DNA of 63,573 nucleotides, taken from positions 1-63,573 of the forward strand of contig JACPDF010000024.1 in the NCBI GenBank assembly GCA_016184145.1, given 5' to 3'. This document shows, one piece after another, positions 1 through 63,573 of this stretch. The notes beneath the pieces were generated by a model, which was not told where the DNA came from, did not search any database, and saw only the letters and a program-made list of their open reading frames with translations. The stretch is from Candidatus Woesearchaeota archaeon (GTDB taxonomy: Archaea; Nanobdellota; Nanobdellia; Woesearchaeales; GW2011-AR4). The translations under genes and the position numbers were made by a program. Positions within the stretch are counted from its first letter, which is position 1; each line of letters opens with the position of its first letter.

Positions 1-28
1 TAAAGATTTCCTTGTTATCCATTCTCAT
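1..28 (-). CDS. 5' end of a gene running off the left edge (MRMDNKEIF...)
   Basis: ATG at 28 on the minus strand, preceded by a G-rich SD-like stretch (AGGGGGTCA); frame open to the edge. Only 9 codons visible. Confidence 0.35.
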
Positions 29-176
29 TGACCCCCTAACGTTTTTTTGTATAGTATTGCTGTAAAATTCCTGTTTTAGAATATATTTTGGAGTATATAG
101 TCATATTTAAAGGTTTCGAAAACAAAAGTTTTGCCGCCGGAGATGCAGGCTTTTGCCAAAGCTTGCAGCCTTTACA

Positions 177-366
177 GAGGTTGGTGCGAAATTCTAATTC
201 GTGCAGTGAAATGCGAGTGAGCTTGCGAACTCGCTCACAATTCACGAGCCTTAGCATTGCATCTCAACTTTGCAATACTTTGTATTGCTCAGGTCGCATA
301 TTCCAATCCTGCGGAGCTTTCTGCATTGGCAAAACACGCACAAGCACCGATTTTCGCACCAACCTC
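177..366. mobile_element. MITE-like non-autonomous element (190 bp)
   Basis: Perfect 15-bp terminal inverted repeats GAGGTTGGTGCGAAA (177-191) / TTTCGCACCAACCTC (352-366); flanking direct repeat gCCTTTACA (168-176) / aCCTTTACA (367-375); no transposase. Confidence 0.7.
204..245 (-). repeat. Palindromic repeat family B, copy 1 (nested in the MITE)
   Basis: Reverse complement reads GTGAATTGTGAGCGAGTTCGCAAGCTCACTCGCATTTCACTG, near-identical to 2896-2944 and 9180-9221. Confidence 0.85.
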
Positions 367-415
367 ACCTTTACAACAAAGCTTATAAACAAAAATTAAT
401 TTATTTTACAGTTCG

Positions 416-2200
416 TTGAAAAACAAGAATAATATGATTGTGCATGCACCCACTGGAATAGGGAAGACTGTTTCTGCGCTCGCGCCATGTTTGAGCTTTG
501 CCTTGAAGAAAGGCCTTGCTGTTTTTTTCCTTACATCAAGGCAGACCCAGCATAAGATTGCAGTAGATACATTAAAGCAGATAAAGAAAAAGCACGGGAA
601 TGATTTTGGGGTTGTTGATTTAATCGGAAAGAAATGGATGTGCTTACAAGAAGCGGATGCATTGCAGAATTCTGATTTTTTGGAGTACTGCAAAAAGCTG
701 AGGGACAAGGATGAGTGCGAGTTTTATGTTAATACAAGGAAAAAGTCAAGACAGCCAACTATAGCTGCAAGCAGCAAGCTAAATGAATTGAAAATTTTGG
801 GGCCGATGCATGTGCAGGAGTTGGTGGAGGAATGCAAAAAGCCAAAACTGTGCCCCTATGAGATAGCTTCTTTCATGGCCAAGGACGCCAAAGTCATTAT
901 TGCAGACTACAATTATGTTTTTAATCCTAATATCAGAGACAGCTTGTTTGCAAGGGCCGGCAAAAAGCTTGAAGAGAGCATAATAATTGTTGATGAGGGG
1001 CATAATCTGCCAGGAAGGACCAGGGAATTATTAACTGCGAAGATTTCTTCCTTTATGATAGACAGGGCGCTTAAAGAAGCCGGTAAATTTGAGCATTTTG
1101 ACGCTCTTGTCAAATTAAAAAATCTGAGGGAGATTTTTGAAAGTTTGGGAGCGGAGCTGAATTTTAACAAGGAAGAAAAATTTGTGAGGAAGCATGAGTT
1201 TATAGATAAGGTAAATGAAGGCATGGATTATGATGAGCTTATTTCAGATCTTGCTTTTGTAGGAGATGACATAAGGGAAAGGCAGAAGCAGAGCTATGTT
1301 GGGAGTGTCGGGAAATTTCTGGAAGCGTGGCTGGGTAATGATGAGGGATTTGCAAGGATATTGGCAAAAACCGGCAATGGTAATTTAATTTTGAACTATA
1401 AATGCCTTGACCCATCTTTAATGACAAGGGAAGTCATAGAAAGGAGCTATGCGACAATAATGATGTCAGGAACTTTAACTCCTACAGCAATGTATGGCGA
1501 TATTCTTGGCTTTCCAAAAGAAAGCATTGAGAAAATTTATGGCAATCCTTTTCCAAAAAATAACAGGTTATGCCTGATAATACCGGAGACAACGACAAAA
1601 TTCACAAGAAGGGGTGATGAGGAATACAAAAATATAGCCAATGTGTGCAATAAGATTATTAGTAAGATAAATGGGAATTCTATTTTGTTTTTTCCCAGTT
1701 ATGATCTTAGGGACAAGGTTTACAGGTATTTTTTTGAGATATGCAAAAAAAAGAAGATTATTGAGAAGCCAAACCTTGGCAAAGAGGAAAAGGAGGGCAT
1801 CCTTGAAGAGTTTAAAAGAAATAAAAAAGACGGCTCTGTTTTATTGGCTGTTTCTGCAGGCAGTTTTGGGGAAGGTATAGACCTGCCTGGAGATTTTCTA
1901 AAGGGAGTTGTTATTGTTGGACTGCCCTTAGAAAAGCCTGATTTGGAGACAAAAGAGCTTATTGATTATTACCAGGAAAAATATGGGAAGGGCTTTGAGT
2001 ATGGTTATATATTTCCAGCGATAACAAAATGTCTGCAGAATGCAGGAAGGTGCATAAGATCAGAGACCGACAAGGGAGCAATAATATTTTTGGATGAGAG
2101 ATTTGCATGGCAGAATTATTACAAGTGCCTGCCTTCGGATATGGACTTCAAGATAAGCAAGAACTATGAGGAGAGGATTGAAAGGTTCTTTAGCTCTTAG
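416..2200 (+). CDS. xpd: XPD/Rad3/DinG-family Fe-S DNA helicase
   Basis: Walker A APTGIGKT; four Fe-S Cys (WMC, YC, EC, LCPYE); DEGH; SGTL; QNAGRCIRSETD motif VI. TTG start; N-terminal Q-motif not visible. Confidence 0.9.
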   Translation: MKNKNNMIVHAPTGIGKTVSALAPCLSFALKKGLAVFFLTSRQTQHKIAVDTLKQIKKKHGNDFGVVDLIGKKWMCLQEADALQNSDFLEYCKKLRDKDECEFYVNTRKKSRQPTIAASSKLNELKILGPMHVQELVEECKKPKLCPYEIASFMAKDAKVIIADYNYVFNPNIRDSLFARAGKKLEESIIIVDEGHNLPGRTRELLTAKISSFMIDRALKEAGKFEHFDALVKLKNLREIFESLGAELNFNKEEKFVRKHEFIDKVNEGMDYDELISDLAFVGDDIRERQKQSYVGSVGKFLEAWLGNDEGFARILAKTGNGNLILNYKCLDPSLMTREVIERSYATIMMSGTLTPTAMYGDILGFPKESIEKIYGNPFPKNNRLCLIIPETTTKFTRRGDEEYKNIANVCNKIISKINGNSILFFPSYDLRDKVYRYFFEICKKKKIIEKPNLGKEEKEGILEEFKRNKKDGSVLLAVSAGSFGEGIDLPGDFLKGVVIVGLPLEKPDLETKELIDYYQEKYGKGFEYGYIFPAITKCLQNAGRCIRSETDKGAIIFLDERFAWQNYYKCLPSDMDFKISKNYEERIERFFSS

Positions 2201-2304
2201 TGTTGGTTTATTTTATTACTAAAATACTAAACTAGTATACAAAAACGTAATATTTATATATGAGTTATATATTTATATAATAGTTATACTTATCCACTAC
2301 CAAG

Positions 2305-2709
2305 ATGGTTATTTTGTTTGACCGGTTTAATCTGCCGGAGGACATATATGAGGTTATTTTTGCAACTAAGCAGCAGATCATTGTAGCGAAGCTGCTTATT
2401 GAAATGATTAAGGGAAATGGAGGAGAGATAAACAAAACAGAGATGAGTTTGTTTGCGACAAAGCTGCATGAGGGCAGCTTAATTACAGACTTGATAGAGG
2501 AAGAGCCTTACAAGGGAAAGAAAGTAAAGGTTTCCTATAACAAAAGGCAGTTTTATGACAGGATTTTGACGCCAATGAAGAGCATGGGACTGATAGATTA
2601 CGACTTGTACAAGAAAACATACAAAATAAGCGACCACTTCAACAAGGAGATGATAAGAATAGGGCTTTTATGGCTCAAGGAAATGAGGAAGCCAGCAAAA
2701 AAATCATAG
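2305..2709 (+). CDS. Hypothetical protein, possible winged-helix fold
   Basis: 134-aa ORF with upstream TATA; C-terminal YDRILTPMKSMGLIDYD...TYKIS resembles a wHTH helix plus wing. Confidence 0.7.
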   Translation: MVILFDRFNLPEDIYEVIFATKQQIIVAKLLIEMIKGNGGEINKTEMSLFATKLHEGSLITDLIEEEPYKGKKVKVSYNKRQFYDRILTPMKSMGLIDYDLYKKTYKISDHFNKEMIRIGLLWLKEMRKPAKKS

Positions 2710-2860
2710 TTTTTAGGCCCCCCATCCAGAGTTCTTTCCAAACCACCCCCACGAATCGAAAGCGGGGGGGCCACTCACTTAAAAAAAGAGTTCAATAAAA
2801 TAGTTTAAGGGAAAAAGAGGTGATAGGGTGGTTTTTAGGATATTATAATACTAATTTTAT

Positions 2861-3023
2861 TAAAAATAATTCCCGGGAATTTTAGGCTCGCCTCAGTGAA
2901 TTGTGAGCGAGTTCGCAAAAAATTCGCTCACTCGCATCTCACTGGCTCGCATTGATTTGGATATTCCACTATAAGAACTCGCCTGCATTAATTGGCGAGA
3001 ATTTAAGTTTTCCTTTCAGAACT
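2861..3023 (+). repeat. Intergenic repeat family A, copy 1 (contains a family B copy)
   Basis: Aligns by eye with 55719-55836 (TAAAAATAATxCCCGGG...CTCGCCTxCAxTAATTGGCGAGA...AGAAC). Confidence 0.7.
2896..2944 (+). repeat. Palindromic repeat family B, copy 2
   Basis: GTGAATTGTGAGCGAGTTCGC-aaaaaattc-GCTCACTCGCATCTCACTG. Confidence 0.85.
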
Positions 3024-3114
3024 GAATTGAAAATTTGGAATGCTCATTATTAAATACCAGAAACTATTCTAACACAAAAACCTTTAAATATAATCGATAT
3101 TTGGGTTTACCATT

Positions 3115-6100
3115 ATGGGAGAGCAAAGCCAACAGGTAGCTGTAGAGGAGAAAAAAGATGGCAGGGCAGGGAAAGGCACAAAGATAAACAGGATTGTGAT
3201 GAACGGCTTCAAGAGCTTTGCGAAGCATACAGAGTTTCTGTTTAATGGCAACTTTAACTGCGTTTTGGGGCCCAATGGCTCGGGAAAAAGCAATGTTCTG
3301 GATGCATTATGCTTTGTTTTGGGAAAGAGCTCTGCAAAATCATTAAGGGCAGAGAAGTCTTCTAACTTGATATACAATGGCGGCAAAGCAAAAAATCCTG
3401 CTAAACAGGGTGAAGTCTCTATTTTCTTCGACAATTCCAATAAGATGTTTCCAACAGAGGATGGGGAAGTTAAAATAACAAGGATAGTGAGGCAGAACGG
3501 GCAAAGCGTGTATAAAATCAATGACGAGACAAGGACAAGGCAGGAAATCCTTGAGTTGCTCGGCATAGCAAGGATAAACCCGGATGCTTACAACATAATC
3601 CTCCAAGGAGACATAATAAAGCTTGTGGAAATGCACCCAAATGAAAGAATGGAGCTTATTGGGGAAATAGCAGGAATTTCAATGTATGAGGAAAAGAAGC
3701 ACAAGGCAGTTTTAGAGCTGGAAAAGGTTGATGAGAGGCTTAAGGAAACAGAGATTGTTTTAGCTGAAAGGAACACTTACCTTAAAGAGCTCAAGAAAGA
3801 CCGCGACCAGGCTTTGAAGTACAAGGACATGAATGAGCGCATCAAGGTAAACAAGGCCTCTTACTCAAAGCTGCAGATAGACAGGAAGGAAAGGGAAAGA
3901 AATGAGCTGCGGCAAAAATTAGAGGAAGCAAACAATGAATTAGAAAAAATCAACAATAAGATAGAGGCGCTAAAAAGCAACAACAGGGAGAAAAGAGAGG
4001 AGATAGACAAAATAACCAAAGAGATAGAGGAAAAAGGGGAAATAGGGCAGGTAAACCTTAACAAGGAAGTTGAGACATTAAAGATAGAGCTCACAAGGAA
4101 GAATTCAAGGACTGATGCCCTTAAAAACGAGCTGGCAAGATTAAGCCAGAGAAGAGGTGATATAAAAGAAGAGACTAAAGAAATAGAGGACAAGATAAAG
4201 CAGCTTGAGGAAGAGAAAGAAGAGATGATGCAGGATATAGAGAAAAAAAAGAAAGAAAGGAACAGCATTGCAAACAGGATAAAAGAGTTCAAGGAAAAGA
4301 ACAAGCTGGATAATGTAGGGGAGATTGAAAAACAAGTGGAGGAGATAGACAAAAAGGCAGAGGAGCTGGAAAAAGAGGTGCACGAGGCAAGGGAAAGGCA
4401 GCACAGCCTGATAAGGGAGAAGGACAGGCTAACGCACGAGGTAGGCACGATAGACGCGCAGATGAGCAAAGTCCTTGACATAGAAAAAGAGCACAAAAAG
4501 CAGCTGCAAGATTTGGAAACCAAGAGGAAAGAGTTTAAAGAGTCTACATTGGAGTTAAACAAGAAGCTTGACGAAGATTCAGGCATGGCTGCGCAGCTCT
4601 CAACCGCAAGAAGAAAAACAAATGCCAAAGAGGAGGAGCTTTCAAAGCTGAAGGCAAGACAAATTTCGGCAAGAGAGCTAAATTATGCTGATGTTGCAAT
4701 AAAAAGGATCCTGGAGCTGAAGAAGAAAAGAGGTGGGATTTACGGGACAGTTGCAGAGTTGGGAAATGTTGACTCAAAATACGCTTTGGCTTTGGAAATT
4801 GCAGCCGGGCCAAAGATAAAAAGCATTGTTGTTGAGGATGACAAGACTGCTTCTGAATGCATCCGCTACCTTAAAGACAATAAATTGGGCGTTGTGACCT
4901 TTTTGCCATTGAATAAGATAAACTCAAAACCAATGGACCCTGAGGCAAAAAAGCTTTCCAAATCAAATGGAAGCCATGGCCTTGCGCTTGATTTGGTTTC
5001 TTTTGACAACAGTTTCAAGAAAGTTTTTGAGTATGTTTTTGCCGACACTATAGTTGTGGACAACATAGATGTTGCCAGAAGATTAGGGATAGGAAATGCA
5101 AAATATGTTACTTTGGATGGCGATTTAGCGGAAAAAAGCGGAGCTATGCATGGCGGCTACAGGCTGAAGAGAAAGCAGAGCATGGGCTTCCAGGAAAAAG
5201 ACATTGCTGAGGAGATTGAAAAGCATGAGCAGGAGCTCAGGGAGCTTAAGAACACAATTGATGTGCTGGAAAAGAGAAGAATAGAGAATGAGGAGCTGAT
5301 TTCAGGATTAAGGGGTAGAAAAGCCGCTTTGGAAGGGGAGATAATAAAGACGGAAAAATCACTTCATCTTGATACTACCGATTTGGATGCATCCAAGGGA
5401 AAAAGGGATACTCTGCAGAAATATGAAGAAGAGGTTGACAGGAAAATAAAATTGGTGCAGGACAAGATTTCTTCCTTAAACAAGGAGCTTGCATTGGTAA
5501 AGACAGAGAAGCAGAAATTAAGGGCGAGCATAGCCCAATTAAGGAATCCTGCCTTATTGGCTGAGCTGAATGCTTTTGAGGAAAAGCACAAGGAGCTTAA
5601 CGAGGAAATCATAAAGATTGACTCTGAGATAAAGGCAAGGGACACGCAGTCAGAGAAAATCTACAAGAGCGAGCTGGAGAAAACAGACAAGATACTAAAG
5701 CAGATAGAGAAAGACGAGCAGGGATTCAACAGGGAAATGCAGCAGCTAATGAATGAAATCAAAAATAAAGAAAATGAGCTGCAAAAAAAAGAGGCTTTAG
5801 CGCAGGATTTCTATGCGAAGTTCAAAGGGCTGTTCAACAAAAGGTCTGAGATAGACAAGGAGATACAGAAGAATGACGGCTTGATCAGCAATAAACAGGA
5901 AGAAAGCAGGAATGTTGAGATTAAGGCCAACACATTATCTTTAAAGCATGCTGAGATACAGGCTGCCCTAGCTGGCCTGGAGCAGGAATTCCAGCAGTAT
6001 GAGGGCGTTAAGCTGGATTTGGAAAAGAATGAGGAACAATTGAGGGGCGAGATAAGCAAATTCGAGAGGATGAGGGAGCAGATTGGAAGCGTCAATATGA

Positions 6101-6675
6101 GGGCTTTGGATATATATGAGGATGTGGAAAAGCAATACCATGTCTTGCTGGAAAAGAAAGAAAGCCTCGGCAAAGAAAAGGAAGATGTATTGAAGATGAT
6201 GGGAGAGATAGAAGGGAAGAAAAAAGACTTGTTTATGAGCGTATTTGATGCTGTAAACGCCAATTTCCAGAAATTCTTTTCAATGCTGACGACAAAAGGA
6301 GCCCAGGCTACACTGGTAATAGAAGACGAGGAAAATCCTTTTGAGGCAGGAGTGAGGATTAATGTAAAGATAACTGGAAGCAAATTTTTAGATATAAGAA
6401 GCCTGTCAGGAGGGGAAAAGACAATGACTGCCTTGGCTTTTATTTTTGCCATACAGGAGCATGAGCCAGCTTCTTTCTATGTGCTGGACGAGGTTGATGC
6501 TGCTTTGGACAAGCATAACAGCGAGAAGTTTGCAAAACTGATAAGGCAGTATTCCAATAATGCACAATATATAATAATAAGCCACAATGATGCTGTAATC
6601 TCGGAAGCAGACACTTTATACGGGGTTTCGATGAACGAGCATGGAATCTCCCAGGTTGTTAGTTTGAGGATTTAA
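3115..6675 (+). CDS. smc: Chromosome segregation protein SMC
   Basis: GFKSF, Walker A GPNGSGKS, long coiled coils, hinge (GIYGTVAELG...VTLDGD), LSGGE signature, LDEVDAALD. Confidence 0.97.
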   Translation: MGEQSQQVAVEEKKDGRAGKGTKINRIVMNGFKSFAKHTEFLFNGNFNCVLGPNGSGKSNVLDALCFVLGKSSAKSLRAEKSSNLIYNGGKAKNPAKQGEVSIFFDNSNKMFPTEDGEVKITRIVRQNGQSVYKINDETRTRQEILELLGIARINPDAYNIILQGDIIKLVEMHPNERMELIGEIAGISMYEEKKHKAVLELEKVDERLKETEIVLAERNTYLKELKKDRDQALKYKDMNERIKVNKASYSKLQIDRKERERNELRQKLEEANNELEKINNKIEALKSNNREKREEIDKITKEIEEKGEIGQVNLNKEVETLKIELTRKNSRTDALKNELARLSQRRGDIKEETKEIEDKIKQLEEEKEEMMQDIEKKKKERNSIANRIKEFKEKNKLDNVGEIEKQVEEIDKKAEELEKEVHEARERQHSLIREKDRLTHEVGTIDAQMSKVLDIEKEHKKQLQDLETKRKEFKESTLELNKKLDEDSGMAAQLSTARRKTNAKEEELSKLKARQISARELNYADVAIKRILELKKKRGGIYGTVAELGNVDSKYALALEIAAGPKIKSIVVEDDKTASECIRYLKDNKLGVVTFLPLNKINSKPMDPEAKKLSKSNGSHGLALDLVSFDNSFKKVFEYVFADTIVVDNIDVARRLGIGNAKYVTLDGDLAEKSGAMHGGYRLKRKQSMGFQEKDIAEEIEKHEQELRELKNTIDVLEKRRIENEELISGLRGRKAALEGEIIKTEKSLHLDTTDLDASKGKRDTLQKYEEEVDRKIKLVQDKISSLNKELALVKTEKQKLRASIAQLRNPALLAELNAFEEKHKELNEEIIKIDSEIKARDTQSEKIYKSELEKTDKILKQIEKDEQGFNREMQQLMNEIKNKENELQKKEALAQDFYAKFKGLFNKRSEIDKEIQKNDGLISNKQEESRNVEIKANTLSLKHAEIQAALAGLEQEFQQYEGVKLDLEKNEEQLRGEISKFERMREQIGSVNMRALDIYEDVEKQYHVLLEKKESLGKEKEDVLKMMGEIEGKKKDLFMSVFDAVNANFQKFFSMLTTKGAQATLVIEDEENPFEAGVRINVKITGSKFLDIRSLSGGEKTMTALAFIFAIQEHEPASFYVLDEVDAALDKHNSEKFAKLIRQYSNNAQYIIISHNDAVISEADTLYGVSMNEHGISQVVSLRI

Positions 6676-6695
6676 TTGGGGATTTCATCTTATTC

Positions 6696-7394
6696 TCATT
6701 TTTTATAGTTAAACCCGTATTTGAACTTGTCAGTTTTAATCTCTCCGAAAAGAAGCCTGTGGAGCCCTGAAAAGAATAATTTTGAGAAGAGATTAAACCT
6801 TCCTTCGCTGTCAAACCTTCTCATGGAAGTGTAGGTCCTTACGCTGCTTAAAATCCTGAATTTCCCGTGTTTTCCCGCTCTCCTTACATAGTCCATGTCT
6901 TCTGACAGCCTTATTTTCTCGTCAAATCCCCTTATTTTTTCATGTACGCTTTTTTTGCAGAAAATCCCGGAGCCTGGGGCGTGGGGATAGAAAAACTGCG
7001 TTGCGTAAATCCAGAAGTTGAAAAGCGCAAACGCAATCTTATCAACAATTCTTTTGCCCAACGGCCACACATAGCAGCCTGCAGCATCAAGATTTTTTCT
7101 TTTTATTTCATCCAGTGATTTCTTTAGAAAATCCTTTCCCATGATGCAATCAGCGTCTATGAAAAACAAAATGCCTCCTTTTGCTGCTTTTGCCCCATTG
7201 TTCCTCGCTATTGGAGGCTTTCCCCCCTTAACAATCCTACATCCATATTTTTTTGCTAGCTGCCTTGTTTTGTCTTTTGAATTATAATCTGCAACTACGA
7301 TTTCATAATCCTTAAAGCTCTGGTTTTTTACAGAATCCAACAATTTTGGGAGGTATTTTTCTTCATTTAGTGTCGGGATGATAATGCTCAGCAT
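6696..7394 (-). CDS. Glycosyltransferase family 2
   Basis: SIIIPTLNEE start, DAD motif, SED motif, TSMRRF. Confidence 0.9.
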   Translation of the reverse strand: MLSIIIPTLNEEKYLPKLLDSVKNQSFKDYEIVVADYNSKDKTRQLAKKYGCRIVKGGKPPIARNNGAKAAKGGILFFIDADCIMGKDFLKKSLDEIKRKNLDAAGCYVWPLGKRIVDKIAFALFNFWIYATQFFYPHAPGSGIFCKKSVHEKIRGFDEKIRLSEDMDYVRRAGKHGKFRILSSVRTYTSMRRFDSEGRFNLFSKLFFSGLHRLLFGEIKTDKFKYGFNYKK

Positions 7395-7434
7395 TTTATT
7401 TTTAGAATTAATGCGCGTTTATAAAAGTAATGAA

Positions 7435-7575
7435 TGCGTCGGCCGGGACAATCGGTACTTTTTCCAAGCACTTTCGAATTTCCGAACAATCCAATTGACT
7501 GCTTCCCGGATAAACGGCTTGGAAGGCCGTTGTCATATAAACGCAACTCCAGTTGTGCCGTTAGACCACCGACGC
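7435..7575 (-). tRNA. tRNA-Gly(TCC) with three non-canonical insertions (D-loop, about 53/54, about 58/59)
   Basis: Acceptor GCGTCGG/CCGACGC+A; anticodon arm ACGGC-CT TCC AA-GCCGT; T stem CCGGG/CCCGG; TTCGA at 7478-7474 isolated between two hairpin-forming inserts. Confidence 0.8.
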
Positions 7576-7639
7576 ATCAAAGGCAAAAGATTGGTAAAAG
7601 GTTTATAAATTTAATTGTTTTATCCAAAATCACGATACC

Positions 7640-8086
7640 ATTGACTATTTTAATTTTAATGATATTGGCAAGGAGCCAAAGATCATAGAATTTCTTAATG
7701 ATATAAGCAATGATAATGACTCTATTGAGCTGAATTTAATAAAGAACAAGGCTTACAAAGAAGCTGTTATAATGTCCCTGCATATTATTAACGAGGAAAG
7801 CGGGATTTTAAAAGAAATTACGAAAGATGAGCAAAAAACCTTTGGCGGAAGCAAACTGTTTTATGTAAATGATAACTTTGACAAAATCCTTGTCATGGCA
7901 GTCAAAGGAAGCATGGATGGAAAGCTCAACATGGTTGTAAACAGGCTAAACAAGATAAATGAGAGGATATACAGGCTAAATACAAAGATAAAAAAGGGTA
8001 ATATGGAAATGTACCTGAAAAGGAAAAGCATAAACGACAAGAAGGATGCTATAGTAAATATGATTAATAAGAATCTTAAAGTCTAG
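7640..8086 (+). CDS. Hypothetical protein (ATT start at 7640 proposed; first ATG at 7772)
   Basis: Frame is open 44 codons upstream of the ATG; TATA TTTATAAA at about 7602-7609 places the transcription start near 7635. Confidence 0.55.
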   Translation: MDYFNFNDIGKEPKIIEFLNDISNDNDSIELNLIKNKAYKEAVIMSLHIINEESGILKEITKDEQKTFGGSKLFYVNDNFDKILVMAVKGSMDGKLNMVVNRLNKINERIYRLNTKIKKGNMEMYLKRKSINDKKDAIVNMINKNLKV

Positions 8087-9111
8087 GCTATATTTTTCTT
8101 TAGGCTCTCGACAAAATCCTTAAACTGGTGCTGCTTGACATTTGCGCCGCATGCATATTCATGGCCTCCGCCGTAGCCTTCCAAACCAACAAGCGCTTTA
8201 TTGAGGAGCGGAGGCAATATTGTTTTTTTGCTCCTGATGCTCATCCTCACATCATCATCTTTTCTCCTGCCGACTAAGATTATTTTATCCGGGAATTTGT
8301 ACAATAACTCATTTGCTATGTCTCCGGTAAAGCTCATCTTGTCGTCATCATAGGTAAAGACAAGCAGCTTATCCTTTGTAGCAGCTTTGAGCGCATCTTT
8401 CAGCATATTATCATACGTTTTGTTGAGCTTTTCAAATCTCCTGTAGATGAACTTTCCAGCGGCTGTTTCCTGATCAAGGATCTCGTAAGGGGTTTTTATC
8501 CTTGTAAGTATCTTGATGTTTTTCATAATTTCCTGGGTTTTCCCCTTAAGGCAGAAAGAGAATATCTTAATAAGCATTCCAAGCCTTGTGTTGAAGTATA
8601 TGTCTCCTATTGTTTTTTCATTGCCCATTAAATTAGGATACTGCGCCTTAAAATCATCCAAAAAATCAGGGATGTAATAGTCCGCTATACAGCCCAAGGC
8701 TGCTATCCATAAGTCCTGCTTGACTGCATTATAGCACATGTATGTTGTCGGCACATTTTCATCCTTTTTCCTTAGCCTGGGATTAAAATACAGCACCCCG
8801 TTAATCTCATGCGGGCCATGGTGGTCTATCCATATTATAGGAACGGGGCATGCATCGACAAAGCTCTGCTCCAACAAGGCAACGTCGAGGATAAAAACCT
8901 TGTCAGGCTTATAGTCTTCTAAGCTCGGTGCTAACCTGGCATCGAGTGTCGGGTGCGTCTTAACTAAAATGCCGTGCCCTTCCTTTTTATAGCGGTAAAG
9001 CAGCAAAAAAGAGGATAAGCCGTCAGGATCATCATCAAAGAAATACAAGGGGTTCTGGCAGTTGTCCAACTCATTTTTTATGTGCTGGTATTGTTTTTGG
9101 GTAAGCGCCAT
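8083..9111 (-). CDS. DHH/DHHA1-family phosphoesterase (RecJ/NrnA-like)
   Basis: DDDPDG, ILD, IDHH and GGGHEYACG motifs. Confidence 0.88.
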   Translation of the reverse strand: MALTQKQYQHIKNELDNCQNPLYFFDDDPDGLSSFLLLYRYKKEGHGILVKTHPTLDARLAPSLEDYKPDKVFILDVALLEQSFVDACPVPIIWIDHHGPHEINGVLYFNPRLRKKDENVPTTYMCYNAVKQDLWIAALGCIADYYIPDFLDDFKAQYPNLMGNEKTIGDIYFNTRLGMLIKIFSFCLKGKTQEIMKNIKILTRIKTPYEILDQETAAGKFIYRRFEKLNKTYDNMLKDALKAATKDKLLVFTYDDDKMSFTGDIANELLYKFPDKIILVGRRKDDDVRMSIRSKKTILPPLLNKALVGLEGYGGGHEYACGANVKQHQFKDFVESLKKNIA

Positions 9112-9179
9112 TTGTCAAAAACCGCCAGTCACAGACTGGCGGAATTTATCTGCTTTTTATTGCATGAAGCGGTTTTTGA

Positions 9180-9221
9180 GTGAATTGTGAGCGAGCTCGC
9201 GAGCTCACTCGCATCTCACTG
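9180..9221 (+). repeat. Palindromic repeat family B, copy 3
   Basis: GTGAATTGTGAGCGAGCTCGCGAGCTCACTCGCATCTCACTG within a hairpin-rich spacer. Confidence 0.85.
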
Positions 9222-9369
9222 CTCGGAAATTTTCTGTATGTAAAATTGCTTTCAGCCACTAGTTGTAAACTAGTGGAAAATTTCCGACATTTTATCAGAT
9301 TTTTTGCTTATATTTAAATATGATGCATCTTTCAAAAGATTTATAATATTTGTTTTCTTATTAATAGTT

Positions 9370-10581
9370 ATGCATCTGCCAAAGTATAATGCAAAAAACC
9401 ATCCTTTGTTTAATTGCGGCAATGTAAACTGCCCTATATGCGCCAAGGCTTATTCCCAAATCAGGATAAAGAAAAGGATTGTCAAGGAAAATTTTTCTAC
9501 CGATGCTGTTGCCCCGTTTGTTGGAAGGTATGGGTATCCTGCTGTAAATGTCGGAATACTGGCGCCTCCGTCTGAGGAAGAGGAGTCATGGCTTTATGAT
9601 GCCCCGAAATACTGGGCTGCAAACAATTTCCAGATACCCAGAATAGTTGATTTCAGGAGCTCTTTGATAAATTCAAGGGATAAGTTTGATATCAAGAAGA
9701 GGAGCAATTTTTTGGAGCTAAACCAGGAGGTAAGCATGGCTTCAATGCCTGTTGATGTGGACATTAATCTAAAGGGCAAGCCGCGCTTTAGGATAAATTA
9801 TGACAATTTAATGGCTCCTACAGGCCCCTATGCAGAGCTAAAAAAGGCCAGATTAACTGAGAATCCAAAAATCCACACAAAGGTTCAGAAAGTGCATTAT
9901 GACACAGACTTAAAGGCAAATGAGGCATTAGTCTATCTTTATGATAATAATTTTGATGAAAATTTCTTAAGCAGGATTTTAAGTGTAGGCGCATTGGGCG
10001 TTGGGAAAAACAGGAAGTTAGTTCCTACAAGATGGTCGATAACAGCAACTGATGATACACTGGGAAGGCATTTGATTAATGAAGTAAAAAAGCATAATCA
10101 GATTGATTATTCTGCCTTTTTCGGCAGCTATCTTGGAAATCATTACTTAATATTGTGTTTTCCCGATGTATGGAGCTATGAATTGTTTGAGACAACCGTT
10201 TCCAATCCTGAATATTACATGACTGACCATGAGTTTTATGACAGCAGGAAATATTATGCTGAGAACACAGCTGGAGGCTATTATACAGTAAGATTGGCAA
10301 TATTGGAAAAATTAAATGAAATAAAAAAACAAGGAAGTTGCTTGGCTTTGAGGTTCATCACTTCTGATTATACATTGCCTTTAGGAGTCTGGGTTACAAG
10401 GGAAGCGGCAAGGAATGCCATGTCCTCGAAAAGGATAGAATTTTCATCAAAGGAATTGATGCTTGAATATGCAAGGAAGCTAATTAAGAAAAGGTTTAAC
10501 TTGGATGCAGAAGTTTATTTAAGGCAAAGCAAGGTTTTAAGGAGTATTAATAACCAATCGAAACTAATACAATACCTGTAA
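9370..10581 (+). CDS. nreA: Nre-family archaeal DNA repair protein
   Basis: N-terminal CGxxxCPI, FVGRYGYPxVNVG, RKLVPTRWSITATD, PLGVWVTRE, C-terminal PIP box QSKLIQYL. ATG 9370 preferred (TATA about 30 nt upstream). Confidence 0.88.
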   Translation: MHLPKYNAKNHPLFNCGNVNCPICAKAYSQIRIKKRIVKENFSTDAVAPFVGRYGYPAVNVGILAPPSEEEESWLYDAPKYWAANNFQIPRIVDFRSSLINSRDKFDIKKRSNFLELNQEVSMASMPVDVDINLKGKPRFRINYDNLMAPTGPYAELKKARLTENPKIHTKVQKVHYDTDLKANEALVYLYDNNFDENFLSRILSVGALGVGKNRKLVPTRWSITATDDTLGRHLINEVKKHNQIDYSAFFGSYLGNHYLILCFPDVWSYELFETTVSNPEYYMTDHEFYDSRKYYAENTAGGYYTVRLAILEKLNEIKKQGSCLALRFITSDYTLPLGVWVTREAARNAMSSKRIEFSSKELMLEYARKLIKKRFNLDAEVYLRQSKVLRSINNQSKLIQYL

Positions 10582-10615
10582 TAAAAATGCAAAAACAGCC
10601 ATTAGAATCAAAATA

Positions 10616-10623
10616 TTTAAATA
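10616..10623 (+). promoter_or_regulatory. TATA box of the leader peptide/leuA transcript
   Basis: TTTAAATA ending 27 nt before ATG 10651, the usual leaderless spacing in this window. Confidence 0.55.
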
Positions 10624-10650
10624 TGAATCATTAAATCTACATAAATTAAA

Positions 10651-10728
10651 ATGGCTGACAAAAGAATAAATAAAAATTCTGTATTGTCTTTGTTAGCTTT
10701 AAATCTATTGCTTCTGCTGTTGCTGTAA
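10651..10728 (+). CDS. Leucine-rich leader peptide MADKRINKNSVLSLLALNLLLLLLL
   Basis: 25 codons plus TAA; 11 Leu in the last 14 codons, including 7 in a row; directly upstream of a leuA-like gene. Confidence 0.75.
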   Translation: MADKRINKNSVLSLLALNLLLLLLL

Positions 10729-10764
10729 GGCCCACCAAGAGTCGGTATATTCTTAATGGGTCTT
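10727..10764 (+). promoter_or_regulatory. Hairpin overlapping the leader stop codon (putative attenuator element)
   Basis: AAGGCCCA-cc-AAGAG-loop-TTCTT-aa-TGGGTCTT, followed by GAATTTT. Confidence 0.5.
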
Positions 10765-10835
10765 GAATTTTGAGCTTGTCTGAGTTCTAGGATATGCTGG
10801 CGAAAAAAACATTGAAAAGATATTGGAGGATAAAA

Positions 10836-12530
10836 ATGATTGCATCAAAAGAGAGAAGGGAGCCTATTATATTTGACACAACTTTAAGGGAGGGTTTTCA
10901 GACACCGGGAGGAATAGGCGGATCTTTAGAGGAGAGGGTATATGCTGCCGCACTGATACAGAATTATGCTCACTGGGTTGAAATTGGAATGCCTGCTAAC
11001 AATGTTGATTATGACATTATAAGTGCCATAAGGGACAGATTTTTAGCTGAAAAATATCCAGTTGGACTTGCCGTTCTTGCAAGATGTGCGGATTTGGATG
11101 TAGAACGATCAGCAGAAGTTATGGCTAGTTATCCCAACAATTTGATACATTTGTTTGTTGGTACCTCTGATGAGCACAGAGCTGTGCGCTTCGGAGGTCA
11201 GGATAAAGACTATTATGCCCAAAAAATTTCAAAATATGTAGAAATGGCTGCCGCTAATCCTGTTTTCTTAAGGGTTATGTTTTCTCCAGAAGATTCCTAC
11301 AGGACATGGGCACAAGACCATGAAACTCTAATAAGATTTATTGAAGCAGCTAAAAAAGCTTATGATAGGGGAAATACAAAAGTTGGTAGGAAAGAGCCAG
11401 TAATATTTAATTTACCAGACACAGTCGGTGCCAGCACTGTTGAGGAGTTCTGCGGGGTGATAGAACATGTTCAGCAAGTATTTGGCAACGATGTTGAGTG
11501 GAGTGTGCACTGCCATAATGATAATCGCATGTCTCAAGCTCAGGCATTAACCGTATACGAAAGGTTTGGTGTTCCATGGATACAAACAACTTTTGCGCAG
11601 CTAGGAGAAAGGAATGGAATTGCAGCAACTGATTTAACAGTTAAAATCTTATCAGAGCGCGGCTATTTAAATGAACCAAGGATAACATCCTTAGACAATC
11701 TTAGATTGCTTGACCCCACCATGAATGCCATTATGTGGACATTAGGAAGAATGGTGCCAAAAGAGCATCTTGACAGGACAAACATTTCCACTGCCGGAAT
11801 CCACACAGATTTGGTTGTAAAAGACACATCTACATACCACATAAGGGGTGATAGGTATGGCTCACAAATTTATATAGAACTTGGACCAACATCGGGGAGC
11901 AAGCAGGTGATTGACGTATTAGAAAAAAATAGGTTTCCTTACACAAATGTTCCAAAAGAAGACATTGAAAAATTTACAGAACGATTAAAACATGAATCAA
12001 ATGCAGGAAAGTTTCCAATTTCTGAAACCCATATTCTTTATGAAGCACTCAAGGAATTTTTAAGATTTGAAGATGATGGACTGAAGGTTACTAAGTATAG
12101 ATCTATAACTAAATATGATGGTGTTGAATTGGTCGGCATAAGTGGTTCTATTGATGGTACTCCTTTTAGGAAAGTGCATAAAAGCAGAGGTCCAGTTGAA
12201 GCTGTCATGGAACTACTTAATGGTGTCATAAATGAGCATAGGGGCACAGATTCAGAAATAGCACTTGTAGATTACCTACCCTATATAGTTCCTATTATTG
12301 GAAAAGAATATCTAAATTGGGAAGTTGGGCAACGTCCTCAAATACCAAGAGAAGTAGGAAAACATGCACATCAAGGCGTTTACTTGATGTTCAGAAATGG
12401 CTCAGGAGTATACCAAGGATGGGCTAGGCACGAAAACAGTTCAAAAGCGCCAATTGATGCTGTAATTGATGGGATGACTAAAATGTATGCACTCCAGAAA
12501 TGGCAGAATCTTGCAAGACATTCGAAGTAA
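10836..12530 (+). CDS. leuA: 2-isopropylmalate synthase-like DRE-TIM enzyme with C-terminal regulatory domain
   Basis: DTTLREGFQ, NLPDTVG, VHCHND, LGERNG, AGIH; C-terminal GPVEA...LVDY resembles the LeuA allosteric domain. SD GGAGG at 10825-10829 supports ATG 10836. Substrate (IPMS versus citramalate/homocitrate synthase) is uncertain. Confidence 0.75.
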   Translation: MIASKERREPIIFDTTLREGFQTPGGIGGSLEERVYAAALIQNYAHWVEIGMPANNVDYDIISAIRDRFLAEKYPVGLAVLARCADLDVERSAEVMASYPNNLIHLFVGTSDEHRAVRFGGQDKDYYAQKISKYVEMAAANPVFLRVMFSPEDSYRTWAQDHETLIRFIEAAKKAYDRGNTKVGRKEPVIFNLPDTVGASTVEEFCGVIEHVQQVFGNDVEWSVHCHNDNRMSQAQALTVYERFGVPWIQTTFAQLGERNGIAATDLTVKILSERGYLNEPRITSLDNLRLLDPTMNAIMWTLGRMVPKEHLDRTNISTAGIHTDLVVKDTSTYHIRGDRYGSQIYIELGPTSGSKQVIDVLEKNRFPYTNVPKEDIEKFTERLKHESNAGKFPISETHILYEALKEFLRFEDDGLKVTKYRSITKYDGVELVGISGSIDGTPFRKVHKSRGPVEAVMELLNGVINEHRGTDSEIALVDYLPYIVPIIGKEYLNWEVGQRPQIPREVGKHAHQGVYLMFRNGSGVYQGWARHENSSKAPIDAVIDGMTKMYALQKWQNLARHSK

Positions 12531-12535
12531 CTCTT

Positions 12536-15064
12536 TTATTTTATTTTCCCCTTCATCTCTTCCAACTCCTCCAAAAACCTCTTTATTGTTTTTGTGATAT
12601 GTTCGGGCTGGGTCTGAAGCGTTTTTGAGATTTCTGCAAGAACGTCTCCTTTAAAAGTTACTTTTTTTGCTAATTTCAAGTCCTCTTTTGTCAGCTTGAT
12701 GCCTTTTTTGGCTGCTTTTCTTGCTTTTTTCCATACATTAAACAATTCCTGCACGCGGGAAGGAAGCTCATTTACCCCCACATCCAATAATTTTTCCGCT
12801 TCTTCCAATATTTTGTTTTTTTCCTCTAACTCCTTTTCAGCAGCTTTTCCTGCAGTAAACTCTATCCTTACGATGCTGTCGGATATTTTAGTTGATTTGA
12901 GGATTTTTATTTTTCCTGCTTCTGAAGTGTTATTTAGATGGGTGCCGCCGCATGCCTGCGTGTCCAAGCCTTTAATCTGGACAATCCTCAAATTCTTGCC
13001 CGGGACTGCGCCTCCTTGGTATATATTCATGCCGAATTTCTTCTCTGCTTCTGTCCTCGGATAGAATTTTTTTATTATCTCTGTCTTGGAATTTACAATT
13101 TTGTTGGCTTCGCTTTCTATCTTTTTTGTTTCTTCATCTGAAAGAGACTGGTAATGGGTTATGTCCAGAGTGGCTTTTTCCCTTGTTTTCTTTGCCCCTG
13201 CCTGATTAATATGATTTCCAAGCACCTTGCGGGCGGCTGTGCCTACTATATGGGTTGCGGTATGGTGCTGTGCGAGCTGTTTTCTCCTTTCTTTGTCAAT
13301 CTCAACAGCTACAATATCCCCCACTTTAAATGAAGGCTTATTTTTTAACACATGGACAATTATATTTCCCTGCTTGAAAATATCTGTTAATTCCTCATCA
13401 CTTATCTTTCCGGTGTCGTGCAGCTGCCCTCCTGAAGTTGGATAGGCGACGGTTTTGTCCAAAATCACATTGTTTCCAATTATTTTCAGCACTTTCCCTT
13501 TGCTTTCAGTTTTGAAAGGATCGTCGTAGTAGAGCGCCTCTGTTTCCTGTAGCCCTTCTAAATCGAGTTTTTCTTCTCTTTTTGTCTCGTGCTCCTGCCC
13601 TTGCTTTTCATGCATCTCAGAGACAAGGGCATAGAAATTATCCGGAACTTTGATTTTCTTTCCCATTTTTTCAGCTTCTTCCTTGACCAATTCAGGAGCA
13701 ATTCCCTGGCTGTCATACAAGGTTAATAATTTTTTCTCATTTATTTCTTCCTTGATTAATTTTGATATTATTGACTGGGTTTTTTGCTTTGTCTGCCCGT
13801 ATTTTCTCTTCTCAACATTTAAAATTTCATTGACTTCATTCAAATTTTCGCTTAATTCCGGATACAAGGGCTTCAAATACTGGGCATGCAAATTGCACAG
13901 CTCATTAAATTCAATTTTCCAGCTGTATTTGTCCATAAGAGACATCGCCCTCCTGAACAATACCCTTAGGTTATAGCCGCCGCCTACGTTAGAGGGCAAA
14001 GCCCCGTCTGAAAGAGCCACCAATAAAGCCCTCGAATGCTCCGCTATAGAATACAAAGCTGCTGATTCCAATATTTGTTTTTTTAATTCTTCTACATTGT
14101 ACCCTGTTTTTTCCGCTACAAGATTCCATGTCTTGTCTATATCCTCAACTTCGTCTATGTTAAGGTAAGAGGAGTATGGCAGGAATTTCCTCATAAGTTC
14201 AGAATCTATTTTTATTCCGGTTGCTTTTTTTAATTTTTCAACTACTGTTGGAAAGGTTGTTTCGTAGCTTGTTGGGCTTCCTTGGGTAAACCATGCGTTT
14301 CTTTCGTGCCCCATCCCCATATCAAGCACTTTTAAGCTTAATTCTTTGCTCCCAGATGGAGTTACTTCATAAAGCATGTAAACCTGGTTCCCAAGCTCCA
14401 AGCCGCGAGAAAAAAATTCCATGCACGGCCCAAAATTACCGCCGCCAGCCCATGCATCCTCATGGAACTTTATTTCCCCGTTTTTTAATCCCAAGCCTTG
14501 CTTAAGCCAGTTGTGTATATCCCTAAAGTGTCTTGCCTGCGACCATTCAGAAGGCTTCATAAAGGCATGCTGGCCGATCATGTCAAAGCACGAGTAATGG
14601 GCGCCGGTAATTCCGATATTGTCTATATCATTGAACCTTAAGCAGAGTTGAGGCACAACCAAAGGATTTGCCGGAGGCTCCACTTCTCCAGAAACTACAT
14701 AAGGCTGGAAATCGTAAATAGAGGCTTGCACAAAATCAGCATCTTGGCGCCAGCGGGCAGTAACGGGGTAGCGATTTATTGGCGTATATCCCCATTTTTT
14801 GAATAATGATGCGAATTCCTTCCAGACTCCGATATAATCAAGTTTTTTTGTTGCCGGCGTATTTCCAATAAACCTAAATCCGCCACTGCAAGAAGGATCT
14901 CCGCAGGCATCATCATCTACTACACTCCAAAAGAAAGTTCCGCATTTAGAGCATTTTTTCCTCTTGAAGCCCTCTTCTTTCAGGACAGAAGCCGCATAGT
15001 ACTTGTCAGGCTCTTTCGAAGCTTTTAATTTGAACTCTTTTTTAATTTCCTTGTCAGATTTCAT
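12536..15064 (-). CDS. alaS: Alanine--tRNA ligase (archaeal type)
   Basis: ASIYDFQP, WAGGGNFGP, ELGNQVYM, editing motifs HTATH and CGGTH. Confidence 0.96.
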   Translation of the reverse strand: MKSDKEIKKEFKLKASKEPDKYYAASVLKEEGFKRKKCSKCGTFFWSVVDDDACGDPSCSGGFRFIGNTPATKKLDYIGVWKEFASLFKKWGYTPINRYPVTARWRQDADFVQASIYDFQPYVVSGEVEPPANPLVVPQLCLRFNDIDNIGITGAHYSCFDMIGQHAFMKPSEWSQARHFRDIHNWLKQGLGLKNGEIKFHEDAWAGGGNFGPCMEFFSRGLELGNQVYMLYEVTPSGSKELSLKVLDMGMGHERNAWFTQGSPTSYETTFPTVVEKLKKATGIKIDSELMRKFLPYSSYLNIDEVEDIDKTWNLVAEKTGYNVEELKKQILESAALYSIAEHSRALLVALSDGALPSNVGGGYNLRVLFRRAMSLMDKYSWKIEFNELCNLHAQYLKPLYPELSENLNEVNEILNVEKRKYGQTKQKTQSIISKLIKEEINEKKLLTLYDSQGIAPELVKEEAEKMGKKIKVPDNFYALVSEMHEKQGQEHETKREEKLDLEGLQETEALYYDDPFKTESKGKVLKIIGNNVILDKTVAYPTSGGQLHDTGKISDEELTDIFKQGNIIVHVLKNKPSFKVGDIVAVEIDKERRKQLAQHHTATHIVGTAARKVLGNHINQAGAKKTREKATLDITHYQSLSDEETKKIESEANKIVNSKTEIIKKFYPRTEAEKKFGMNIYQGGAVPGKNLRIVQIKGLDTQACGGTHLNNTSEAGKIKILKSTKISDSIVRIEFTAGKAAEKELEEKNKILEEAEKLLDVGVNELPSRVQELFNVWKKARKAAKKGIKLTKEDLKLAKKVTFKGDVLAEISKTLQTQPEHITKTIKRFLEELEEMKGKIK

Positions 15065-15131
15065 ACAGGCAAAGATTAGGGAACAATATAAAAATATTTA
15101 GGTTTTGGGTAAAGAAAAATTTTAGGATGGA

Positions 15132-15413
15132 TTATCTGTAACAGAGGGACAGTCCTTCAACTCTCCTATAATCCACTACAGCTGCTTCGTTTAATATAGT
15201 ATCTGCCCTACTTTCAATTCTCGCTGGCTCAATTTGCTTAAGAAGGGGATGACCAATGTCAGCAGCGCCTATGCCCAAAAAATTGTCCAAATTTTCCGGT
15301 CTGAAGTTCTTTTTGTGCTTTTCTTCAGTAGTTCGGGCTTCTACAGGATTGAGTGCATAATCGATTATTCTTTCTCCATTAATAGGACCAATATAAGGAA
15401 TAGCAATATCCAT
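15132..15413 (-). CDS. Hypothetical protein (orphan)
   Basis: 93-aa ORF with upstream TATA (TTTATAAA); no recognisable motif. Confidence 0.5.
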   Translation of the reverse strand: MDIAIPYIGPINGERIIDYALNPVEARTTEEKHKKNFRPENLDNFLGIGAADIGHPLLKQIEPARIESRADTILNEAAVVDYRRVEGLSLCYR

Positions 15414-15489
15414 TTTAGTTATAGATTAGGAGTTTTCATTAATTTATAAACCTTTCCTCGGTGCCAGCTTCATCCAGAATCAGGCAAGA

Positions 15490-15780
15490 TTACAGCTTAT
15501 AGACAACATCGTGCTCTCTAGCGTGCTCTTTTACCTTTAAGCCTATGCTCTGCCCTTTTTTCGCTTCCTGTATCTTGTCTTTCTCTATCTGCATGCTGTC
15601 AACTGTCTGGGTAAAGTCACTTGTAGCGCCTTTAACCCTTATCTTATCCCCTACCTTTAAAGCGCCGCTTACCTTAACTACAGCCACGCCGATGTTTGTA
15701 TAGTAGTGAGCAACTTTTCCTACTTCTTTACCTGCTTCCTTTTCTGCCGCTTTTTTCTTGGTTTTTTCCCCTTCAGCCAT
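15490..15780 (-). CDS. Small translation-factor-like beta-barrel protein (EF-Tu domain II-like)
   Basis: VGKVAHYY...GVAVV...LKVGDKI.VKG.T.DF.Q.V.SMQI...IGLKV; SD GGTGG before ATG 15780. Confidence 0.75.
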   Translation of the reverse strand: MAEGEKTKKKAAEKEAGKEVGKVAHYYTNIGVAVVKVSGALKVGDKIRVKGATSDFTQTVDSMQIEKDKIQEAKKGQSIGLKVKEHAREHDVVYKL

Positions 15781-15900
15781 AAAAACCACCCAAATAGCCA
15801 TGAATCTGCCTTAGAATATAAAAATTTGTCGGAAATTCCTTGCATTCACTGGTAAAAATTATATAAACTTTTCCCCTGCGATTTTGACTCCAGCTTGTGC

Positions 15901-15990
15901 CGGGTACAGTAAAGTTAAGGGTGTTGCAACCAATATTCGTGAGTTAAGGAATGATAGTTTGTCACTTAATCTTACTTAACCCTTGTGCCG
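15901..15990 (+). ncRNA. Candidate structured RNA (three-way junction)
   Basis: Nearly fully paired three-helix fold with G-U pairs on the plus strand; own TATA at 15859-15866; family not recognised. Confidence 0.4.
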
Positions 15991-16032
15991 AAACATATTT
16001 AAAAGGACATTTAATCCAAATCAGTGCTAAAT

Positions 16033-16131
16033 GCCTCTGTAGCTTAGCAGGTAGAGCGTGCGGCTGTTATCTTACTTTTTAGAATTAAGCGAGAAACCGC
16101 AAGGTCGGCAGTTCGAGTCTGCCCAGAGGCG
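16033..16131 (+). tRNA. tRNA-Asn(GTT) with 26-nt canonical intron (16070-16095)
   Basis: GCCTCTG/CAGAGGC acceptor; TGCGG-CT GTT A[intron]A-CCGCA; GGCAG TTCGAGT CTGCC. Confidence 0.92.
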
Positions 16132-16168
16132 TTTTTTCAGAACAATTCCTTGGAATTGAAATTCACTT

Positions 16169-16254
16169 GGGCCTGTAGTTCAGCCTGGTTAGAATGCTCG
16201 ACTGATAAATTTTTGGAAATCGAGTGGTCCTCAGTTCAAATCTGAGCAGGCCCA
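16169..16254 (+). tRNA. tRNA-Ile(GAT) with 11-nt canonical intron (16208-16218)
   Basis: GGGCCTG/CAGGCCC acceptor; CTCGA-CT GAT A[intron]A-TCGAG; CTCAG TTCAAAT CTGAG. Confidence 0.92.
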
Positions 16255-16317
16255 TCATACTTTCGAACAAAGTGAGAAAGCCCTGAGGGCTGATAAGGGC
16301 AGACTGCCATTATGTGG

Positions 16318-16337
16318 AAATCTGTCCAGGCCCACCA
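16318..16337 (+). repeat. Diverged duplicate of the tRNA-Ile 3' end
   Basis: AAATCTGTCCAGGCCCACCA versus AAATCTGAGCAGGCCCATCA (16238-16257), 17/20 identical. Confidence 0.65.
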
Positions 16338-16459
16338 TTCTTATTGCCAAATTGCCAATTTCGAGAATTTTAAGATATTTTTAAAAACATTTTTTACTAC
16401 CCAAAAAGTTTAAATAGAAGTTGTTATTTTATAATAATTACTAATTAAAAGGTGGTATT

Positions 16460-17503
16460 TTGGTGAGAAAAGAGCTTTTTTTAGCGTTGATGGTTATTTC
16501 TATGTTTCTTATTAGCGCATGCGATGTATATAATACTCTTTATGTCAAGCAGCCTGCTATACAGGGAGAGGCTGTGGAGGTTCCTGAGGTCAATATAACA
16601 TTAGAGATTCCTGAAGAAGGGGCAATACCAGAGGAAGAAGCAAAGGAGATAGACGAGGAGATGGAGGCTGCTGAAGAAATTGAAGCAGGCATGGAAGAAA
16701 AGCCGGAAGCAGCAAATGTAATCATAGTTGCTGAGGGTGAAAAAGTAAGCTTAACTCCAAAAGCAGAAGACCCAGACAATGACAAATTGACATTCACTTT
16801 TACAAGCCCCTTGGACAGCAATGGGCAATGGCAGACAACTTATGGGGATGTGGGGGAGTATACAGTCACTATAACTGCAAGCGATGGAACATTAACAGCG
16901 AGCAAGGAAGTTTTAATCATAGTAAAAAAGAAAGAGGAGGCTCCTGTCTTTGAGAGATTTAAACCAATAGAAGCTGCAGTAGCGGTAGAGGAAACAGAAG
17001 CAGTTGATTTTGAGGTCGTTGCATCAGACCTTAACAAGGACGAGCTGTCATACGAATGGAAGCTTGATGGCGTTATGGTAGGGGATGAGGATTCTTATAC
17101 GTACCAGACAACATACGATGATTCTGGAAGCCATACTGTAAAAGCCAAAGTGACAGATCGAATGTTTGACACGGAGAAGATATGGGCTGTTACTGTGGAG
17201 AATGTGAATAGGAAGCCTGTGCTGGAAACAGTTGATGATATAAATGTAGAAGAAACAGACAGAGTTGTAATTGAGCTGAAGGCAAGCGATTCAGATGGGG
17301 ATGATGTAAGCTACAGCATAGATAACGAAAAGTTTTTGCAGGATGGAAATACATTCACATGGAAAACAACTTATGATGATGCTGGCGAGTATACATTTAC
17401 TGTAAGCGCATCTGACGGGGTGGACACAGCAAGCCAACAGGTAAAAGTCGCTGTTGAAAATGTAAACAGGCCGCCAATGATACTTGACATAGTGCAGAAA
17501 TAG
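16460..17503 (+). CDS. Lipoprotein with cadherin-like/PKD Ig-fold repeats
   Basis: Signal peptide with lipobox ISAC; acidic linker; repeats DxDxDxL...WxTTYxDxGxY...ASDG...VxVxNVNRxP. Confidence 0.8.
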   Translation: MVRKELFLALMVISMFLISACDVYNTLYVKQPAIQGEAVEVPEVNITLEIPEEGAIPEEEAKEIDEEMEAAEEIEAGMEEKPEAANVIIVAEGEKVSLTPKAEDPDNDKLTFTFTSPLDSNGQWQTTYGDVGEYTVTITASDGTLTASKEVLIIVKKKEEAPVFERFKPIEAAVAVEETEAVDFEVVASDLNKDELSYEWKLDGVMVGDEDSYTYQTTYDDSGSHTVKAKVTDRMFDTEKIWAVTVENVNRKPVLETVDDINVEETDRVVIELKASDSDGDDVSYSIDNEKFLQDGNTFTWKTTYDDAGEYTFTVSASDGVDTASQQVKVAVENVNRPPMILDIVQK

Positions 17504-17586
17504 GTTTTCTTTTGCTGCACAGCGAGAAAATTAAAAATTTTCTCCGGGTTTGGTAAAGTTTTCACTCCGTTCAAATTGTATGAAAA

Positions 17587-19476
17587 ATGAAAAAGCTGGC
17601 AATAATAACAATCTTATTTTTTATTCTTGTATATTCTGCCAGTTCTTTGAAGACCTTTGAGATAAACGAGACAGACAAAATAAGCCTGGCTCCAAAAGTG
17701 GATGATCCTGATGCTGACAAGCTGATTTACACTTTTACAGAGCCTCTTGATGAGAAAGGGGAATGGCAGACTGCTTATGGGGATGCAGGGGAATATAAAG
17801 CCAAGGTAACTGTGAGTGACGGTATAAACGAGGTCAGCGAAGATGTCCTCATAAAAGTTGGCAAGAAAGAGGAAAAGCCCACTATAGATGATTTTGAGCC
17901 GAAAGAAGATCCTGTAATTATTAATGAAAGGGAAAATGTAAAATTCAAAATAGCGGCTTCTGACCTGAACAAGGACAAGCTAAGCTATGAGTGGAAATTA
18001 AATGACAAGGTTGTTTCCAATGATGGGGAACTTCTTTTTGATACCGGCTATAAAGATGCAGGAGACTATAAGATTTCCGCATCTGTAAGTGATGGAGCTT
18101 CCAAGACAATAAAAATCTGGAATGTTGCAGTTAATGATGTTGATATCGACTCCATTTTGGATCGGATCAAGGATGTAACCGTAACTGAGACAGGGACTGC
18201 AAGCTTGGAGCTGCCTGATTTTGGGAAATACGGGCTAAAGTACAGCATTTCAGAGCCTTTGGGAAATGACAATAAATGGAAAACTGGCTATGACGATGCT
18301 GGGGAATATGGGGCAACTGTAAAGGCGGAAGGAATGGATTTTGAAGGTGAAAAGAAAGTCAGGATTACAATAATTAATAAAGACAGGAAGCCTGAATTCA
18401 TTGGCCTAAAGGATGCGAGCATAAATGAGAATGAGCAGCTGAGCATAGAATTAAAAGCAACCGATACCGACAATGATACGGTGATTTTTTCTGCAGAAGA
18501 CATACCTGAAGGAGCTGAATTGGCCGATAATGTATTTTTGTGGAAGCCAGGATATGATTTCGTGCAGAAGGAAAATGCCTTTGATTATGTGCTTGACAAG
18601 TTCAAATTGCTCAGTAAAAGCGTGGATGTAAAATTCATAGCGCAGAGCGGCAGCCTGAAAGATGGGAAAAGTGTGAAGATTACGGTAAAGGATGCCAACA
18701 GGCCTTTTACCCTTGACATTCCAGAAAGCATTGAGGTGAACGAAGGCCAGGAAATTGCTATCGAGCCGAAGTATAACGATCCTGACAAGGACAAGGTTTC
18801 GTTTTCCTATTCCGGCTTCATGAACAGCAATAAAAAAATAGCTGGATTTAATGATGCGGGGCAGTATATTGTAAAAATTATTGCAAGCGACGGCTATTTT
18901 GAGGAAACAAGGCTTGTAAATTTGAAGGTGAATGATGTCAATAGAGAGCCTGTTTTTGATATAAAGGACAAGTTTGGGGCAGCGGAGAGAGATGAATTAA
19001 AAATAGAGCTTAAGGCAAACGACCCTGACAACGATCCTGTAAGCTTTTCTGCTGTCAGCCTGCCAAGAGGCGCAAGCTTAAGAGGCAACTTATTCGCATG
19101 GGAGCCGGATTTTGACGCTGTAAATGGCACAAAGAAAGAGTTTGGAGTTGAGTTTGTTGCCAGTGACGATAAGAATGAAAGCGCTGCCAAAAAGATAGTA
19201 ATCACAGTCCTGAACAAAAACAAGGCACCGGAAATGATAAGTACGAGCGATAATTTAATTGCGTTGAGGAACGAGCCGACATTATTTGAGGTTAATGTTG
19301 CGGATGTTGATGGTGATGAGTTAACGTATGAATGGGATTTCGGCTTTTTGGACAAGTTTGAAAGCACTAATATGCATCAAAGAATATTTACAGCTGCCGG
19401 CAGCAAGGAGGTCAAAGTGACTGTGAGCGACGGCAAGGAAAGCGTAAGCAAGGTATGGAAGGTTGAAGTTATTTGA
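17587..19476 (+). CDS. Secreted protein with tandem cadherin-like/PKD repeats
   Basis: Signal peptide; about seven repeats of the same motif as the upstream gene; C-terminal PKD-like YEWDFG. Confidence 0.8.
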   Translation: MKKLAIITILFFILVYSASSLKTFEINETDKISLAPKVDDPDADKLIYTFTEPLDEKGEWQTAYGDAGEYKAKVTVSDGINEVSEDVLIKVGKKEEKPTIDDFEPKEDPVIINERENVKFKIAASDLNKDKLSYEWKLNDKVVSNDGELLFDTGYKDAGDYKISASVSDGASKTIKIWNVAVNDVDIDSILDRIKDVTVTETGTASLELPDFGKYGLKYSISEPLGNDNKWKTGYDDAGEYGATVKAEGMDFEGEKKVRITIINKDRKPEFIGLKDASINENEQLSIELKATDTDNDTVIFSAEDIPEGAELADNVFLWKPGYDFVQKENAFDYVLDKFKLLSKSVDVKFIAQSGSLKDGKSVKITVKDANRPFTLDIPESIEVNEGQEIAIEPKYNDPDKDKVSFSYSGFMNSNKKIAGFNDAGQYIVKIIASDGYFEETRLVNLKVNDVNREPVFDIKDKFGAAERDELKIELKANDPDNDPVSFSAVSLPRGASLRGNLFAWEPDFDAVNGTKKEFGVEFVASDDKNESAAKKIVITVLNKNKAPEMISTSDNLIALRNEPTLFEVNVADVDGDELTYEWDFGFLDKFESTNMHQRIFTAAGSKEVKVTVSDGKESVSKVWKVEVI

Positions 19477-19561
19477 AGGAAAGGTATTAGGCTATAAATT
19501 TCTAAAATTATCATTCGGCAAACCAACAACTTTATAAAATTCTTGATTATCTCCTTTGTTG

Positions 19562-21112
19562 ATGCCAGCAAAAAAAATTTCTTCTGAGACAGGAAACGGG
19601 GCTCTGGATTTGGCCTTGGACACCATAAAATCAGGGAAGCAGGCCTTGGTTTTTGTGAATACAAAAAGGAGCGCGGAGAAAACAGCAGAGGACATTTCCA
19701 ATAAGATAAAATCAAATGATGAAAAATTAAGAGAACTAAGCGAAAATGCCCTAAAAGCGCTTTCCAGGCCGACAAAGCAGTGTGAAAGGCTGGCAAAGTG
19801 CATAAAAAAAGGGATAGCTTTCCATCATGCCGGCTTAGTTTCCAAGCAAAGGGAATTGATAGAGGGCAGCTTTAGAAATGGGACAATAAAGATAATATGC
19901 GCAACTCCAACTCTTGCCTATGGCGTTGATCTGCCTGCTTTCAGGGCTATAATAAAGGACTTAAAAAGGTACGGGAGCAATGGGCTAAATTACATTCCTG
20001 TTCTGGAGTATTTGCAGATGTCAGGAAGGGCGGGAAGGCCGAAGTTTGACAAGTTTGGAGAGGCTATTTGCGTAGCGATAAGCGATAATGACAAGAAGAA
20101 GCTTTATGAAAGGTATATCCTAGGCGAGCCTGAAGAGATTTATTCCAAATTAGCTGTTGAGCCTGTGCTGAGGACTTATTTATTAAGTTTGATAGCTGCA
20201 AATTTTGCTAATACCAAGAAAGAAATTGTTGATTTTTTTGGAAAAACATTCTGGGCATATCAGTTTGTGGATATGGCCAGATTAGAGCAGATAATAGACA
20301 AGATGCTTGACTTGCTTGAGGAATGGGAATTCATACAGAAGCATGGCCAGGATTTTGTTGAAGCAAATAAAATAAATGACAGGAGAATAAATGCAACAAA
20401 TATGGGGAAAAGGGTTGCGGAATTATATTTGGATCCTCTGACTGCTTACTTCTTTATTGCATGCCTAAGAAATGCCTCTGACAGGAGAATAAATGAGTTT
20501 TCTTTTTTGCAGATGGTAAGCCATACTTTGGAGATGAGGCCTTTGTTAAGAGTGTCAATCAAGGAAGGGGATAAAATACAGGAAGAATTGCTTAAGTTCT
20601 ATGACTTTTTGCTGGAAAAGGAGCCGTCCTTATATGAGCCCGAGTATGAGGATTTTGCCAACAGCATTAAAACTGCTTTAATGATGCATGAGTGGATTAA
20701 TGAAAAGGATGAGGAGTATTTGCTTGAAAATTACAATGCGAGGCCCGGTGAAATAAGGGGCAAATTGGAATTGGCTGACTGGCTGCTGTACGCTTCCGAG
20801 GAGATATCAAGGATTTTGCATTACCAGTACCTAAATAAAGAGATTGTAAAGTTAAGGCTCAGATTAAGGCATGGCGTTAAGGAAGAATTATTGCCTTTGA
20901 TAAGGCTGCAGGATATTGGAAGAGTAAGGGCAAGGAGATTATTTTCCAACAGAATCAAGGATATAAAAGACGTTAAGAATGCTGATTTAATGAAATTAAG
21001 CCAGATACTGGGAAAGCAGGTTGCCTTGAGCGTAAAGAAACAGGTCGGAGAAGAGATTAAAGAAGTTCCTGCCGGCAAGAGAAAAGGGCAGGTTAGTTTG
21101 GAGAAGTATTAA
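19562..21112 (+). CDS. Hel308/Ski2-like helicase, C-terminal part only (no RecA1 domain)
   Basis: ALVFVNTKR (motif IV), IAFHHAGL, ATPTLAYGVDLPA, QMSGRAGRP, HhH IGRVRAR, PIP-like QVSLEKY; no Walker A or DExH; own TATA at about 19531-19538. Confidence 0.85.
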   Translation: MPAKKISSETGNGALDLALDTIKSGKQALVFVNTKRSAEKTAEDISNKIKSNDEKLRELSENALKALSRPTKQCERLAKCIKKGIAFHHAGLVSKQRELIEGSFRNGTIKIICATPTLAYGVDLPAFRAIIKDLKRYGSNGLNYIPVLEYLQMSGRAGRPKFDKFGEAICVAISDNDKKKLYERYILGEPEEIYSKLAVEPVLRTYLLSLIAANFANTKKEIVDFFGKTFWAYQFVDMARLEQIIDKMLDLLEEWEFIQKHGQDFVEANKINDRRINATNMGKRVAELYLDPLTAYFFIACLRNASDRRINEFSFLQMVSHTLEMRPLLRVSIKEGDKIQEELLKFYDFLLEKEPSLYEPEYEDFANSIKTALMMHEWINEKDEEYLLENYNARPGEIRGKLELADWLLYASEEISRILHYQYLNKEIVKLRLRLRHGVKEELLPLIRLQDIGRVRARRLFSNRIKDIKDVKNADLMKLSQILGKQVALSVKKQVGEEIKEVPAGKRKGQVSLEKY

Positions 21113-21129
21113 ATTAGCAATTCTTGAAG

Positions 21130-21861
21130 TTATTTTTTGCCTTTAGTACTATACATATCCATCTGAGTTTTATATGCTGACTTAATCAATTTTTCCGCTA
21201 TTAGAACTAATTTATCCTTTGGTGCCCTAACATTTACAAGAAATTCGTCTCCAGCACTCCCATGAATTCTTTGAACCAAAGAATCATTCTGCATAACCCT
21301 TGTTACCAAATCCCTATCCCTAGTTTCCTGTCTTTCGTTTCTGCTGTTATGACTTAATGCCCTTCCAATAGCCGCTATATGTCTTGTAACCTCATCATAA
21401 TCAGTCAGATCATTCCAGTGATGCATATCATTACAATCAAAAAATAATAGCCGCCTTTGCTGGGTTCTTCCATATTCACTTCGTTCTCTTTCAACACTCT
21501 GTTCCAATTGGAATTGATAGCCATAAGGAGTCAGTGTCCCGGTAGAATGATCGTATCTTTTTCCTTCAATAAGTGTTAACATATCCGCATAAACTCTGGG
21601 ATTGCCACTATGACTATTTAATATTCCTAAATCTGTCTCGAGTTCCTTCAGAGCCATTGCTTCGTCTAATAAAGGAGAACCAGAATACTGAGCAATGCTA
21701 TATGGGCCATTAAACCTTATTTTTATTGGCTTGCCTTCTTCAACTGTCTCTTTCAGTGATTTTGCATTTTTTAAGGCTTCTTGCGCTTCTTTTATACTGT
21801 CGCCTATTCCTACTGAGAGTCCTAATATGAATGGTCCTTTATAAGATGTTTTCATAGTCAA
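21130..21861 (-). CDS. Circularly permuted GGDEF/mCpol-like palm-domain protein
   Basis: C-terminal half has DHSTGTL, FFDCNDMHHWND and RIHGSAGDEFLV; N-terminus has LSVGIG...EAQEALKNAK. Confidence 0.6.
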   Translation of the reverse strand: MTMKTSYKGPFILGLSVGIGDSIKEAQEALKNAKSLKETVEEGKPIKIRFNGPYSIAQYSGSPLLDEAMALKELETDLGILNSHSGNPRVYADMLTLIEGKRYDHSTGTLTPYGYQFQLEQSVERERSEYGRTQQRRLLFFDCNDMHHWNDLTDYDEVTRHIAAIGRALSHNSRNERQETRDRDLVTRVMQNDSLVQRIHGSAGDEFLVNVRAPKDKLVLIAEKLIKSAYKTQMDMYSTKGKK

Positions 21862-21981
21862 GTAATAATATTAAGCCTTTATAAATCTTTCTATTTTTTT
21901 ACTATTTGGGGGTAGTTATAAATTATGCAAGCGATGCACTGCAAGAATGTTTATAAACCGAATATAATTTGCTGGCTTTAT

Positions 21982-22104
21982 GCCCCTATAGTTTAGTGGA
22001 TCATAATGCGAGGTTGCGGTATTTGTGAAAACCTTGCGGCCCGAGTTCGATTATCCCAACGGGAGACCACGAATCCCGGGGATTCGGGAGTCTCGGTAGG
22101 GGCA
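21982..22104 (+). tRNA. tRNA-Arg(GCG) with two introns (37/38: 22020-22030; T-loop: about 22051-22089)
   Basis: GCCCCTA/TAGGGGC acceptor; CGAGG-TT GCG G[11 nt]A-CCTTG; CCGAG TTCGA[39 nt]GT CTCGG. Confidence 0.85.
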
Positions 22105-22234
22105 TTTTTATATCCTCACCTTGTATTTCTAATCTTCTATTTTTATTTAATCGGCAGATATAGAGAATTGCGCTTATTATATGACATTTGAGCGCAATTC
22201 TGATATAGTAAATTGCCTTTTGATAGTCATATAA

Positions 22235-22630
22235 TTACTGCAATTTACTATAACTAAAAATCAGCAAAAGTATATTTACTGCATATATTGAATAGCATAT
22301 CAGGCAAACTGCCCTGACCTTAAACTGCAGCACATAAGCAAGGTATAATGACGCAAAAATGGATAATACAGAAAGGTAGAATGCCAGATTTAAAGCGCCA
22401 TAAAAGACCGTTATTAACACTATGCCATAAAACAGCATTCCAGCAAGGCCATTTGAAATGCCGAATATCTTTCCATAGCCGGTTGCAAATGCCTTGGTGC
22501 AGGAAAGCTTATCGCTTATATCACAAACTGCCTTGTAATTTTTTTGGCTGCTGACTTTCCTTTCCACATAAAAAGAATACAATGACAAAAGGAATCCAAT
22601 AGCTAAAATAATCAATAAGGTTAATGCCAT
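22235..22630 (-). CDS. Vitamin K epoxide reductase (VKOR) family protein
   Basis: CDISDKLSC loop pair, CLIC redox motif, four hydrophobic segments. Confidence 0.9.
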   Translation of the reverse strand: MALTLLIILAIGFLLSLYSFYVERKVSSQKNYKAVCDISDKLSCTKAFATGYGKIFGISNGLAGMLFYGIVLITVFYGALNLAFYLSVLSIFASLYLAYVLQFKVRAVCLICYSIYAVNILLLIFSYSKLQ

Positions 22631-22713
22631 ATATACTCAATTTTTTAGTTTTATATAAATATTTTTATTTAAACGTTATATGGATTAAAACAAATAAAAA
22701 TAATTGCAATAAA

Positions 22714-24888
22714 TCAGACCCCTACCTGCGCTTCAGTCAAACCTTTCCTGTTACGTATCTGCTTGACAATTTTGTCCTGCAGCTCCTCTGGGAGCTTCTC
22801 GAACATCTGATCAATCAATGAGCTGGAGCCTCTGCCTCCTGTCGCACTTCTTAAATCAGAACTCCATCCAAACATTTCCCCTACTGGCAGCTTGGCTTTT
22901 ATTATGGACAAAACCCCTTCCTGCTGCGCATCCAGTAACTGGCCGCGCTTGTTGCTGATTAACTTCGAAATCTCTCCCAAGAAATCTGATGGCGCTTCTA
23001 TCCTCAATATCTGGTAAGGCTCAAATAAGATTGGCCTTGAGGTCATCATGGCTCCCCTGATGCCTTCCCTGACAGCAGGGTAAACCTGCGCTGGACCGCG
23101 GTGAATAGCATCCTCATGAAGCTTCATGTCTGTAAGCATTACCTTGACCTTAAAGCATGGCTCCCTGGCTAATGGCCCCTGAGACATGACATCCTCAAAC
23201 ATATCAAGAATCAACTCAAGAACTTCTCCCAGATGAACTTGGCCGCGCGTCATGTCCATTAAAATGTTCCCTTTATAGATAGCTTTAACTTTTAAGGCAT
23301 CTTTGCTCTCCATTCCACATTCTACAAGCTTGTCCCTAAGCTCAAGGTCTTTTTTCTTAATTCTGCCTTCGCTTATCTCTCCTTTCTTTATCGCTTCATA
23401 GATAGAATCTTCCAATGGATCTACTCTGAAAAAGAACAAGTTGTGCTTATTGGGAGTTTTACCCATGGCTTCCTGCGAGGGTTTTGTTATTGATTCCCTA
23501 TAGACAACAATAGGATTAGAAGTCTGCACCTCAACGCCCTTTTCCGTCTTGATGCGGTTTTCAATAACTTCCAAATGCAGCTCTCCCATGCCGTGCATCA
23601 AGTGCTCTCCTGTCTCTTCATTGATCTCTATCTTTACAGTGGGATCTTCCTTACCGACCATCCTTAAGACCTCTATGAGTTTTGGCAAGTCGCTTGGTTT
23701 TTTCGCTTCTATTGCTTTGGTTATTACAGGCTCAAAGATATGGGTAATTTGCTCGAAAGGCGTTTCAGCTGGCTGCAGAGTTATTGTTTCTCCGGCATAT
23801 GCTTTTACCCCTGCAACACCAATAAAATTTCCGGAAGGAACATTATCAACTATTTCCCTCTTAGCCCCGTTATAGATAAAGACCTGCTGCACTTTTGTAT
23901 TCTGCTTCAGCCTGTTCAAATAAACGTCTATGCCTTTCTTCATTGTTCCTGAGAATAAGCGGCCAGCGGAAATTTCTCCAGCCTGAGGGTCAATGACAAT
24001 TTTTGTTATAATAAAATACAACGGGCCGTTAGAGTCAGAGGCAACCAGGCTTTTTCCATCCTCGCTTTCTATATCACCATGCCATATTTTTGGGATACGG
24101 TAAGGCTGCGCTATCTTGGGAGAGGGCAAGTGGTCAACTACCATGTTAAGGACAACTTCATGCAAAGGAGCCCTATCACTCAAGGACTTGTAGTTATCAG
24201 TATTATATGCTTCTATAATATCCTTGAATGTAATCTTCTTGCTTTGCATATAAGGAATAGACAAAGCCCAGTTGTGGAAAGCTGAGCCAAAACAAACACT
24301 GCCATTTTGAACATTAACCTGCCACTTTTCACCATAGCCTTTTGGGGCTATGTCCATGATAAGCCTGTTGACTGAAGTAATGATTTTTATAAAGCGCTCC
24401 TGCATCTGCTCAGGGGTTAACTGCAGCTCCTTTATCAAACGGTCAACCTTATTGATAAAAAGGACCGGCTTTACAAGCTCCCTTAATGCCTGCCTCAAAA
24501 CTGTCTCTGTCTGCGGCATTATGCTCTCTACCGCATCCACTAAAACAATAGCTCCGTCAGCTGCCCTCATTGCCCTTGTTACATCCCCCCCAAAATCAAC
24601 ATGGCCAGGAGTGTCAAGAAGGTTAATCAGGTACTCATTGCCCTTCAAAGAATGAACCATGCTAACAGCGGCTGTGTCTATTGTGATGCCCCTTTCCTGC
24701 TCGTCTGCATGGAAATCAAGCTTTAACGCTTTGCCAGCATCTTCCTTGGACATCATTCCTGCGCCTGCAAGCAGATTATCAGAAAAAGTTGTTTTTCCGT
24801 GATCAATATGAGCGCAAATGGCAATGTTCCTTATGTTTTGTGGATTTTTCATCAATCTTGTGACTTTATCCACCATCTTTTCTGCCAT
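22714..24888 (-). CDS. fusA: Translation elongation factor aEF-2
   Basis: AHIDHGKTT, RGITI, DTPGHVDF, NKVD; diphthamide loop HEDAIHRGPAQ. Confidence 0.97.
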   Translation of the reverse strand: MAEKMVDKVTRLMKNPQNIRNIAICAHIDHGKTTFSDNLLAGAGMMSKEDAGKALKLDFHADEQERGITIDTAAVSMVHSLKGNEYLINLLDTPGHVDFGGDVTRAMRAADGAIVLVDAVESIMPQTETVLRQALRELVKPVLFINKVDRLIKELQLTPEQMQERFIKIITSVNRLIMDIAPKGYGEKWQVNVQNGSVCFGSAFHNWALSIPYMQSKKITFKDIIEAYNTDNYKSLSDRAPLHEVVLNMVVDHLPSPKIAQPYRIPKIWHGDIESEDGKSLVASDSNGPLYFIITKIVIDPQAGEISAGRLFSGTMKKGIDVYLNRLKQNTKVQQVFIYNGAKREIVDNVPSGNFIGVAGVKAYAGETITLQPAETPFEQITHIFEPVITKAIEAKKPSDLPKLIEVLRMVGKEDPTVKIEINEETGEHLMHGMGELHLEVIENRIKTEKGVEVQTSNPIVVYRESITKPSQEAMGKTPNKHNLFFFRVDPLEDSIYEAIKKGEISEGRIKKKDLELRDKLVECGMESKDALKVKAIYKGNILMDMTRGQVHLGEVLELILDMFEDVMSQGPLAREPCFKVKVMLTDMKLHEDAIHRGPAQVYPAVREGIRGAMMTSRPILFEPYQILRIEAPSDFLGEISKLISNKRGQLLDAQQEGVLSIIKAKLPVGEMFGWSSDLRSATGGRGSSSLIDQMFEKLPEELQDKIVKQIRNRKGLTEAQVGV

Positions 24889-24958
24889 TGTTTCTTTACC
24901 TCCAATTAGGATTAAGACAATATAAAAATCACCAATATGCCATTATCAAATAAACTAG

Positions 24959-25471
24959 TTATTTTTTCTCTTGCTTCCAAAAAATTTCTGTTTTAGCTAC
25001 TTGCCTGGATTCCACAGGATAAATAGTCTGAATAAGCTCGCCTGGCCTAAACCAAAGCTTAATCTCGCGCTCAGCCTCTTTCTCGCTTTCGGAAGCATGT
25101 ACAACATTCTCAAAAACTCCTTTGGTTGTTATCCTCCCGAATTTTCCCCTTATTGTTGATGGGTGCGCCTGCTCTGGGTTAGTTGCGCCAACAACATCCC
25201 TTACTTTCGCTATTGCGTTTTCTCCATGATAAATCAGGGCTAAAACGCGCTTAACATGAAACTCGCCCATTATGTACCTTATCAGCTCGTCAAAGAATTT
25301 TTCCTCGCTTAAATGCTGGTAGTGCTCTTCGGCTAATTCACGGGTTACCTGCACTATTTTTGCCCCTACAAGAATCAAGCCTGTATCGGAAAGCTCGGTA
25401 AGTATGTTTCCAGTTAAAGATTTTGCAATCCCATCAGGCTTTATCAAAACCAAGGTCTGCTGGACGCTCAT
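24959..25471 (-). CDS. ndk: Nucleoside diphosphate kinase
   Basis: TLVLIKPDG, GATNP, TIRGKFG, NVVHAS catalytic His. Confidence 0.95.
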   Translation of the reverse strand: MSVQQTLVLIKPDGIAKSLTGNILTELSDTGLILVGAKIVQVTRELAEEHYQHLSEEKFFDELIRYIMGEFHVKRVLALIYHGENAIAKVRDVVGATNPEQAHPSTIRGKFGRITTKGVFENVVHASESEKEAEREIKLWFRPGELIQTIYPVESRQVAKTEIFWKQEKK

Positions 25472-25638
25472 TTTTCATACCTTCCGCTCCACTTTGTCGT
25501 TATTGGCTTTCTTCTTAGCTTGAGCATGTTCTTTTCACATTTTGAAGAGCAAAAGTATAGTACTTTAGCGTCCTTCTGCACGTAAATTTTTCCTGTTCCT
25601 TTAGGTATGTTAATACCGCAAAAAGTGCATTTTGCCAT
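25468..25638 (-). CDS. rpl24e: 50S ribosomal protein L24e (not in the ORF track)
   Basis: Translates to MAKCTFCGINIPKGTGKIYVQKDAKVLYFCSSKCEKNMLKLRRKPITTKWSGRYEK; ATGA overlap with ndk. Confidence 0.95.
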   Translation of the reverse strand: MAKCTFCGINIPKGTGKIYVQKDAKVLYFCSSKCEKNMLKLRRKPITTKWSGRYEK

Positions 25639-25643
25639 TTTAA

Positions 25644-25919
25644 TCAATCAGATTTATAAAACTCTGCCATAATTGGTCCATTTCTCATAATATATTTTTT
25701 ATTATCATACTCCAAACTTTTGAATGGTAAATTATTTCTTTGTAAATATTCTCTGAACTCCCCAAGACTTCCAAATTGCCCACGCATGCCAACTGATATC
25801 AGACCTCTTGGGTTAATTTGAACTGATAAAACAATACCATCATCACCCCGCAAACCCACAAGTCTATCTACAAGGGCTTTGAATTCTGGATGTGTTGATG
25901 TACGAATCATGTCTGCCAT
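25644..25919 (-). CDS. Hypothetical protein inside the ribosomal protein cluster
   Basis: 91-aa co-oriented ORF between rps28e and rpl24e; no motif recognised. Confidence 0.6.
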   Translation of the reverse strand: MADMIRTSTHPEFKALVDRLVGLRGDDGIVLSVQINPRGLISVGMRGQFGSLGEFREYLQRNNLPFKSLEYDNKKYIMRNGPIMAEFYKSD

Positions 25920-25992
25920 TTTTTCTTTTTCAATACTTTTTTCAATTTAATTTTTAATGCAGTTGTTGTTTTATCTTAATAACTGAAATTTT

Positions 25993-26310
25993 TTACCCAG
26001 AACCCCTGCCTGATCTTGTTAATTGCCTTGCTTCTATTTCAGTTTCCCTGAGCATTAAAATATCGCCAAGCTGTATGGGACCTTTAATATTCCTCCTCAA
26101 TACCTTGTTCTTATCGCGGCCATCTAAAATACGGCACCTTACCTGTATGGCTTCCCCTCTTGTTCCTGTCCTTCCTATGATTTCCTCTACTTTAGCTGGC
26201 CACGCCATTGAAAAATTTACGTTTCCTTTGGCTGGTTCCTGCGCTACAGGGCTTCTTTCCTTTCGTGGCTTTTCTTCTGCCTGCACTTTTTCTGCTTTTT
26301 CTTCTGCCAT
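25993..26310 (-). CDS. rps28e: 30S ribosomal protein S28e with charged N-terminal extension
   Basis: [27 protein letters not shown]...[21 protein letters not shown]; SD GGAGG. Confidence 0.93.
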
Positions 26311-26356
26311 GCTCAAAAATCTCCTCCGTCTATTTTTGGCACCACCTACGGTGGTT

Positions 26357-26704
26357 TTACTGTTTAGCTTTGCTTACCAATTCCTTAATCAGGTTTTTTG
26401 CTTCGCCTTCCTGCACCACTGCAACACTCCCTGTAGGAACCTGGATGCCTGCTGCCGCTCCAAGCTCTTCTTTGCTCGGCACCTGAAAGCAAGGCACATT
26501 CTTCTCTTCTGCTATCATTGGTATGTGCATTGTAATCTCTGCAGGCTCTACATCTTTCGCAACTGCAACAAACTTTGCCTTTCCCTTTTCTATTGATTTT
26601 GTCGTCTCGTTTGTGCCTTTCTTTATCTTTCCTGTGCTTTTAGCTACCTCGATTATCTCATAAATCTTATCAACCATTTCCTTTGAAACTTCTATAGCTG
26701 CCAT
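26357..26704 (-). CDS. rpl7ae: 50S ribosomal protein L7Ae
   Basis: [37 protein letters not shown]. Confidence 0.96.
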
Positions 26705-26760
26705 TTTAATTTCCTCCCTAATCTTATTATGTGAGGCAATAAACAGAAATTGAACCTCAC

Positions 26761-26796
26761 TCGGGCCAAAAGCATTGTGCTTATAGCCTTCATCAT
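26761..26796 (-). promoter_or_regulatory. Possible kink-turn (C/D-box-like) element in the rpl7ae 5' UTR
   Basis: Minus strand ATGATGA, stem-loop GGCTA.AAGCA caa TGCTT.TGGCC, then CCGA; outer stem not evident. Confidence 0.4.
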
Positions 26797-26876
26797 TTCA
26801 TTGGTAAGCAAAGGGATATTAGCCTAATTTAAAAATGTTATTGTTTTGGGATTTGTAATTTTTTATTATTTTATTC

Positions 26877-26985
26877 TGTTCGCCCTTCGGGCTCACAATA
26901 TGCCCGTAAATCAAAGATTTCCCGCACCCACTGCGTGGGTTTACTGCGAGGCTTTCGCTGTCTGCCACACGCTCAAGCCTCGCCT
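26877..26985. repeat. GC-rich mosaic of short hairpins in an AT-rich spacer
   Basis: GCCC ttc GGGC, AAATC aaa GATTT, ACCCAC tgc GTGGGT, GCGAGGCTT...AAGCCTCGC. Confidence 0.55.
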
Positions 26986-27065
26986 ATCCAATAATTCGAT
27001 AGAAACTTATATAAACATAAACAAATTACATAATTAACAATAGTTAATTATGGAGGTGGATTTTT

Positions 27066-27668
27066 ATGCATACATTGCCAAAATTGCCATATGCTTATGA
27101 CGCTTTAGAGCCGCATATTGATGCAAGGACGATGGAGATACACCATACAAAGCATCATCAGGCTTACATTGACAAGTTGAATGGGGCTATAAAAGGGACA
27201 GAATTTGAAAAAATGGATGTCAATAAATTGCTAAAGCAACTCAACAAAGTTCCGGAGAATATAAGGACGATAGTAAGAAACCATGGTGGCGGACATTCCA
27301 ATCATTCTTTTTTCTGGCAGATAATGGGTCCTAATTGCGGCGGCCAGCCGGAAGGAAAAATTGGAGATGCGATTAACGAGGCTTTTGGAAGCTTTGATAA
27401 GTTTAAAGAGATATTTGCAAATGCTGCTGTCAGCAGATTTGGAAGCGGATGGGCATGGCTGATGGTTGAAGATGGAAGGTTAGGAATTACTTCAACGCCA
27501 AACCAAGATACTCCAGTAATGGAGGGCAAGCATGTTGTTTTAGGCTTGGATGTGTGGGAGCATAGTTATTATTTAAAATTTCAAAACAGAAGGGCTGATT
27601 ACATTAATGCTTGGTGGAATGTAGTAAACTGGAATAAAGTCAATGAATTTTTTGAGAAGGCAAAATAA
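27066..27668 (+). CDS. sod: Fe/Mn superoxide dismutase
   Basis: [32 protein letters not shown]. Confidence 0.97.
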
Positions 27669-27754
27669 ATAAGCCAGCAATAAAAATAACAATAATTATA
27701 AATAATAACAGAATAATAAAAATAATTAATAATCGAATTGATTGGTGAAAAACA

Positions 27755-28336
27755 ATGGAACAAAAATCTTTATTAATAACAAAAGACACAATCATAGGGG
27801 ATATTGTGGAAAATTACCCTGAGACTATAGAGCCATTAATGGAGATGGGAGTGCATTGCGTGGGCTGCCATGTAAGCCCTTATGAGTCTCTAGAAGCAGG
27901 GTTTAAGGGGCATGGGATGAGCGATGAGGAAATAGACGAGGCCTTAAAGAAATTGAATCAGGCCATAAAAAATAATTCCAATAATAAAACGCAAAAAGAA
28001 GAGTTTGATTTTTCCAAGGCTAAATTAAATGTTACCGATAAAGCAGCCCGTAAAATCAAAGAATTGATAAAGCAGGAAAAAAAGAAAGGGCTGAGGATTT
28101 CTGTTGTTCCGGGAGGATGCTCCGGCTTTAAGTATGGAATGGAGCTCAGCGATGATGAATTAGAAGAGGATGTGGTCATAGAAGAGAAAGGGATAAAGAT
28201 ATTCCTGGATAAGGCCAGCATGGCAAAGCTTGACGGCTCAAATGTCGATTTTGTAGACAGCCTGCAAGGCGCCGGCTTCAAGATAGAGAATCCGAATGCA
28301 ACAAAAAGCTGCGGGTGTGGGAATAGCTTCAGGTAA
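27755..28336 (+). CDS. DUF1858-like domain fused to HesB/IscA Fe-S assembly domain
   Basis: N-terminal GVHCVGC; C-terminal GGCSG and SCGCGNSF. Confidence 0.88.
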   Translation: MEQKSLLITKDTIIGDIVENYPETIEPLMEMGVHCVGCHVSPYESLEAGFKGHGMSDEEIDEALKKLNQAIKNNSNNKTQKEEFDFSKAKLNVTDKAARKIKELIKQEKKKGLRISVVPGGCSGFKYGMELSDDELEEDVVIEEKGIKIFLDKASMAKLDGSNVDFVDSLQGAGFKIENPNATKSCGCGNSFR

Positions 28337-28768
28337 TCAAACATCAACAACAAACAATGCCTTGTAGCCTTCTTTTGTTTTTTCTAATTTAAACATATGC
28401 AATGTAATTGCCTTGATATCATTCCTTAATTCATGCTTTTTCCTATTAATAGGCTCCCCAACCAATTCGGCATTTAGGGAATAATTATTGCCTTTTTTGC
28501 TTATTTTAACTGACGCTTTTTTGAATATCATTGAATAAGTATCTTTTAAGAACAAGATTTCAGATAAAAAATCAAACAACAAGTCGTCAGCGCTCTTTGC
28601 GCTTAATTTAACTGATTTTTTTTCCTTTTCTTTTATTTTATTTATATCTGCAGATTCTTCAAAGACTGCAAATGCGCAGTTTTCAAACAATTCATTAAGG
28701 CCTTTTCCATATGCTTCTATGGCTATGTCTGCAATGGCTACATCCTCCAGTATTTTGTATTTTTTCAT
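28337..28768 (-). CDS. Archease
   Basis: ADIAIEAYG.L.ELFEN, DIKAITLH, C-terminal DV; next to rtcB. Confidence 0.93.
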   Translation of the reverse strand: MKKYKILEDVAIADIAIEAYGKGLNELFENCAFAVFEESADINKIKEKEKKSVKLSAKSADDLLFDFLSEILFLKDTYSMIFKKASVKISKKGNNYSLNAELVGEPINRKKHELRNDIKAITLHMFKLEKTKEGYKALFVVDV

Positions 28769-28921
28769 TTTAGCCTTTTACAATAAGGATATAACAATAA
28801 TGAAATAATTTGGTTTCAATATTTAACAACAATAATATTATTTCCAATTATAATAAAACAATAATTTAATTTTCAATAATAAAAACAATGCAAATAATTA
28901 ATAATTAAAATTTTTATAATA

Positions 28922-30394
28922 TCATCCCTTGACGTTGGCTATCGGGAGAAGCTTTACGACCCTCTTGGATATTCCTGCCTTATGGACTGTATCAATGACT
29001 TCATCAACATTCTTGTATGCCAAGCCAGCTTCCTCTGCAAGGCCTGCCATCGAGACTGACTTGACATAAATGCCTCTTTTTTCCATGTCTTTCTGCAGTT
29101 TATCGCCTCTAACTTCCCTTTTTGCCCTTGCCCTTGACATTGTCCTTCCTGAGCCATGGGCAGTTGATCCCCACGTTTGCTTCATTGCTTCCTCTGTTCC
29201 GACCAATAAATAGGAACCTGTTTCCATACTGCCTCCAATGATAACAGGCTGGCCTGTTTTTTTGAATATAGGGTTTAATTCAGGATGCCCCGGCGGAAAT
29301 GCCCTTGTTGAGCCTTTTCTGTGGACAACTAATTTTTTCTTTTTCCCGTCAATTTCATGCTCCTCTAATTTTGCTATATTGTGAGCAACATCATAAACCA
29401 TATGCATTTCCATCTTTTCTGCATCCTTGTTAAAGGTTTTTTCAAAGCCCTCCCTTATTCTGTGTAAAATAACCTGCCTGTTGGAAAAGGCCATGTTTGC
29501 AGCGCATGCCATTGCCTTGTAATAATCCTGGCCTTCTTTGCTGTTAAAAGGGGCGCAAGTTAATTCGCGATCCCTTATCTCAATGCCATGCTCTTTCATC
29601 ACCGGTTCGAATTTCCTCAAATAATCCGTTCCTATCTGATGGCCAAATCCTCTGCTTCCGCAATGAACCATAACCACTATTTGATTAGAGGTATGTATTC
29701 CGAATGCTTTTGCGGTTTCTTTGTCAAAAATATTCTCGGCTTTGACAAGCTGTGTCTCAAGGTAATGATTTCCAGAGCCTAAAGTGCCTAATTGATTCAT
29801 GCCTCGCTGCATTGCTTTGTCGGAAACTTTAGTGTGGTCTGCCCAGTCTATTTTTCCATAGCCTTCTGTCCTTTCAATGTCTTCTTTCCAGCCATAGCCG
29901 TTTTCAACGCACCATTTGCTGCCATTCTCTATAATTTCTATGAACTGCGACTTGTTTGCATCTACAAATCCCTTGCAGCCAACGCCTGCAGGAACTAATT
30001 TGAAAAGGGTGTCTGTCAGCTCCCTTAACTTTGGCTTCACCTGATCAAAAGTCAGATTAGTGGTAACTAATCTCATGCCGCAATTAATGTCAAAGCCAAT
30101 TCCTCCGGGGCTTATAATCCCTTTTTCTTCAGGGTCAAAGGCAGCAACTCCTCCAATTGGAAATCCGTAGCCCCAGTGGCCATCCGGCATGCAAAAAGAA
30201 TATTTCTGAATTCCTGGAAGGCAAGCTACATTAGTCACCTGGTCAAAGACTCCATTGTCCATCTGCTCGATAAGACCTTTGCTGGCATAAATCCTGGCTG
30301 GAACCAGCATTCCTTTCTTATGTGATGTAGGTATTTCCCAAATAAAATCGCTTATCTTGTTTATTTCTTTTGGCCTTTCCGGTTCCGGTCTCAT
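28922..30394 (-). CDS. rtcB: RtcB RNA-splicing ligase
   Basis: MPDGHWGYGFPIGGV, GFDINCG, GSGNHY, HCGSRG, HRKG, HGSGR. Confidence 0.97.
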   Translation of the reverse strand: MRPEPERPKEINKISDFIWEIPTSHKKGMLVPARIYASKGLIEQMDNGVFDQVTNVACLPGIQKYSFCMPDGHWGYGFPIGGVAAFDPEEKGIISPGGIGFDINCGMRLVTTNLTFDQVKPKLRELTDTLFKLVPAGVGCKGFVDANKSQFIEIIENGSKWCVENGYGWKEDIERTEGYGKIDWADHTKVSDKAMQRGMNQLGTLGSGNHYLETQLVKAENIFDKETAKAFGIHTSNQIVVMVHCGSRGFGHQIGTDYLRKFEPVMKEHGIEIRDRELTCAPFNSKEGQDYYKAMACAANMAFSNRQVILHRIREGFEKTFNKDAEKMEMHMVYDVAHNIAKLEEHEIDGKKKKLVVHRKGSTRAFPPGHPELNPIFKKTGQPVIIGGSMETGSYLLVGTEEAMKQTWGSTAHGSGRTMSRARAKREVRGDKLQKDMEKRGIYVKSVSMAGLAEEAGLAYKNVDEVIDTVHKAGISKRVVKLLPIANVKG

Positions 30395-30646
30395 TTTACC
30401 TCCAATATAGGTATGTATAGTTTAGCATAGAAGTCTCAGCTTCTACGCATACTCTCTACACAAAACCAAATATTTGGTGCGAGCATGCGCAGCACTATAA
30501 TTGCAGGAATGGTTTTGCTTATTTAAAGATATTGATTTGTCGCTATAAAAACATAAATCTTATGCTGCAACATATCCCAAAAAACCTATATATTTTATAA
30601 CCATAACATTTAAATAGAAGAAGGCTTTTGGAGAAAGTGTTAAAAA

Positions 30647-30694
30647 ACACAATATGTTGTGGTTCTTAACTGCAGTATATACAATATGTTGTGT
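30647..30694 (+). promoter_or_regulatory. Tandem NrdR-box-like operators
   Basis: ACACAATATGTTGTGG (30647-30662) and ATACAATATGTTGTGT (30679-30694), 32 bp apart, between the TATA box and the nrdJ start. Confidence 0.8.
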
Positions 30695-30733
30695 CTATGT
30701 CTAGTGGTAAAAAGAGGGGAGAGGGATGCAAAA

Positions 30734-33700
30734 ATGACGTCAAAGATTTCTGAAATAAAAAAACGCGATGGCAGTGTAGCGGCTTTTGACAGCAGCAAGA
30801 TAGCCAATGCAATATTCAAGGCTGCAAGATCTGTTGGCGGCCAGGACAGGAATGAAGCTGATAAGCTTGCAGATAAAGTTGTCAAGGAGCTTGAAAAAGA
30901 AACAGAGGGCATCCCGACAGTTGAGCAATTACAAGACTTAGTGGAAAAGGTTTTGATAGAAGCAGGGCATGCAAAGACAGCCAAAGCCTATATTGTGTAC
31001 AGGCAGAAAAGGGCTGAGGCAAGGGAAGAGAAGATGAGAGTCCTGGAAAAGGACTATTTAGATGATGTTGACAAAAGGTTTGATGTCAATGCTTTGAGGG
31101 TTTTAAAGGCGAGATACCTAAAAAAAGATGATAAAGGAAAGCTTATAGAAACGCCAAAGCAGCTTTTTACAAGAATATCCACTCACTTGGGCATACCAGA
31201 GATTTTTTATGATGAAAAAGTGTTTGACATAAACGAGAAGCAGAATGTTTTTGAGATTGAGGAGTTTAACAAGGAAGAGCAGGACAACAAAGTTTCAATA
31301 GGAAAATATAAGCTAAACCAATACCACATGGAAGGCGTAAGAAGGCTTTATGAACGCTACAATAAGCAGAAAAAGATGAAGGTTTCATGGAGCCAGTTTT
31401 TAGAGCTCCTGGAGCAAGGCTATTTTAACAACTACGAGAGAAACATAGATGAATTCTACAGCCTGATGGTTGAAAAAAGGTTTATGCCTAATACACCGGC
31501 AATAGCAAATTTCGGCAATTCATTGGGAATGGGAAGCGCGTGCTTTCATCCCGACCAGCTTATATTAACAGAAGACGGCCCAAGAAAGATAAGCGAGGTT
31601 AATGCAGGTGACAAGGTTTTGACGCATAGGGGAAGATTCAGGAAGGTCAAGCAAGTGTTTGTCAGGGATTCTAATTCGCTTCTTTCCTTTGAATGCAAGA
31701 AATTGCCTAAAACCACAATGTTGGCAACAGAGGAGCATCCAATATTAACGCACAAAGATGGCGAAGCTGGATGGTATCCTGCCTATATGATAAAAGAAGG
31801 CGATAAAGTAGCGCTTTCGTACCCTGCTGAAACAAAAGATGTGGAAAAAATTTTGGTAAGTGAGTTTGTGGATGGAATAACAGTAAAGGATGACAAATGC
31901 TGTTATGAGTATAGCGGAGGCAAATTCAATGCATTTGTGCACACTACAAAGTCTGTAAACAATACAATCTTAGTTGATTATGACTTAATGAAGCTGTTTG
32001 GCTTTTATTTGGCAGAGGGCACTGTTTCTGAAGAAGATTGCGTCAGATTTACATTATCTGCGGATGAAGCAGATTACTGCAATGAAATCATTTCCATAAT
32101 GGAAAGGAAATTTGGAGTATCAGCCAGAATTGAAAGCACTAACGATGCAGAAAGAAAGTGGCTGTCTCTGCGCTTTCATTCAACAATATTGGCAAAGTTC
32201 TTCATTAGCTTATTTGGGACTGGCTATAATAAGAAAAAAATACCCAGCTGGATTATGTTGCTTCCAGCTGAGAAGCAAAAAGGCCTGATGTCTGGTATGA
32301 TAAGAGGGGACGGAACTGTATTTAAGAATTGGAACAAAATGAATGCAAAGCTTGTTATGTCAAATACCAGTTTAGTGTATGCATTTTGGCAGATGTGCAT
32401 GCGATGCGGCGTTTTTGCTGCACTAGGCAAAGAGAGCATGCCAAAGCTTGCAAAGGTACAGCCCGTCAGATGTACCTTAGGAGATGCAAAAGGTCAATTA
32501 TTAATGAATGAATTATTTGGAGAAACTATACAAGAAACTGTTAGCGAAGACAAAACTTTTGTTGTAAATGGGATTGTTTTTACAGATGTAGAAAAGATTG
32601 AAAAAATTGATTATAAGGGTGCTGTATATAATTTAGAGGTGGAAGAAGACCATTCTTATGTAGCAAATATGGTTTCTGTGCATAATTGCTTTGTTTTAGG
32701 TGTAGAGGACAGCATGGAAAGCATCATGGACACTTTAAAGTACACTGCAATCATACACAAAAGCGGAGGAGGGACTGGATTTAATTTCTCGAAGATAAGG
32801 CCGGAAGGGGATTTTGTAAGCTCAACTTCAGGAGCAGCATCCGGCCCGTTGTCTTTCATGAGGATGTTTGATACAATGACAGAGGTAGTCAAGCAAGGAG
32901 GGATAAGAAGAGGAGCAAATATGGGGATATTAAACAGCAACCACCCTGACATAGAGAAGTTCATAACAGCCAAAGAAGGAAACAAGGCTTTGACTAATTT
33001 CAACATCTCTGTTTTGCTAATGCCTGATTTTTGGGAATGCTATGAGAAAAACAAGCCTTATCCATTGGTAAACCCAAGAAATGGAGAAGTGGTAAAGACT
33101 GTTGATCCCAAAGCTTTGTTTGATAAGATTGTTTATCAGGCATGGGAATCAGCAGAGCCAGGAGTCATTTTCTTTGATATTGTAAACGATTACAACCCGT
33201 TCTTTGAGCATCTGGGGCCTATAGTCACAACTAACCCCTGCGGAGAAGTGCTTCTTTATCCTAACGAACCTTGCAACCTAGGAAGCATAAATGTATGGGC
33301 TTTTGCAAAAGAGGATGGGCAGGGAAACGTGTATTATGACTGGAACGGCCTGAAAGAAGTCACAAAGAAATGCACCAAGCTGCTGGATAATGTCATTGAT
33401 GTAAATAAGTTTCCGCTGAAGCAGATAGAAGAGATGAGCCTTAATACAAGGAAGATTGGCTTAGGAGTTATGGGAGTTGGTGATCTATTGTACGAGTTAA
33501 GGCTGCCATACAATAGCGATGAGGGAAGGAAGTTTATGGAAAAACTGATGCAGTTCATCGCTTACCATTCCCATGCTGAAAGCATGGAGTTGGCAAGGAA
33601 AAGAGGCAATTTGCCTTACTATGACAAAAGCTTCTACAAGGGAGGAAGGCTGCCTTTCAGGGGCTTTGAATTAAAAGATGAGTGGGAGCATGACTGGAAA

Positions 33701-34438
33701 AAGTTAAGTGACGATGTTAAAAAATATGGAACAAGGAACGGCTACACAACGGTTATTGCGCCTACAGGCAGCATATCAATGATAGCTGGATGCTCATCAG
33801 GAATGGAGCCGGTGTATAGCTTGGCGTTTGAGAAGAATGTCAAGGTTGGAAGCTTCTACTATGTTGACCCTGCTTTTGAAAGGGCTTTAAGGAGAGAAGG
33901 CTTATACTCTGAGGAGCTTATGCAGGAAATATGCGAGAATGGGGGAAGTGTACAAGGATTAGAAGATTTTCCTGCAAAACTGCAGAAGGCTTTTGTTACT
34001 GCAATGGACATAACTCCAGAAGACCATATAAGGGCTCTTGCAGCATTCCAGAAATGGGTTGACAGCTCAATTTCAAAGACAAATAATTTCCCGGCAGATG
34101 CGACAGTAGAGCACATGAGAGACAGCTATATTTTAGCTTACAAGCTTGGATGCAAGGATGTCACAGTATTCAGGGACTCAAGCATCAAGAACCAAGTCCT
34201 GGTTGCGCCTAAAAAGAAAGAAATTGAGAAGAAAGCTGAAGCTGTTGAGATAAAGCACGAACTGAGAGTTGCTGGAAATGGAAGCGCAATGGCGCAAAAA
34301 GAGCTTGACTCCGGAAGCTTGGTAATGCAGAGCGAGAGCAAGGGAAAGACGAGGACATGCCCCGAGTGCGGCGGACAAGCCCAAATACAGGAAGGCTGCG
34401 TCACATGCAAAGCATGCGGCTGGGCGTTATGCAAGTGA
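30734..34438 (+). CDS. nrdJ: Class II (AdoCbl-dependent) ribonucleotide reductase with ATP cone and intein
   Basis: ATP cone IKKRDG; QGGIRRGANM; TNPCGE; EPCNLGSIN; IAPTGSIS; C-terminal CPEC...CKAC. ATG 30734 preferred over the listed start, which lies inside the operator. Confidence 0.93.
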   Translation: MTSKISEIKKRDGSVAAFDSSKIANAIFKAARSVGGQDRNEADKLADKVVKELEKETEGIPTVEQLQDLVEKVLIEAGHAKTAKAYIVYRQKRAEAREEKMRVLEKDYLDDVDKRFDVNALRVLKARYLKKDDKGKLIETPKQLFTRISTHLGIPEIFYDEKVFDINEKQNVFEIEEFNKEEQDNKVSIGKYKLNQYHMEGVRRLYERYNKQKKMKVSWSQFLELLEQGYFNNYERNIDEFYSLMVEKRFMPNTPAIANFGNSLGMGSACFHPDQLILTEDGPRKISEVNAGDKVLTHRGRFRKVKQVFVRDSNSLLSFECKKLPKTTMLATEEHPILTHKDGEAGWYPAYMIKEGDKVALSYPAETKDVEKILVSEFVDGITVKDDKCCYEYSGGKFNAFVHTTKSVNNTILVDYDLMKLFGFYLAEGTVSEEDCVRFTLSADEADYCNEIISIMERKFGVSARIESTNDAERKWLSLRFHSTILAKFFISLFGTGYNKKKIPSWIMLLPAEKQKGLMSGMIRGDGTVFKNWNKMNAKLVMSNTSLVYAFWQMCMRCGVFAALGKESMPKLAKVQPVRCTLGDAKGQLLMNELFGETIQETVSEDKTFVVNGIVFTDVEKIEKIDYKGAVYNLEVEEDHSYVANMVSVHNCFVLGVEDSMESIMDTLKYTAIIHKSGGGTGFNFSKIRPEGDFVSSTSGAASGPLSFMRMFDTMTEVVKQGGIRRGANMGILNSNHPDIEKFITAKEGNKALTNFNISVLLMPDFWECYEKNKPYPLVNPRNGEVVKTVDPKALFDKIVYQAWESAEPGVIFFDIVNDYNPFFEHLGPIVTTNPCGEVLLYPNEPCNLGSINVWAFAKEDGQGNVYYDWNGLKEVTKKCTKLLDNVIDVNKFPLKQIEEMSLNTRKIGLGVMGVGDLLYELRLPYNSDEGRKFMEKLMQFIAYHSHAESMELARKRGNLPYYDKSFYKGGRLPFRGFELKDEWEHDWKKLSDDVKKYGTRNGYTTVIAPTGSISMIAGCSSGMEPVYSLAFEKNVKVGSFYYVDPAFERALRREGLYSEELMQEICENGGSVQGLEDFPAKLQKAFVTAMDITPEDHIRALAAFQKWVDSSISKTNNFPADATVEHMRDSYILAYKLGCKDVTVFRDSSIKNQVLVAPKKKEIEKKAEAVEIKHELRVAGNGSAMAQKELDSGSLVMQSESKGKTRTCPECGGQAQIQEGCVTCKACGWALCK
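31541..32686 (+). mobile_element. Intein (382 aa) with LAGLIDADG homing endonuclease
   Basis: Starts CFHPD, block B TEEHP, LFGFYLAEG and LMSGMIRGDG, ends VYNLEV...VHN followed by Cys; removal restores GSA-CFV. Confidence 0.93.
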
Positions 34439-34462
34439 CTTTTTCTTTTTTTATTCATTTTT
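34439..34462 (+). terminator. Oligo-T terminator after nrdJ
   Basis: Long T tracts immediately after the TGA. Confidence 0.55.
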
Positions 34463-34504
34463 GGCAAATATTAAAAAGATACGCCTATTAGCTTATGCCG
34501 TATT

Positions 34505-35119
34505 ATGGTAACGAAGCTAAAAAAAAAGATTGTAGTGGAAGGGGATGAGAATAGGGAGCATCTTGGCTTGATACATGTTGTTACAGGAGATGGCAAAGGC
34601 AAGACAACAAGTTCTTTAGGCCTTGCAGTAAGGGCCCTGGGCAGCAATTTAAGGGTTTATATGGTGCAATTTCTTAAGTCAGGAACAACAGGAGAGATTT
34701 ATACTATAAAGAATCATCTCCCGGGCATGAATATTATACAGTTCGGAGTTGATGCAGTCAGGGAAAGGCAGCAAAAACTGGATATTTTCAGGGACAAAGG
34801 AAGCAAGTTTGTGTTTAATCCTGATGAGGAGGAGAAAGAAGCGGCAATGATGGGCTTCGAGCATGCAAAAAAGATAATAAAATCAGGAGAATACGACCTT
34901 GTGATACTGGATGAGATAAATGTTGTTTTAGACAAGGGGCTGATTCCGATAAAAGAAGCTCTTGAGCTGATGGAAAACCATGGGAATGTGGAACTGTATT
35001 TTACCGGAAGGGATGCCCCCCAGGAGATTATTGACAAAGCAGATTACGCCTCTTTAGTCAAATCAGTAAAGCACCCCTGGCAGAAAGGGATAAAAGCCAG
35101 AAAAGGAATCGAGTTTTAA
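34505..35119 (+). CDS. cobO: Cob(I)alamin adenosyltransferase (CobO/BtuR/CobA type)
   Basis: GLIHVVTGDGKGKTTSSLG, VQFLK, YDLVILDEI, TGR, KHP..KGI.ARKGIEF. Confidence 0.93.
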   Translation: MVTKLKKKIVVEGDENREHLGLIHVVTGDGKGKTTSSLGLAVRALGSNLRVYMVQFLKSGTTGEIYTIKNHLPGMNIIQFGVDAVRERQQKLDIFRDKGSKFVFNPDEEEKEAAMMGFEHAKKIIKSGEYDLVILDEINVVLDKGLIPIKEALELMENHGNVELYFTGRDAPQEIIDKADYASLVKSVKHPWQKGIKARKGIEF

Positions 35120-35127
35120 GGCAAAAT

Positions 35128-37005
35128 ATGGCAAAAATAAAGCTGAGCAATAATGCATTGCAGATACTGGAAAAGAGGTACTTGAAGAAGGACAAGGAAG
35201 GCAAAGTAATAGAAAAGCCTGAAGACTTGTTTCTCAGGGTAGCTAACAATATTGCGCTGGCTGACGCAAAATATTTGCTTAAGGAGGAAATAGAAAATCT
35301 GCAGCAAAAAGAAAACAAGGAATACCATGAACTGGCAAAGGAGAAAACATTCCAGAATTTAACAAACAAAAACAGCAAAATAAAGAATAAGATAAAAAAA
35401 ACCGAGAAAGAATTTTATGATATGATGGCAAGGCTTGATTTTTTGCCTAACTCGCCAACTTTGTTTAATGCCGGAAGGAAACTGCAGCAGCTCGCTGCAT
35501 GCTTTGTGCTTCCTGTCGAGGATGACTTAGATGCAATATTCAAGGCTTTGCATTACGCAGCCAAAATTTCCAAATCCGGCTCGGGCACCGGGTTTAATTT
35601 CTCCCATTTGAGGCCAAAAAACGATGTCATAGCATCTGTCACAGGCTTTTCTTCCGGCCCGTTGTCTTTCATGAAGATATTTGACGCGGTAACAGAGCAA
35701 ATCAAGCTTGGCGGCTTAAGAAGAGGAGCGCACATGGGCATTTTGAGGGTTGACCATCCGGACATAGAAGAGTTTGTAACGATAAAGGCAAAGGAAAAAG
35801 TCCTTGAGAATTTCAACATCTCTGTTTCGATAACGGACAGATTCATGCATGCTGTTGAGAAAAATAAAAGCTATCCTTTGATAAACCCGAGGACAGGGGA
35901 AGAAGTAAGGGAAGAGAGCGCGAACAAGATTTTTGAGATGATATGCCAAACATCCTGGAGGACAGGGGATCCAGGCTTATTATTCATTGACAGGATAAAT
36001 AATAATAACCCCACGCCTAAGCTTGGCGCGCTTGAGAGCACTGACAGCTGCGGAGAGCAGCCTCTGCTGCCCTATGAGTCAGCGAATCTGGGGTCAATAA
36101 ACCTTTCAAACATGGTTAATAATGGAAAAGTTGACTTTAACAAACTGGGAAAGATTGTGCATACGGCAATACACTTCCTTGATAATGTAATTGACATGTG
36201 CAATTATCCAACACCGGAAACAAAGGAGATTGTGGGCAAAAACAGGAAAATCGGGCTGGGGGTTATGGGCTTTGCGGAAATGCTTGTAAAGCTGAAGATT
36301 CCTTATAACTCTGAGAAAGCGGTCAATGTTGCCGGAAATGTTATGAGTTTTATAAGGAAAGAGGCTGACAAAGCTTCTGTTGAGCTTGCCAAGGAAAGGG
36401 GAGTTTTCCCAAGCTGGGAAGACAGCATTTACAGCAAGGAAAGCAAACAGTTTAAGGGAAAGCACCTTAAATTGAGGAATGCGACAAGATTGACTTTAGC
36501 TCCTACTGGAAGCATAAGCATCATTGCAAATACTTCTTTCGGGATTGAGCCTTTATTTGCATTAAGCTTTGTGAGAATGCTTAATGACGGCTCTGAGCAG
36601 TTGAATGTGGACAAGAATTTTGAGGATGCGATGAAAAAGAGAAAGCTGTACAGGGACGAGCTTATGAGGTTCATAGCAAAAAAAGGAAGCATACAGCAGA
36701 TTGCCTCGATACCAAAAGACATAAGGGATGTTTTTGCTGTTTCTTATGACATAACACCAGAGTACCATGTAAAGATACAGGCTGCTTTCCAGAAGCATGT
36801 TGATAATGCTGTTTCAAAAACGGTAACTTTGCCTAATGAGGCCAGCATAGAGGATGTAAAAATCACTTACATGCTTGCTTACAGGCTTGGATGCAAAGGA
36901 ATTTCCATATACAGGTTTGGAAGCAGAGACGACCAGGTATTGTTCTTAAGGGGCATAAAAGACAATCAAGTGAGTTTGACAAACTGGCTGAAGCATCTGA
37001 GGTAA
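35128..37005 (+). CDS. Divergent NrdJ paralogue lacking the resolving Cys and C-terminal redox Cys
   Basis: RNR fold motifs FLPNSPTLFNAG, AACFV, RRGA, APTGSIS; but TDSCGE and ESANLGSIN; no ATP cone; ends QVSLTNWL. Confidence 0.88.
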   Translation: MAKIKLSNNALQILEKRYLKKDKEGKVIEKPEDLFLRVANNIALADAKYLLKEEIENLQQKENKEYHELAKEKTFQNLTNKNSKIKNKIKKTEKEFYDMMARLDFLPNSPTLFNAGRKLQQLAACFVLPVEDDLDAIFKALHYAAKISKSGSGTGFNFSHLRPKNDVIASVTGFSSGPLSFMKIFDAVTEQIKLGGLRRGAHMGILRVDHPDIEEFVTIKAKEKVLENFNISVSITDRFMHAVEKNKSYPLINPRTGEEVREESANKIFEMICQTSWRTGDPGLLFIDRINNNNPTPKLGALESTDSCGEQPLLPYESANLGSINLSNMVNNGKVDFNKLGKIVHTAIHFLDNVIDMCNYPTPETKEIVGKNRKIGLGVMGFAEMLVKLKIPYNSEKAVNVAGNVMSFIRKEADKASVELAKERGVFPSWEDSIYSKESKQFKGKHLKLRNATRLTLAPTGSISIIANTSFGIEPLFALSFVRMLNDGSEQLNVDKNFEDAMKKRKLYRDELMRFIAKKGSIQQIASIPKDIRDVFAVSYDITPEYHVKIQAAFQKHVDNAVSKTVTLPNEASIEDVKITYMLAYRLGCKGISIYRFGSRDDQVLFLRGIKDNQVSLTNWLKHLR

Positions 37006-37311
37006 AAATACAATAAATAATTGATTAAAATTGATATGATTTGCAAATTAAAAAACAATGCCAATAATGTTAACAACCAAGTTCGCAACTAAGGCATTAA
37101 ATTCGATATTGTAGAAATAGATTATCATACGGCGCAACAAAAAAACAAAAAATAATTCCCGAGCGTTTTTGCCTTCGTGCTTTTTCAGGGCAAAAACGCA
37201 GGCTATAATTAAGCGTTGTTTAGTGCCCGAAGAATATTAAAAGTGAAATTAAGAAATGACAAAGCAAATAGTTGTGCATCATAAGATAAAAATTAAAGAA
37301 ATAAATTCAAA

Positions 37312-38031
37312 ATGCAAAGCATAAAACTAAGCGATAATCTTGCGATAAGGAACCTGAAAAAGGAGTATTTGCTGAAAAAGGAAAGGATAAACAGCAGATT
37401 AAGGGAATTTGACAAATTTTATTTGGGGAGTTATTCCTGGCATTTTGAAAATAACAATATGGAACTAAAATTAAATGATAAAAACCCGAATCACAATTTA
37501 TTTGAGGAACTTTGTTTCTGCATATTGACTGCAAATACAAGTGCTGAGATGGGTTTAAGGTCCATAGATAAGATAAGGGATTTATTAGTTAATGGCTCTG
37601 TTGAGGATATGAGTAGGAATTTAGAAGGTATTTATCGTTTTAATAACTTAAGACCCGCATTCATCGTGCATACAAGAGAAAAATTACAAAAAAGCCATAA
37701 TTTTGAATTAAAAAATATTATTGAAACCTTGAAAAACAACCCTGATGCTCTGCGTGATTTTTTTGTTGAGAATGTAAAGGGTTTTGGCTATAAGGAGGCT
37801 TCTCATTTTCTGAGAAATATCGGGTTTAAAGGGTACGCAATTTTAGATAAGCATATACTAAATTCTTTGGTTGAATTTGGGGTTGTTGATGAGTTTAAAA
37901 TGCCATTGAACAAGGAAAGGTACAAGGAATTGGAGAATAAGCTAAGGCTGTTCAGCAATGAAATAGGCATTCCAATGGACGAGCTGGATTTATTGCTGTG
38001 GAGCAGGAAGAACGGAAGGATTCTTAAATAA
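37312..38031 (+). CDS. ogg: 8-oxoguanine N-glycosylase/DNA lyase (OGG2 type)
   Basis: LFEELCFCILTAN, KGFGYKEASHFLRNIG, AILDKHI, ELDLLLW, C-terminal ILK. Confidence 0.9.
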   Translation: MQSIKLSDNLAIRNLKKEYLLKKERINSRLREFDKFYLGSYSWHFENNNMELKLNDKNPNHNLFEELCFCILTANTSAEMGLRSIDKIRDLLVNGSVEDMSRNLEGIYRFNNLRPAFIVHTREKLQKSHNFELKNIIETLKNNPDALRDFFVENVKGFGYKEASHFLRNIGFKGYAILDKHILNSLVEFGVVDEFKMPLNKERYKELENKLRLFSNEIGIPMDELDLLLWSRKNGRILK

Positions 38032-38033
38032 AA

Positions 38034-38750
38034 ATGCCAAAACCAACGAAAATCAAAGATTTTCTGGGTTTTGAAAATCAGAGACTTTCAAAACCTCCCA
38101 AAAACATTGATAAAATAATCTTTTTATTGAAAAAGGAAATAAAGCAGTTTAAGGAGCCTATAGCAACAGAAATAGGGGAGAAAACTAAAGATCCATTTCT
38201 TGTTTTGATTTCCTGCATAATGAGCCTGAGGACTAAGGATACTACAACAGGCCCTGCAGCTAAAAGATTGTTTAAATTAGCAAAAACGCCAAAAGGAATG
38301 CTGAAACTATCAAAAAAACAGATAGAGAAGGCTATTTTTCCAGTCGGTTTTTATCCTACTAAAGCAAAGTATATTGTTAAAACATGTGAGGTTTTGGTTG
38401 GTAAATATAATGGCAAGGTTCCTGATGCTATGGAAGAATTGATTAAATTGCCAGGTGTTGGGAAAAAATGCGGTGCAATAACTTTGGTATATGGTTTTAA
38501 CAAATCAAATTACATACCTGTCGATGTGCACGTTCTAGTTATTTCAAATAGATTAGGTTGGGTAAAAAGCAAATATCCAGATAAAGTAATGGAAAAACTA
38601 ATGGAGATTATACCAAAAAAATATTGGCATGATTTGAATGATTTATTAGTGAGGCACGGGCAAAACGTTTGTGTGACAAATTCCCCATTTTGCAGCCGTT
38701 GTGCTATTAAAAGTTATTGTCCTAAAATAGGCGTAACGCGAAGCAGATAA
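38034..38750 (+). CDS. nth: Endonuclease III
   Basis: DPFLVLISCIMSLRTKD, HhH LPGVGKK, PVDVHV, Fe-S motif C-x6-C-x2-C-x5-C. Confidence 0.93.
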   Translation: MPKPTKIKDFLGFENQRLSKPPKNIDKIIFLLKKEIKQFKEPIATEIGEKTKDPFLVLISCIMSLRTKDTTTGPAAKRLFKLAKTPKGMLKLSKKQIEKAIFPVGFYPTKAKYIVKTCEVLVGKYNGKVPDAMEELIKLPGVGKKCGAITLVYGFNKSNYIPVDVHVLVISNRLGWVKSKYPDKVMEKLMEIIPKKYWHDLNDLLVRHGQNVCVTNSPFCSRCAIKSYCPKIGVTRSR

Positions 38751-38802
38751 ATATGCAAATATAACAAATTTTTAATAATACCAAAGATACCGGCTAAAAT
38801 AA

Positions 38803-39672
38803 ATGGGAAATCCAAAGAAAAATGCTGCAACAGTCGGCATAGCTGGAAACATATTCCTGTTCATAGCAAAGCTTGCAATTGGCTTTGTTTCCAACAGCAT
38901 CGCAATAATATCAGATGCCTTTAACTCATTGACTGATGTTGTAAATTCGATAATACTTTTTTTTAGCGTAAAGGTAGGAAGCAAGTCCGCTGACGAAGAT
39001 CATCCTTTCGGTCATCACCGCTCAGAGCCTCTTGGCGGCCTGATAGTTGCGGTCCTTACAATAGTTCTGGGCTTTGAGATAGCAAGGATAGCAGCAACTA
39101 GACTAATAACAAAAACAGCGCCTATATTCAGCATTCCTGTTGTTTTTATACTGCTTTTAACCATTCTAATTAAATCTTTTATGTACCTTTACACAAGATC
39201 AGCATGGAAGAAGACGAAAAGCACCGCTGTTTTTGTATTGATGGTTGACCACAGGAATGACATATGGATTTCCTCAGGGGCTATAATAGGTTTTCTGGGG
39301 GCAAATTATAACATTGTTTTCCTCGATGCATTGGTTGCGTTTTTTATAGGGATATGGATAATAAAGGTCGGGTTTTCCATAGGCGCAAGAAATGTAAAGT
39401 ACCTCATGGGAGAGGCTCCTAAGCCAGAGCTTGTTGATAAAATCTCAAGAATTGTGTTAAATGTAAATGGGGTAAGAAGCATTCAAAAAATAAAAGCCCA
39501 TTATGTCGGAGTATTATTGCAGGTTGAGGTGCATATAAGGGTAAGCAGGAATATCTCCGTGTATAGGGCGCATACAATAGAGACAAATGCAAGGAAAGCC
39601 ATTGAAAAGCTCAGGGAAGTTGACAGGGCATTTGTGCATGTTGACCCGATAATAAAGTCAAGGCCGCATTAA
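38803..39672 (+). CDS. Cation diffusion facilitator (FieF-like) transporter
   Basis: SDAFNSLTD, DEDHPFGH, DHRND, C-terminal HVDP. Confidence 0.92.
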   Translation: MGNPKKNAATVGIAGNIFLFIAKLAIGFVSNSIAIISDAFNSLTDVVNSIILFFSVKVGSKSADEDHPFGHHRSEPLGGLIVAVLTIVLGFEIARIAATRLITKTAPIFSIPVVFILLLTILIKSFMYLYTRSAWKKTKSTAVFVLMVDHRNDIWISSGAIIGFLGANYNIVFLDALVAFFIGIWIIKVGFSIGARNVKYLMGEAPKPELVDKISRIVLNVNGVRSIQKIKAHYVGVLLQVEVHIRVSRNISVYRAHTIETNARKAIEKLREVDRAFVHVDPIIKSRPH

Positions 39673-39674
39673 AT

Positions 39675-40949
39675 TTAGATGCCTTTGATAAAAACTAGGT
39701 AAAGCAGATAAGAGTTAAAGGACAATATTATAATGCCGAAAATTGACGCTAAAATTGTTGTAAATTTTTTGTTTACCAGTTCTCCCATTATTTTTTTGTC
39801 TGCGCTGAAAAGCAGGATAGGTATCATAGGCAATGGAATTAAAAGGCTCAATACCACCTGGCTGTAGACAAGAAGATGCAGAGGCTCTAAGCCGAGCATT
39901 ATTGCAATTGTTAAAGGTATAAGGTTAATGAATCTTGTTATCAAGCGCCTTACCCAAAGCGGTACCTTAAAGCCCATAAGACCGTCCATGACTGACTGGC
40001 CGGCTAAAGTGCCGGTTATTGAGGAGGATATTCCTGCTGACAATAATGCAAGGGCAAAAATCAATGCTGCAAAGCCTCCAAACAGGGGTATTAAGGTTAT
40101 GTAAGCTCCTTCTAAAGTCGCTACCTTTTCCCCTAAGCCGAAAAATACCGCTGCGGCCATTATGAGCATTGCTGCATTGATTAAAGCTGCTATTGTCAAA
40201 GACAATATATTTTCGGTTGCGTGGTACTTTAAAGTGGTTTCTTTGCTTAAGTTGTTATTCAGCCCTATTATTTTGTTTTTTATCAGCCATGAATGTACAA
40301 ATAATGCATGAGGCATGACGGTTGCTCCTATAATGCCAACTGCTATCAAGGCGCTTTCATTGGTTAAGATGGGCTTTATAGAGCTGGCGAGTATTGAGGA
40401 AAAGTTTGGCTTAGCCAAGAATACCTCGTAGACAAAACCAATTCCGATTACCGAAACGAAAAGGACAAACGCCCACTCCAAGTAGCGGAATCTTTTCTGG
40501 GTGAGCAAAATAAGCAGCAAAACATCAATAACCGCTATATATGTACCGTAAATCATTGGGATGCCAAAAAGAAGCTTCAAAGCTACAACAATTCCTAAAA
40601 ATTCGGCAAGGTCTGTCGCCAATATAACGAGCTCTGACAAAAGCCAATATGACACAATAAGGCTTTTCCTTTTCAGCTTTTCCTTGACCAATTCAGCGAC
40701 ACTATAACCGGCTATTCCGATTTTTCCGGAAAGATATTGGAACATCATGGCCATGCCGGAAGCAAGCCAGATAACCCAGAGGAGCTTATACTCAAAATTT
40801 GCCCCCCCGCTGATGTTAGTGCCCCAATTGCCGGGGTCCATATAGGCTACGCTCACTATCAGTCCAGAGCCTGTGAAGAGCCAGAACTTCCTGTCTGACA
40901 ATATTTTAAAATAAGAATTAAATTTTTGAAACATAGTCATTGTATGCAC
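39675..40949 (-). CDS. mntH: Nramp divalent metal transporter
   Basis: VAYMDPGNW, GATVMPHALFVHS. Confidence 0.94.
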   Translation of the reverse strand: MHTMTMFQKFNSYFKILSDRKFWLFTGSGLIVSVAYMDPGNWGTNISGGANFEYKLLWVIWLASGMAMMFQYLSGKIGIAGYSVAELVKEKLKRKSLIVSYWLLSELVILATDLAEFLGIVVALKLLFGIPMIYGTYIAVIDVLLLILLTQKRFRYLEWAFVLFVSVIGIGFVYEVFLAKPNFSSILASSIKPILTNESALIAVGIIGATVMPHALFVHSWLIKNKIIGLNNNLSKETTLKYHATENILSLTIAALINAAMLIMAAAVFFGLGEKVATLEGAYITLIPLFGGFAALIFALALLSAGISSSITGTLAGQSVMDGLMGFKVPLWVRRLITRFINLIPLTIAIMLGLEPLHLLVYSQVVLSLLIPLPMIPILLFSADKKIMGELVNKKFTTILASIFGIIILSFNSYLLYLVFIKGI

Positions 40950-40958
40950 CTTTTTAAT

Positions 40959-42167
40959 TTACCCCAAAACCAAAAATCCTGTCAGATAAATGACTAAAAG
41001 GCCTGCTAAAAATCCTGCAACATTTGTCAAGGTGAATAATGAAGTCCATTTTCCTTTTGCCATGTAATGCAAAATATCAAAAGTTACATCAAAAATTGCC
41101 CCTGCGCCTATTGCAAGGAAAAATACTGCCATTACGGGAGAATATGCAAATCCGCCCACAACAGCACCAATTATTGTAGGAGCGCCTGCCAATAATCCCA
41201 TTATGATAAGATGAAAATAGAAGTTACTCACTTGCCTTACAAATCTGGTTAATGGGGCAACAATTGCAACTCCTTCTGTTACATTGTGAATCATAAAGCC
41301 TATTACGAGGGTAGCTCCCAGTGCTATCTCCCCTATAGCATACGCGCTTCCTATAGCAAGCCCTTCCCCTAAATTATGCAATCCAATTCCAAGAGCAATC
41401 AAATAACCGAAAATTAAAGCCTGAAAATGCTCGCCTTTAATTTGCCTGTGGTGCTCTGACTTGTAGCTTATGGCAGACAAAGTGAGGATAGCTAGAGTGA
41501 ACCCAATTATTATAATCCCTATCCCATTATATGCGTTTGGTATCGCTTCCAAAAGGTCGAATGATTCCTCAAGCGCGTCAAATCCCAAGAATGAAAGCAA
41601 GCCTACTGTCAAGGCAAGCAAAAAACTATACCATCTTGCCCTTAGCATTTGCAAAAATGGAAGCCATAACAAGCCAAGCAAAACAGGAATAACACCAACA
41701 TAAATTCCCAGCAAAACAAATGTTTTAAAGTAAAAGAAATTAAATTTAGGAGTCAAAGCTGCTGCCTCAACTTCTTTTTCAAAAGTAACCCCATTCCTTG
41801 ATATCAAAGTTATTTTTTCAAAATCCCCCTCGAGCCAGGGATATGGGATATCAATTTTTGCCTTTTCAAGGGGGTTTAAAGTGTTTTTTGGAGTGATTTC
41901 AAATTGCCAGTAAGCATCATTGACTAAAACTTGGGCTATTGTCACTGGCTCCGGACCATCGTTAAAGACCTCCAAAGTTATATGCTCAGCAGAAAATACT
42001 ACTCTTTGTATAAATGCCTTTTCTAAGGGAACAATATTTGATTTTAAGACTCCAAGAGGTCCAAACTTAAGAAAAAACACCAGCAATATTCCCAATAATA
42101 TAAGAGGCAATAAAGCCTTTGACCAAAATTTTAATTTACTTTGCTGTTCCATTTTACTCAACCTCAA
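40959..42167 (-). CDS. ZIP-family metal transporter with extracellular N-terminal domain
   Basis: IGLHNLGEGLAIG and HNVTEGVAI motifs. Confidence 0.88.
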   Translation of the reverse strand: MRLSKMEQQSKLKFWSKALLPLILLGILLVFFLKFGPLGVLKSNIVPLEKAFIQRVVFSAEHITLEVFNDGPEPVTIAQVLVNDAYWQFEITPKNTLNPLEKAKIDIPYPWLEGDFEKITLISRNGVTFEKEVEAAALTPKFNFFYFKTFVLLGIYVGVIPVLLGLLWLPFLQMLRARWYSFLLALTVGLLSFLGFDALEESFDLLEAIPNAYNGIGIIIIGFTLAILTLSAISYKSEHHRQIKGEHFQALIFGYLIALGIGLHNLGEGLAIGSAYAIGEIALGATLVIGFMIHNVTEGVAIVAPLTRFVRQVSNFYFHLIIMGLLAGAPTIIGAVVGGFAYSPVMAVFFLAIGAGAIFDVTFDILHYMAKGKWTSLFTLTNVAGFLAGLLVIYLTGFLVLG

Positions 42168-43275
42168 AAAATCCCATCCATCCTAATTCTGCAAATTCAG
42201 ACACATGCGCATGGAACATGTACATTCCAGTGTACTTGAACTTCACATCCAAAATAGACCTTTCTCCCTGAACCATAGAGGTAATATCCGTATATGCATC
42301 TGGCTCAAGCTTTGTTCCTGTGCTGTACTCGTCAAAAAAAGTTGCATGCAAATGAAAAGAATTTATAGGATCAAATTCAACAATATTAATTAAATAAATC
42401 CTTATCAATTCATCTTTTTTGACTTTTATGGGGTTTATGGCATAGTAAAAAGCCTTGGTATTGACAGCATATACTTCATTTTCTCCATCAAGATTAGTGT
42501 CAAAGGCATTCATAACCATAACCAATTCCTTATCTGGTTTTGGCCTTGCATCATTTTTCGGGTCAACAATATATGCTCCGTACAATCCTTTGGATATATG
42601 CTGTTTCAACGGAACGGAATGGCAATGGAATAAATGAACTCCGAAAGGGTCTGCATCAAACTCGTAAGTAAAGCTTTGTCCAGGGTAAACAAAATCTTCT
42701 GTCATAGCACCATCCATCGAAGAATTATGAATACCATGAAAGTGCATTGTATGCGGCTTAGTCCCTTTATTTGTAAAATAAATTCTTATTAAATCGCCTT
42801 CTGTAGCCCTTATAGTCGGGGCCGGTACTTGCCCATTGTAAGTCCAAGCTGGAAAGAAAACTCCAGGTGCGATTTCAATTTCTTTGTCTTCAGCATAAAT
42901 CCAATATTCCCTCAGCAAGCTTCCATCCGGCCGCTTTGTTTCTTTGTAATATTTTTCCCTTTCATCTTCCGGCAGATTATTGAAGTTCCATGTTGTCAAA
43001 TAATTTGTTGGGTCAAAGCCGTCATAGCCGTAACTGCCTTCTGCCCCAAATTTCTCCTGTGCTGTTTTTTGGGTGTTAAAACCATTAGAATTCCCATTGT
43101 GGATGCTGTTGAACGCCTCAATGCAATCTTTGTCTTTGCCATCAGAGCACAGCTTTGCTGCTTCCTTTAATTCATCAAATTCTGCATTTGTATTTTTATC
43201 TGGAAAAAACAGAAATATTAAAGCTGCAGCTACAAAAAACATGCCTAATCCAAGGATTATTTTATTATTTTTCAT
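42154..43275 (-). CDS. Membrane-anchored two-domain multicopper oxidase
   Basis: HTMHFHG, FHCH, SFHLH, FHAH copper motifs; N-terminal membrane anchor. Confidence 0.88.
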   Translation of the reverse strand: MKNNKIILGLGMFFVAAALIFLFFPDKNTNAEFDELKEAAKLCSDGKDKDCIEAFNSIHNGNSNGFNTQKTAQEKFGAEGSYGYDGFDPTNYLTTWNFNNLPEDEREKYYKETKRPDGSLLREYWIYAEDKEIEIAPGVFFPAWTYNGQVPAPTIRATEGDLIRIYFTNKGTKPHTMHFHGIHNSSMDGAMTEDFVYPGQSFTYEFDADPFGVHLFHCHSVPLKQHISKGLYGAYIVDPKNDARPKPDKELVMVMNAFDTNLDGENEVYAVNTKAFYYAINPIKVKKDELIRIYLINIVEFDPINSFHLHATFFDEYSTGTKLEPDAYTDITSMVQGERSILDVKFKYTGMYMFHAHVSEFAELGWMGFFEVE

Positions 43276-43290
43276 TTTGTTTGGAAAGAA

Positions 43291-43689
43291 TTATCTTGGT
43301 ATTGGCTTGCCATGAGGGTCTTTTTTTGGGTTGTTGAGCAATTTCTTCATCTTATCTATAGATTCCTGGCTGAAAGCATGCTCGAGCTTGTGGGCTTCCT
43401 CATGGACTTTCTGCGGACTTATTTTTAGCATATCCTTGAGAAAAGTCTCTATTATCCTGTGCCTCATAGTAAGGTTTTTTGCAACTTTAAAGCCGTTTTT
43501 TGTAAGATTGATTTTTGAATATTTTTTATACTGAATCAGCCCGTCTGCATCCAAATTTTTGAGCATTTCCGAAACGCTTGGCTTAGATACACTAAGATAA
43601 TCTGCAACTTCAACAGACCTGACTTCATCCTTTTCCTCCATCAAGTGGTATACTGCCCTCAAATAATCCTCCCTGCTTATGCTTTCCAT
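43291..43689 (-). CDS. DtxR/MntR-family metal-dependent repressor
   Basis: EDYL, VSKPSVSEML HTH, RHR.IE.FL, EEAHKLEH, DPHGKPIP. Confidence 0.94.
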   Translation of the reverse strand: MESISREDYLRAVYHLMEEKDEVRSVEVADYLSVSKPSVSEMLKNLDADGLIQYKKYSKINLTKNGFKVAKNLTMRHRIIETFLKDMLKISPQKVHEEAHKLEHAFSQESIDKMKKLLNNPKKDPHGKPIPR

Positions 43690-43692
43690 AGA

Positions 43693-43712
43693 AAGTTAGG
43701 TTAGCCTAACTT
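43693..43712. promoter_or_regulatory. DtxR-family operator
   Basis: Palindrome AAGTTAGG-TTAG-CCTAACTT matching the DtxR consensus core TTAGGTTAGCCTAA, between the TATA box and ATG of the repressor. Confidence 0.85.
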
Positions 43713-43787
43713 ATATATAAAGGTTTGCATTTGGGTTTTTGCTCCAAAAAGATAAATTAATATATAGCCTCTAAATTACAAATTTCC

Positions 43788-45284
43788 ATGGCATTAAAAA
43801 TTGAGGCAGCAAGCAAGGATATTGCAGAAATAGGGGATAAATGCATTGTCATAGCTTTCTTTGAGGACAATTTAAAGCTGAATAAGGATATTGCCAGCTT
43901 TGACAAAACAATAAACAACGCTATAAGCAATTCCATTAAAAACAAGGACTTCAAGGCAGAATTAAATGAGGTTAAGAGTTTTTATGTCAATAGTAAAAAG
44001 CTGGATTATGTTGCGCTGCTTGGCCTGGGCAAGGAAAAGGACTTTAACCTTAACAAGCTGATGGATGCCGTAAGTGCGCTGTCAAAGAAGCTAAGGGGCA
44101 TGGACATCAAGAGCTTTAGCATTTATTTTGACTCCTTCAAGAACAAGAATTTTGATTTTGAAAGTTATCTTGAAAAAATTATACAAGCGGCTGCTCTTTC
44201 ACTTTACCAGTTCACAAGGTACAAGACAAAAGACCTTGACAAGGTAAAAAGAGTTGATAGAGTAAATATTATAGTCAATGAAAATGATGCAAATAAAGCC
44301 AAAAAAATAGTTGATGAGACCTTAGTTTATGCGGAAGCGGTCAATAAGACAAGGGATTTAGTAAATACGCCCCCTAATGTAGCTGTTCCGGAATATGTTG
44401 CTGATTATGCCAAAGAAATTGCAAGGAAGAACGGCTTAAAGTTTACTGTCCTTGACGAGAAGCAGCTTGAGAAATTAGGCATGGAATGCTACATGGCTGT
44501 TGCAAGGGCTTCTGTCAACAAGCCGAGGATGTTCATTCTTGAGTATAATGGAAAAGGAAATGAAAATCCAATTGTGCTAGTTGGGAAAGGCCTGACTTAT
44601 GATACCGGAGGCGTTAATGCAAAGCCCGCAAACTATATGGTAAACATGAAGGATGACAAGGCGGGGGCATGCTCTGTGATTCACGTCCTGGAAGCGTGCG
44701 CAAAGCTCAAAATAAAGGCAAATGTCATTGGGATAGGGGCAATGGCAGAGAATGCAATTGGCGGGAATGCGTATAAGCCTGATGATGTGCTGAAGTCGTA
44801 TTCAGGCATTACAGTAGAGGTTATACATTCAGATGCCGAAGGAAGGATGGTTTTGGCTGATGCTCTTGCTTACTCCTTAAAGTTTAAGCCAAAGGCTATT
44901 GTTGATATTGCCACTTTAACAGGCGCTTCAATAATCGCTCTAGGATATGGAATAAGCCCTGTCTTGGGAAATGACCAGGAGCTTGTAGATAAGATAAAGC
45001 ACGCTGCGGAAAAAAGCCTGGACAGGGTATGGCAGCTGCCGATGCCGGAAGACTATGAGGAATTAATCAAGAGCGATGTAGCTGACATAAAGCATGTTAA
45101 CTCGGATATAGACGCCGGAGTAATTGTTGGAGGGATTTTCTTAAAGCAGTTTGTAAAAGACGCAAAATGGGCTCATATTGATATCGGGGCAACAGTCTGG
45201 GCAAAGCAGGAGAAAGGGTATAAGATAAAAGGAGCTACAGGTTTTGGCGTAAGGCTTTTGCTGGACTTTTTAAGAGAGCGATAA
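43788..45284 (+). CDS. pepA: Leucyl aminopeptidase (M17)
   Basis: LVGKGLTYDTGG..K, MKDDKAGA, SDAEGRMVLAD, DIATLTG. Confidence 0.93.
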   Translation: MALKIEAASKDIAEIGDKCIVIAFFEDNLKLNKDIASFDKTINNAISNSIKNKDFKAELNEVKSFYVNSKKLDYVALLGLGKEKDFNLNKLMDAVSALSKKLRGMDIKSFSIYFDSFKNKNFDFESYLEKIIQAAALSLYQFTRYKTKDLDKVKRVDRVNIIVNENDANKAKKIVDETLVYAEAVNKTRDLVNTPPNVAVPEYVADYAKEIARKNGLKFTVLDEKQLEKLGMECYMAVARASVNKPRMFILEYNGKGNENPIVLVGKGLTYDTGGVNAKPANYMVNMKDDKAGACSVIHVLEACAKLKIKANVIGIGAMAENAIGGNAYKPDDVLKSYSGITVEVIHSDAEGRMVLADALAYSLKFKPKAIVDIATLTGASIIALGYGISPVLGNDQELVDKIKHAAEKSLDRVWQLPMPEDYEELIKSDVADIKHVNSDIDAGVIVGGIFLKQFVKDAKWAHIDIGATVWAKQEKGYKIKGATGFGVRLLLDFLRER

Positions 45285-45331
45285 GGACCAGCAAACAATT
45301 AAAAACCATTAAAAACAGCTATTTTTTTCTT

Positions 45332-46063
45332 ATGGATAAAAAACCATTGCAAAAAGCAAAGGAGCATAAATTAAAAATAACCAGAATTATTGATGAGGCT
45401 CATGACACTAAGACGTTTAGGGTAGAAGTTCCTAAAAATACTGAAATAGATTTTTTGCCAGGGCAGTTCTTCATGGTAAGGTTTTGGAATAATGAAATTT
45501 TGAAAAGGGCTTATTCAATAGCTTCTTCTCCGACAGACAAAGGCCATATGGACATAACCATGAATTTGGTTGGTGAGTTTACAAAAAAATTATGGCAGTG
45601 CAAAGTCAATGAGCATTTGATTTTTACGGGGCCTTACGGAAAGTTTTATTTTGATGAAAGCATGAAACAGGATTTGGTTTTGATTTGCGGGGGCTTAGGA
45701 ATAACACCTTTAAGGAGCATCATAAGGTACTGCAATGACAAAAAATTGCCAAATAAGATTAATTTGATTTACAGCGCAAGAACTCCTGATGCAATAGTCT
45801 ACAAAGAGGAGCTTGAAAATTACAAAAAGAAAAATCCGAATTATAAGTTTGTTTTTACAATAACAAGGCCACAACCAGAGCATAAATGGAATGGCAGGAC
45901 AGGAAGAATAGATGAGGGGCTTTTAAGAGGCAATATTGAAAATATTGAGAATACGTTGTTCTTTGTTTGCGGCCCTTTGCAGTTTGTCAAGGATACAAGG
46001 GCAATGCTTGAGAGCTTAGGGGCAAAAAAAGAGCAGATTAAAACGGATATTTGGGGAGAATAA
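45332..46063 (+). CDS. Ferredoxin-NADP+ reductase-family FAD/NAD(P) oxidoreductase
   Basis: PGQF, RAYSIAS, GPYG.F, GGLGITP, CGP. Confidence 0.9.
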   Translation: MDKKPLQKAKEHKLKITRIIDEAHDTKTFRVEVPKNTEIDFLPGQFFMVRFWNNEILKRAYSIASSPTDKGHMDITMNLVGEFTKKLWQCKVNEHLIFTGPYGKFYFDESMKQDLVLICGGLGITPLRSIIRYCNDKKLPNKINLIYSARTPDAIVYKEELENYKKKNPNYKFVFTITRPQPEHKWNGRTGRIDEGLLRGNIENIENTLFFVCGPLQFVKDTRAMLESLGAKKEQIKTDIWGE

Positions 46064-46123
46064 AGGGTAACAGATATTATTGATTCTGGAGTGGAAGCAA
46101 AAAGTTTATAATTAACAGATTTC

Positions 46124-46927
46124 ATGGTTGATTTCATGTATAAAAGGATAGTATCAATGGCCCCGAGCAATACAGAGATTCTATACGCTTTAGGCGTTGG
46201 GGATAAGATTGTTGCTGTCACAAGATACTGCGATTTTCCCGCTGAGGCAAAGAAAAAGCCGAAGATAGGGGGCTGGCTGGATATAAAGGACGAGCTTGTC
46301 ATGGGTTATAAGCCTGACTTATTGCTTACCTCCACTTTTGTGCAGAACGAGATAACGGAAAAATACAAAAAAATGGGAATGAATGTTGTTTCCCTTATGC
46401 CCACTACCTTGGTTGGCGTCTTTAATTCCATAAAAAAAATCGGCAAACTGGTCGGCAGGGAAAAAGAAGCTGAGCTATTGGCAAGGAATATGAATAAAAG
46501 GATCAATGAGATAAAAAGCAAGGTTAAAAATGCGGATTTTAAGCCGAGGCTTTACATAGAGGAATGGCACAAGCCCCCAACTATCTCTGGAAACTGGGTC
46601 CCCACGCTTGCAAGGTTTGCAGGGGCTGACTACAGCTTAATAAGGGCAGGCTACCACAGCAGGGAAGTTTTTCTTGATGAAATCCAAAAATACAATCCTG
46701 AGTTTATTGTTGTTTCCATTTGCGGGCTGAATGACAGGGCTCCGAAAGAATGGATCATCAAAAGGGAAGGCTGGGAAAATATAAGGGCTGTAAAGAACAA
46801 TAATGTGCATGTTTTTGATGATTCTTTGCTGAACAGGCCGGGGCCAAGGTTGGTTGACGGCTTGGAGAAATTGGCAAGTATGCTGCATCCTGAGATATTT
46901 GGCAAGGAAGAAGCAAAACTGCATTAA
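46124..46927 (+). CDS. BtuF-like cobalamin-binding protein without signal peptide
   Basis: RIVSMAPSNTEILYALG, VTRYCDFP, RPGPRLVDGLE; no hydrophobic leader. Confidence 0.8.
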   Translation: MVDFMYKRIVSMAPSNTEILYALGVGDKIVAVTRYCDFPAEAKKKPKIGGWLDIKDELVMGYKPDLLLTSTFVQNEITEKYKKMGMNVVSLMPTTLVGVFNSIKKIGKLVGREKEAELLARNMNKRINEIKSKVKNADFKPRLYIEEWHKPPTISGNWVPTLARFAGADYSLIRAGYHSREVFLDEIQKYNPEFIVVSICGLNDRAPKEWIIKREGWENIRAVKNNNVHVFDDSLLNRPGPRLVDGLEKLASMLHPEIFGKEEAKLH

Positions 46928-46972
46928 AGCATAAAACTAATAAACAAAATAAATTTCCTCTAATTCTCTGAT

Positions 46973-47692
46973 ATGTTTTTGAAGATGAAATTAAAGGATA
47001 AAGTTGCATTGGTTACTGGAGCCAGTTCCGGAATAGGAAAAGCTGTCAGCTTGTTGTTTGCCGGGGAAGGGGCAACAGTGATTCTTACCGGGAGGCATTT
47101 AAATAATTTAAAACTGGTTGAAAATGAAATAAAGCATAATAATGGAAAAGCAGAGTCATTTGCAATGGATATAACTGACAGGGAGCAAATCAACAAAACC
47201 ATAAAAAAAATTATTGGAAAACACAAAAAAATTGACATATTGGTCAATAATGCCGGCATAGCAAAATGGAATTCGATAGAAAATACAACTTATGAGGAAT
47301 TCTATGAGCACATTAACATCAACCTAATCGGATATTTTAACTGCATCAAAGAGCTTGTGCCGATAATGATTAAGCAAAAGTCAGGCTCTATAGTGAATAT
47401 AATAACAAGCACTGTAAAGAAAACAAAAGCTGAAAGGGTTGCTTATGCAACCTCTAAATACGGGCAGGCTGGCTTGTCAAATGCAGTTCATGAAGATCTG
47501 AAAAATAAGGGAATTTCCGTTGTAGCTGTTTATCCGGGAAAGACCGATACTCCAATACATGGTCTGCCGGAAGATGATCCAAGAAGGAAGGAAATGCTTA
47601 AACCGGAGAAAGTTGCCGAGGTTGTTTTGAAAGCTGCTTTAATACCCGCGGAGAAGGATGTTAAGGAGCTGTCAATTAACCCAGTAAAATAA
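46973..47692 (+). CDS. Short-chain dehydrogenase/reductase
   Basis: TGASSGIG, NNAG, YATSK; start may be 46985. Confidence 0.92.
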   Translation: MFLKMKLKDKVALVTGASSGIGKAVSLLFAGEGATVILTGRHLNNLKLVENEIKHNNGKAESFAMDITDREQINKTIKKIIGKHKKIDILVNNAGIAKWNSIENTTYEEFYEHININLIGYFNCIKELVPIMIKQKSGSIVNIITSTVKKTKAERVAYATSKYGQAGLSNAVHEDLKNKGISVVAVYPGKTDTPIHGLPEDDPRRKEMLKPEKVAEVVLKAALIPAEKDVKELSINPVK

Positions 47693-47788
47693 GATTACCT
47701 ATAATTTTTATCTAAATAGTTCAAAATGCTCAAATAAATTTTAAAGAAGATTTTTATATAAGCCCAATAGCCCAAAAAACAAGATAAT

Positions 47789-50584
47789 ATGGAATATGCC
47801 AAAATAAGGGATTTTTTTGTAAAGTACTGGTCGTATTTTCTAGTCCTGATACCAATATTTATCGTCATATACATGAGGATGCAGTCGGCAAACCTTACAA
47901 TCACAGACGACTGGGCAGCCACAAATGTTTACAACTACTACAAGGCATCAATCAAAAGCCAAATAATGCAGCAATACCCGAATATTCCTGAATCCAACTT
48001 AAATTCCCTTGTGGAGCAGGAGTTTGGCAAGTTTGCAAGTGAAAACAAGGAGAATATAAACCAGCAGATAAAAGCAGTTTCCCAGCAATTAAAAGACAAT
48101 TATCAATACGAATCCGGAAGCAAGCGCTACCCCTATATGGGCGACATAGACTCCTATTACTTTTTGAGGCAGGCAAGAAATATAGTTGAAAAATCCCATA
48201 ATTGCGATGTAATTGAGAATGGGATATGCTATGATACATATACCTTGGCTCCGTTAAAAGCAAGGCTGTCACAAACCATACACCCTTATTTCATAGTATA
48301 CCTCTACAAAATAATCAAGCCTTTTAATCCTGACATAACGCTAATGCAGGCTCAGATTTTAGTGCCTACTGTGCTTGCAGTGGCAATTGCAATCATTGTT
48401 TTCTTTATGATGCTAAGGAATTTTAACCTGCTTGCAGCGCTTACAACCTCAATCTTGGTTTCAGTTAATCCTATATTCCTATCAAGAAGCCTTGGGTCTG
48501 ATACGGACATATACAATGTATTCTTTCCGGTTCTGGTGGTATTCCTCATTTTTGAATCGTTTAGATCAGAAAACTTGAAGGCAAAAGCGATTTTTGCTGC
48601 GCTTGCTGGCATTTTCATCGGCGCATATAGCTTTTCCTGGAACGGCTGGTGGTATCTTTTTGACTTTATTATAATAGCAATTATTGCAGATTTCATATTC
48701 AAAACAGCTAAAGAATATATAAAAACGAAAAAATTTGATTTAAGGGAAACAGCAAGAAGCCAAAATGCAATTAGGACATTTTCCATCTTAGCGCCGTTTT
48801 TGATTTTTTCAATGATTGCTGTAAGCCTTATCATTGGCTTTAACTCTGTACTTGAAGCCTATAGGAGCCCTCTTTCCTTCGTTACGGTAAAGGCAGCAGC
48901 ACAACAAAGCTTATGGCCAAATGTCCTGACTACAGTCGCTGAGTTCAACGAAGCATCTATAAATGAAATAATAAAGCAGATGGGAGGAAGAGTGTTTTTC
49001 TTTTTTGCCATGCTTGGATTTGTTCTCCTGTTTTATAAGAAACTCAAGAATATAACAAGCAATATCTTCTTATTCTTAATTTCCATTGGGCTGCTATATT
49101 ATCTTGCAACCAAAAGCGCAACCAGCTCTCTTGCTCCGGTCACCTACATTTTGGTGCTTGGCCTGCCACTTATTTTAGGAATTTATATGGCATTGCGCTC
49201 GGAAGAGGACTTTGATATAAAAACTGCAGTGCTTCTATTTTTATGGGTGTCTGCATCTATTTACGCAGCGACAAAGGGCGTGCGCTTTACCCTGCTTCTG
49301 CTTCCGCCAATTGCCATAGGAATCGGAATTGCTTTTGGATTCCTGCATTCAAAACTGACCCTTTTGCTTGCCAAAGCCCTCAGAATAAAATGGCTGATAA
49401 GCATAGTTATCTTCCTGTTTTTCGCATTTTACCTTATAGAGCCTGTTAAAAATGGAGTTAACATATCCAAACAATACATTCCAAATGTTGACGACCAGTG
49501 GTGGAATGCGTTAACAAAGATAAAGGAAAGCTCCAAGCCGGATGCCATAATAAACTCGTGGTGGGACTTTGGGCACTGGTTTAAGTACATTGCAGACAGG
49601 AGAGTCACGCTTGATGGCTCGTCTCAAAATAATGAGCAGCTCCATTGGCTGGGGAAGCTTCTCCTCACGCCAGATGAAAATGAGGCAAGAGGCATCCTAA
49701 GGATGCTTGATTGCGGAGGGAATAAAGCTTTTAGGGACATAGATAAAAAGAAGGATAATGCCCAAAAATCAATCGAGCTTGTCAATAAGATCATTCTTTT
49801 AAAGAAAAAGGAAGATGTGGAGAAAATGCTTTTAGAAAATGGCTTTTCACAGGCAGAATCAAATGAAATTTTGCAATACAGCCATTGCGAGGCTCCGGAG
49901 AACTTTTTAATAACAAGCGAGGATATGGTGGGAAAAAGCGGCGTATGGTCTCATTTCGGCAGCTGGAATTTTGGCAGGGCCTGGATGCAAAAAACGTTCA
50001 AAAACGCGAAAGAGAAAGAAGAAGTAATTAAAAGTTTCATTGAGCAGTTTGGGTTCTCAAGGGAAGAAGCTGATAGCTATTATTCCCAGCTTGAAAACCT
50101 GAAAACGGAATCTGAAATTAATGCCTGGATAGCCCCTTGGCCGGGTTACGCCCAGGGGGAATCCGGCTGTGAGAACGATAATGGCACGGTAAAATGCGGC
50201 TTTCAAAATGTGGTTGTAGAAATTAACCTGACTACGATGGAAGCCAGAATTCCAACAAGCCAAGGCTATTTAAGGCCGGATGTATTTGGCTACACAACCC
50301 CAGATAGTGTTGAGATAAAGGATTATTCCGAGAACACCATAGGCATAGGAATGGTGCTGATGATAACAAAAGACAGCTATACAAGCATTTTCATGTCGCC
50401 GCAGCTTGTAAACAGCACATTTACAAAGCTATATTATCTTGACGGCCACGGCACATCGTACTTTGAGCCTTTTCACAGCAGCACGGGCTTTAACGGCTTC
50501 AGCATTAAAATATGGAAAGTCAACTGGGAAGGAAGAGAAAATAGGCTGATTGCTGACAGGTTTAATGCAGCCAAATTTAGCTGA
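47789..50584 (+). CDS. aglB: Oligosaccharyltransferase AglB/STT3
   Basis: DSYY, DTD, TVAE and WWDFG motifs; many transmembrane segments. Confidence 0.93.
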   Translation: MEYAKIRDFFVKYWSYFLVLIPIFIVIYMRMQSANLTITDDWAATNVYNYYKASIKSQIMQQYPNIPESNLNSLVEQEFGKFASENKENINQQIKAVSQQLKDNYQYESGSKRYPYMGDIDSYYFLRQARNIVEKSHNCDVIENGICYDTYTLAPLKARLSQTIHPYFIVYLYKIIKPFNPDITLMQAQILVPTVLAVAIAIIVFFMMLRNFNLLAALTTSILVSVNPIFLSRSLGSDTDIYNVFFPVLVVFLIFESFRSENLKAKAIFAALAGIFIGAYSFSWNGWWYLFDFIIIAIIADFIFKTAKEYIKTKKFDLRETARSQNAIRTFSILAPFLIFSMIAVSLIIGFNSVLEAYRSPLSFVTVKAAAQQSLWPNVLTTVAEFNEASINEIIKQMGGRVFFFFAMLGFVLLFYKKLKNITSNIFLFLISIGLLYYLATKSATSSLAPVTYILVLGLPLILGIYMALRSEEDFDIKTAVLLFLWVSASIYAATKGVRFTLLLLPPIAIGIGIAFGFLHSKLTLLLAKALRIKWLISIVIFLFFAFYLIEPVKNGVNISKQYIPNVDDQWWNALTKIKESSKPDAIINSWWDFGHWFKYIADRRVTLDGSSQNNEQLHWLGKLLLTPDENEARGILRMLDCGGNKAFRDIDKKKDNAQKSIELVNKIILLKKKEDVEKMLLENGFSQAESNEILQYSHCEAPENFLITSEDMVGKSGVWSHFGSWNFGRAWMQKTFKNAKEKEEVIKSFIEQFGFSREEADSYYSQLENLKTESEINAWIAPWPGYAQGESGCENDNGTVKCGFQNVVVEINLTTMEARIPTSQGYLRPDVFGYTTPDSVEIKDYSENTIGIGMVLMITKDSYTSIFMSPQLVNSTFTKLYYLDGHGTSYFEPFHSSTGFNGFSIKIWKVNWEGRENRLIADRFNAAKFS

Positions 50585-50603
50585 AAAGATTGCAAGAATT
50601 ATA

Positions 50604-51362
50604 TTAAAAACTAATATGCCTTTCTCTCAGCTTATCAACACAATAATCTGCTATTGTTTTTAAGTTTATTACATCTTCCTCATTATATTCCACTAATAAT
50701 TTTAAATAATAATCGTCTCCTGTTGCGCGGTACATCCTCCATAATGCCAGGGCATCTCCGCCATAGAATCCTTCTATTATTTTGTTTCTTTCGATGCCTA
50801 ATTTTTTCTCTATTTCTTTTAAGCCGCCTTTAAGGTTTAACTTGTTAGTTATGGATTTGACATCGAAGTTTGGAATATTTGGCAATAAATGAGGATATAG
50901 TCTATTAATGAATGGAACATCAAAACTTGATCCGTTGAATGTTACGATTAATTTATATTTGCTTAATTCATTTTTTAATTCTTTTAAATCAAAATTGATG
51001 CCTTTAATCATTGTTTTTGTCTCTATGCCGTCAAACAACCCGATAACAGTAATGTCATCATTATTCCTGTCCAATCCTGTTGTTTCGATGTCAAGAAAAA
51101 CAGCTTCGTCCTTGAAAAAATCATACAGCCTGTAATACTCTGCCTGAGGCAGTATTTTTTTAAAGTAAGAGGAATCCTGGCTATAGAGCGCCTTTCTTGC
51201 CTGCAGGATTTTCCTGTCGTAGTATATTTTTCTTCTTTTGCTTATTCCACCGATTTTTTGTGCATTAAGGAAAGAGTCCCAGTCCTTGATTCCCTGCTTC
51301 CATAAATTTTCCTCTAAGCCTCTTTTTACCCTTTCAAGGAAAAGGAAAGTGTTTTGGATCAT
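50604..51362 (-). CDS. YprB-like RNase H-fold exonuclease
   Basis: FLDIETTGL, VTFNGSSFDVPF, GGLK.IE, YNEEDV. Confidence 0.85.
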   Translation of the reverse strand: MIQNTFLFLERVKRGLEENLWKQGIKDWDSFLNAQKIGGISKRRKIYYDRKILQARKALYSQDSSYFKKILPQAEYYRLYDFFKDEAVFLDIETTGLDRNNDDITVIGLFDGIETKTMIKGINFDLKELKNELSKYKLIVTFNGSSFDVPFINRLYPHLLPNIPNFDVKSITNKLNLKGGLKEIEKKLGIERNKIIEGFYGGDALALWRMYRATGDDYYLKLLVEYNEEDVINLKTIADYCVDKLRERHISF

Positions 51363-51522
51363 TATTGGGAAAGTTTTTTATAATGGATTTAAAATTAAAA
51401 TAATTGTCCTGTCAAGTCGACCTATGCGGCCTTTTTTTCTTTTATTTTATAAACCATTTATTTATAAACCTGACGCGGGAATGTCCAGTGCAATATAAAC
51501 AGATGTCCAGTGGGAAAGATTC

Positions 51523-51574
51523 ACATAACACTTGCTTTTTACAAACATAAATGTTCGCAAAAAGCGTGTTAGGC
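51523..51574 (+). mobile_element. attC-like recombination site (left)
   Basis: ACATAAC...GTTAGGC core sites around an imperfect palindrome whose mismatches become G-T pairs on the bottom strand; 52 nt is slightly short for attC. Confidence 0.5.
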
Positions 51575-51647
51575 AAACATTTGCGGACACCAAGAATGCT
51601 TTTGTCTTCGTCTAATCTCTGTAGATTAAGCAAACTTTTTAGGGAAA

Positions 51648-51905
51648 TCAATCATAAACTCTTGAGCGCTTATCTACTTTGACTACAATGAGCTTGTTTG
51701 GATTGTATCTCACAATGTAAAGAATTCGTTGGTCTCCAACTCTTACTCTGAAAACTTTCTCGCCTTTAAAATCTTCAACTCTTTCAATGTCCTGTGGAAA
51801 AGGATTTTCTTCTAGCTTTTCAATTTTTTCGCGAATTCGTTCTCCACCGTATTTCTTGATATATTTCGCAGCCTTATTAGAGAATTCTGCTGGAAAATTA
51901 ACCAT
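51648..51905 (-). CDS. relE: RelE/ParE-family toxin
   Basis: IREKIEKLEENPFP, FRVRVGDQRILY, VDKRSRVY. Confidence 0.9.
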   Translation of the reverse strand: MVNFPAEFSNKAAKYIKKYGGERIREKIEKLEENPFPQDIERVEDFKGEKVFRVRVGDQRILYIVRYNPNKLIVVKVDKRSRVYD

Positions 51906-51906
51906 C

Positions 51907-52092
51907 TTAACCAAATACTTGCTTTTTGCTTAGAAGTTTTCCTTCTCTTTCTTCTTTAAGTGCTTCTGCCAATGCCTTTTTATCGTCTTCACTTAGTTTT
52001 GTGTCTTCAATGTATTCCATTATGTAATCAACTTTCTTTTCCACGCTTGCTAATTTGCTGAGTATTTGTTTTTCAAATGTTGTTTCACTCAT
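51907..52092 (-). CDS. Antitoxin (archaeal RelB-like)
   Basis: Small acidic ORF directly upstream of relE; LSEDDKKALAEALKEEREGKLLS pattern; own TATA. Confidence 0.75.
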   Translation of the reverse strand: MSETTFEKQILSKLASVEKKVDYIMEYIEDTKLSEDDKKALAEALKEEREGKLLSKKQVFG

Positions 52093-52244
52093 TGTAGTCA
52101 AACAATATACGTTTTAGTATAAAAATATATCGCTAGATTTCCCTAAAAAGTACGACAAAAGCATTCTTGGTGTCCGCAAATGTCTGCGCTCACGAATTTC
52201 ATTCGTTCGCTTGGTGGAATTTCCGCTTCGCTTCAATTCCACTC

Positions 52245-52324
52245 GCCTAACACTCGCAAGGCAAACTTTTTCTCGCTTCGCTCAAAAAAGTCTCGAGTGC
52301 TTCAAAATTTTTTCAACGTTATGC
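52245..52324 (+). mobile_element. attC-like recombination site (right, degenerate)
   Basis: GCCTAAC...GTTATGC with central hairpin containing GCTTCGC; GCCTAAC is the exact complement of the left GTTAGGC; L boxes poorly formed. Confidence 0.45.
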
Positions 52325-52379
52325 GAACTTTTCAAAAACTAAGAGAATATTTTTAAAGTCATTTGTATTATCTTTCATT

Positions 52380-52652
52380 ATGGCTGCCATATTAGGCACA
52401 AGATATGCTGAAACAAAGGAAAGATTAAGGGAAGCAATAAGAAATGGCACCATAAGCGTGTTAGAAATTGAAGTGGGAAATTTCTCTTCGTACTTCACTC
52501 TAAAGCCTATAAAAGAAAATCCAATAATGCTTGTCGAGATTGATGAAAATGGAACTAGGAAGTATTTTATATCCAGAGAAGAATATGGAGCATGCTGTCC
52601 TAACAATGAGAGACTGCTGAGATTTTACAAAGGAAGCAGCTCAATAAATTAG
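52380..52652 (+). CDS. Hypothetical protein (orphan)
   Basis: 90-aa ORF with upstream TATA-like TTTTAAAG, starting 55 nt after the right attC-like site. Confidence 0.5.
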   Translation: MAAILGTRYAETKERLREAIRNGTISVLEIEVGNFSSYFTLKPIKENPIMLVEIDENGTRKYFISREEYGACCPNNERLLRFYKGSSSIN

Positions 52653-52653
52653 G

Positions 52654-53076
52654 CTATTTCTCCGGAACAATAATCCAGGCAATTATGTATGCAATGATTG
52701 CTGCTCCGAAGCTTAAGAATACCAATAATACCCATACGAGCCTTACGACTGTTGGATCTATTTCCAGATACTCGCCTATTCCTCCGCATACTCCTGCTAT
52801 AATGCGGTTTTTCCTGCTCCTGAACAATCTTTTGCCCTTAAATGATTTTTCCTTTGCCAATTTAGCACCTCTGGATCTTGACAAGATGAAATACAATAAG
52901 GCGCCAAGCACGTTAAGTAACACTATAACAACCAACCACAATAATTTTTCAGGAACATTTAACCTTGATGACAGGCAATGCACTATTGCCCAAATCCACA
53001 AAATAAACAATAATAATACCAATAACAAAACAAATACGATTGCCCATAAGGGAAATAATATGAGAGGAGATACCAT
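52654..53076 (-). CDS. PLDc_N plus PspC domain membrane protein
   Basis: WIWAIVHC...KLLW...LGALLY; LFRSRKNRIIAGVCGGIGEYLEIDPTVVRL. Confidence 0.88.
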   Translation of the reverse strand: MVSPLILFPLWAIVFVLLLVLLLFILWIWAIVHCLSSRLNVPEKLLWLVVIVLLNVLGALLYFILSRSRGAKLAKEKSFKGKRLFRSRKNRIIAGVCGGIGEYLEIDPTVVRLVWVLLVFLSFGAAIIAYIIAWIIVPEK

Positions 53077-53077
53077 C

Positions 53078-54181
53078 TTACAGCACTATATAAGGCTTGA
53101 GCTTTATCTTTAAGGCTTCCTCCATGTTCTTCTCATCTTCAGATGCAGTATAAACCAGCTTCTTTTTTTTCTTCTCATACTGCTTTATCTTGAACTTCAT
53201 CAATTTTTGATAGTCTTTGATATAGTCATATTTGAAATGCTCCAAATACAGGTCAAGCTTTGGGATGAAAAATGCAGCCTTAAAATCATCCTTGTCTGCC
53301 CATGTTACAGCAGCATTATATTGGAAAATTAGATTATTGTCAAAAAGGAAGTTGGCAATGATCTGCTCTGACTTGTCCCTCACCAGATGGCCTGTCTTTG
53401 TCTTGAATTTTAAGTCGGAATCGAGGATTGTTGAATGCTTTACCTCTATTCCTTTCTCCCCTTTTATGTCGTCAAACAAGGCTATGCCCTCCTTGTTCTC
53501 GTAGTTTTTGCTTATCATTATGACATTGTCAAAGGAAAGCATCGCATCTTTTACAAGGCCCATCAAAAACTCAATATGGCCTTTTTTGTACCATGCGTCT
53601 GCATTGCGCCTGTCTATTTCAACGGCTTTTGCAAAGCATTCATGCGCCAAGCTTAACAGATTGCTTTTCTCGTCCATTTTCTTCAAAATGTCCATAGTTT
53701 TCTCATCAGCATCAAACTCCGATTCCATTCTTGTCTTGTATGTTTCTTCGTCTCCTTTTATTAGCTGCTTCGCAAGGTAATAGGAATTCCCTTTTCCCAT
53801 CAAGGCCTTTACCTTGTTTTCATTGTCAGTATTGTCTATCTTCAATGCATTGTCAAAATACTCTATTGAATCCCTTATTTTGTTCATGTAAGAATAAGAA
53901 GCAGCTATGTTGTAATAGATTTTGAAGAAGAACTCTGCAGGCTTTTTGAAAATAAGCTCCTTTTCATTATAGGGGAAGATTTCCAGGGCCTTATTATATT
54001 CATTGATTGCATGCTTGTACTGCTTTAAATGAGCTAACCTGTCAGCTTCTTTCTTTATCTGCTCTGCCTTCTTCATATCTTCTGATTCCCTATAACTCTC
54101 AAGCTTCTGCTCCTCAGCCAATTCCTCTGCTTTTCTCTTCCTTCGCTCTTCCAGAGCTTTCTTAATCCTGCCAATCACCAT
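53078..54181 (-). CDS. TPR-repeat protein with degenerate nuclease-like C-terminal domain
   Basis: TPR patterns (AINEYNKALEI, DAWYKKG); C-terminal GHLVRDKSEQIIANFL...LYLEHF. Confidence 0.7.
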   Translation of the reverse strand: MVIGRIKKALEERRKRKAEELAEEQKLESYRESEDMKKAEQIKKEADRLAHLKQYKHAINEYNKALEIFPYNEKELIFKKPAEFFFKIYYNIAASYSYMNKIRDSIEYFDNALKIDNTDNENKVKALMGKGNSYYLAKQLIKGDEETYKTRMESEFDADEKTMDILKKMDEKSNLLSLAHECFAKAVEIDRRNADAWYKKGHIEFLMGLVKDAMLSFDNVIMISKNYENKEGIALFDDIKGEKGIEVKHSTILDSDLKFKTKTGHLVRDKSEQIIANFLFDNNLIFQYNAAVTWADKDDFKAAFFIPKLDLYLEHFKYDYIKDYQKLMKFKIKQYEKKKKKLVYTASEDEKNMEEALKIKLKPYIVL

Positions 54182-54276
54182 TTTGCAGTAATTTCACAAC
54201 AAGGGGATATATAAATTTTTGTTTTTCAGGCAAACAAATGAAAAGATATAAAAAATAAGCGAGTATATCCAATACT

Positions 54277-54564
54277 ATGGCAACCAAGGAAGAGGTAATA
54301 GAAGCTTTGAAGAAAGTGAATGACCCTGAGATAGGGATAGATGTCTATACTCTGGAGCTTATTTATGATGTTAAGGTTGAGGATGGAAGGGTTGAAATAT
54401 TAATGACCCTGACAACTCCAATGTGCCCTTACGGGCCTATGCTGATTGAGGAGATAAGGGCAAGAGTAAGGGAACTAAAAGGCGTCAAGGAAGTTGATGT
54501 GGAAGTGACTTTTGATCCACCATGGCAGCCTTCTGAGCAGCTTAGAGCTACTTTAGGTGTTTAA
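54277..54564 (+). CDS. DUF59/SufT-like Fe-S assembly protein
   Basis: V.DPEIGID...L.LIY, MTLTTPMCP, FDPPW. Confidence 0.92.
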   Translation: MATKEEVIEALKKVNDPEIGIDVYTLELIYDVKVEDGRVEILMTLTTPMCPYGPMLIEEIRARVRELKGVKEVDVEVTFDPPWQPSEQLRATLGV

Positions 54565-54566
54565 TT

Positions 54567-55640
54567 TCAGAATTCTGTAAGCTTCTTTGTCTTGGTAGAG
54601 TATTTTACTATTGTTGTGTTGCCGTCCTTGCCACCAGAAGTCTTCTTGACATTTATGAACTTGTTTTTCTCTAATTTCTCAATCTTTCTCTGGAAACTCT
54701 TGTAAACTAATTTGCCTCCCTTTTCCTGGTACATTGCAAAAAGGTCGCCAATCTTTTTCTCGGAGTTGTTCTTTATTATGCTTAATATGGATTGCTCGTC
54801 CTCTGTCAGGTCAGTGCTTTTTTTTATTGTAAACTTGTCGGCTTTTTTCATGGCTTCTTCTGCATGCTGCAATGTTATTTTTCTTGAGGATTTGTCCTCT
54901 GCTATGTTTGCCGCTTCCCTCATCAGATACAAACCAGCCCTCATATCCCCTGATTCTGCTGTCTTTTTTACTACGAGCTCAAAAGCGTCTTTTTCCCATA
55001 CACCCGGAACAAATGCATATTCAATCCTCTGCTTAAGAATATCGCGGGTTTCTTCGAGATTGTAAGGCCTGAACTCAAGGGTTTCTGACATCAACCTGGA
55101 CTTGACGCGGTCATCGAGGTCATCAAACCAATCAGAATAATTCGTTATCAATATTACAGATTTCCTGTATATTTCCTCAAGGACAGAGTAAAGAAAATCA
55201 TACTCTTCTAATTTATCGACTTCGTCAAAAGCAAAGACAACCGCTTTCTTGTTTGCTATTGTTTTTATTACATCAAAAAGCTCTTCTGTCCTCTTGTTGT
55301 GGGTCAATTTATAGCCGAGCTGTTCGCATATGTCCACTATAATCTTGAAAGTCGTGTTTTTCTGCCAGCAGTTTATGTATATAGGCATCACATCCTCTGT
55401 TTCATCCTCCAATTCATTAATAACATGCCTTATGGCAGCAGTCTTTCCTATTCCAGGAGCGCCAAAAACAAATACATTCCTTCCATTTTTTCCCATCAGC
55501 AGGGGCCTTATGGATGCGGCTATGTATCTTTGCTGATTCTCGCGGTGAGGCAATAATTTTGGCAGGAAAGAATAATCTAACGCAACCTCATTCTTGAAAA
55601 GGGATTCATCTGAACCGAGCATGTCCTTGAATAAAGCCAT
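54567..55640 (-). CDS. cdc6: Orc1/Cdc6-family AAA+ protein
   Basis: P.LLPHRE, GAPGIGKT, YINC, DEVD, RVKSRL, F.PY, GDMR. Confidence 0.9.
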   Translation of the reverse strand: MALFKDMLGSDESLFKNEVALDYSFLPKLLPHRENQQRYIAASIRPLLMGKNGRNVFVFGAPGIGKTAAIRHVINELEDETEDVMPIYINCWQKNTTFKIIVDICEQLGYKLTHNKRTEELFDVIKTIANKKAVVFAFDEVDKLEEYDFLYSVLEEIYRKSVILITNYSDWFDDLDDRVKSRLMSETLEFRPYNLEETRDILKQRIEYAFVPGVWEKDAFELVVKKTAESGDMRAGLYLMREAANIAEDKSSRKITLQHAEEAMKKADKFTIKKSTDLTEDEQSILSIIKNNSEKKIGDLFAMYQEKGGKLVYKSFQRKIEKLEKNKFINVKKTSGGKDGNTTIVKYSTKTKKLTEF

Positions 55641-55718
55641 TAAACCACCTTAAAGAGCATATTGGAATTATGGTATTTTTATGTGTTTCTATTTTTCATA
55701 TGTATCTTATAGATTGAA

Positions 55719-55836
55719 TAAAAATAATGCCCGGGGTATTTACGCCTCGCCAATGCGCTCGGCTTCTATTGCTATACACAGCATTAAGGACTCGCCTACA
55801 ATAATTGGCGAGACTAAAAGGTTTATCTTAAGAACC
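55719..55836 (+). repeat. Intergenic repeat family A, copy 2 (no family B insert)
   Basis: Aligns with 2861-3023, including the CTCGCC...GGCGAG hairpin. Confidence 0.7.
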
Positions 55837-55844
55837 AAGAATAC

Positions 55845-56327
55845 TTATTCCCTTACGCACTTATTATCGCTGCACGCATAGCCTTCATCGCAGCCGCACA
55901 GGTTGCAGTTAAAGACCAGTTTTCCGTCCTGGCAGAATTTCCCGTTTAGGAAAGAGCATTCGCCATAAATGCTGCCGTCAGCGCACCTTTCCAGCGCTGC
56001 GCAGGTTCCGAATTCAGTGCAAGTCTCGCCTTCATTGCAACCGCATTCGTAGCAATTATAAACCAAATTCCCGTCAGCACAATACAATGGCTTAGTGTTT
56101 GAGCATGAGCCATGCTGAATATTTCCAATACAGGAGTTTCCAATATTATTATTTTCATTAACTGAAATATTAGCCTGATTATTTGTTTCTATTAAATCGT
56201 TATTTCCGGCTTCTTTTACAGCGAAACCAGTTGTTTTCGGCTCTGAGGCAAATAAAGCGATTATAGAAACGAACATAAGCAAGGAAAGCAAAATTCCGTA
56301 GAAATTTGATTTTTTATTTAATGCCAT
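55845..56327 (-). CDS. Membrane-anchored Cys-rich repeat protein
   Basis: N-terminal TM followed by TTGFAV; two repeats C..G...G.CS.....C.DG.LV.NC..CGC.EG..C. Confidence 0.75.
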   Translation of the reverse strand: MALNKKSNFYGILLSLLMFVSIIALFASEPKTTGFAVKEAGNNDLIETNNQANISVNENNNIGNSCIGNIQHGSCSNTKPLYCADGNLVYNCYECGCNEGETCTEFGTCAALERCADGSIYGECSFLNGKFCQDGKLVFNCNLCGCDEGYACSDNKCVRE

Positions 56328-56356
56328 CGTATTTTAATGATTATTTCCCTATTAAT

Positions 56357-57637
56357 TTATTGTTTTTTGCCTATTGCCTTGATGCCGTTCATATAAGGCA
56401 CTAAAACAGCAGGGACTTTAATGCTGCCGTCTTTCTGCTGGTAATTTTCAAGTATAGCCCTCAAGGCCCTTGAGGTGGCAATTGCTGTGCTGTTTAGGGT
56501 ATGCACATACTCCTTCTCGCTGCCTTTCTGGTATTTTATATTGAGCCTTGCTGCCTGATAGGCAGTGCAGTTGGAGCAGGAAACCACTTCCTTATAGGCT
56601 TTCTCCCTTGGCATGTAAGCCTCCAAATCATATTTTTTTGCCGCTACAATTCCAATGTCGCCGGTGCAGACGCTCACTATGCGATAAGGCAGCTTTAATT
56701 TCTGGAAAATTTCTTCTGCATTTTTAATAAGCTCTTCATGCATCTTCCAGCTTTCTTCCGGCTTGCAGAAAACGAATTGCTCAACTTTGTTGAATTGATG
56801 CACTCTGAACAAACCTTTCTCATCAACGCCATGGCTTCCAATTTCCTTCCTGAAGCAAGGGCTTACACCGACATATTTCCTTGGAAGTTCTTCCTCATTG
56901 AACACGCGGTTGGAACATAATACTGCGATTGCATGCTCGGATGTTGCTATTAAGTATAAATCCTCATTCTCTATTTTGTACATCATTGTTTCAAAGTCCT
57001 TTAAGTCTGTAACACCTTCATAGGGCTTCCTTCTCAACATTAAAGGCACTTGTGTAAGGACAAAGCCTTTTTTCATCAGCATATCAACAGTAAATCTCTG
57101 CAATGCCAACTCCATTAATGCCAATTCGTTGAATAGATAATAAAAGCCCCTTCCGGAAACTTTTGCTGCCTTGTCAAAGTCCCCTAAACCAAGGCTTTCA
57201 ATAAGGCTGCCATGGTCTTTTAATTCAATGCCTGGTTTTCTTATTTCGCCCCATTTTTTCACAGTCTTGTTGTCGGTATCATCTTTTCCTATTGGAACAG
57301 AATCATGCAGAATATTTGGTATGCGCATCAAGTAATTGCTGATTTCCAACCTTAACTCATCAACTTTAGAAGTAATCTCTTTTACTTTTTCAGGCAACTC
57401 GCTGGCTTCCTTTACTTTTGCCTTTATGTCTTTGCCTTGCTTCTTTAATTCATTTATTTCCTGCGTAATCAGGTTTCTCTTATGCCTTAGTTCCTGCTCT
57501 TTCTGCAGCAAAGCGCGGTATTGCTCATCTTTCTTGATAAGAGCGTCTATCCACTTTAATTTTTCCTGGTCATTCCTTTTCTTAAGGTCTTTTCTTACAA
57601 TATCGGGATTTTCCCTTATAAACCTTATGTCAAGCAT
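56357..57637 (-). CDS. serS: Serine--tRNA ligase
   Basis: LIATSEH, CFRKE.G, GLFRVHQFNKVEQF, EVVSCSNC, HTLNSTA. Confidence 0.97.
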   Translation of the reverse strand: MLDIRFIRENPDIVRKDLKKRNDQEKLKWIDALIKKDEQYRALLQKEQELRHKRNLITQEINELKKQGKDIKAKVKEASELPEKVKEITSKVDELRLEISNYLMRIPNILHDSVPIGKDDTDNKTVKKWGEIRKPGIELKDHGSLIESLGLGDFDKAAKVSGRGFYYLFNELALMELALQRFTVDMLMKKGFVLTQVPLMLRRKPYEGVTDLKDFETMMYKIENEDLYLIATSEHAIAVLCSNRVFNEEELPRKYVGVSPCFRKEIGSHGVDEKGLFRVHQFNKVEQFVFCKPEESWKMHEELIKNAEEIFQKLKLPYRIVSVCTGDIGIVAAKKYDLEAYMPREKAYKEVVSCSNCTAYQAARLNIKYQKGSEKEYVHTLNSTAIATSRALRAILENYQQKDGSIKVPAVLVPYMNGIKAIGKKQ

Positions 57638-57693
57638 AATAGAAATAAATTTTAATAATGTATAAAAAGGTTTCTGAAAAAATAAAATAAAAT

Positions 57694-59367
57694 TTAAGCT
57701 ACGAGTTTGAGGGATTGTGTGGCTTGCACTGTCGGCTTTATACTGCTACGATAGGCTCTTTCTATGTACTGATTTATCATTCGCACTGCGCTGAATTTAG
57801 GCCCGAATTCTGCAATCACGCCCGGCATATCTTTAGCCATCTTTCCACTATTGAAATCGTCCATTGCCATCCTAAACTGACTTTGAAATTCTGAAGGCGT
57901 TTCAAATGTATAACCATTCTCTCCAAAACGCCCTTCTACCTCGGGCCAAGCTCCCCCGTCTCTGGAAAGGGTCTTATTCCCGTTCATGCCTGCTTTGAAT
58001 GGGCTTGTGCCAGAAGCCTCTTCGCGCGGCTCTGCTGTTACAACCCATAGGTCTGCGCCAACTGTAAGAATTTTTCCATATTCCATGCTATAGCCTGGAA
58101 GGAATGCAAACTTTATACGGCCTTTTTGCGCTAAGCCCAAGCCAAGAATTTCGTGCAGTATGTTATGACTTACACCATCATCTCTATGTACCTTACCTGA
58201 ATAAATTATCTGCACCGGTCCTGGAAGGTTTTGCGCCTCTACTAAAAACTTTAAGAAATGCTGCGGGTTTTTATAAGGTGTTATCCTCTTTGCATATACG
58301 GCAGTGAAAACATCTTCGCTAAAATCAGCCGTCTTTATACCATGTTCGTTTACTAATCCTATCAAGGTTCTCTTATCGGCAGAATGGGCATCTTGCATCA
58401 AAGATGAATCTATGCTTGCGGCATGGGAGAGCAACTCCGGATTCAAACGCCAATTGCCTTGTATGTGCTCATCAAAAAGCCTTTGCATTTTATCTGAAAT
58501 AAACCTCCAATGGACGCCATTAGTGATATAGTCTATTGTCTTGCCTTTAAATTCCGGCATCTCTTTCATGACTTCTGCATGCAATCTTGACACGCCATTG
58601 GTGTATCTGCTTAAATTAGCTGCAAATAAATTAGTATTAAAGCATTCAGCTCCTGCAAGTTTCGAAAGCTCGTCATAACCCGACAATGAATGCCCTATAG
58701 CTCTATAAACATCTTCATATTTAAATTTTGGCATTCCTGCCTCAATTGGGGTATGATTTGTATAAACACATTGCTCCCTTACACTATCAACATTCCAATG
58801 GTTTTGATTCAAAAGCCTTAATGCCACAAAAGATGCTGCACCTTCCTGCATATGATGTAGGCTTATGTCATAACCTAATTTTTCCAGCATTTCTGGGCCG
58901 GCTAAGCCTAAAATTAAATCTTGAGGCAGCTTATGGTTATTATCATACAAAGATGCAGTAAACCATCTGGCCCACTCAGGATTTTCTGGCTCATTTGCAT
59001 CAAGAAGTATACTATCAATGCTCTCTCCTCTTATTGGGCTTATTATACTTTTCTTCCAAGCTCCAACAACTATATCTGTATCATACAACCTAGTTTTTAC
59101 TTTTTCATGAAGCTTTACATATCCTTGCTGTGCTGGATCCCATGTATCAGGATTAGAAACCTGCCAATTGTTTTCTATTCTTTGCTCAAGAAGGCCATTA
59201 CGATAATTTATGCCAACTGCGACTACTTTTGGGGTTGTTTCAAATTGCGCAAGATCTGCATATGCATAGGCTAAACAGCCATTGAGAACTCCAAGACCGC
59301 CATTATACAGCTTAATTCCATCGCTAAAGCCCCATTCCTGGGAGTATATTGCAACTTGCTTTTGCAT
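57694..59367 (-). CDS. glgP: Alpha-glucan phosphorylase (GT35), short and divergent
   Basis: YNGGLGVL, YTNHTP.EAG, NGVSRLH, ITNGVH, EASGTSPFK with the PLP Lys. Confidence 0.82.
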   Translation of the reverse strand: MQKQVAIYSQEWGFSDGIKLYNGGLGVLNGCLAYAYADLAQFETTPKVVAVGINYRNGLLEQRIENNWQVSNPDTWDPAQQGYVKLHEKVKTRLYDTDIVVGAWKKSIISPIRGESIDSILLDANEPENPEWARWFTASLYDNNHKLPQDLILGLAGPEMLEKLGYDISLHHMQEGAASFVALRLLNQNHWNVDSVREQCVYTNHTPIEAGMPKFKYEDVYRAIGHSLSGYDELSKLAGAECFNTNLFAANLSRYTNGVSRLHAEVMKEMPEFKGKTIDYITNGVHWRFISDKMQRLFDEHIQGNWRLNPELLSHAASIDSSLMQDAHSADKRTLIGLVNEHGIKTADFSEDVFTAVYAKRITPYKNPQHFLKFLVEAQNLPGPVQIIYSGKVHRDDGVSHNILHEILGLGLAQKGRIKFAFLPGYSMEYGKILTVGADLWVVTAEPREEASGTSPFKAGMNGNKTLSRDGGAWPEVEGRFGENGYTFETPSEFQSQFRMAMDDFNSGKMAKDMPGVIAEFGPKFSAVRMINQYIERAYRSSIKPTVQATQSLKLVA

Positions 59368-59437
59368 TTGTAGTCTTAGTTTTAATATCTTGAAACTACT
59401 ACTTTATAAATTTTACTTAAATTTGTGCCAAATGGAA

Positions 59438-61300
59438 TCAAACCAAAAGCCTTGCTTTTTCTCCCCTGTTTATTGCGTCAATAATAATCCTGCCAACATT
59501 GTTGTTCTTTTTTACCTTAATTAAACCGGTTTTTCCCGCTTTTGCCGTCATTAAGAACTTGTCATTGAGGTATATATCAACATCTTTATGCTGCATATTT
59601 ATTCCCAAATCAAAAAGAATGCTGTTCTTTTTTATATTCAATTGGTACGGGACTTCCTCCTGTTTTTTTGCTTCTTCGTATTTTCCTTTATTGCCGCTTC
59701 CAAGCTCCTGGACATCAATGCTCATCCCCAAATCTTCCTCTATCTGGCTTATTGTCTTTCCCTGCTTCCCTATGATTTTTGCAATGTCGTTTGCAGGAAC
59801 ATAGACAATGCACTTGTTGTCTGAGAGAACTTCAACTTCAGCGTCCCTGGAAAGCCTTTTGAAATAATCCTCTATGGAGGAGGCTGCGAGCCTATGTATG
59901 CCTTTTTTCTTTCCGGCAGTTTCCTGCACAGGAATGACTACTGTCTGCTCACCGTAGCTGTATATTTCATACAACAGTTTCCCTGTCTCGAAATCATTCA
60001 CAACAACAACGGGCCTTGCAAGGTCAGCTTCCGTCATGCCGCTGGGGACTTTTACTGTCATTTTTAATGAAAGCACTTTGCTAATGAAGCCGTTTTTTAT
60101 GAAAACAACGGTGTCAATAACCTGGGGTATTACCCCCATTTCAATTCTTCCTATGAATCTTTGTATAGCATCTATGGGGTTAGTTGCGTGGACAACGCCA
60201 ACCATTCCCACTCCTGCCAGACGCATATCCGCAAACAATTCAAAATCTTTGGTATTCCTCATCTCATCAAAGATTGTGTAATCGGGCCTCGACAGCAATA
60301 AGATGTCATGTATTTCCTGGGCATCTCCGTGGCTTATTGCGTACTGGGTTATGTTATCTGACAGAATCAAGTCGCGGGGGGCTTCGACCGTTTTTACGAT
60401 TTTTTCTTGTTTTGCATAGAATTCGGACAAAGCTTGTGCGAGAGTACTTTTTCCCATGCCTGGAGCTCCTGCTATGAGGACTCCCTCTGCTTGATCACAG
60501 ATTCTTTTCATAAGTTTTTCCGATAGTTTATAGTCTTCTAAATTTAATTTTCTTACAGGCCTGACTGCAGTTATTTCCCACCCGTCAGAGAAAGGAGGCC
60601 TTGTTATGACAATCCTATAGCGCCCAAGCTGCACAATAGTGCTGCCAAACCTTTCTATTTCGATAAAGCTGTCCCTTCTCAGCTTTGCATCTTCTATAAT
60701 CTCGCGGCTTATTTCCTGGATTTCTTCCTGCGACAGAATTTTTTTCCTTAAAGCCTTAAACTCCCAGTTTCCCGGCATTCCTTTCTTTGCATAAGGCATC
60801 ACGTTTTCCCTTAAATGAACTGACATTGTGATTTCATCGAAGAATTTTTCAAGCTTAAGCTTCTTAAGGCCTTTTTCAGAAGGCTTAAAGTAGATTGCTT
60901 TTATGCCCCTGGCTAATGCAACTTCTGACTGCACTTTGTCTGAGGTAATCAAGGTTGCATCTTCGTCATAAGCCAACTGCCTTATCAAAGCGTCTATTTC
61001 TCCCAAAGAAGCGTGCCTTATTTCAGCTGCCCTTGGCCTTGCGCCCTTAAAAGAAAGCTCAAACTCCTTTTTTGGCCCAAGATGCTTTATTCTTTTGATT
61101 TCATCCAATCCTAAAAAGCCGATCGCTTTGCCTAAATTTGCCTGGTGCTCAAGCTCTGCAAGGACCGCTTCATGGATTATTACCTCTTTAGTCTTGATTT
61201 CGTCTTTGCCCATTTTTTCTGATAACAGGCCCTCTATTATTACAGAAGTATCCGGGACAATTCTTTCCATACCTGCATTTTTTTGGTTTTCATTATCCAT
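59438..61300 (-). CDS. PIN-domain ATPase with KH domain (PINA)
   Basis: VPDTSVII PIN start, GAPGMGKS, RPDYTIFDEMR, KH IIGKQG. Confidence 0.9.
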   Translation of the reverse strand: MDNENQKNAGMERIVPDTSVIIEGLLSEKMGKDEIKTKEVIIHEAVLAELEHQANLGKAIGFLGLDEIKRIKHLGPKKEFELSFKGARPRAAEIRHASLGEIDALIRQLAYDEDATLITSDKVQSEVALARGIKAIYFKPSEKGLKKLKLEKFFDEITMSVHLRENVMPYAKKGMPGNWEFKALRKKILSQEEIQEISREIIEDAKLRRDSFIEIERFGSTIVQLGRYRIVITRPPFSDGWEITAVRPVRKLNLEDYKLSEKLMKRICDQAEGVLIAGAPGMGKSTLAQALSEFYAKQEKIVKTVEAPRDLILSDNITQYAISHGDAQEIHDILLLSRPDYTIFDEMRNTKDFELFADMRLAGVGMVGVVHATNPIDAIQRFIGRIEMGVIPQVIDTVVFIKNGFISKVLSLKMTVKVPSGMTEADLARPVVVVNDFETGKLLYEIYSYGEQTVVIPVQETAGKKKGIHRLAASSIEDYFKRLSRDAEVEVLSDNKCIVYVPANDIAKIIGKQGKTISQIEEDLGMSIDVQELGSGNKGKYEEAKKQEEVPYQLNIKKNSILFDLGINMQHKDVDIYLNDKFLMTAKAGKTGLIKVKKNNNVGRIIIDAINRGEKARLLV

Positions 61301-61567
61301 ACTGATTGTTAATACTAATTTATTTATAAAATTTTGCTTTTTTATTAAATTTCAGTATTGAAAATAATTTATTTTAGATTAGTTTTATTTCTTAATAATA
61401 TTGAAAATAAATGAAGGAAGTAAAATTAGAATTAGACCACAGGTTACAGCACATAATAATTATGTCAATAAAGTCAAAATAGCAATATAAATAATATTTT
61501 AATTTATTATAATATTGAAAATAATTAATTCAAGCATAAATTTATTTATTTACAATAATGAAAAGAT

Positions 61568-63573
61568 TTATTTTTTTCTGAAAACAAACCAAACAATAAT
61601 AAAGAATACTACCAGGCTGCCTATTATAACAAATAGCAATGTTTTCGGCTTTTCAAGGCTTCTTGTTATACTATTGAAAGTCAGCATAAAATTCTGTATA
61701 AGGGTGACATTGGCAAGCTCAACAGCAATGCTTTCATTTGCCTCATAAGGCCTCTCATTTTTATCTTTATACTTAATATTGATGTTAAATTCGTTAACTC
61801 CTTTCCTTAAATCCTTGCCAAGCAAATTTATTATGAATTTCCTGCCCCCAGAAAGCTCCTTTACAACCCATGTTTTTTCAAAATTATCATTTGACAAGGC
61901 AATCTCAACGTTTTGGGGGTTTGATCTGGATTCCTTGTTTAATAAAAAGCTGATCTTAAACTGCTCCCTGTAAGAAACTTCTTTAGGCGCTTCTATTTCA
62001 TTTATTTTTATTTTTGGAGCGTCCAAAACATCAACATCAATGCTATGAGCTTTGGATACATCCGCATTTTTTAGGCTCAAAACAAGCTGCTGCTTTTCTT
62101 CTTTTAGATTTTCTGCTGAGAAGTTAACTGATTTTTGCTGTGATATGCCCAAATCAAATTTCCTGCATTCATTTGCCAGGCAGAAATCCAGATTTTTCAG
62201 GAAGATATTTCCGATATTTTTTACATTGCAATGGACCAAAGCGGTTTCATAGGAATAAAACTCGCTTTTGTCTATGCTGCAGTCAATGTTAACCTCTTTT
62301 GAATATATTTTTTGCTCCTCTTCCTGCTTTTGCTTTAAAATATTGTTTACTTCGTCTAAGGAAAGAACTATGTCATTTTTTGCTGACTTAAATTCAACGC
62401 TTTTTGTAAAGTTCCTTAACACGGTTATTGATATAGGAAAGGTGTAGATGTAATTCCTTTCAAGATCAGAAGGCAGCTTAACAATCCAGAATACGCTCTT
62501 CTTTTCTTTTGGCTTTAACAGGATGTTTTTGACAAAGTTTTCTTCCAAAGAAATTTCTTTTGGCTTTGATATATAGATCTCTGATGAAATGTAATAATCT
62601 TCTGAATTTTCCAAAGAAACTTCTATCAGGTTATATGAGCCGAAGCCTATATTTTCCTTTAAAACGCTAACGTCTAAACTAATGGGCTGCTCTGCTCTTC
62701 CTATCTTTTCTTCAACATCAGCTTTTATGTCCAGCTCTTTTGTCTCTAAATCAACTTTTCTTGAGAGCCACTTGTACTGGACAGAAGGCTCTGCGCTGTC
62801 TATGGATTCTTTCAGCTTTATATGCGTAGGGTCTATGTAGCCAAACTGGCCGTATGTTACATCGTAAGGAACCCAGCCATAGCCTGGAAAATAAACCTCT
62901 GCCCACCCATGAGAACCCCAGTTTTCCGGAAATAGAGGGCTGTTGGTATATGCTACACCAGAAACGAATCTTGCCGGAATGCCGACAGATCTCAGCATTG
63001 CAATAAATAAAGAGGTTAGCTCATCGCATACGCCCTGCTTTTGCTCAAGAACCCATGATGCTTTTTGGCTTACATCTGCTGTGAGTGTGCTCAAGTTGTA
63101 ATTGATATTGTTCTTTGTCCATTCAGCAAACTTATCCACAACAACATACAAATCATCCTGCCCTTCAGCAAGTTTTGATGCTAATTCTATTATGTCCTGG
63201 TTATTCGAGTCTATTACCTCCTGGGGCTGGGTAAATTGCTTTAGTTCTTCAGGAAGCTCAGCTAGGGGGAAGGGTATTTTTTTTGTCAGCTTTATGATGT
63301 TGCTGCTTGTCCTTATTTTTGCGCTGTAGCCAAAGCTTATTTCGTTTTTAGGATTCTGCCATTCAAAAAGCAAAGCGTTGTTTTCTATTTTTGCCTCAGG
63401 ATAAAAGTCAAATGCCATAACTTTCTGATTGAAGCTTTCATAAGGATAATGGGAAAGGTTTACTTTTATGTAATCCACGCTATAATCTGCGGCTTTTGGC
63501 CTTATATCGGCCCCAGAGGAAACGTCTATGCCTATTATTAAATTCTGGCTGTTGTAGAACCAGTCGTCCTGAG
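61568..63573 (-). CDS. Transglutaminase-like domain membrane protein (5' end beyond the window)
   Basis: GVCDE, GIPARFVSG, HGWAEVY, WVPYD triad; C-terminal TM; frame stays open to the right edge. Confidence 0.88.
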   Translation of the reverse strand, partial: QDDWFYNSQNLIIGIDVSSGADIRPKAADYSVDYIKVNLSHYPYESFNQKVMAFDFYPEAKIENNALLFEWQNPKNEISFGYSAKIRTSSNIIKLTKKIPFPLAELPEELKQFTQPQEVIDSNNQDIIELASKLAEGQDDLYVVVDKFAEWTKNNINYNLSTLTADVSQKASWVLEQKQGVCDELTSLFIAMLRSVGIPARFVSGVAYTNSPLFPENWGSHGWAEVYFPGYGWVPYDVTYGQFGYIDPTHIKLKESIDSAEPSVQYKWLSRKVDLETKELDIKADVEEKIGRAEQPISLDVSVLKENIGFGSYNLIEVSLENSEDYYISSEIYISKPKEISLEENFVKNILLKPKEKKSVFWIVKLPSDLERNYIYTFPISITVLRNFTKSVEFKSAKNDIVLSLDEVNNILKQKQEEEQKIYSKEVNIDCSIDKSEFYSYETALVHCNVKNIGNIFLKNLDFCLANECRKFDLGISQQKSVNFSAENLKEEKQQLVLSLKNADVSKAHSIDVDVLDAPKIKINEIEAPKEVSYREQFKISFLLNKESRSNPQNVEIALSNDNFEKTWVVKELSGGRKFIINLLGKDLRKGVNEFNINIKYKDKNERPYEANESIAVELANVTLIQNFMLTFNSITRSLEKPKTLLFVIIGSLVVFFIIVWFVFRKK

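Follow-up and report, generated by a model that had tools for sequence, protein, structure and literature searches.

A probable amino-acid-sensing leader peptide and covarying RNA element upstream of leuA-type and related genes in an archaeal family

[quoted passage not shown] On the basis of sequence comparison and RNA folding, we consider it likely that this arrangement acts in an archaeon as an attenuator-type leader, sensing amino acids in a ribosome-dependent manner. Leader-peptide attenuation is a textbook bacterial mechanism that, to our knowledge, is not established in archaea; our full-text literature searches found no archaeal precedent, and there was no matching Rfam family. The original prediction was that a Leu-codon leader, expressed from an archaeal promoter, senses leucine for a leuA-type gene. 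Comparative data support the core of this proposal; the short T tract noted with it does not represent a conserved terminator.

The leader ORF, identified from the sequence and an ORF list, spans positions 10651–10728 (all features described here are on the forward strand) and consists of 25 codons, encoding MADKRINKNSVLSLLALNLLLLLLL, and a TAA stop codon. Its last seven codons, CTA TTG CTT CTG CTG TTG CTG (10705–10725), all encode Leu and are the proposed sensor; the stop codon (10726–10728) follows directly. A TATA-like octamer, TTTAAATA, is located at 10616–10623, 35 nt 5′ of the leader ATG, a spacing that implies a leaderless or nearly leaderless transcript. Downstream, a hairpin overlaps the leader stop codon (arms 10726–10734 and 10757–10765, including the TAA), followed by a short T tract (T4, 10768–10771) and by the Shine-Dalgarno (S-D) sequence GGAGG (10825–10829) of the main gene, whose ATG is at 10836. 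All of these features, from the TATA box and the 25-codon ORF with seven mixed Leu codons to the S-D sequence, had been part of the original prediction, and all were verified.

Seven consecutive Leu codons directly before a stop codon occur in only two stop-to-stop frames among the six frames of the 1.016 Mb genome; one is the leader ORF, and the other is a frame of seven codons without a start. Runs of seven Leu codons anywhere, in any frame, number only five. Leu-rich upstream ORFs had been expected before orthologues of the downstream gene. Of 15 loci with homologues of that gene, 13 have a small ORF upstream that terminates in successive Leu codons. We conclude from this recurrence that the leader ORF is not explained by chance. 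The two remaining loci are a bacterial one with a Leu-rich leader (12 of 37 residues) and one without any such ORF; two more archaeal loci also have upstream ORFs ending in a Leu run. In distant loci, the leaders precede unrelated versions of leuA, and the N-terminal parts are likewise unrelated. The closest bacterial homologue (63% identity) has a Leu-rich leader with repeated complementary segments in the classic 1:2/2:3/3:4 layout and a canonical terminator comprising a hairpin and U6.

A covariance model of the RNA element (model R2) detected 45 copies in 39 of the 70 genomes from the window's own archaeal family, which are close kin, such that the counts given here are not independent; in a sample of the order, it matched 3 of 151 genomes, all within the same family. 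The window copy (10714–10808; 93 bits, E 8.5e-15) is the sole match in its own genome. A small-ORF frame ending in a run of Leu, Ile or Val codons precedes all 45 copies, with an in-frame ATG in 44. These leaders are 21–27 residues long and lie about 80–110 nt before the start of the next gene, and the main ATG lies 10–39 nt past the end of the model in 40 of 44 copies. Among the last eight residues of the 44 leaders, 253 of 352 are Leu and 47 are Ile; with all 45 copies included, the last eight positions contain 261 Leu codons. In 41 of 44 copies, the leader ATG is preceded by a TATA-like motif at a distance of 28–38 nt, as compared to 175 of 4964 (3.5%) of all ATGs at the same loci. Given this spacing, the leaders of the family are probably leaderless. 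Residues preceding the run are also conserved (consensus MA[DN]..K.NS.LSLLALN), and a role for the leader peptide itself is possible.

The identity of the repeated residue matches the pathway of the downstream gene. For all nine leuA-type genes, the last eight leader residues include 5–7 Leu and no more than one Ile, whereas for both citramalate synthase genes they include 6–7 Ile and no Leu. The two citramalate synthases scored 485.5 bits and 411.8 bits against TIGR00977 (cut-off 450), the latter being a best match that falls below the cut-off. A leader with a mixed Leu/Ile/Val run precedes a 106-aa ORF of no assigned function and then ilvE (296 bits, cut-off 279). One copy of the element heads a leuA-ilvE-leuC-leuD-leuB operon in which all five genes score above equivalog or subfamily cut-offs. 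Where the run switches from Leu to Ile, the RNA helices are unchanged. The last codon of the run is TTA in 17 cases, TTG in 8, CTA in 5, CTG in 4 and CTT in 2; this use of five synonymous Leu codons points to selection on amino-acid or tRNA identity rather than on nucleotide sequence. With regard to a sensor of rare codons, the leaders are enriched in CTG (0.36) and CTA (0.23) relative to the long ORFs of the window's genome (0.18 and 0.07, respectively), but this comparison mixes genomes and does not support a conclusion.

In about 23 of the 45 copies, the element is followed by a gene for a small protein without a known function. Most of the small proteins behind these other copies had no Pfam match at E ≤ 1, BLASTP comparison with the LeuA-like protein was not significant, and a protein atlas gave no usable match. 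For a 96-aa family among them, a confident structural model (pLDDT 84.8) matched nothing in the PDB at E ≤ 0.001 (best TM about 0.3). Stand-alone LeuA_dimer-like proteins are encoded directly after the element in nine copies, and by the second gene in a tenth.

The leader peptide in the window has a charged N-terminus followed by ~15 hydrophobic residues. Together with the conserved residues before the run, this composition would suit a functional hydrophobic (membrane) peptide with a structural Leu tail, in which case the RNA structure would be unrelated. However, such a peptide would be expected to contain mixed hydrophobic residues, whereas the run is near-pure Leu before leuA and pure Ile before citramalate synthase. 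Moreover, the end of the ORF always lies inside a covarying helix, the ORF is always found at the same approximate distance from the start of another gene, and it precedes unrelated leuA versions in distant loci with unrelated N-terminal parts. A peptide of 21–27 residues would also still be within the ribosome tunnel at termination. We consider a membrane peptide to be very unlikely, and favour a sensory role for the run.

The RNA element in the window comprises two helical regions, P1 and P2. The outer stem of P1, P1a, is supported by folding and covariation; it pairs a 5′ arm, UAAGGCCCA (10726–10734), that includes the entire leader stop codon, with a 3′ arm, UGGGUCUUG (10757–10765). An inner stem, P1b (10737–10754), is predicted by folding to pair AAGAGU (10737–10742) with AUUCUU (10749–10754), and the P1 hairpin has a computed folding energy of −16.5 kcal/mol. 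P2 is supported by duplex energy and covariation. It pairs GUCGGUAUAUUCU (10741–10753), located within the P1 loop, with AGGAUAUGCUGGC (10789–10801), ~35 nt downstream; the duplex has a computed energy of −17.6 kcal/mol, and 2 of 500 shuffled sequences reached an energy as low. Between P1 and the 3′ arm of P2 is a U-rich linker (10766–10788) that includes the T4 tract; beyond the P2 3′ arm lie an A-rich spacer and the S-D sequence of the main gene (10802–10835). The 3′ half of P1b lies inside the P2 5′ arm, with positions 10749–10753 common to both. Since they share these bases, the two predicted pairings are mutually exclusive, and the position of a ribosome could pick one or the other. Thus, although no convincing antiterminator had been recognised in the original prediction, an alternative pairing that competes with the P1 inner stem does exist.

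The P2 3′ arm includes an ATG at 10794 that is in frame with the main gene and was listed as an alternative start. We rejected this ATG as the true start, since the equivalent ATG in most other copies is out of frame, has a stop codon after it or is absent. None of the Rfam covariance models matched positions 10560–10900 at the gathering score (best E-value 1.5, for an unrelated family), and no Rfam family matched the leader of the bacterial homologue. For tRNAs in the window, Rfam models identified two and ARAGORN none (three in the genome); ARAGORN is unusable for tRNA-Leu here.

Both helices are supported by covariation across copies. In plain MAFFT alignments (A4 and A7), an insertion and the region of the loop came out in the wrong place; model-fitted alignments (A8, A9 and A10) were used instead. 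For P2, all 13 pairs have changes on both sides among 49 rows, and 94.8% of 597 cells are paired, a level reached by 0 of 500 shuffles and well above the 36–51% of slid controls, with the proviso that the model-fitted alignments lean toward the counted structure, A9 and A10 having been fitted to these very helices. RNAalifold predicts P2 unaided. For P1a, 83% of 441 cells are paired and seven of nine pairs are changed on both sides; the second nucleotide of the stop codon is paired in 43 of 49 rows and the third in 44 of 46. P1a and P2 have a pseudoknot topology, in which the loops have median lengths of 7, 4 and 21 nt; the two helices may form together. Two stretches of the alignment are conserved and unpaired: TTGCATTG, which follows P1, and TTCT, which precedes the 3′ arm of P2; an A-rich tract follows that arm. 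A further candidate helix, between the first leader codons and the codons for ‘LLA’, was set aside as tentative: it has five pairs, a consensus energy of −1.2 kcal/mol and few compensatory changes.

We infer from this arrangement that the leader ORF is translated and that ribosome stalling selects between the two folds. The TATA promoter would give rise to a leaderless mRNA of which the first 25 codons specify the leader peptide, with the last seven codons encoding Leu and the stop codon base-paired in P1. When Leu-tRNA is plentiful, the ribosome would proceed to the stop codon, covering the P1 5′ arm and the 5′ half of the inner stem; the P1 loop (10741–10753) would then be free to pair with 10789–10801, forming P2. 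When Leu-tRNA is scarce, the ribosome would stall upstream, within the Leu run, and P1 would fold first, withholding the 5′ arm of P2. The P1/P2 state would set expression of the gene whose ribosome-binding site immediately follows the element. Judging from the leu operons in which the element also occurs, high expression would be expected in the stalled (P1) state. As the output, we favour translation initiation at the adjacent ribosome-binding site, which would be controlled by the P2/pseudoknot state; premature termination and RNA decay are alternative outputs.

The original prediction suggested folding the RNA with and without a masking ribosome; two masked ribosome positions were compared in silico. 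With a ribosome masked on the stop codon, the probability of P2 in a nested model was >0.5 in 32 of 44 copies. With the ribosome masked on the first codon of the run, 32 of 44 copies had P1a at >0.5, whereas 9 of 44 had P2 at >0.5. The toggle between P1 and P2 in about 32 of 44 copies should be read with the caveats that the masks partly force the outcome and that a nested model cannot represent P1a and P2 together as a pseudoknot. In 9 of 44 copies, P2 was favoured in both ribosome states. We do not propose sequestration of the S-D sequence as the output, since computed accessibility of the region from the S-D sequence to the AUG did not shift consistently between ribosome positions (means of 0.60 and 0.56; among 41 copies, 13 had a higher and 23 a lower value).

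The same sensor might instead control classical transcription attenuation, either with P1 and the U-rich tract acting as a terminator, or by factor-dependent termination on the untranslated spacer. The stability of the P1 hairpin in the window is consistent with this, as are the U-rich linker (median T fraction of 0.48 in 49 copies; T4 in the window) and the use of a true terminator by the bacterial homologue. However, only 5 of 49 copies have a T run of ≥5 in the linker, the longest run being ≤3 in 28 of 49, and we rejected an oligo-T terminator after P1 as mostly absent; intrinsic termination in archaea is oligo-T dependent rather than hairpin dependent. Moreover, P1 would be melted by a ribosome that has reached the stop codon, such that starved cells would be the ones to terminate, the opposite of what a leu operon requires. 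The U tract precedes the P2 3′ arm, which hence would be unable to act as an antiterminator. Finally, a terminator would not need the main start to be at the fixed, short distance from the element that we observed in 40 of 44 copies. We consider classical attenuation unlikely, and retain translation initiation as the preferred output.

The proposed leader shares several properties with enterobacterial leuL and other bacterial leader attenuators: the codon identity of the run fits the pathway (Leu, Ile or mixed), ribosome position would select between alternative RNA pairings, here in silico, and the stop codon is beside or within the first switching segment. It differs in having an archaeal promoter and probably a leaderless start, in lacking a hairpin-plus-U-run terminator before the gene, and in that its alternative fold is a long-range helix between a loop and a downstream segment, with pseudoknot topology. 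The archaeal polymerase and archaeal termination also differ from their bacterial counterparts.

Another parallel is the actinobacterial LEU element, which combines a Leu-run upstream ORF with a conserved pseudoknot-type RNA before leuA and has no obvious terminator (PMC1262725). The same three properties are seen here, before a leuA or leuA-like gene. In the LEU element, a base stem is described as pairing the Leu codon run with the leuA S-D box (PMC1262725); no conserved counterpart of that stem was seen here in the consensus fold or in example folds, and computed S-D accessibility was not consistently affected. There is also no detectable sequence relationship between the two elements, which belong to different domains of life. 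Mutation of the Leu codons in the LEU element reportedly did not behave as classical attenuation predicts, and that account favours a protein factor (PMC1262725).

Following the view favoured for the LEU element, the RNA described here might mainly bind a trans-acting factor or ligand, with the leader ORF playing a minor part; a candidate would be a Leu-binding protein, for example one of the stand-alone proteins with a LeuA allosteric domain. The conserved unpaired stretches, TTGCATTG and TTCT, would be compatible with such binding, as would the presence of genes for stand-alone LeuA_dimer-like proteins behind ten copies of the element. However, a trans-acting factor explains neither why the run follows the pathway in changing from Leu to Ile although the helices remain constant, nor why the stop codon has to be placed in P1a. 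Furthermore, the genome of the window has one copy of the element, a search for the HMGL family (rather than with PF08502) revealed no stand-alone LeuA_dimer gene there, and its sole HMGL-family gene is the regulated one. We regard a trans-acting factor as the main effector as improbable, and continue to favour a sensor that depends on the ribosome.

In mycobacteria, leaderless short ORFs with polycysteine runs are described as heading Cys-pathway operons at several loci that form a ‘ribulon’; their regulation is reported as translational rather than by termination, with S-D availability invoked (bioRxiv 10.1101/834739). The archaeal leaders are similar in being probably leaderless short ORFs with a single-amino-acid run that head a matching pathway, and in sharing this design among several loci. 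They differ in that the polycysteine leaders are bacterial and sense Cys, whereas here there are two covarying helices and S-D sequestration is unsupported.

The candidate regulated gene in the window (10836–12530) encodes a divergent, 564-aa LeuA-like (HMGL-like) enzyme, assigned by Pfam PF00682 (116 bits, above cut-off) and by structure matches, the closest solved structures being 2-isopropylmalate synthase (IPMS) chains. The downstream gene had been referred to both as leuA and as LeuA-like in the original prediction; its product is LeuA-like but not a canonical LeuA, since the best IPMS model in NCBIfam, NF002086, scored 129.6 bits against a cut-off of 532. All 15 NCBIfam models listed were far under their cut-offs, with the IPMS models at ≤130 bits as compared to >500. 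Alignment with 3EWB places LREGFQ of the query opposite LRDGEQ of the solved IPMS. The C-terminal 176 aa have a weak LeuA_dimer signal (PF08502, E 0.018; 15.4 bits, cut-off 24.9), and several members of the LeuA-like family have a precomputed PF08502 match. Members of this family are rare: of 5.8 billion sequences, 8000 candidates were scored, and 39 clusters reached E ≤ 1e-40. At E ≤ 1e-60, the protein is present in 3 of 70 genomes of the family and 3 of 401 genomes of a phylum sample; hence, the gene is patchy, whereas the RNA element is common.

The LeuA-like gene is the only HMGL-like gene in its genome, which is 96.8% complete and in which leuB, leuC/D and ilvE (PF00180, PF00330 and PF01063 were searched) had no match, while control genomes did match. 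We conclude that the enzyme in the window is an orphan, divergent LeuA-like protein in a genome where these pathway genes were not found. The logic of leucine biosynthesis is therefore not directly applicable to the window copy.

Taking these data together, we lean towards the view that the element is the first case of ribosome-mediated amino-acid attenuation in Archaea and constitutes a family-wide ‘ribulon’ in small, Woesearchaeota-like genomes. Its P1/P2 pseudoknot switch would control leuA operons, citramalate synthase, ilvE, stand-alone LeuA allosteric-domain proteins and several small proteins of unknown function, with the sensor having been kept on an orphan LeuA-like enzyme where the pathway was lost. 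Archaea couple transcription and translation. With a leaderless start, translation would begin at the very 5′ end of the RNA, and the switch would be unlike terminator/antiterminator pairs. The element offers a sequence-defined, strongly covarying test case with natural ‘codon-swap’ variants (Leu, Ile and mixed), and it raises the questions of whether archaeal ribosomes serve as metabolite sensors for gene control, and by what route the signal would reach the archaeal polymerase or the ribosome-binding site. It also raises the question of what role orphan LeuA-like enzymes and stand-alone LeuA allosteric domains play in archaea that depend on a host and are unable to produce leucine. If our proposal is correct, the orphan copy may read out leucine supplied by the host, and so signal starvation in an organism that lacks the stringent response.

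The leader can be read directly from the window. On the forward strand, a TATA-like box (TTTAAATA, 10616-10623) precedes a 25-codon ORF, MADKRINKNSVLSLLALNLLLLLLL, with its ATG at 10651 and its TAA at 10726-10728; all of this matches the original description, including the seven terminal Leu codons CTA TTG CTT CTG CTG TTG CTG (10705-10725). The hairpin claimed to overlap the leader stop, P1, is recovered by local folding (-16.5 kcal/mol): its outer stem, P1a, pairs 10726-10734 with 10757-10765, with the stop codon opening the 5′ arm, and its inner stem, P1b, pairs 10737-10742 with 10749-10754. The predicted short T tract (T4, 10768-10771) is followed by an A-rich spacer, the Shine-Dalgarno (SD) sequence GGAGG (10825-10829) and the ATG of the main gene (10836). 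Seven leucines and then a stop end just two stop-to-stop frames in all six frames of the 1.016 Mb genome (38.4% G+C): the leader ORF and one frame without a start.

The original prediction lacked an alternative structure. We found one in P2, a helix between the complementary P1 loop (10741-10753) and a downstream segment (10789-10801). P2 competes with P1b, and the two are mutually exclusive because they share bases. In six of six related sequences the best loop-downstream duplex lies on the homologous segment (-12 to -17.6 kcal/mol), with 1-17 of 500 shuffled loops equalling the real one; minimum-energy folds of these six contain the hairpin in three and P2 in three. Covariance models of P2 (R2, from five sequences) and of P1a (R1) were used to align all copies of the element. 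In this alignment of kin genomes, which is fitted to the helices, 94.8% of 597 P2 cells pair over 49 rows, and both sides change in 13/13 pairs (89 cells). None of 500 shuffles matched any measure, slid versions pair at 36-51%, and RNAalifold predicts P2 unaided. For P1a, again with kin genomes aligned to fit the helix, 83% of 441 cells pair over 50 rows, and changes on both sides are seen at 7 of the 9 pairs; within the stop codon, base 2 is paired in 43/49 rows and base 3 in 44/46. In topology, P1a plus P2 is a pseudoknot whose loops measure 7, 4 and 21 nt at the median. The window also has an in-frame ATG at 10794, within the P2 3′ arm, that would lengthen the LeuA-like protein by 14 residues (10794-10838); most other copies either lack this ATG or have it out of frame or ahead of a stop.

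R2 matches once in the window's own genome. Among the 70 genomes of the family, 39 carry a total of 45 copies at E ≤ 0.01; of 151 genomes sampled from the order, the three family members alone match. A frame ending in a Leu/Ile/Val run lies before 45/45 copies, with an in-frame ATG in 44, and the typical leader reads MA[DN]..K.NS.LSLLALNLLLLLLL. The lone copy without an in-frame ATG has a partial element duplicate upstream and a broken leuA downstream. At L048 (G024:C74, 1-1627), leuA is split by one TAG and one TAA, a partial second element copy lies directly upstream, and the locus appears to be decaying. The TATA box claimed for the window is typical of the family: in 41/44 copies the leader ATG has a TATA-like motif 28-38 nt upstream, vs 3.5% of 4964 control ATGs, and one copy has an SD in its place. 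From element to main start codon, the distance is 10-39 nt in 40/44 copies.

Eleven copies precede LeuA/CimA-type enzymes, of which three belong to the window's rare subfamily, six are of 2-isopropylmalate synthase (IPMS) type and two of citramalate-synthase type. Two of the six IPMS-type genes were run against NCBIfam (704 and 695 bits; cut-off 532), and the remaining four were classed by Pfam architecture alone. Nine copies precede stand-alone LeuA_dimer-like proteins (seven via Pfam, two via an HMM iterated from those seven), one precedes a 106-aa ORF and then ilvE, one meets the contig end before any ORF, and about 23 precede small proteins without family. One copy leads a complete leuA-ilvE-leuC-leuD-leuB operon, with 5/5 genes above cut-offs, and a second leads leuA-leuC-leuD-leuB. 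A family of ~96-aa proteins lies behind the element in at least five genomes (L050 1191-1481 on the reverse strand, L054, L068, L064, L062); its AlphaFold model is of high confidence (pLDDT 84.8), but neither a PDB fold at E ≤ 0.001 nor a Pfam match was found. Element and gene are convergent with alaS in at least three family genomes, namely in the window (12536-15064, -), in L002 (3190-4008, -) and in L050 (3-1184, +), with a LeuA-like gene between element and alaS in two genomes and the 96-aa protein in one; this looks like a conserved slot with replaceable cargo.

The last eight leader residues include 5-7 Leu and at most one Ile before nine leuA-type genes, 6-7 Ile and no Leu before the two genes for citramalate synthase, the first step of the Ile route, and 4 Leu, 2 Ile and 2 Val before ilvE, and the RNA helices are unchanged among these three types. 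Codon -1 of the Leu runs varies synonymously (TTA 17, TTG 8, CTA 5, CTG 4, CTT 2). We conclude from these sequence comparisons that the run amino acid tracks the pathway of the gene behind it, and that this match and the synonymous variation together are what a codon/tRNA sensor would be expected to leave. A purely RNA-level constraint would not predict them, nor would the alternative that the ORF simply encodes a small membrane peptide. In the last eight residues of 45 leaders, from many genomes, Leu codons are CTG 36%, CTA 23% and TTA 10%, vs 18%, 7% and 24% in long ORFs of the window's own genome; the skew may match the sensor to individual tRNA-Leu isoacceptors, or RNA constraints may lie behind it.

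On sequence grounds, the leader ORF, promoter spacing, stop codon within P1a, P2, P1b/P2 overlap and run-pathway match are established. Ribosome positions were modelled for 44 copies by nested thermodynamic folding with a 30-nt mask. A ribosome whose A site holds the stop codon gives a P2 probability above 0.5 in 32/44 copies; with the first run codon in that site, P1a passes 0.5 in 32/44 and P2 in 9/44; without a ribosome, 27 copies favour P1a and 14 favour P2. The window copy switches cleanly in this nested model, with P1 1.00 and P2 0.00 both when no ribosome is present and when one is stalled in the run, and P2 at 0.97 once it has reached the stop. Quick translation to the stop codon would block P1 and allow P2 to form, and a ribosome stalled in the run would let P1 fold first. 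The 'on' state is assigned by biological logic alone: a leu operon would be expected to be active when Leu is scarce. SD-to-AUG accessibility did not change consistently between modelled positions, and oligo-T tracts of ≥5 occur in 5/49 copies. Because oligo-T is rare, accessibility is inconsistent and the start codon lies 10-39 nt from the element, we weakly prefer a model in which the state of P2 or the pseudoknot would control ribosome loading over termination or RNA decay.

A search for Leu-rich upstream ORFs covered 15 genomic and metagenomic loci with a LeuA-like protein, two of which, L036 and L037, are nearly the same; at 13 of the 15, a small upstream ORF has a Leu run at its end. Both orthologues within the family (59% and 54% identical) have a Leu-run ORF that stops right before the same hairpin; one leader, MTNKIRIVLYTNLNLFLLVLLLLLL, is SD-led and directly behind the upstream gene, and the other, M..NPNGNAQITSVLLVLNLILLLL, has an identical TATA box upstream. 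Of the other two loci, L032 has no leader, because its gene abuts the preceding ORF, and the Poribacteria locus has a Leu-rich one. At L002 (523-1254, G009), a second element copy with a mixed Leu/Val/Ile leader, MASIKLSAKVNVVLLVLSVLILLVA, precedes a 187-aa family-less protein; the SD-led Leu leader and the LeuA-like gene follow immediately, giving two tandem leaders at one locus. Two more archaeal loci of the same order carry Leu-run ORFs, one of them two in tandem. At L040 (1240-1500, G465), tandem ORFs ending SLLLLLP and SLLLLLLLLL precede a 43%-identical homologue; these ORFs have no P1/P2 element, and 24 nt separate the end of the second one from the main ATG. Public labels of L027, L028 and L029 ('Methanosarcinales archaeon', 'Acidobacteriota bacterium') conflict with their placement in the window's family or order and are probably unreliable.

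The closest homologue of the window enzyme (63% identity) is bacterial, on a Poribacteria MAG chromosome (L026 1235-1470). Its 37-codon leader has 12 Leu, no terminal run, and complementary segments in the classic four-segment attenuator layout; behind it is a canonical hairpin+U6 terminator. A bacterial closest homologue with a classic leader and intrinsic terminator suggests that the gene moved between bacteria and these archaea and that the regulatory RNA was rebuilt in the new host.

The window itself is archaeal: it encodes NreA, and its alanyl-tRNA synthetase scores 852 bits on the archaeal equivalog (cut-off 745). Rfam places tRNA genes at 16033-16131 (99 nt) and 16169-16254 (86 nt), 58 bits each, and ARAGORN has no hit in the entire window and just three in the genome; these two archaeal tRNAs are probably intron-bearing or atypical in some other way. 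The LeuA-like assignment of the main gene (10836-12530) holds for its HMGL-like domain (116 bits), but the enzyme is far from canonical LeuA, with 129.6 bits against the best IPMS model (cut-off 532). Its LREGFQ aligns to LRDGEQ of the solved IPMS 3EWB, and the C-terminus gives a weak LeuA_dimer signal (E 0.018). The family is rare: scoring 8000 candidates from 5.8 billion sequences gave 39 clusters at E ≤ 1e-40, and members occur in 3/70 own-family genomes and 3/401 phylum-sample genomes; named relatives are labelled Woesearchaeota, Promethearchaeota and Poribacteria. In the own genome (1.0 Mb, 96.8% complete), searches for Iso_dh (leuB), Aconitase (leuC) and Aminotran_4 (ilvE) found nothing, and there is a single HMGL-like gene, so the regulated enzyme is an orphan. 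Iso_dh occurs in 33/70 family genomes; the leucine pathway is therefore patchy in the family.

Rfam holds no family matching the archaeal element, and searches of open full-text literature, judged by titles and abstracts, yielded no archaeal leader-peptide attenuator; PMC13158618 and PMC6393860 are irrelevant to the question. Bacterial leader-peptide attenuators have a similar working layout, but the element does not show their defining terminator feature. The actinobacterial LEU element (PMC1262725) likewise places a Leu-run uORF and a pseudoknot in front of leuA; its stem between Leu codons and SD has no conserved counterpart in the consensus fold or the example folds of the archaeal element. 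Mycobacterial leaderless polycysteine ORFs are also alike and reportedly act at the level of translation (10.1101/834739).

We conclude, from sequence comparison, that the window leader is real and belongs to an archaeal leader-peptide element with a putative RNA switch that recurs across the family, more widely than the window alone could show. What sets the window apart is a putative sensor placed before a divergent LeuA-like enzyme that is an orphan, its genome having no leucine pathway.

Follow-up and report, generated by a model that had tools for sequence, protein, structure and literature searches.

The locus and its gene

The window, the whole stretch of 63,573 nucleotides that was analysed, comes from contig JACPDF010000024.1 of a Candidatus Woesearchaeota archaeon, a tiny organism of groundwater. 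The first-pass annotation had pointed to an open reading frame at 21130..21861 on the reverse strand, and had read it as a circularly permuted cyclase of the GGDEF or mCpol kind. The frame is present, and its translation, P0001, contains every motif quoted at the time and in the same order: LSVGIG...EAQEALKNAK at residues 13-32, DHSTGTL at 102-108, FFDCNDMHHWND at 138-149, R196-IHGS-AGDEF at 196-205 and IAEKLIKSAY at 218-228, with the chain ending 13 residues beyond this last helix. To judge by the invariance of residues in an alignment of 98 family sequences, the motif set is beyond chance. The features are listed in Table 1.

The frame is bordered by a convergent helicase gene on one side and by an intergenic region upstream. 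Contigs from runs of two studies span the whole of it without indels, two of them covering 20900-22018 and one covering 21041-22018, and the gene is not the product of an assembly error. It had been said that no effector gene is adjacent, and this holds, the neighbours being genes for an archaeal helicase, VKOR, EF-2, NDK and PKD-repeat surface proteins. A tRNA-like gene is also found near the locus. No neighbour is conserved across 18 family loci, where synteny is lineage-bound, and PADLOC gave no match for the 3 family members submitted to it.

The genome is of 1.0 Mb and 96.8% complete, and searches of it for canonical GGDEF, PilZ, EAL, HD-GYP (HD_5) and DAC found none of them. The P0001 gene is the sole gene of cyclic-dinucleotide-synthase type found there, among the types searched. 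For the phylum as sampled, 142 of 301 genomes carry canonical GGDEF genes and 59 of the 301 carry DAC, the c-di-AMP synthase domain usual in archaea.

Table 1. Features of the P0001 gene, with positions in the window
Feature	Position	Strand	Details and basis
CDS of the permuted GGDEF protein P0001	21133..21855	(-)	241 aa; full-length matches across the family
Start and stop of the gene	likely ATG at 21855; alternative TTG at 21859-21861, two codons upstream; stop at 21130-21132	(-)	
Transplanted strand (SVGIG) and helix (EAQEALKNAK-SLK), residues 9-35, including K32 and K35	21751..21831	(-)	Pfam mCpol 84-107 of 114; C-terminal positions of mCpol and GGDEF_GdpP in relatives
Linker joining the old C- and N-termini, residues 36-99	21559..21750	(-)	AF2 secondary structure
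First two thirds of the GGDEF domain, residues 100-235	21151..21558	(-)	canonical HMM, VIA
D140 codon, first-strand metal-binding Asp	21436..21438	(-)	aligns to the first D of canonical DiD
T157 codon, site of the guanine-reading Asp (Ser in Hypr GGDEF)	21385..21387	(-)	aligns to the D of 'GD'
AGDEF motif (A201 G202 D203 E204 F205), the GGDEF signature	21241..21255	(-)	sequence reading, conservation

Order of the GGDEF elements

The canonical linear order, DxLTGL ... DxD ... GGDEF ... SxGxA ... ALYxAK, is not that of P0001, whose chain opens with the last strand and helix. The C-terminal half had been described as following GGDEF order and then stopping, and indeed Pfam GGDEF matches the C-terminal part of the family from position 2 to about 110 of 161. 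Residues 100-235 of P0001 hold the DxxTG wide turn, the strand with D140, N148, T157, R196, the AGDEF hairpin and the last helix. The missing strand and helix had been placed at the N-terminus, which is where positions 83-109 of 114 of mCpol (residues 4-36 or so of family members) and 75-107 of 126 of GGDEF_GdpP match. Among the 50 members searched with Pfam, GGDEF gave 19 matches (best E 5.4e-15) and mCpol 25.

An HMM of canonical GGDEF, derived from 15 proteins, aligns to P0001 in two pieces, positions 139-157 falling on residues 15-33, and positions 8-120 on residues 100-235 with 33.8 bits. All 98 family sequences were then scored against this HMM as native, rotated, with the N-terminal part reversed or with it shuffled. 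The best stretch was 8-119 (median) for the native order and 8-158 after rotation. The search with re-permuted sequences that the first-pass annotation had proposed thus gives an end-to-end match, ending at HMM position 150 at least, in 68 of the 98 rotated sequences, as against none in native order and one with the N-terminal part reversed. Rotation raised the score in 95 of 98 proteins; the true rotation was worth 5.45 bits, and shuffled N-terminal parts about 0.1 bit.

A search of the PDB with a deep family profile (98 sequences) gave 46 matches, 40 or more of them GGDEF chains (best E 2.9e-7), with GGDEF structures at profile positions 54-215 and the mCpol protein OptS (9mnr) at 10-44. Save for DDX41 at E 0.56, only GGDEF and mCpol chains were matched. 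PF00990 does not match P0001 alone even at E 10 and finds nothing in a six-frame search of its genome, and NCBIfam has no match to P0001. The HMM coordinates, the re-permutation test and the structure searches all back the core reading of a circularly permuted cyclase of GGDEF type, and we hold with high confidence that P0001 is a permuted GGDEF homologue.

Structural model

The AF2 model of P0001 made with the 98-sequence alignment has a pLDDT of 87.3, a pTM of 0.86 and five strands like those of the GGDEF core; a model from 10 close homologues only was unusable (pLDDT 42.9). The transplanted block is modelled as a strand at 13-18 (E by DSSP) and a helix at 21-32, with a pLDDT of 97. The linker contains a short strand at 53-56 and helices at 70-81 and 86-98, and by both AF2 and VIA the second of these helices sits at the place of the stalk helix of canonical enzymes. 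VIA alignments to the stalk-bearing cyclases 6ttr, 7e6g, 6hbz, 4h54 and 3pjw begin at model residues 71-84.

With VIA, model residues 98..236 align to 289..407 of PleD and 170..291 of WspR; the structural alignments cover only this part of the model and reach only the first 120 residues or so of the canonical domain. In Foldseek all 38 matches listed are GGDEF-domain entries, the Geobacter Hypr GGDEF 6d9m first, with E-values all weaker than 1e-3 (best 8.8e-3). In the wide VIA search the top 33 are without exception GGDEF-domain or diguanylate-cyclase entries, at Z 8.0-5.0 and rmsd 2.6-4.7 over 98-137 residues, and unrelated folds appear from Z 4.7 down; a Z near 8 is 'middling' on the tool's own scale.

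The hairpin carries a 3-residue insert (R196 to D203 is 7 residues), and an insert of about 13 residues ahead of it is poorly modelled, with pLDDT below 50 at 174-184. These two inserts could disturb catalysis.

Active-site residues

Conservation was counted in the 98-sequence alignment, in which mean identity is otherwise about 25%. Eight residues are invariant (G16, G18, G112, D140, N148, R196, D203 and E204), and G202 (97 of 98), A31 (95), K32 (91), K35 (87) and A201 (85) are nearly so. The claim that the metal-binding Asp residues are retained is thus borne out for D140 and D203, as well as for E204. K32 is the counterpart of the K in canonical 'AlysAK'. The first Gly of GGDEF is replaced by Ala in the 85 members with A201, and AGDEF variants of GGDEF can be active.

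Guanine recognition by Asn and Asp (xxGD) is only half present in P0001, as N148 is kept throughout the family and the Asp is T157. At this position the family has D in 65, T in 25, S in 6 and N in 2 of the 98 sequences, with Asp in 49 of 49 short-class proteins. P0001 thus has the combination that defines Hypr enzymes, Ser or Thr at the base-reading site together with a D-type motif, here T157 with AGDEF. In canonical domains an RxxD close before the hairpin forms the allosteric I-site; P0001 has an RxxD (R179-D-R-D182) 18 residues ahead of AGDEF, inside the region with pLDDT below 50. In 51 of the 98 members an RxxD has its Asp in the conserved D182 column, and in 59 of 98 the spacing is 9 residues. 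On this alignment the metal-, base- and phosphate-binding residues of canonical enzymes are kept, with Thr157 in P0001 for the guanine-reading Asp.

The family and its origin

The family consists of about 100 stand-alone proteins of 200-270 aa, and the named records are all from Woese-, Pace- or Nanoarchaeota (DPANN) genomes. Fifty representative clusters align over residues 9-236, with 83 profile matches, to several of which NCBI gives the name 'diguanylate cyclase [Candidatus Pacearchaeota archaeon]'. A long branch has 49 members, of which 31, P0001 among them, are of Ser/Thr type.

In a tree of 85 rows, which included 48 of the 96 permuted rows, the permuted rows all fall to the same side of a branch whose SH-aLRT is 97, and a single origin of the permutation is most likely. 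It would most likely have arisen by tandem duplication followed by loss of both outer ends, which would have left the stalk-like helix in the linker. A search for fused or longer forms gave only 2 canonical PAS-GGDEF-EAL proteins, which the tool itself rates as weak evidence. On viral contigs there were 25 pattern matches, none related to the P0001 family, so the ESM-Atlas lead to 'viral' GGDEF clusters gained no support for this family.

Proposed function and alternatives

The gene is best explained overall as encoding a stand-alone, circularly permuted nucleotide cyclase of the GGDEF family, and we think this explanation probable. The N-terminal strand would take up its canonical position within the palm sheet, and it is from this position that we infer one complete active site. 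P0001 is most likely a putative homodimeric cyclic-dinucleotide synthase, whose two protomers would pair, probably through the helical linker at the canonical stalk-helix place. Each protomer would bind one purine NTP with Mg2+, the metals on D140 and D203/E204, the base read by N148 and T157 and the phosphates held by K32, K35 and R196. Each 3'-OH would then attack the alpha-phosphate of the partner to give a 3',3'-cyclic dinucleotide as second messenger. We predict, with fair confidence, that P0001 is catalytically active in this sense.

Since Thr157 stands in place of the guanine-specific Asp and goes with an xGDEF motif, cGAMP or c-di-AMP may accompany or replace c-di-GMP. If the enzyme is active, a product that is not purely c-di-GMP has in our estimate somewhat less than an even chance. 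Thr157 could also mean lost function, as Hallberg 2019 (PMC6456294) reports that 4 of 5 canonical enzymes lost their activity on a D-to-S swap.

That last point is among the arguments for a catalytically silent GGDEF-like protein, which would keep the fold and bind a nucleotide or a partner, as receptor or scaffold in the way of degenerate bacterial GGDEF domains, and make no product. It would fit with the inserts beside the active site and with a genome devoid of turnover or receptor genes of the known types searched (PilZ, EAL, HD_5), and Sidorov et al. 2026 (PMC13725321) report phenotypes independent of catalysis for some archaeal GGDEF proteins. However the catalytic positions are invariant or nearly so in 98 sequences that otherwise differ widely. 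Degenerate GGDEF domains usually lack the DE pair, which is kept here. Further, the pairing of Thr with xGDEF is that of the active natural Ser/Thr enzymes (PMC6456294), and we regard a silent protein as unlikely.

A further proposal extends the preferred reading of an active cyclase. The long Ser/Thr branch would be an archaeal counterpart of Hypr, making cGAMP or c-di-AMP in place of c-di-GMP and acting through an RCK-domain CPA2 antiporter to control cation/K+ homeostasis. A CPA2 antiporter gene lies directly downstream, with gaps of 25-81 nt, in all 3 of the loci with sequence there, which belong to one subclade only. At the antiporter-linked loci the cyclases are 26-27% identical and the antiporters 63-64%, and the genome of P0001 has a 50%-identical antiporter orthologue at 4834-6510 of another contig. 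DAC, the usual c-di-AMP synthase domain of archaea, was not found in that genome, which also speaks for the proposal. In bacteria TrkA_C is a c-di-AMP-binding domain. The domain match in the antiporter is to TrkA_N only, without TrkA_C, and this counts against the proposal, as does the restriction of the gene link to one subclade. We consider the proposal unlikely.

A palm-domain enzyme of other chemistry, one that stops at linear pppNpN or that took up some other nucleotidyl transfer after permutation, is suggested by the position of the new termini and of the 65-residue linker, close to the surface through which canonical domains contact one another, and by weak matches to other nucleotidyl transferases in a PDB search with the profile of a shallow alignment. 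Those matches are at chance level (reverse transcriptase E 0.094, UGPase E 1.1). The deep alignment turned up GGDEF and mCpol chains with the single exception given above, and P0001 has the residues with which cyclases bind base and phosphate; we take this chemistry to be quite improbable.

With regard to mCpol, the likeness seen at first holds for about 25 N-terminal residues, where it is weak (15.8 bits, the cut-off being 26.4), and does not extend to the rest, which is GGDEF proper. A defence enzyme of the mCpol or Cas10-palm kind, making a cyclic oligonucleotide or unusual dinucleotide to control an effector encoded elsewhere, in the manner of Panoptes or type III CRISPR signalling, would account for mCpol being the sole Pfam match of P0001 (E 0.019) and a match of half of the members searched, and for the PDB mCpol chains 9mnr and 9nwn matching at N-terminal profile positions. 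Against it, GGDEF accounts for the other 135 residues, with its wide DxxTG turn and its Asn for base reading among them; the PADLOC result is negative for the 3 members submitted, and no relatives turned up on viral contigs; and the neighbours are housekeeping genes, in an order kept within lineages only. P0001 is a true GGDEF relative and not an mCpol, and a defence role of this kind is very improbable.

Last, an artefact, be it a canonical GGDEF gene mis-assembled or frameshifted or a chance frame, has nothing in its favour and a negligible probability, and is refuted as far as present data reach by the identical architecture of some 100 proteins on independent contigs, the indel-free contigs of two studies and the bounds of the frame between the helicase gene and the intergenic region.

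Significance

GGDEF, with which bacteria make cyclic-dinucleotide signals, is among the most studied of signalling enzyme domains, yet our search of the full-text literature turned up no account of the domain in a naturally permuted, circularly rotated form. The permutation takes the chain ends away from the attachment site of all known regulators, which raises the question of dimerisation and control in such an enzyme; it also offers protein engineers a natural template. As the branch of P0001 is invisible to Pfam and NCBIfam, censuses of archaeal cyclic dinucleotides miss the long branch.

GGDEF genes in archaea have already been published (2026, PMC13725321). The first-pass statement that c-di-GMP signalling is not established in archaea has been partly overtaken by this work and by the frequency of canonical GGDEF in genomes of the phylum. 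Sidorov 2026 (PMC13725321) asks what the products of archaeal GGDEFs are and what reads them. P0001, a small soluble protein whose specificity residue points to a product different from plain c-di-GMP, could answer this. Its genome is a clean test case, with one gene of synthase type and no known receptor or degrading domain among those searched.

Comparison with known systems

Canonical GGDEF cyclases (PF00990; PleD 1w25/2v0n, WspR 3bre/3i5b, DgcB 6ttr, SiaD 7e6g and the Idiomarina phytochrome cyclase 5llw) have the fold in common with P0001, and the shared active-site positions are the DxxTG turn, an Asp for the metal, an Asn that reads the base, an Arg preceding the hairpin, xGDEF itself and a Lys in the last helix. 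In both, a helix resembling a stalk comes just ahead of the DxxTG turn. P0001 differs in having the last strand and helix first and no sensor domain, in AGDEF, in the 3-residue insert from Arg to motif and in Thr for the guanine-reading Asp, and its RxxD is far from the motif whereas the canonical spacing is short.

The Hypr GGDEFs (GacA of Geobacter; 6d9m, 5VS9; Hallberg 2016/2019) resemble P0001 in having a hydroxyl residue at the base-reading site and a D-type motif rather than GGEEF, and natural GGDEFs with Ser/Thr-348 have GGDE[F/Y] exclusively (Hallberg 2019, PMC6456294). P0001 differs from them in having Thr and not Ser, in its permuted order, in lacking a receiver domain and in its archaeal host.

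In the case of mCpol (PF18182; Panoptes OptS 9mnr) the likeness is in the short strand-turn-helix spacing 'SxGIG...EAxxALxxAK' and in being small stand-alone palm enzymes. The match of P0001 is confined to positions 84-107 of 114 and falls below the cut-off, the remainder is GGDEF-specific, and P0001 has no effector neighbour or defence context.

The proteins of Sidorov et al. 2026 (PMC13725321) are likewise archaeal, being encoded by GGDEF genes on verified archaeal contigs (DPANN and other), several of them short and 'GGDEF only'. That paper reports archaeal GGDEF proteins with diguanylate cyclase activity in bacterial hosts, some of them in Salmonella and E. coli assays, and states that the Ser signature is in none of its 20 proteins; the word stem 'permut' does not occur in its text. 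One of that set, MBI5036943.1 (Micrarchaeota), with the unconventional motif RIFHPSGDEF, was considered for the family and ruled out, as it has the canonical order in the supplement.

Evidence for a permuted GGDEF domain

P0001, the 241 aa product of the ORF, is almost certainly a real, conserved and circularly permuted member of the GGDEF superfamily. All of the motifs picked out in the first-pass annotation are present in the translation, in the order then given (see table). With P0001 alone the sole Pfam match is a weak one to mCpol (E 0.019), with residues 12-35 on profile positions 84-107 of 114, and NCBIfam gave no match. The description "mCpol-like" has some basis in that short stretch, but the remainder of the protein matches GGDEF. 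Among 50 family members Pfam found GGDEF in 19 (best E 5.4e-15) and mCpol in 25. The C-terminal part of members, as far as the protein end, is matched by GGDEF profile positions 2 to about 110 of 161. Residues 4-36 or so are matched by positions 83-109 of the 114 in mCpol and by positions 75-107 of the 126 in GGDEF_GdpP, in each case the final strand and helix of the model. The arrangement first proposed, with a C-terminal part in GGDEF order and the last strand and helix at the N-terminus, is therefore upheld. A profile built from A3, our alignment of 98 family sequences, gave 46 matches to PDB sequences, with GGDEF chains at profile positions 54-215 and mCpol chains 9mnr and 9nwn at positions 10-45. 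There were also sub-threshold second stretches, in which "eeAeaAlkeAk" lies on the C-terminal "AD.AL..AK" helix of SiaD and PA0575.

A search with a re-permuted sequence had been suggested as a check and was carried out with a canonical GGDEF HMM of 166 positions, built from 15 canonical proteins found by family profile search. The first 62 residues of each of the 98 sequences were moved to the end. The best stretch went from HMM positions 8-119 (median) for native sequences to 8-158 for rotated ones, and position 150 or beyond was reached by 68 of the 98 rotated sequences, by none of the native ones and by one of 98 in a control with the N-part reversed. In native form 84/98 also matched HMM positions 120 and above with their N-terminal part, as a stretch of its own. 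The score rose on rotation in 95/98, the median gain over the C-part alone being 5.45 bits for true rotation versus about 0.1 bit for shuffled N-parts. P0001 itself gave 33.8 bits (HMM 8-120, residues 100-235) plus 1.7 bits (HMM 139-157, residues 15-33) in native form, and a single stretch of 44.6 bits (HMM 8-157) when rotated.

Features of P0001 and related loci (residue numbers for P0001, otherwise nucleotides; equivalences read from alignment to the canonical HMM, conservation counted in A3)
Feature	Position	Strand	Remarks
P0001 ORF	21130..21861	-	ATG start at 21855
LSVGIG...EAQEALKNAK	13-32		read from sequence
DHSTGTL	102-108		read from sequence
FFDCNDMHHWND	138-149		read from sequence
AGDEF, after R196	201-205		read from sequence; GGDEF; D203, E204 98/98
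IAEKLIKSAY helix	near C-terminus		read from sequence; protein ends after helix
K32			Lys of "ALYxAK"; 91/98
K35			second basic residue of last helix, our reading (HMM alignment ends at 33); 87/98
D140			first Asp of "DiD"; 98/98
N148			base-reading Asn; 98/98
V156-T157			"G-D" of xxGD motif
R196			Arg before hairpin, 3 extra residues in P0001; 98/98
AF2 strands	13-18, 53-56, 135-141, 193-196, 204-209
AF2 helices	21-32, 70-81, 86-98, 110-128, 144-150, 153-169, 213-233
PKD/cadherin-like/Ig-repeat proteins	16460-19476	+	window
tRNA genes (Rfam)	16033-16131, 16169-16254	+	window; 99 and 86 nt; 58 and 57.7 bits
tRNA-like gene	21982-22104	+	window
TctA/permuted GGDEF/CPA2	L004 3894-7776, L006 4677-7578, L017 1-3483		TctA upstream on minus strand; CPA2 with TrkA_N directly downstream
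Tandem permuted genes	L009 2139-2867, 3007-3666		one archaeal contig
Canonical GAF-GGDEF genes	L010 10344-11381, L013 10767-11795	-	both Pacearchaeota

Predicted structure

The AF2 model of P0001 made with A3 has pLDDT 87.3 and pTM 0.86 (pLDDT 42.9 with 10 sequences), and poor modelling is confined to residues 174-184 and the tail. Strand 13-18 probably takes the canonical position in the sheet; the indications are indirect, namely its DSSP strand call and a pLDDT of about 97. Foldseek listed 38 rows, every one of them a GGDEF-domain entry and the first the Geobacter Hypr GGDEF 6d9m. Their E-values are all >1e-3, as is expected if a sequential aligner uses only part of the domain. VIA-align gave Z up to 8.8, placing model residues 98..236 on PleD 289..407 and WspR 170..291; the canonical domain is covered over its first 120 or so residues, and no alignment extends into its last 45 or so. 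In a wide search independent of Foldseek, GGDEF-domain or diguanylate-cyclase entries took every one of ranks 1-33 (Z 8.0-5.0), ahead of unrelated folds at Z <=4.7.

Family and distribution

P0001 has nine close homologues (54-86% identity). An exhaustive search of representative sequences gave 50 clusters at E <=1e-3, of which 34 have a single near-full-length match (204-277 aa, aligned from about residue 5-12 to about 211-241) and 16 are fragments, partial or split matches; the profile search gave 83 matches. A PF00990 label has been precomputed for the shorter members, several of which, from Candidatus Pacearchaeota, are named "diguanylate cyclase" or "GGDEF domain-containing protein" by NCBI. 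In species-representative genomes the permuted gene is found at 17 loci, with record titles of Woesearchaeota, Pacearchaeota, Nanoarchaeota/Nanoarchaeia, "archaeon" and once "uncultured Methanosarcinales archaeon". Four bacterial loci from the same search match at residues 127-207 only and are ordinary GGDEFs.

In a phylum sample of 301 genomes (300 and the window's own), the A3 profile matches end to end in four (G000, the window's own, and G266, G208 and G034), with a partial match in G262. In 61 other genomes the profile is matched only from position 40 or beyond, by canonical GGDEFs. Canonical PF00990 is present in 142/301, DAC in 59, EAL in 7 (5 over cut-off) and PilZ in 4. The A3 and PF00990 tallies include the unpublished G243 and G244 (canonical only), and become 64/299 and 140/299 without them. 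With so few EAL and PilZ against 142 with canonical GGDEF, the known types of turnover and receptor part are mostly missing. In the window's own genome, which is 1.02 Mb in 38 contigs and 96.8% complete, there is one copy of the permuted gene and no match to canonical GGDEF, PilZ, EAL, HD_5 or DAC.

Gene setting

Public groundwater-metagenome runs of two studies have contigs that cover the ORF completely and without indels. The setting is archaeal housekeeping, the neighbours being an archaeal-type helicase (convergent), VKOR, EF-2, NDK and PKD-repeat surface proteins; as the first-pass annotation had it, no effector adjoins the gene. Neighbours are kept within lineages only: the window, L002 and L018 share the helicase and surface proteins, and the Pacearchaeota group has LeuRS, Cdc48 and M24 peptidase. 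A third arrangement, TctA, permuted GGDEF and a CPA2 Na+/H+-exchanger with TrkA_N, with gaps of 25-81 nt, occurs at three loci, and the sequence of L005 stops before the antiporter position. The L017 cyclase is only 26-27% identical to those of L004 and L006, whereas the antiporters are 63-64% identical, and cyclase and antiporter may be a functional pair. A CPA2 antiporter of 50% identity is present on another contig of the window's genome.

The two large, secreted-looking repeat proteins that adjoin the helicase are syntenic in L002 and L018. There is also a tRNA-like gene 127 nt upstream of, and divergent from, the cyclase gene, detected neither by ARAGORN nor by Rfam. It has acceptor stem GCCCCTA/TAGGGGC, the pairing being visible in a computed fold, and T-arm CCGAG-TTCGATT...CTCGG apparently split by an insert of about 39 nt; a second insert may lie near the anticodon arm. 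The two tRNA genes found by Rfam are probably intron-containing; ARAGORN found no tRNA anywhere in the window.

Origin of the permutation

A quick maximum-likelihood tree was made of 85 rows (48 of 96 permuted sequences, taking every second, 22 canonical archaeal and 15 other canonical) over 117 shared core columns. It has a branch of SH-aLRT 97 with all of the permuted rows to one side, which is consistent with a single permutation event. The stretch joining the former termini (residues 36-99) has a helix at its end; in alignments that start at model residues 71-84 this helix falls on the stalk helix of the stalk-bearing cyclases DgcB (6ttr), SiaD (7e6g), DgcZ (4h54) and LapD (3pjw). The permuted form may have arisen by tandem duplication followed by loss of the ends, and a stalk-like helix in the linker is exactly what this would leave. 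L009 has two permuted genes in tandem, and L010 and L013 each have a canonical GAF-GGDEF gene at about 4 kb from the permuted one, with PF00990 matched over the full profile (E 2e-35 and 7e-38). A search for fused longer forms found none, which is weak evidence.

Active site and comparison with known enzymes

Residues G16, G18, G112, D140, N148, R196, D203 and E204 are invariant in A3, and the retention of the metal-binding Asp residues suggested earlier is confirmed for D140 and D203. The base-reading residue in A3 is Asp in 65 sequences, Thr in 25, Ser in 6 and Asn in 2. It is Asp in every one of the 49 proteins no longer than 230 aa; the 49 longer sequences are divided into 25 with Thr, 6 with Ser, 16 with Asp and 2 with Asn, and P0001 and its close kin are of the Thr type. 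The RxxD of P0001 (R179-D182) is 18 residues before AGDEF, within a low-confidence loop of the AF2 model. P0001 is best read as a predicted stand-alone homodimeric cyclic-dinucleotide synthase, whose product may be other than plain c-di-GMP because of Thr157.

Sidorov et al. (2026, PMC13725321) describe archaeal GGDEF genes, from isolates as well as DPANN MAGs, and report diguanylate cyclase activity in bacterial hosts for several of them. The word stem "permut" is absent from that paper, and MBI5036943.1, its protein with an unconventional motif, has canonical order in the supplement. No description of a permuted GGDEF domain or diguanylate cyclase was among the papers listed by our full-text searches. 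GGDEF in archaea is already in print, but as far as we have searched the permutation, the long branch invisible to Pfam and its Ser/Thr signature are not.

A relevant comparison is with the Hypr GGDEFs, for which Hallberg et al. (2019, PMC6456294) report Ser348 where canonical enzymes carry Asp, GGDE[F/Y] as the exclusive motif of Ser/Thr-348 enzymes, and inactivation of most canonical enzymes by the D-to-S swap. On that account the Thr and xGDEF of P0001 are a pairing permitted in Ser/Thr-348 enzymes.

Follow-up and report, generated by a model that had tools for sequence, protein, structure and literature searches.

A class II ribonucleotide reductase paralogue with a rewired active site and a PCNA-binding-like tail, encoded beside canonical NrdJ in a family of DPANN archaea

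The closest described system to the archaeal protein analysed here, which we call NrdJ2, is the dimeric class II ribonucleotide reductase (RNR) NrdJ of T. maritima (1xje, 3o0o). In the T. maritima structures, the Gln of loop 2 reads the base. The Asn that precedes the radical Cys is said to be essential in class I RNR, as Kasrayan et al. reportedly found in 2002. According to PMC5704485, a Cys-rich domain is present in about 70% of NrdJ, and PMC8365446 describes an apical P-N-S-P loop as a mark of NDP specificity, the alternative apical loop being P-A-G-R. Formate-dependent class III NrdD is described as having one bottom-face Cys and no external disulfide shuttle (PMC4390871). Two further proteins bear on the comparison: HCMV UL45, described as related to the large subunit of cellular RNR but inactive (PMC5469499), and fission yeast Spd1, given as an RNR inhibitor with PCNA-binding motifs (PMC10939359). 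NrdJ2 has the same fold as T. maritima NrdJ, with a TM score of 0.82 and about 36% identity. Both have the radical Cys and the Glu, as well as the first redox Cys and the P-N-S-P loop, and the genes of both are linked to cobO. NrdJ2 differs in having Asp-Ser before the radical Cys, Ala at the second redox Cys (in this subclade) and Leu for Gln in loop 2, in lacking the Cys-rich domain and the ATP cone, and in the addition of a PIP box. Like UL45 and M45 of the betaherpesviruses HCMV and MCMV, NrdJ2 may be an R1-fold protein retained for a non-reductase role; unlike these viral class I proteins, which act against host signalling, it is a cellular class II protein that keeps the substrate pocket and the radical Cys. 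Spd1 resembles NrdJ2 in connecting RNR control with PCNA, but it is a small, disordered eukaryotic inhibitor with no RNR homology. It acts through degradation.

The window, that is, the whole stretch of DNA that was analysed, is 63,573 nucleotides long and comes from a small groundwater archaeon whose family has genomes of about 1 Mb. The sequencing runs that match it are DNA labelled groundwater metagenome, and no RNA runs containing the stretch are listed. The genes discussed here all lie on the forward strand. nrdJ1 (30659..34438) encodes a canonical NrdJ with an ATP cone, a LAGLIDADG intein at about 31541-32686, a Cys-rich tail of the zinc-finger type and the N-P-C-G-E...C motif; translation probably begins at the ATG at 30734. 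Next is cobO (34505..35119), encoding the ATP:corrinoid adenosyltransferase (Pfam PF02572, E 3e-52), and then nrdJ2 (35128..37005, stop included), which the ORF, Pfam and the PDB match identify as a class II RNR paralogue. The original prediction of an intact nrdJ2 coupled to cobO and followed by ogg and nth agrees with these positions: the ORF is unbroken and encodes 625 residues, the cobO stop lies 8 nt before the nrdJ2 ATG, ogg (37312..38031, by Pfam) starts 306 nt downstream of nrdJ2, and an nth-like HhH-GPD glycosylase gene (38034..38750, by Pfam) starts 2 nt past the end of ogg.

This order recurs. The arrangement nrdJ1-cobO-nrdJ2-ogg is found across one family of Woesearchaeota-like DPANN archaea, with cobO conserved in its position between the two RNR genes and with ogg and the nth-like gene downstream of nrdJ2 in most of the family genomes. 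NrdJ2 is present in 17 of 25 family genomes, and 15 of these 17 also encode a canonical NrdJ, which is of the NrdJ1 type in 13 genomes and of the NTP type in two; both counts include the unpublished genome G012, without which they become 16/24 and 14/16. The two genomes that pair NrdJ2 with the very different NTP-type NrdJ (G016 and G022) speak against a heterodimer of NrdJ1 and NrdJ2 as the obligate form. NrdJ2 is the sole RNR found in G017 (about 90% complete) and in G014 (about 87%). Across the phylum, the coding pattern T-D-S-C-G-E-Q-P occurs in four of 401 sampled genomes and in none of the 396 outside the window's own family; the four are among the five genomes sampled from that family, and one of them is G012. 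RNase HII was not found in the genome studied here. A link from NrdJ2 to ribonucleotide repair through a missing RNase HII was considered and set aside, since 36 of 41 relatives encode RNase HII, including NrdJ2 carriers and a genome of the same genus, and the absence is read as an assembly gap.

NrdJ2 has the architecture of a class II RNR, an all-alpha domain with a ten-stranded barrel, as judged by Pfam, the PDB match and Foldseek. Pfam assigns Ribonuc_red_lgC (PF02867, E 4.5e-133) and Ribonuc_red_lgN (PF00317), the top match among PDB sequences is T. maritima NrdJ (E 3e-116), and the AF2 model is matched by Foldseek to 1xjm/1xje at the TM score given above. This model was run from a shallow alignment with no templates, and its confidence is low in three places, namely the finger loop (299-317), loop 2 and the surroundings of C125. 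Pfam gives class I/II RNR domains only, with no class III (glycyl-radical) domain, and E310 is present. In agreement with what had been proposed, Pfam detects no ATP cone in NrdJ2 and no Cys lies downstream of C589, so that the C-terminal electron shuttle is absent. The canonical NrdJ relatives have Cys-rich C-termini. In NrdJ2, the place of the Cys-rich domain is occupied by residues 601-625 (36928..37002), which are predicted to be disordered (AF2 pLDDT <50).

We compared the active site of NrdJ2 with that of canonical NrdJ residue by residue. First, the finger loop T305-D306-S307-C308-G309-E310 (36040..36057) retains the radical Cys and the Glu, and Asn-Pro is replaced by Asp-Ser. The proposed change of TNPCGE to TDSCGE is borne out by the codons (GAC for D306 at 36043-45, AGC for S307 and TGC for C308 at 36049-51). 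Second, the redox pair on the bottom face is incomplete: the first Cys is retained as C125 (TGC, 35500..35502; E. coli C225 equivalent), again as proposed, and its partner is replaced by A319 (GCG, 36082..36084; E. coli C462 equivalent), a change specific to the A subclade. Third, loop 2 (K193-H202, 35704..35733) has L194 instead of Gln; the predicted alteration of this loop is confirmed at the codon level for both L194 and H202. Finally, the apical phosphate-binding loop P107-N-S-P110 (35446..35457) is of the diphosphate type. In the alignment, D306, S307, C308, E310, A319, C125 and L194 correspond to N320, P321, C322, E324, C333, C134 and Q203 of T. maritima NrdJ.

We then examined these positions in 117 full-length NrdJ2 relatives and in a comparison set of 162 canonical NrdJ. 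Asp and Ser precede the radical Cys in every NrdJ2 member, and Asn and Pro in every canonical NrdJ. Of the 116 members of the A and C types, 97% have Leu194, and the outlier P0155 has Lys; Gln occupies this position in 159/162 canonical NrdJ. The second redox position divides the family. All but one of the 84 A-type members have Ala there, the remaining one having Ser, and the 32 C-type members have Cys. The C type has an additional R198->L change in loop 2. C125 is conserved across both subclades. In P0155, which is 47% identical and whose genome also has an NrdJ1-type enzyme, both cysteines are gone (Ser at the C125 position and Ala at the other) and the Glu is changed to Asp. The loss of the resolving Cys, as originally claimed, thus stands for this protein and not for the family. 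Among 53 aligned NrdJ2 members P-N-S-P, P-T-G..S, C308 and G309 are invariant. Canonical NrdJ have 201 columns with a conservation of 90% or more, and NrdJ2 retains 171 of these. Further conserved changes fall in the C-terminal strands (T538V, N567T and T593S) and may lie near the cofactor side of the finger loop. NrdJ2 has K139 where canonical NrdJ carry an acidic residue (Asp or Glu), and this position may be part of the helix A/B interface. The signs of a pseudoenzyme are therefore mixed: the Asn and the second Cys are lost, but the radical Cys, the Glu (outside P0155) and the NDP loops do not vary, and the substitutes are fixed.

The NrdJ2 family, with the A type, the C type and P0155, forms one branch in two quick maximum-likelihood trees (SH-aLRT 99), within which the branches are short. 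The traits common to the whole family are the N->D and P->S changes before the radical Cys, the Q->L change in loop 2, the loss of the Cys-rich domain and the gain of the PIP tail. It had been suggested that Asp-Ser-Cys, the Cys-to-Ala change and the tail would co-occur as a clade linked to cobO. This is the case for Asp-Ser-Cys (117/117) and the tail (115/117), but the Cys-to-Ala change marks one subclade only and, being absent from the sister subclade, cannot define an nrdJ-cobO-nrdJ2 system. Since the subclades differ in whether they have both, one or neither of the bottom-face cysteines, the canonical thiol-driven reduction cycle cannot be what holds the family together, and thiol-based reduction is, as far as sequence comparison can tell, not the constraint common to it. 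Against the orthologue of the same genus, dN/dS is 0.042, with dS at 1.48 and thus near saturation; neighbouring genes give 0.02-0.08. Judged from the aligned sequences, the changes and the tail together exceed what chance would give, and the same set recurs in the 117 relatives.

The origin of the pair may be explained in two ways, with NrdJ2 as a recent duplicate of NrdJ1 or with NrdJ1 as a foreign replacement. NrdJ2 is 42-44% identical to NrdJ1 and 53-59% identical to other canonical NrdJ, and the two quick trees set NrdJ1 apart on a long stem. However, a tree search constrained to keep NrdJ1 and NrdJ2 together improved on the free quick tree by 48.3 log-likelihood units (p-AU 0.92).

A further difference between NrdJ2 and canonical NrdJ is the motif at the C-terminus. 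The segment Q614-V-S-L-T-N-W-L621 (36967..36990) fits the PIP-box pattern Q-x-x-[LIMV]-x-x-[FYW]-[FYWLIMV]. The motif had been placed at the very end of the protein; its position is correct, but K-H-L-R follow before the stop (37003-05), so that it ends four residues short. Such a motif lies within the last 16 residues of 115/117 NrdJ2 members and of none of the 162 canonical NrdJ. Stops in the G009 and G014 orthologues, which had raised the possibility of recoding, are genuine stop codons right after the motif. Of the 1203 ORFs in the genome that are 100 aa or longer, nine have a PIP-like motif at their end, compared with about 2.6 expected. These include PolD DP2, PolB and NreA, the last identified by Pfam Nre_N/Nre_C; the tails of NreA and of a helicase (Hel308) fragment in the window are as originally described. 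Like PolB, PolD DP2 and NreA, NrdJ2 has the motif Q-x-x-L-x-x-aromatic-hydrophobic at its C-terminus, in a disordered tail; unlike them it carries a nucleotide-metabolism fold as its cargo and not a DNA-acting enzyme.

A complex model of the cognate PCNA (G000 contig 8, 48867-49604) with NrdJ2 594-625 gives a median score of 0.69, and the best of three controls gives 0.00; the mark for such scores, reached by 58/80 solved complexes and 2/110 mismatched pairs, is a rough guide here, since our own alignments were used. Contacts agree between runs by at least 95%, with a partner pLDDT of 55 or more. In the model, NrdJ2 610-621 and 624 lie against PCNA 39, 42-46, 124, 222 and 238-245, that is, the pocket and the C-terminus, which suggests that the tail would dock in the usual clamp pocket, the hydrophobic one beneath the interdomain connecting loop. 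The proposal of PCNA docking is supported by this model, by the conservation of the motif and by its occurrence on PolB, PolD DP2 and NreA. PIP-PCNA complexes are plentiful among solved structures, and a model score may reflect likeness to these instead of true binding. In the literature we found no description of an archaeal RNR, NrdJ included, that has a PIP box or binds PCNA, nor of an Asp-Ser NrdJ variant, although the supplements on NrdJ phylogeny of PMC5704485 and PMC8365446 might list such proteins; likewise, no RNR was found among the described archaeal PCNA partners.

Three roles had originally been put forward for NrdJ2, namely a clamp-tethering partner, a B12 RNR with a non-thiol reductant and an enzyme of other radical chemistry, and the data do not discriminate between them. 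The reading that we favour, and to which we give somewhat less than an even chance, is that NrdJ2 is a clamp-tethered, nucleotide-binding partner or sensor beside canonical NrdJ, which links DNA synthesis and repair to the local status or supply of (d)NDP/dNTP and is not the maker of the cell's deoxynucleotides. The C-terminal electron-delivery domain of the class II fold would have been swapped for a short disordered PIP-box tail, and this tail would dock NrdJ2 on the sliding clamp beside the polymerases. With the nucleoside-diphosphate pocket, the finger-loop Cys and the Glu retained, nucleotide binding may be retained as well; with Asp-Ser fixed in place of Asn-Pro and loop 2 without its base-reading Gln, reductase activity would be lost. 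NrdJ2 would work with the canonical NrdJ of the same locus in a local coupling role, and the best reading of its residues is that it probably no longer runs a thiol-driven reduction cycle alone. The single clade with its fixed rewiring, the retained pocket around a Cys pair that is not a common constraint, the purifying selection, the conserved disordered tail with its PCNA model, and the company of a canonical NrdJ in a conserved gene order all point this way. However, the likeness to solved PIP-PCNA complexes may account for the model score, and the two genomes with NrdJ2 as the only RNR found could mean a working reductase. Moreover, the invariant finger-loop Cys and Glu and the new Asp-Ser are better explained by active-site chemistry than by a passive sensor or adaptor, and so favour a radical enzyme or a reductase with an alternative reductant.

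The first of these, which we consider rather unlikely, is an active, PCNA-tethered AdoCbl-dependent radical enzyme that acts on a nucleoside diphosphate by a new chemistry, probably redox-neutral; for instance, it might carry out the diol-dehydratase-like opening half of the RNR reaction and omit the reductive one. Invariance of the radical Cys, the Gly and the NDP loops even in the 47%-identical outlier is consistent with it, and the fixation of D306 and S307 in all members argues for a new constraint and not drift. The changes T538V, N567T and T593S cluster in the C-terminal strands, and the variation of the reducing cysteines between subclades is expected if reduction is unneeded. The tight cobO coupling would also fit, but cobO is required by NrdJ1 in any case, and adjacency to cobO is the one connection of NrdJ2 to AdoCbl. 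The AF2 model has low confidence precisely at the finger loop. We know of no class I or II RNR homologue with such redox-neutral activity, and in mutant RNRs the half-reaction yields an unstable product. A bolder version, which we think unlikely, places a new kind of B12 thiyl-radical enzyme on the clamp, where its redox-neutral reaction at the fork would have as substrate either a nucleoside diphosphate or a nucleotide that is damaged or ribo-; its gene has cobO upstream and the repair glycosylase genes ogg and nth downstream.

An equally doubtful alternative is that NrdJ2 is a replisome-tethered RNR, re-reduced by a small molecule as in class III or in trans by the Cys-rich domain of canonical NrdJ. 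The A type has a single bottom-face Cys, like the formate-using class III enzymes described in PMC4390871, and the C type retains both cysteines. Electron transfer by the Cys-rich domain between subunits is reported in PMC5704485, which also describes genomes with two NrdJd of which only one carries this domain. The conserved substrate pocket and the two genomes in which no other RNR was found fit this alternative too. Against it, the Asn of all canonical NrdJ is replaced in every NrdJ2 member, and the outlier lacks both cysteines and has Asp for the Glu. Unlike class III NrdD, a glycyl-radical enzyme mostly without this Glu, NrdJ2 has class II architecture, keeps the Glu and has a sister subclade with both cysteines. 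The second canonical RNR kept in 15/17 genomes of about 1 Mb suggests that the two are not redundant, and the changes in loop 2 take away the base-reading residue. Lastly, a decaying or functionless duplicate with a PIP-like tail by chance is very improbable and was rejected: the altered positions do include catalytic residues conserved in all 162 canonical NrdJ, but the substitutions are shared by 117 relatives and not unique to this genome, the ORFs are intact in every member from 94% down to 47% identity, the branches are short, the low dN/dS argues against relaxed selection, and the tail motif is all but fixed in the family and absent from canonical NrdJ.

The retention of a 625-residue protein in genomes of about 1 Mb at a dN/dS of about 0.04 implies an important role. 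A physical coupling of deoxynucleotide supply to the replisome has long been debated, and the PIP motif of NrdJ2 makes such a link directly testable. In this family, nature has also run a rare experiment on the active site of RNR, in which the Asn has become a fixed Asp and the reducing cysteines are progressively lost. If NrdJ2 is non-catalytic, it may be the first RNR pseudoenzyme of cellular origin for which a docking partner is defined; if it is catalytic, it may show a chemistry new to the RNR scaffold. If the tail docks on the clamp, nucleotide metabolism would be physically tied to the replication machinery in these archaea.

The nrdJ2 gene (window 35128-37005, + strand) is an uninterrupted open reading frame of 625 residues. 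A Pfam search of NrdJ2 identified both RNR large-subunit domains and found no ATP cone. Among solved structures the closest is that of the dimeric AdoCbl-dependent NrdJ from Thermotoga maritima (E 3e-116), onto which the AF2 model of NrdJ2, calculated from an alignment of 53 family members, superposes with a TM value of 0.82. Residue equivalences were taken from the alignment to T. maritima NrdJ together with a codon check of nrdJ2. C125 (T. maritima C134), the radical cysteine C308 (C322) and E310 (E324) are kept. The changed positions are D306-S307 (N320-P321), A319 (C333) and, in loop 2, L194 (Q203). Loop-2 residues have specific roles in the T. maritima enzyme, and the Asn before the radical Cys is essential in class I RNR. 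The last cysteine is C589, and the C-terminal motif is Q614-V-S-L-T-N-W-L621. The altered residues, lost cysteine and tail motif of the original prediction are thus borne out by the reading frame, alignment and codons; the motif, however, does not lie at the very end of the protein, since four basic or hydrophobic residues come after it.

T-D-S-C-G-E is present in all of the best 120 database relatives, whose names, where given, are mostly Woesearchaeota or Nanoarchaeota MAGs (one is labelled Flavobacteriales). We compared 117 full-length NrdJ2 members with 162 canonical NrdJ sequences. Asp-Ser precedes the radical Cys in 117/117 members and Asn-Pro in 162/162 canonical enzymes; Leu194 occurs in 97% of A- and C-type members (n = 116), and Gln in 159 of the 162 canonical sequences. 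Of 201 alignment columns with conservation of 90% or more in canonical NrdJ, the family retains 171, among them the P-N-S-P apical and P-T-G..S distal loops and the radical Cys with the next Gly, all invariant in the 53-member alignment. P-N-S-P is described as a mark of diphosphate substrates (PMC8365446). Five positions with conservation of at least 95% in NrdJ2 have residues that canonical NrdJ seldom show (K139, E263, N328, C358 and R454); as read from the alignment, these are gains of constraint. K139, located in helix A, is Asp/Glu in canonical NrdJ.

The Cys-to-Ala loss, whose co-occurrence with the other traits was to be checked, is not general: it holds for the A subclade (84 members, including this NrdJ2), whereas its sister, the C subclade (32 members, ~60% identical), retains both cysteines and has lost one loop 2 Arg. 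P0155, a single outlying member at 47% identity that comes from an unclassified archaeal MAG, shows Ser and Ala at the two redox-Cys positions and Asp replacing Glu; it retains T-D-S-C-G, and its extreme C-terminus is a textbook PIP box. The A type, C type and P0155 form one branch with an SH-aLRT of 99 in two quick ML trees. The dN/dS check proposed with the original prediction gave 0.042 against the same-genus orthologue (dS 1.48, near saturation); neighbouring genes give 0.02-0.08. Judged from sequence, NrdJ2 is a family and not an accident.

The tail was to be checked as a clade trait as well, and the PIP pattern lies within the last 16 residues of 115/117 members versus 0/162 canonical NrdJ; of the two exceptions, one is a truncated sequence and in the other a longer stretch extends beyond the motif. 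Of the 1203 ORFs of 100 residues or more in the genome holding the window, 9 end in the pattern, versus ~2.6 expected. Among these nine are PolD DP2 (contig 4, 19250-22765, −), PolB (contig 36, 34042-36492, +) and NreA (window 9370-10578, +), each with a C-terminal PIP box. A 516-residue Hel308-like ORF (window 19562-21109, +) has a PIP-like C-terminal motif that is one residue short; it comprises only the C-terminal helicase domain and archaeal helicase domain 4, with the N-terminal helicase domain absent from the frame.

Residues 601-625 of NrdJ2 are predicted by AF2 to be disordered. Residues 594-625 were modelled with the cognate PCNA (28-row alignment) in three runs and with three controls, and the suggested complex was recovered with a median score of 0.69 versus 0.00 for the best control. 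The calibration mark for this score is reached by 58/80 solved complexes and 2/110 mismatched pairs, counts that are only approximate because our own alignments were used. The runs share at least 95% of contacts, with a partner pLDDT of at least 55. In the predicted complex, residues 610-621 and 624 contact PCNA residues 39, 42-46, 124, 222 and 238-245, the usual PIP pocket and C-terminus. Because many PIP–PCNA structures are already solved, the model shows the likeness of the tail to a real PIP box and is not proof of binding.

The canonical NrdJ1 (window 30659-34438, +) is encoded two genes upstream, with an ATP cone, N-P-C-G-E plus the second Cys, and a cysteine-rich zinc-finger-type tail. 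The listed GTG start at 30659 adds 25 residues ahead of the ATP cone, and the ATG at 30734 appears to fit the orthologues better. NrdJ1 contains an intein of ~382 residues with a LAGLIDADG domain (31541-32686); its insertion point is precisely the first redox cysteine (S-A|C-F-V). It is missing from the same-genus orthologue, and the NrdJ1 frames of two relatives, G009 and G015 (~1240-1270 residues), leave room enough for one. The genes immediately upstream of nrdJ1 encode RtcB tRNA ligase and archease (28337-30394, −). cobO lies between the two reductase genes, its stop 8 nt before nrdJ2, and ogg and then an nth-like glycosylase gene follow on the 3′ side. The predicted linkage to cobO holds, as the order nrdJ1-cobO-nrdJ2-ogg, usually with nth next, recurs in both subclades. 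The order is rtcB-nrdJ-cobO in G013, a genome of the same family with a single canonical NrdJ and no NrdJ2, and nrdJ is followed by cobO in four genomes checked from other families.

Among 41 relatives, NrdJ2 occurs in 17/25 genomes of the window's own family (16/24 without the unpublished G012) and in 0/16 from other families of the order. In a sample of 401 genomes from across the phylum, the finger-loop DNA pattern matches four, every one of them in this family, and 0/396 outside it. An NrdJ1-type enzyme accompanies NrdJ2 in 13/17 genomes, and also in that of P0155. In G016 and G022 NrdJ2 is accompanied instead by a different, catalytically canonical NTP-type NrdJ with a P-G-G-R loop, encoded upstream of cobO (G022 contig 5, 3316-6309); it shares 64% identity with NrdJ1 in the ATP cone but only ~30% in the catalytic body, as if the catalytic part had been exchanged in place. 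A second RNR was not found in G017 (~90% complete) and G014 (~87%). RNase HII (PF01351), present in 36/41 relatives including the same-genus genome, was not found in the 96.8%-complete genome holding the window, probably owing to an assembly gap; RNase HII and NrdJ2 are not anti-correlated. Quick trees place NrdJ1 and NrdJ2 apart; sister paralogy is possible, since a constrained search that kept the pair together reached a higher likelihood.

No RNR with a PIP box, archaeal RNR–PCNA link or Asp-Ser variant was found in the literature searched, supplements being outside its scope. The nearest known systems are NrdJ itself, archaeal PIP clients, inactive herpesviral R1 homologues (PMC5469499), Spd1 (PMC10939359) and single-cysteine class III enzymes (PMC4390871).

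As far as sequence indicates, the family as a whole keeps the nucleotide pocket and the finger-loop Cys, has a new Asp-Ser fixed ahead of that Cys and loop 2 altered, lacks the electron-delivery domain and carries the clamp motif. The reducing cysteine pair varies, so thiol-driven reduction is not the common constraint, and the nearly constant presence of a canonical NrdJ in ~1 Mb genomes also speaks against NrdJ2 as the cell's reductase. We tentatively favour a putative clamp-tethered nucleotide-binding partner or sensor acting with the canonical enzyme. Two other readings stay alive because the active-site residues are fixed: a new B12 radical reaction, probably redox-neutral, is less likely than the favoured role, and slightly less probable again is a reductase whose electrons would come from a small molecule or be passed on in trans by the NrdJ1 Cys-rich domain, electron transfer across subunits being reported (PMC5704485). 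An obligate NrdJ1:NrdJ2 heterodimer is less likely because G016 and G022 pair NrdJ2 with another NrdJ.
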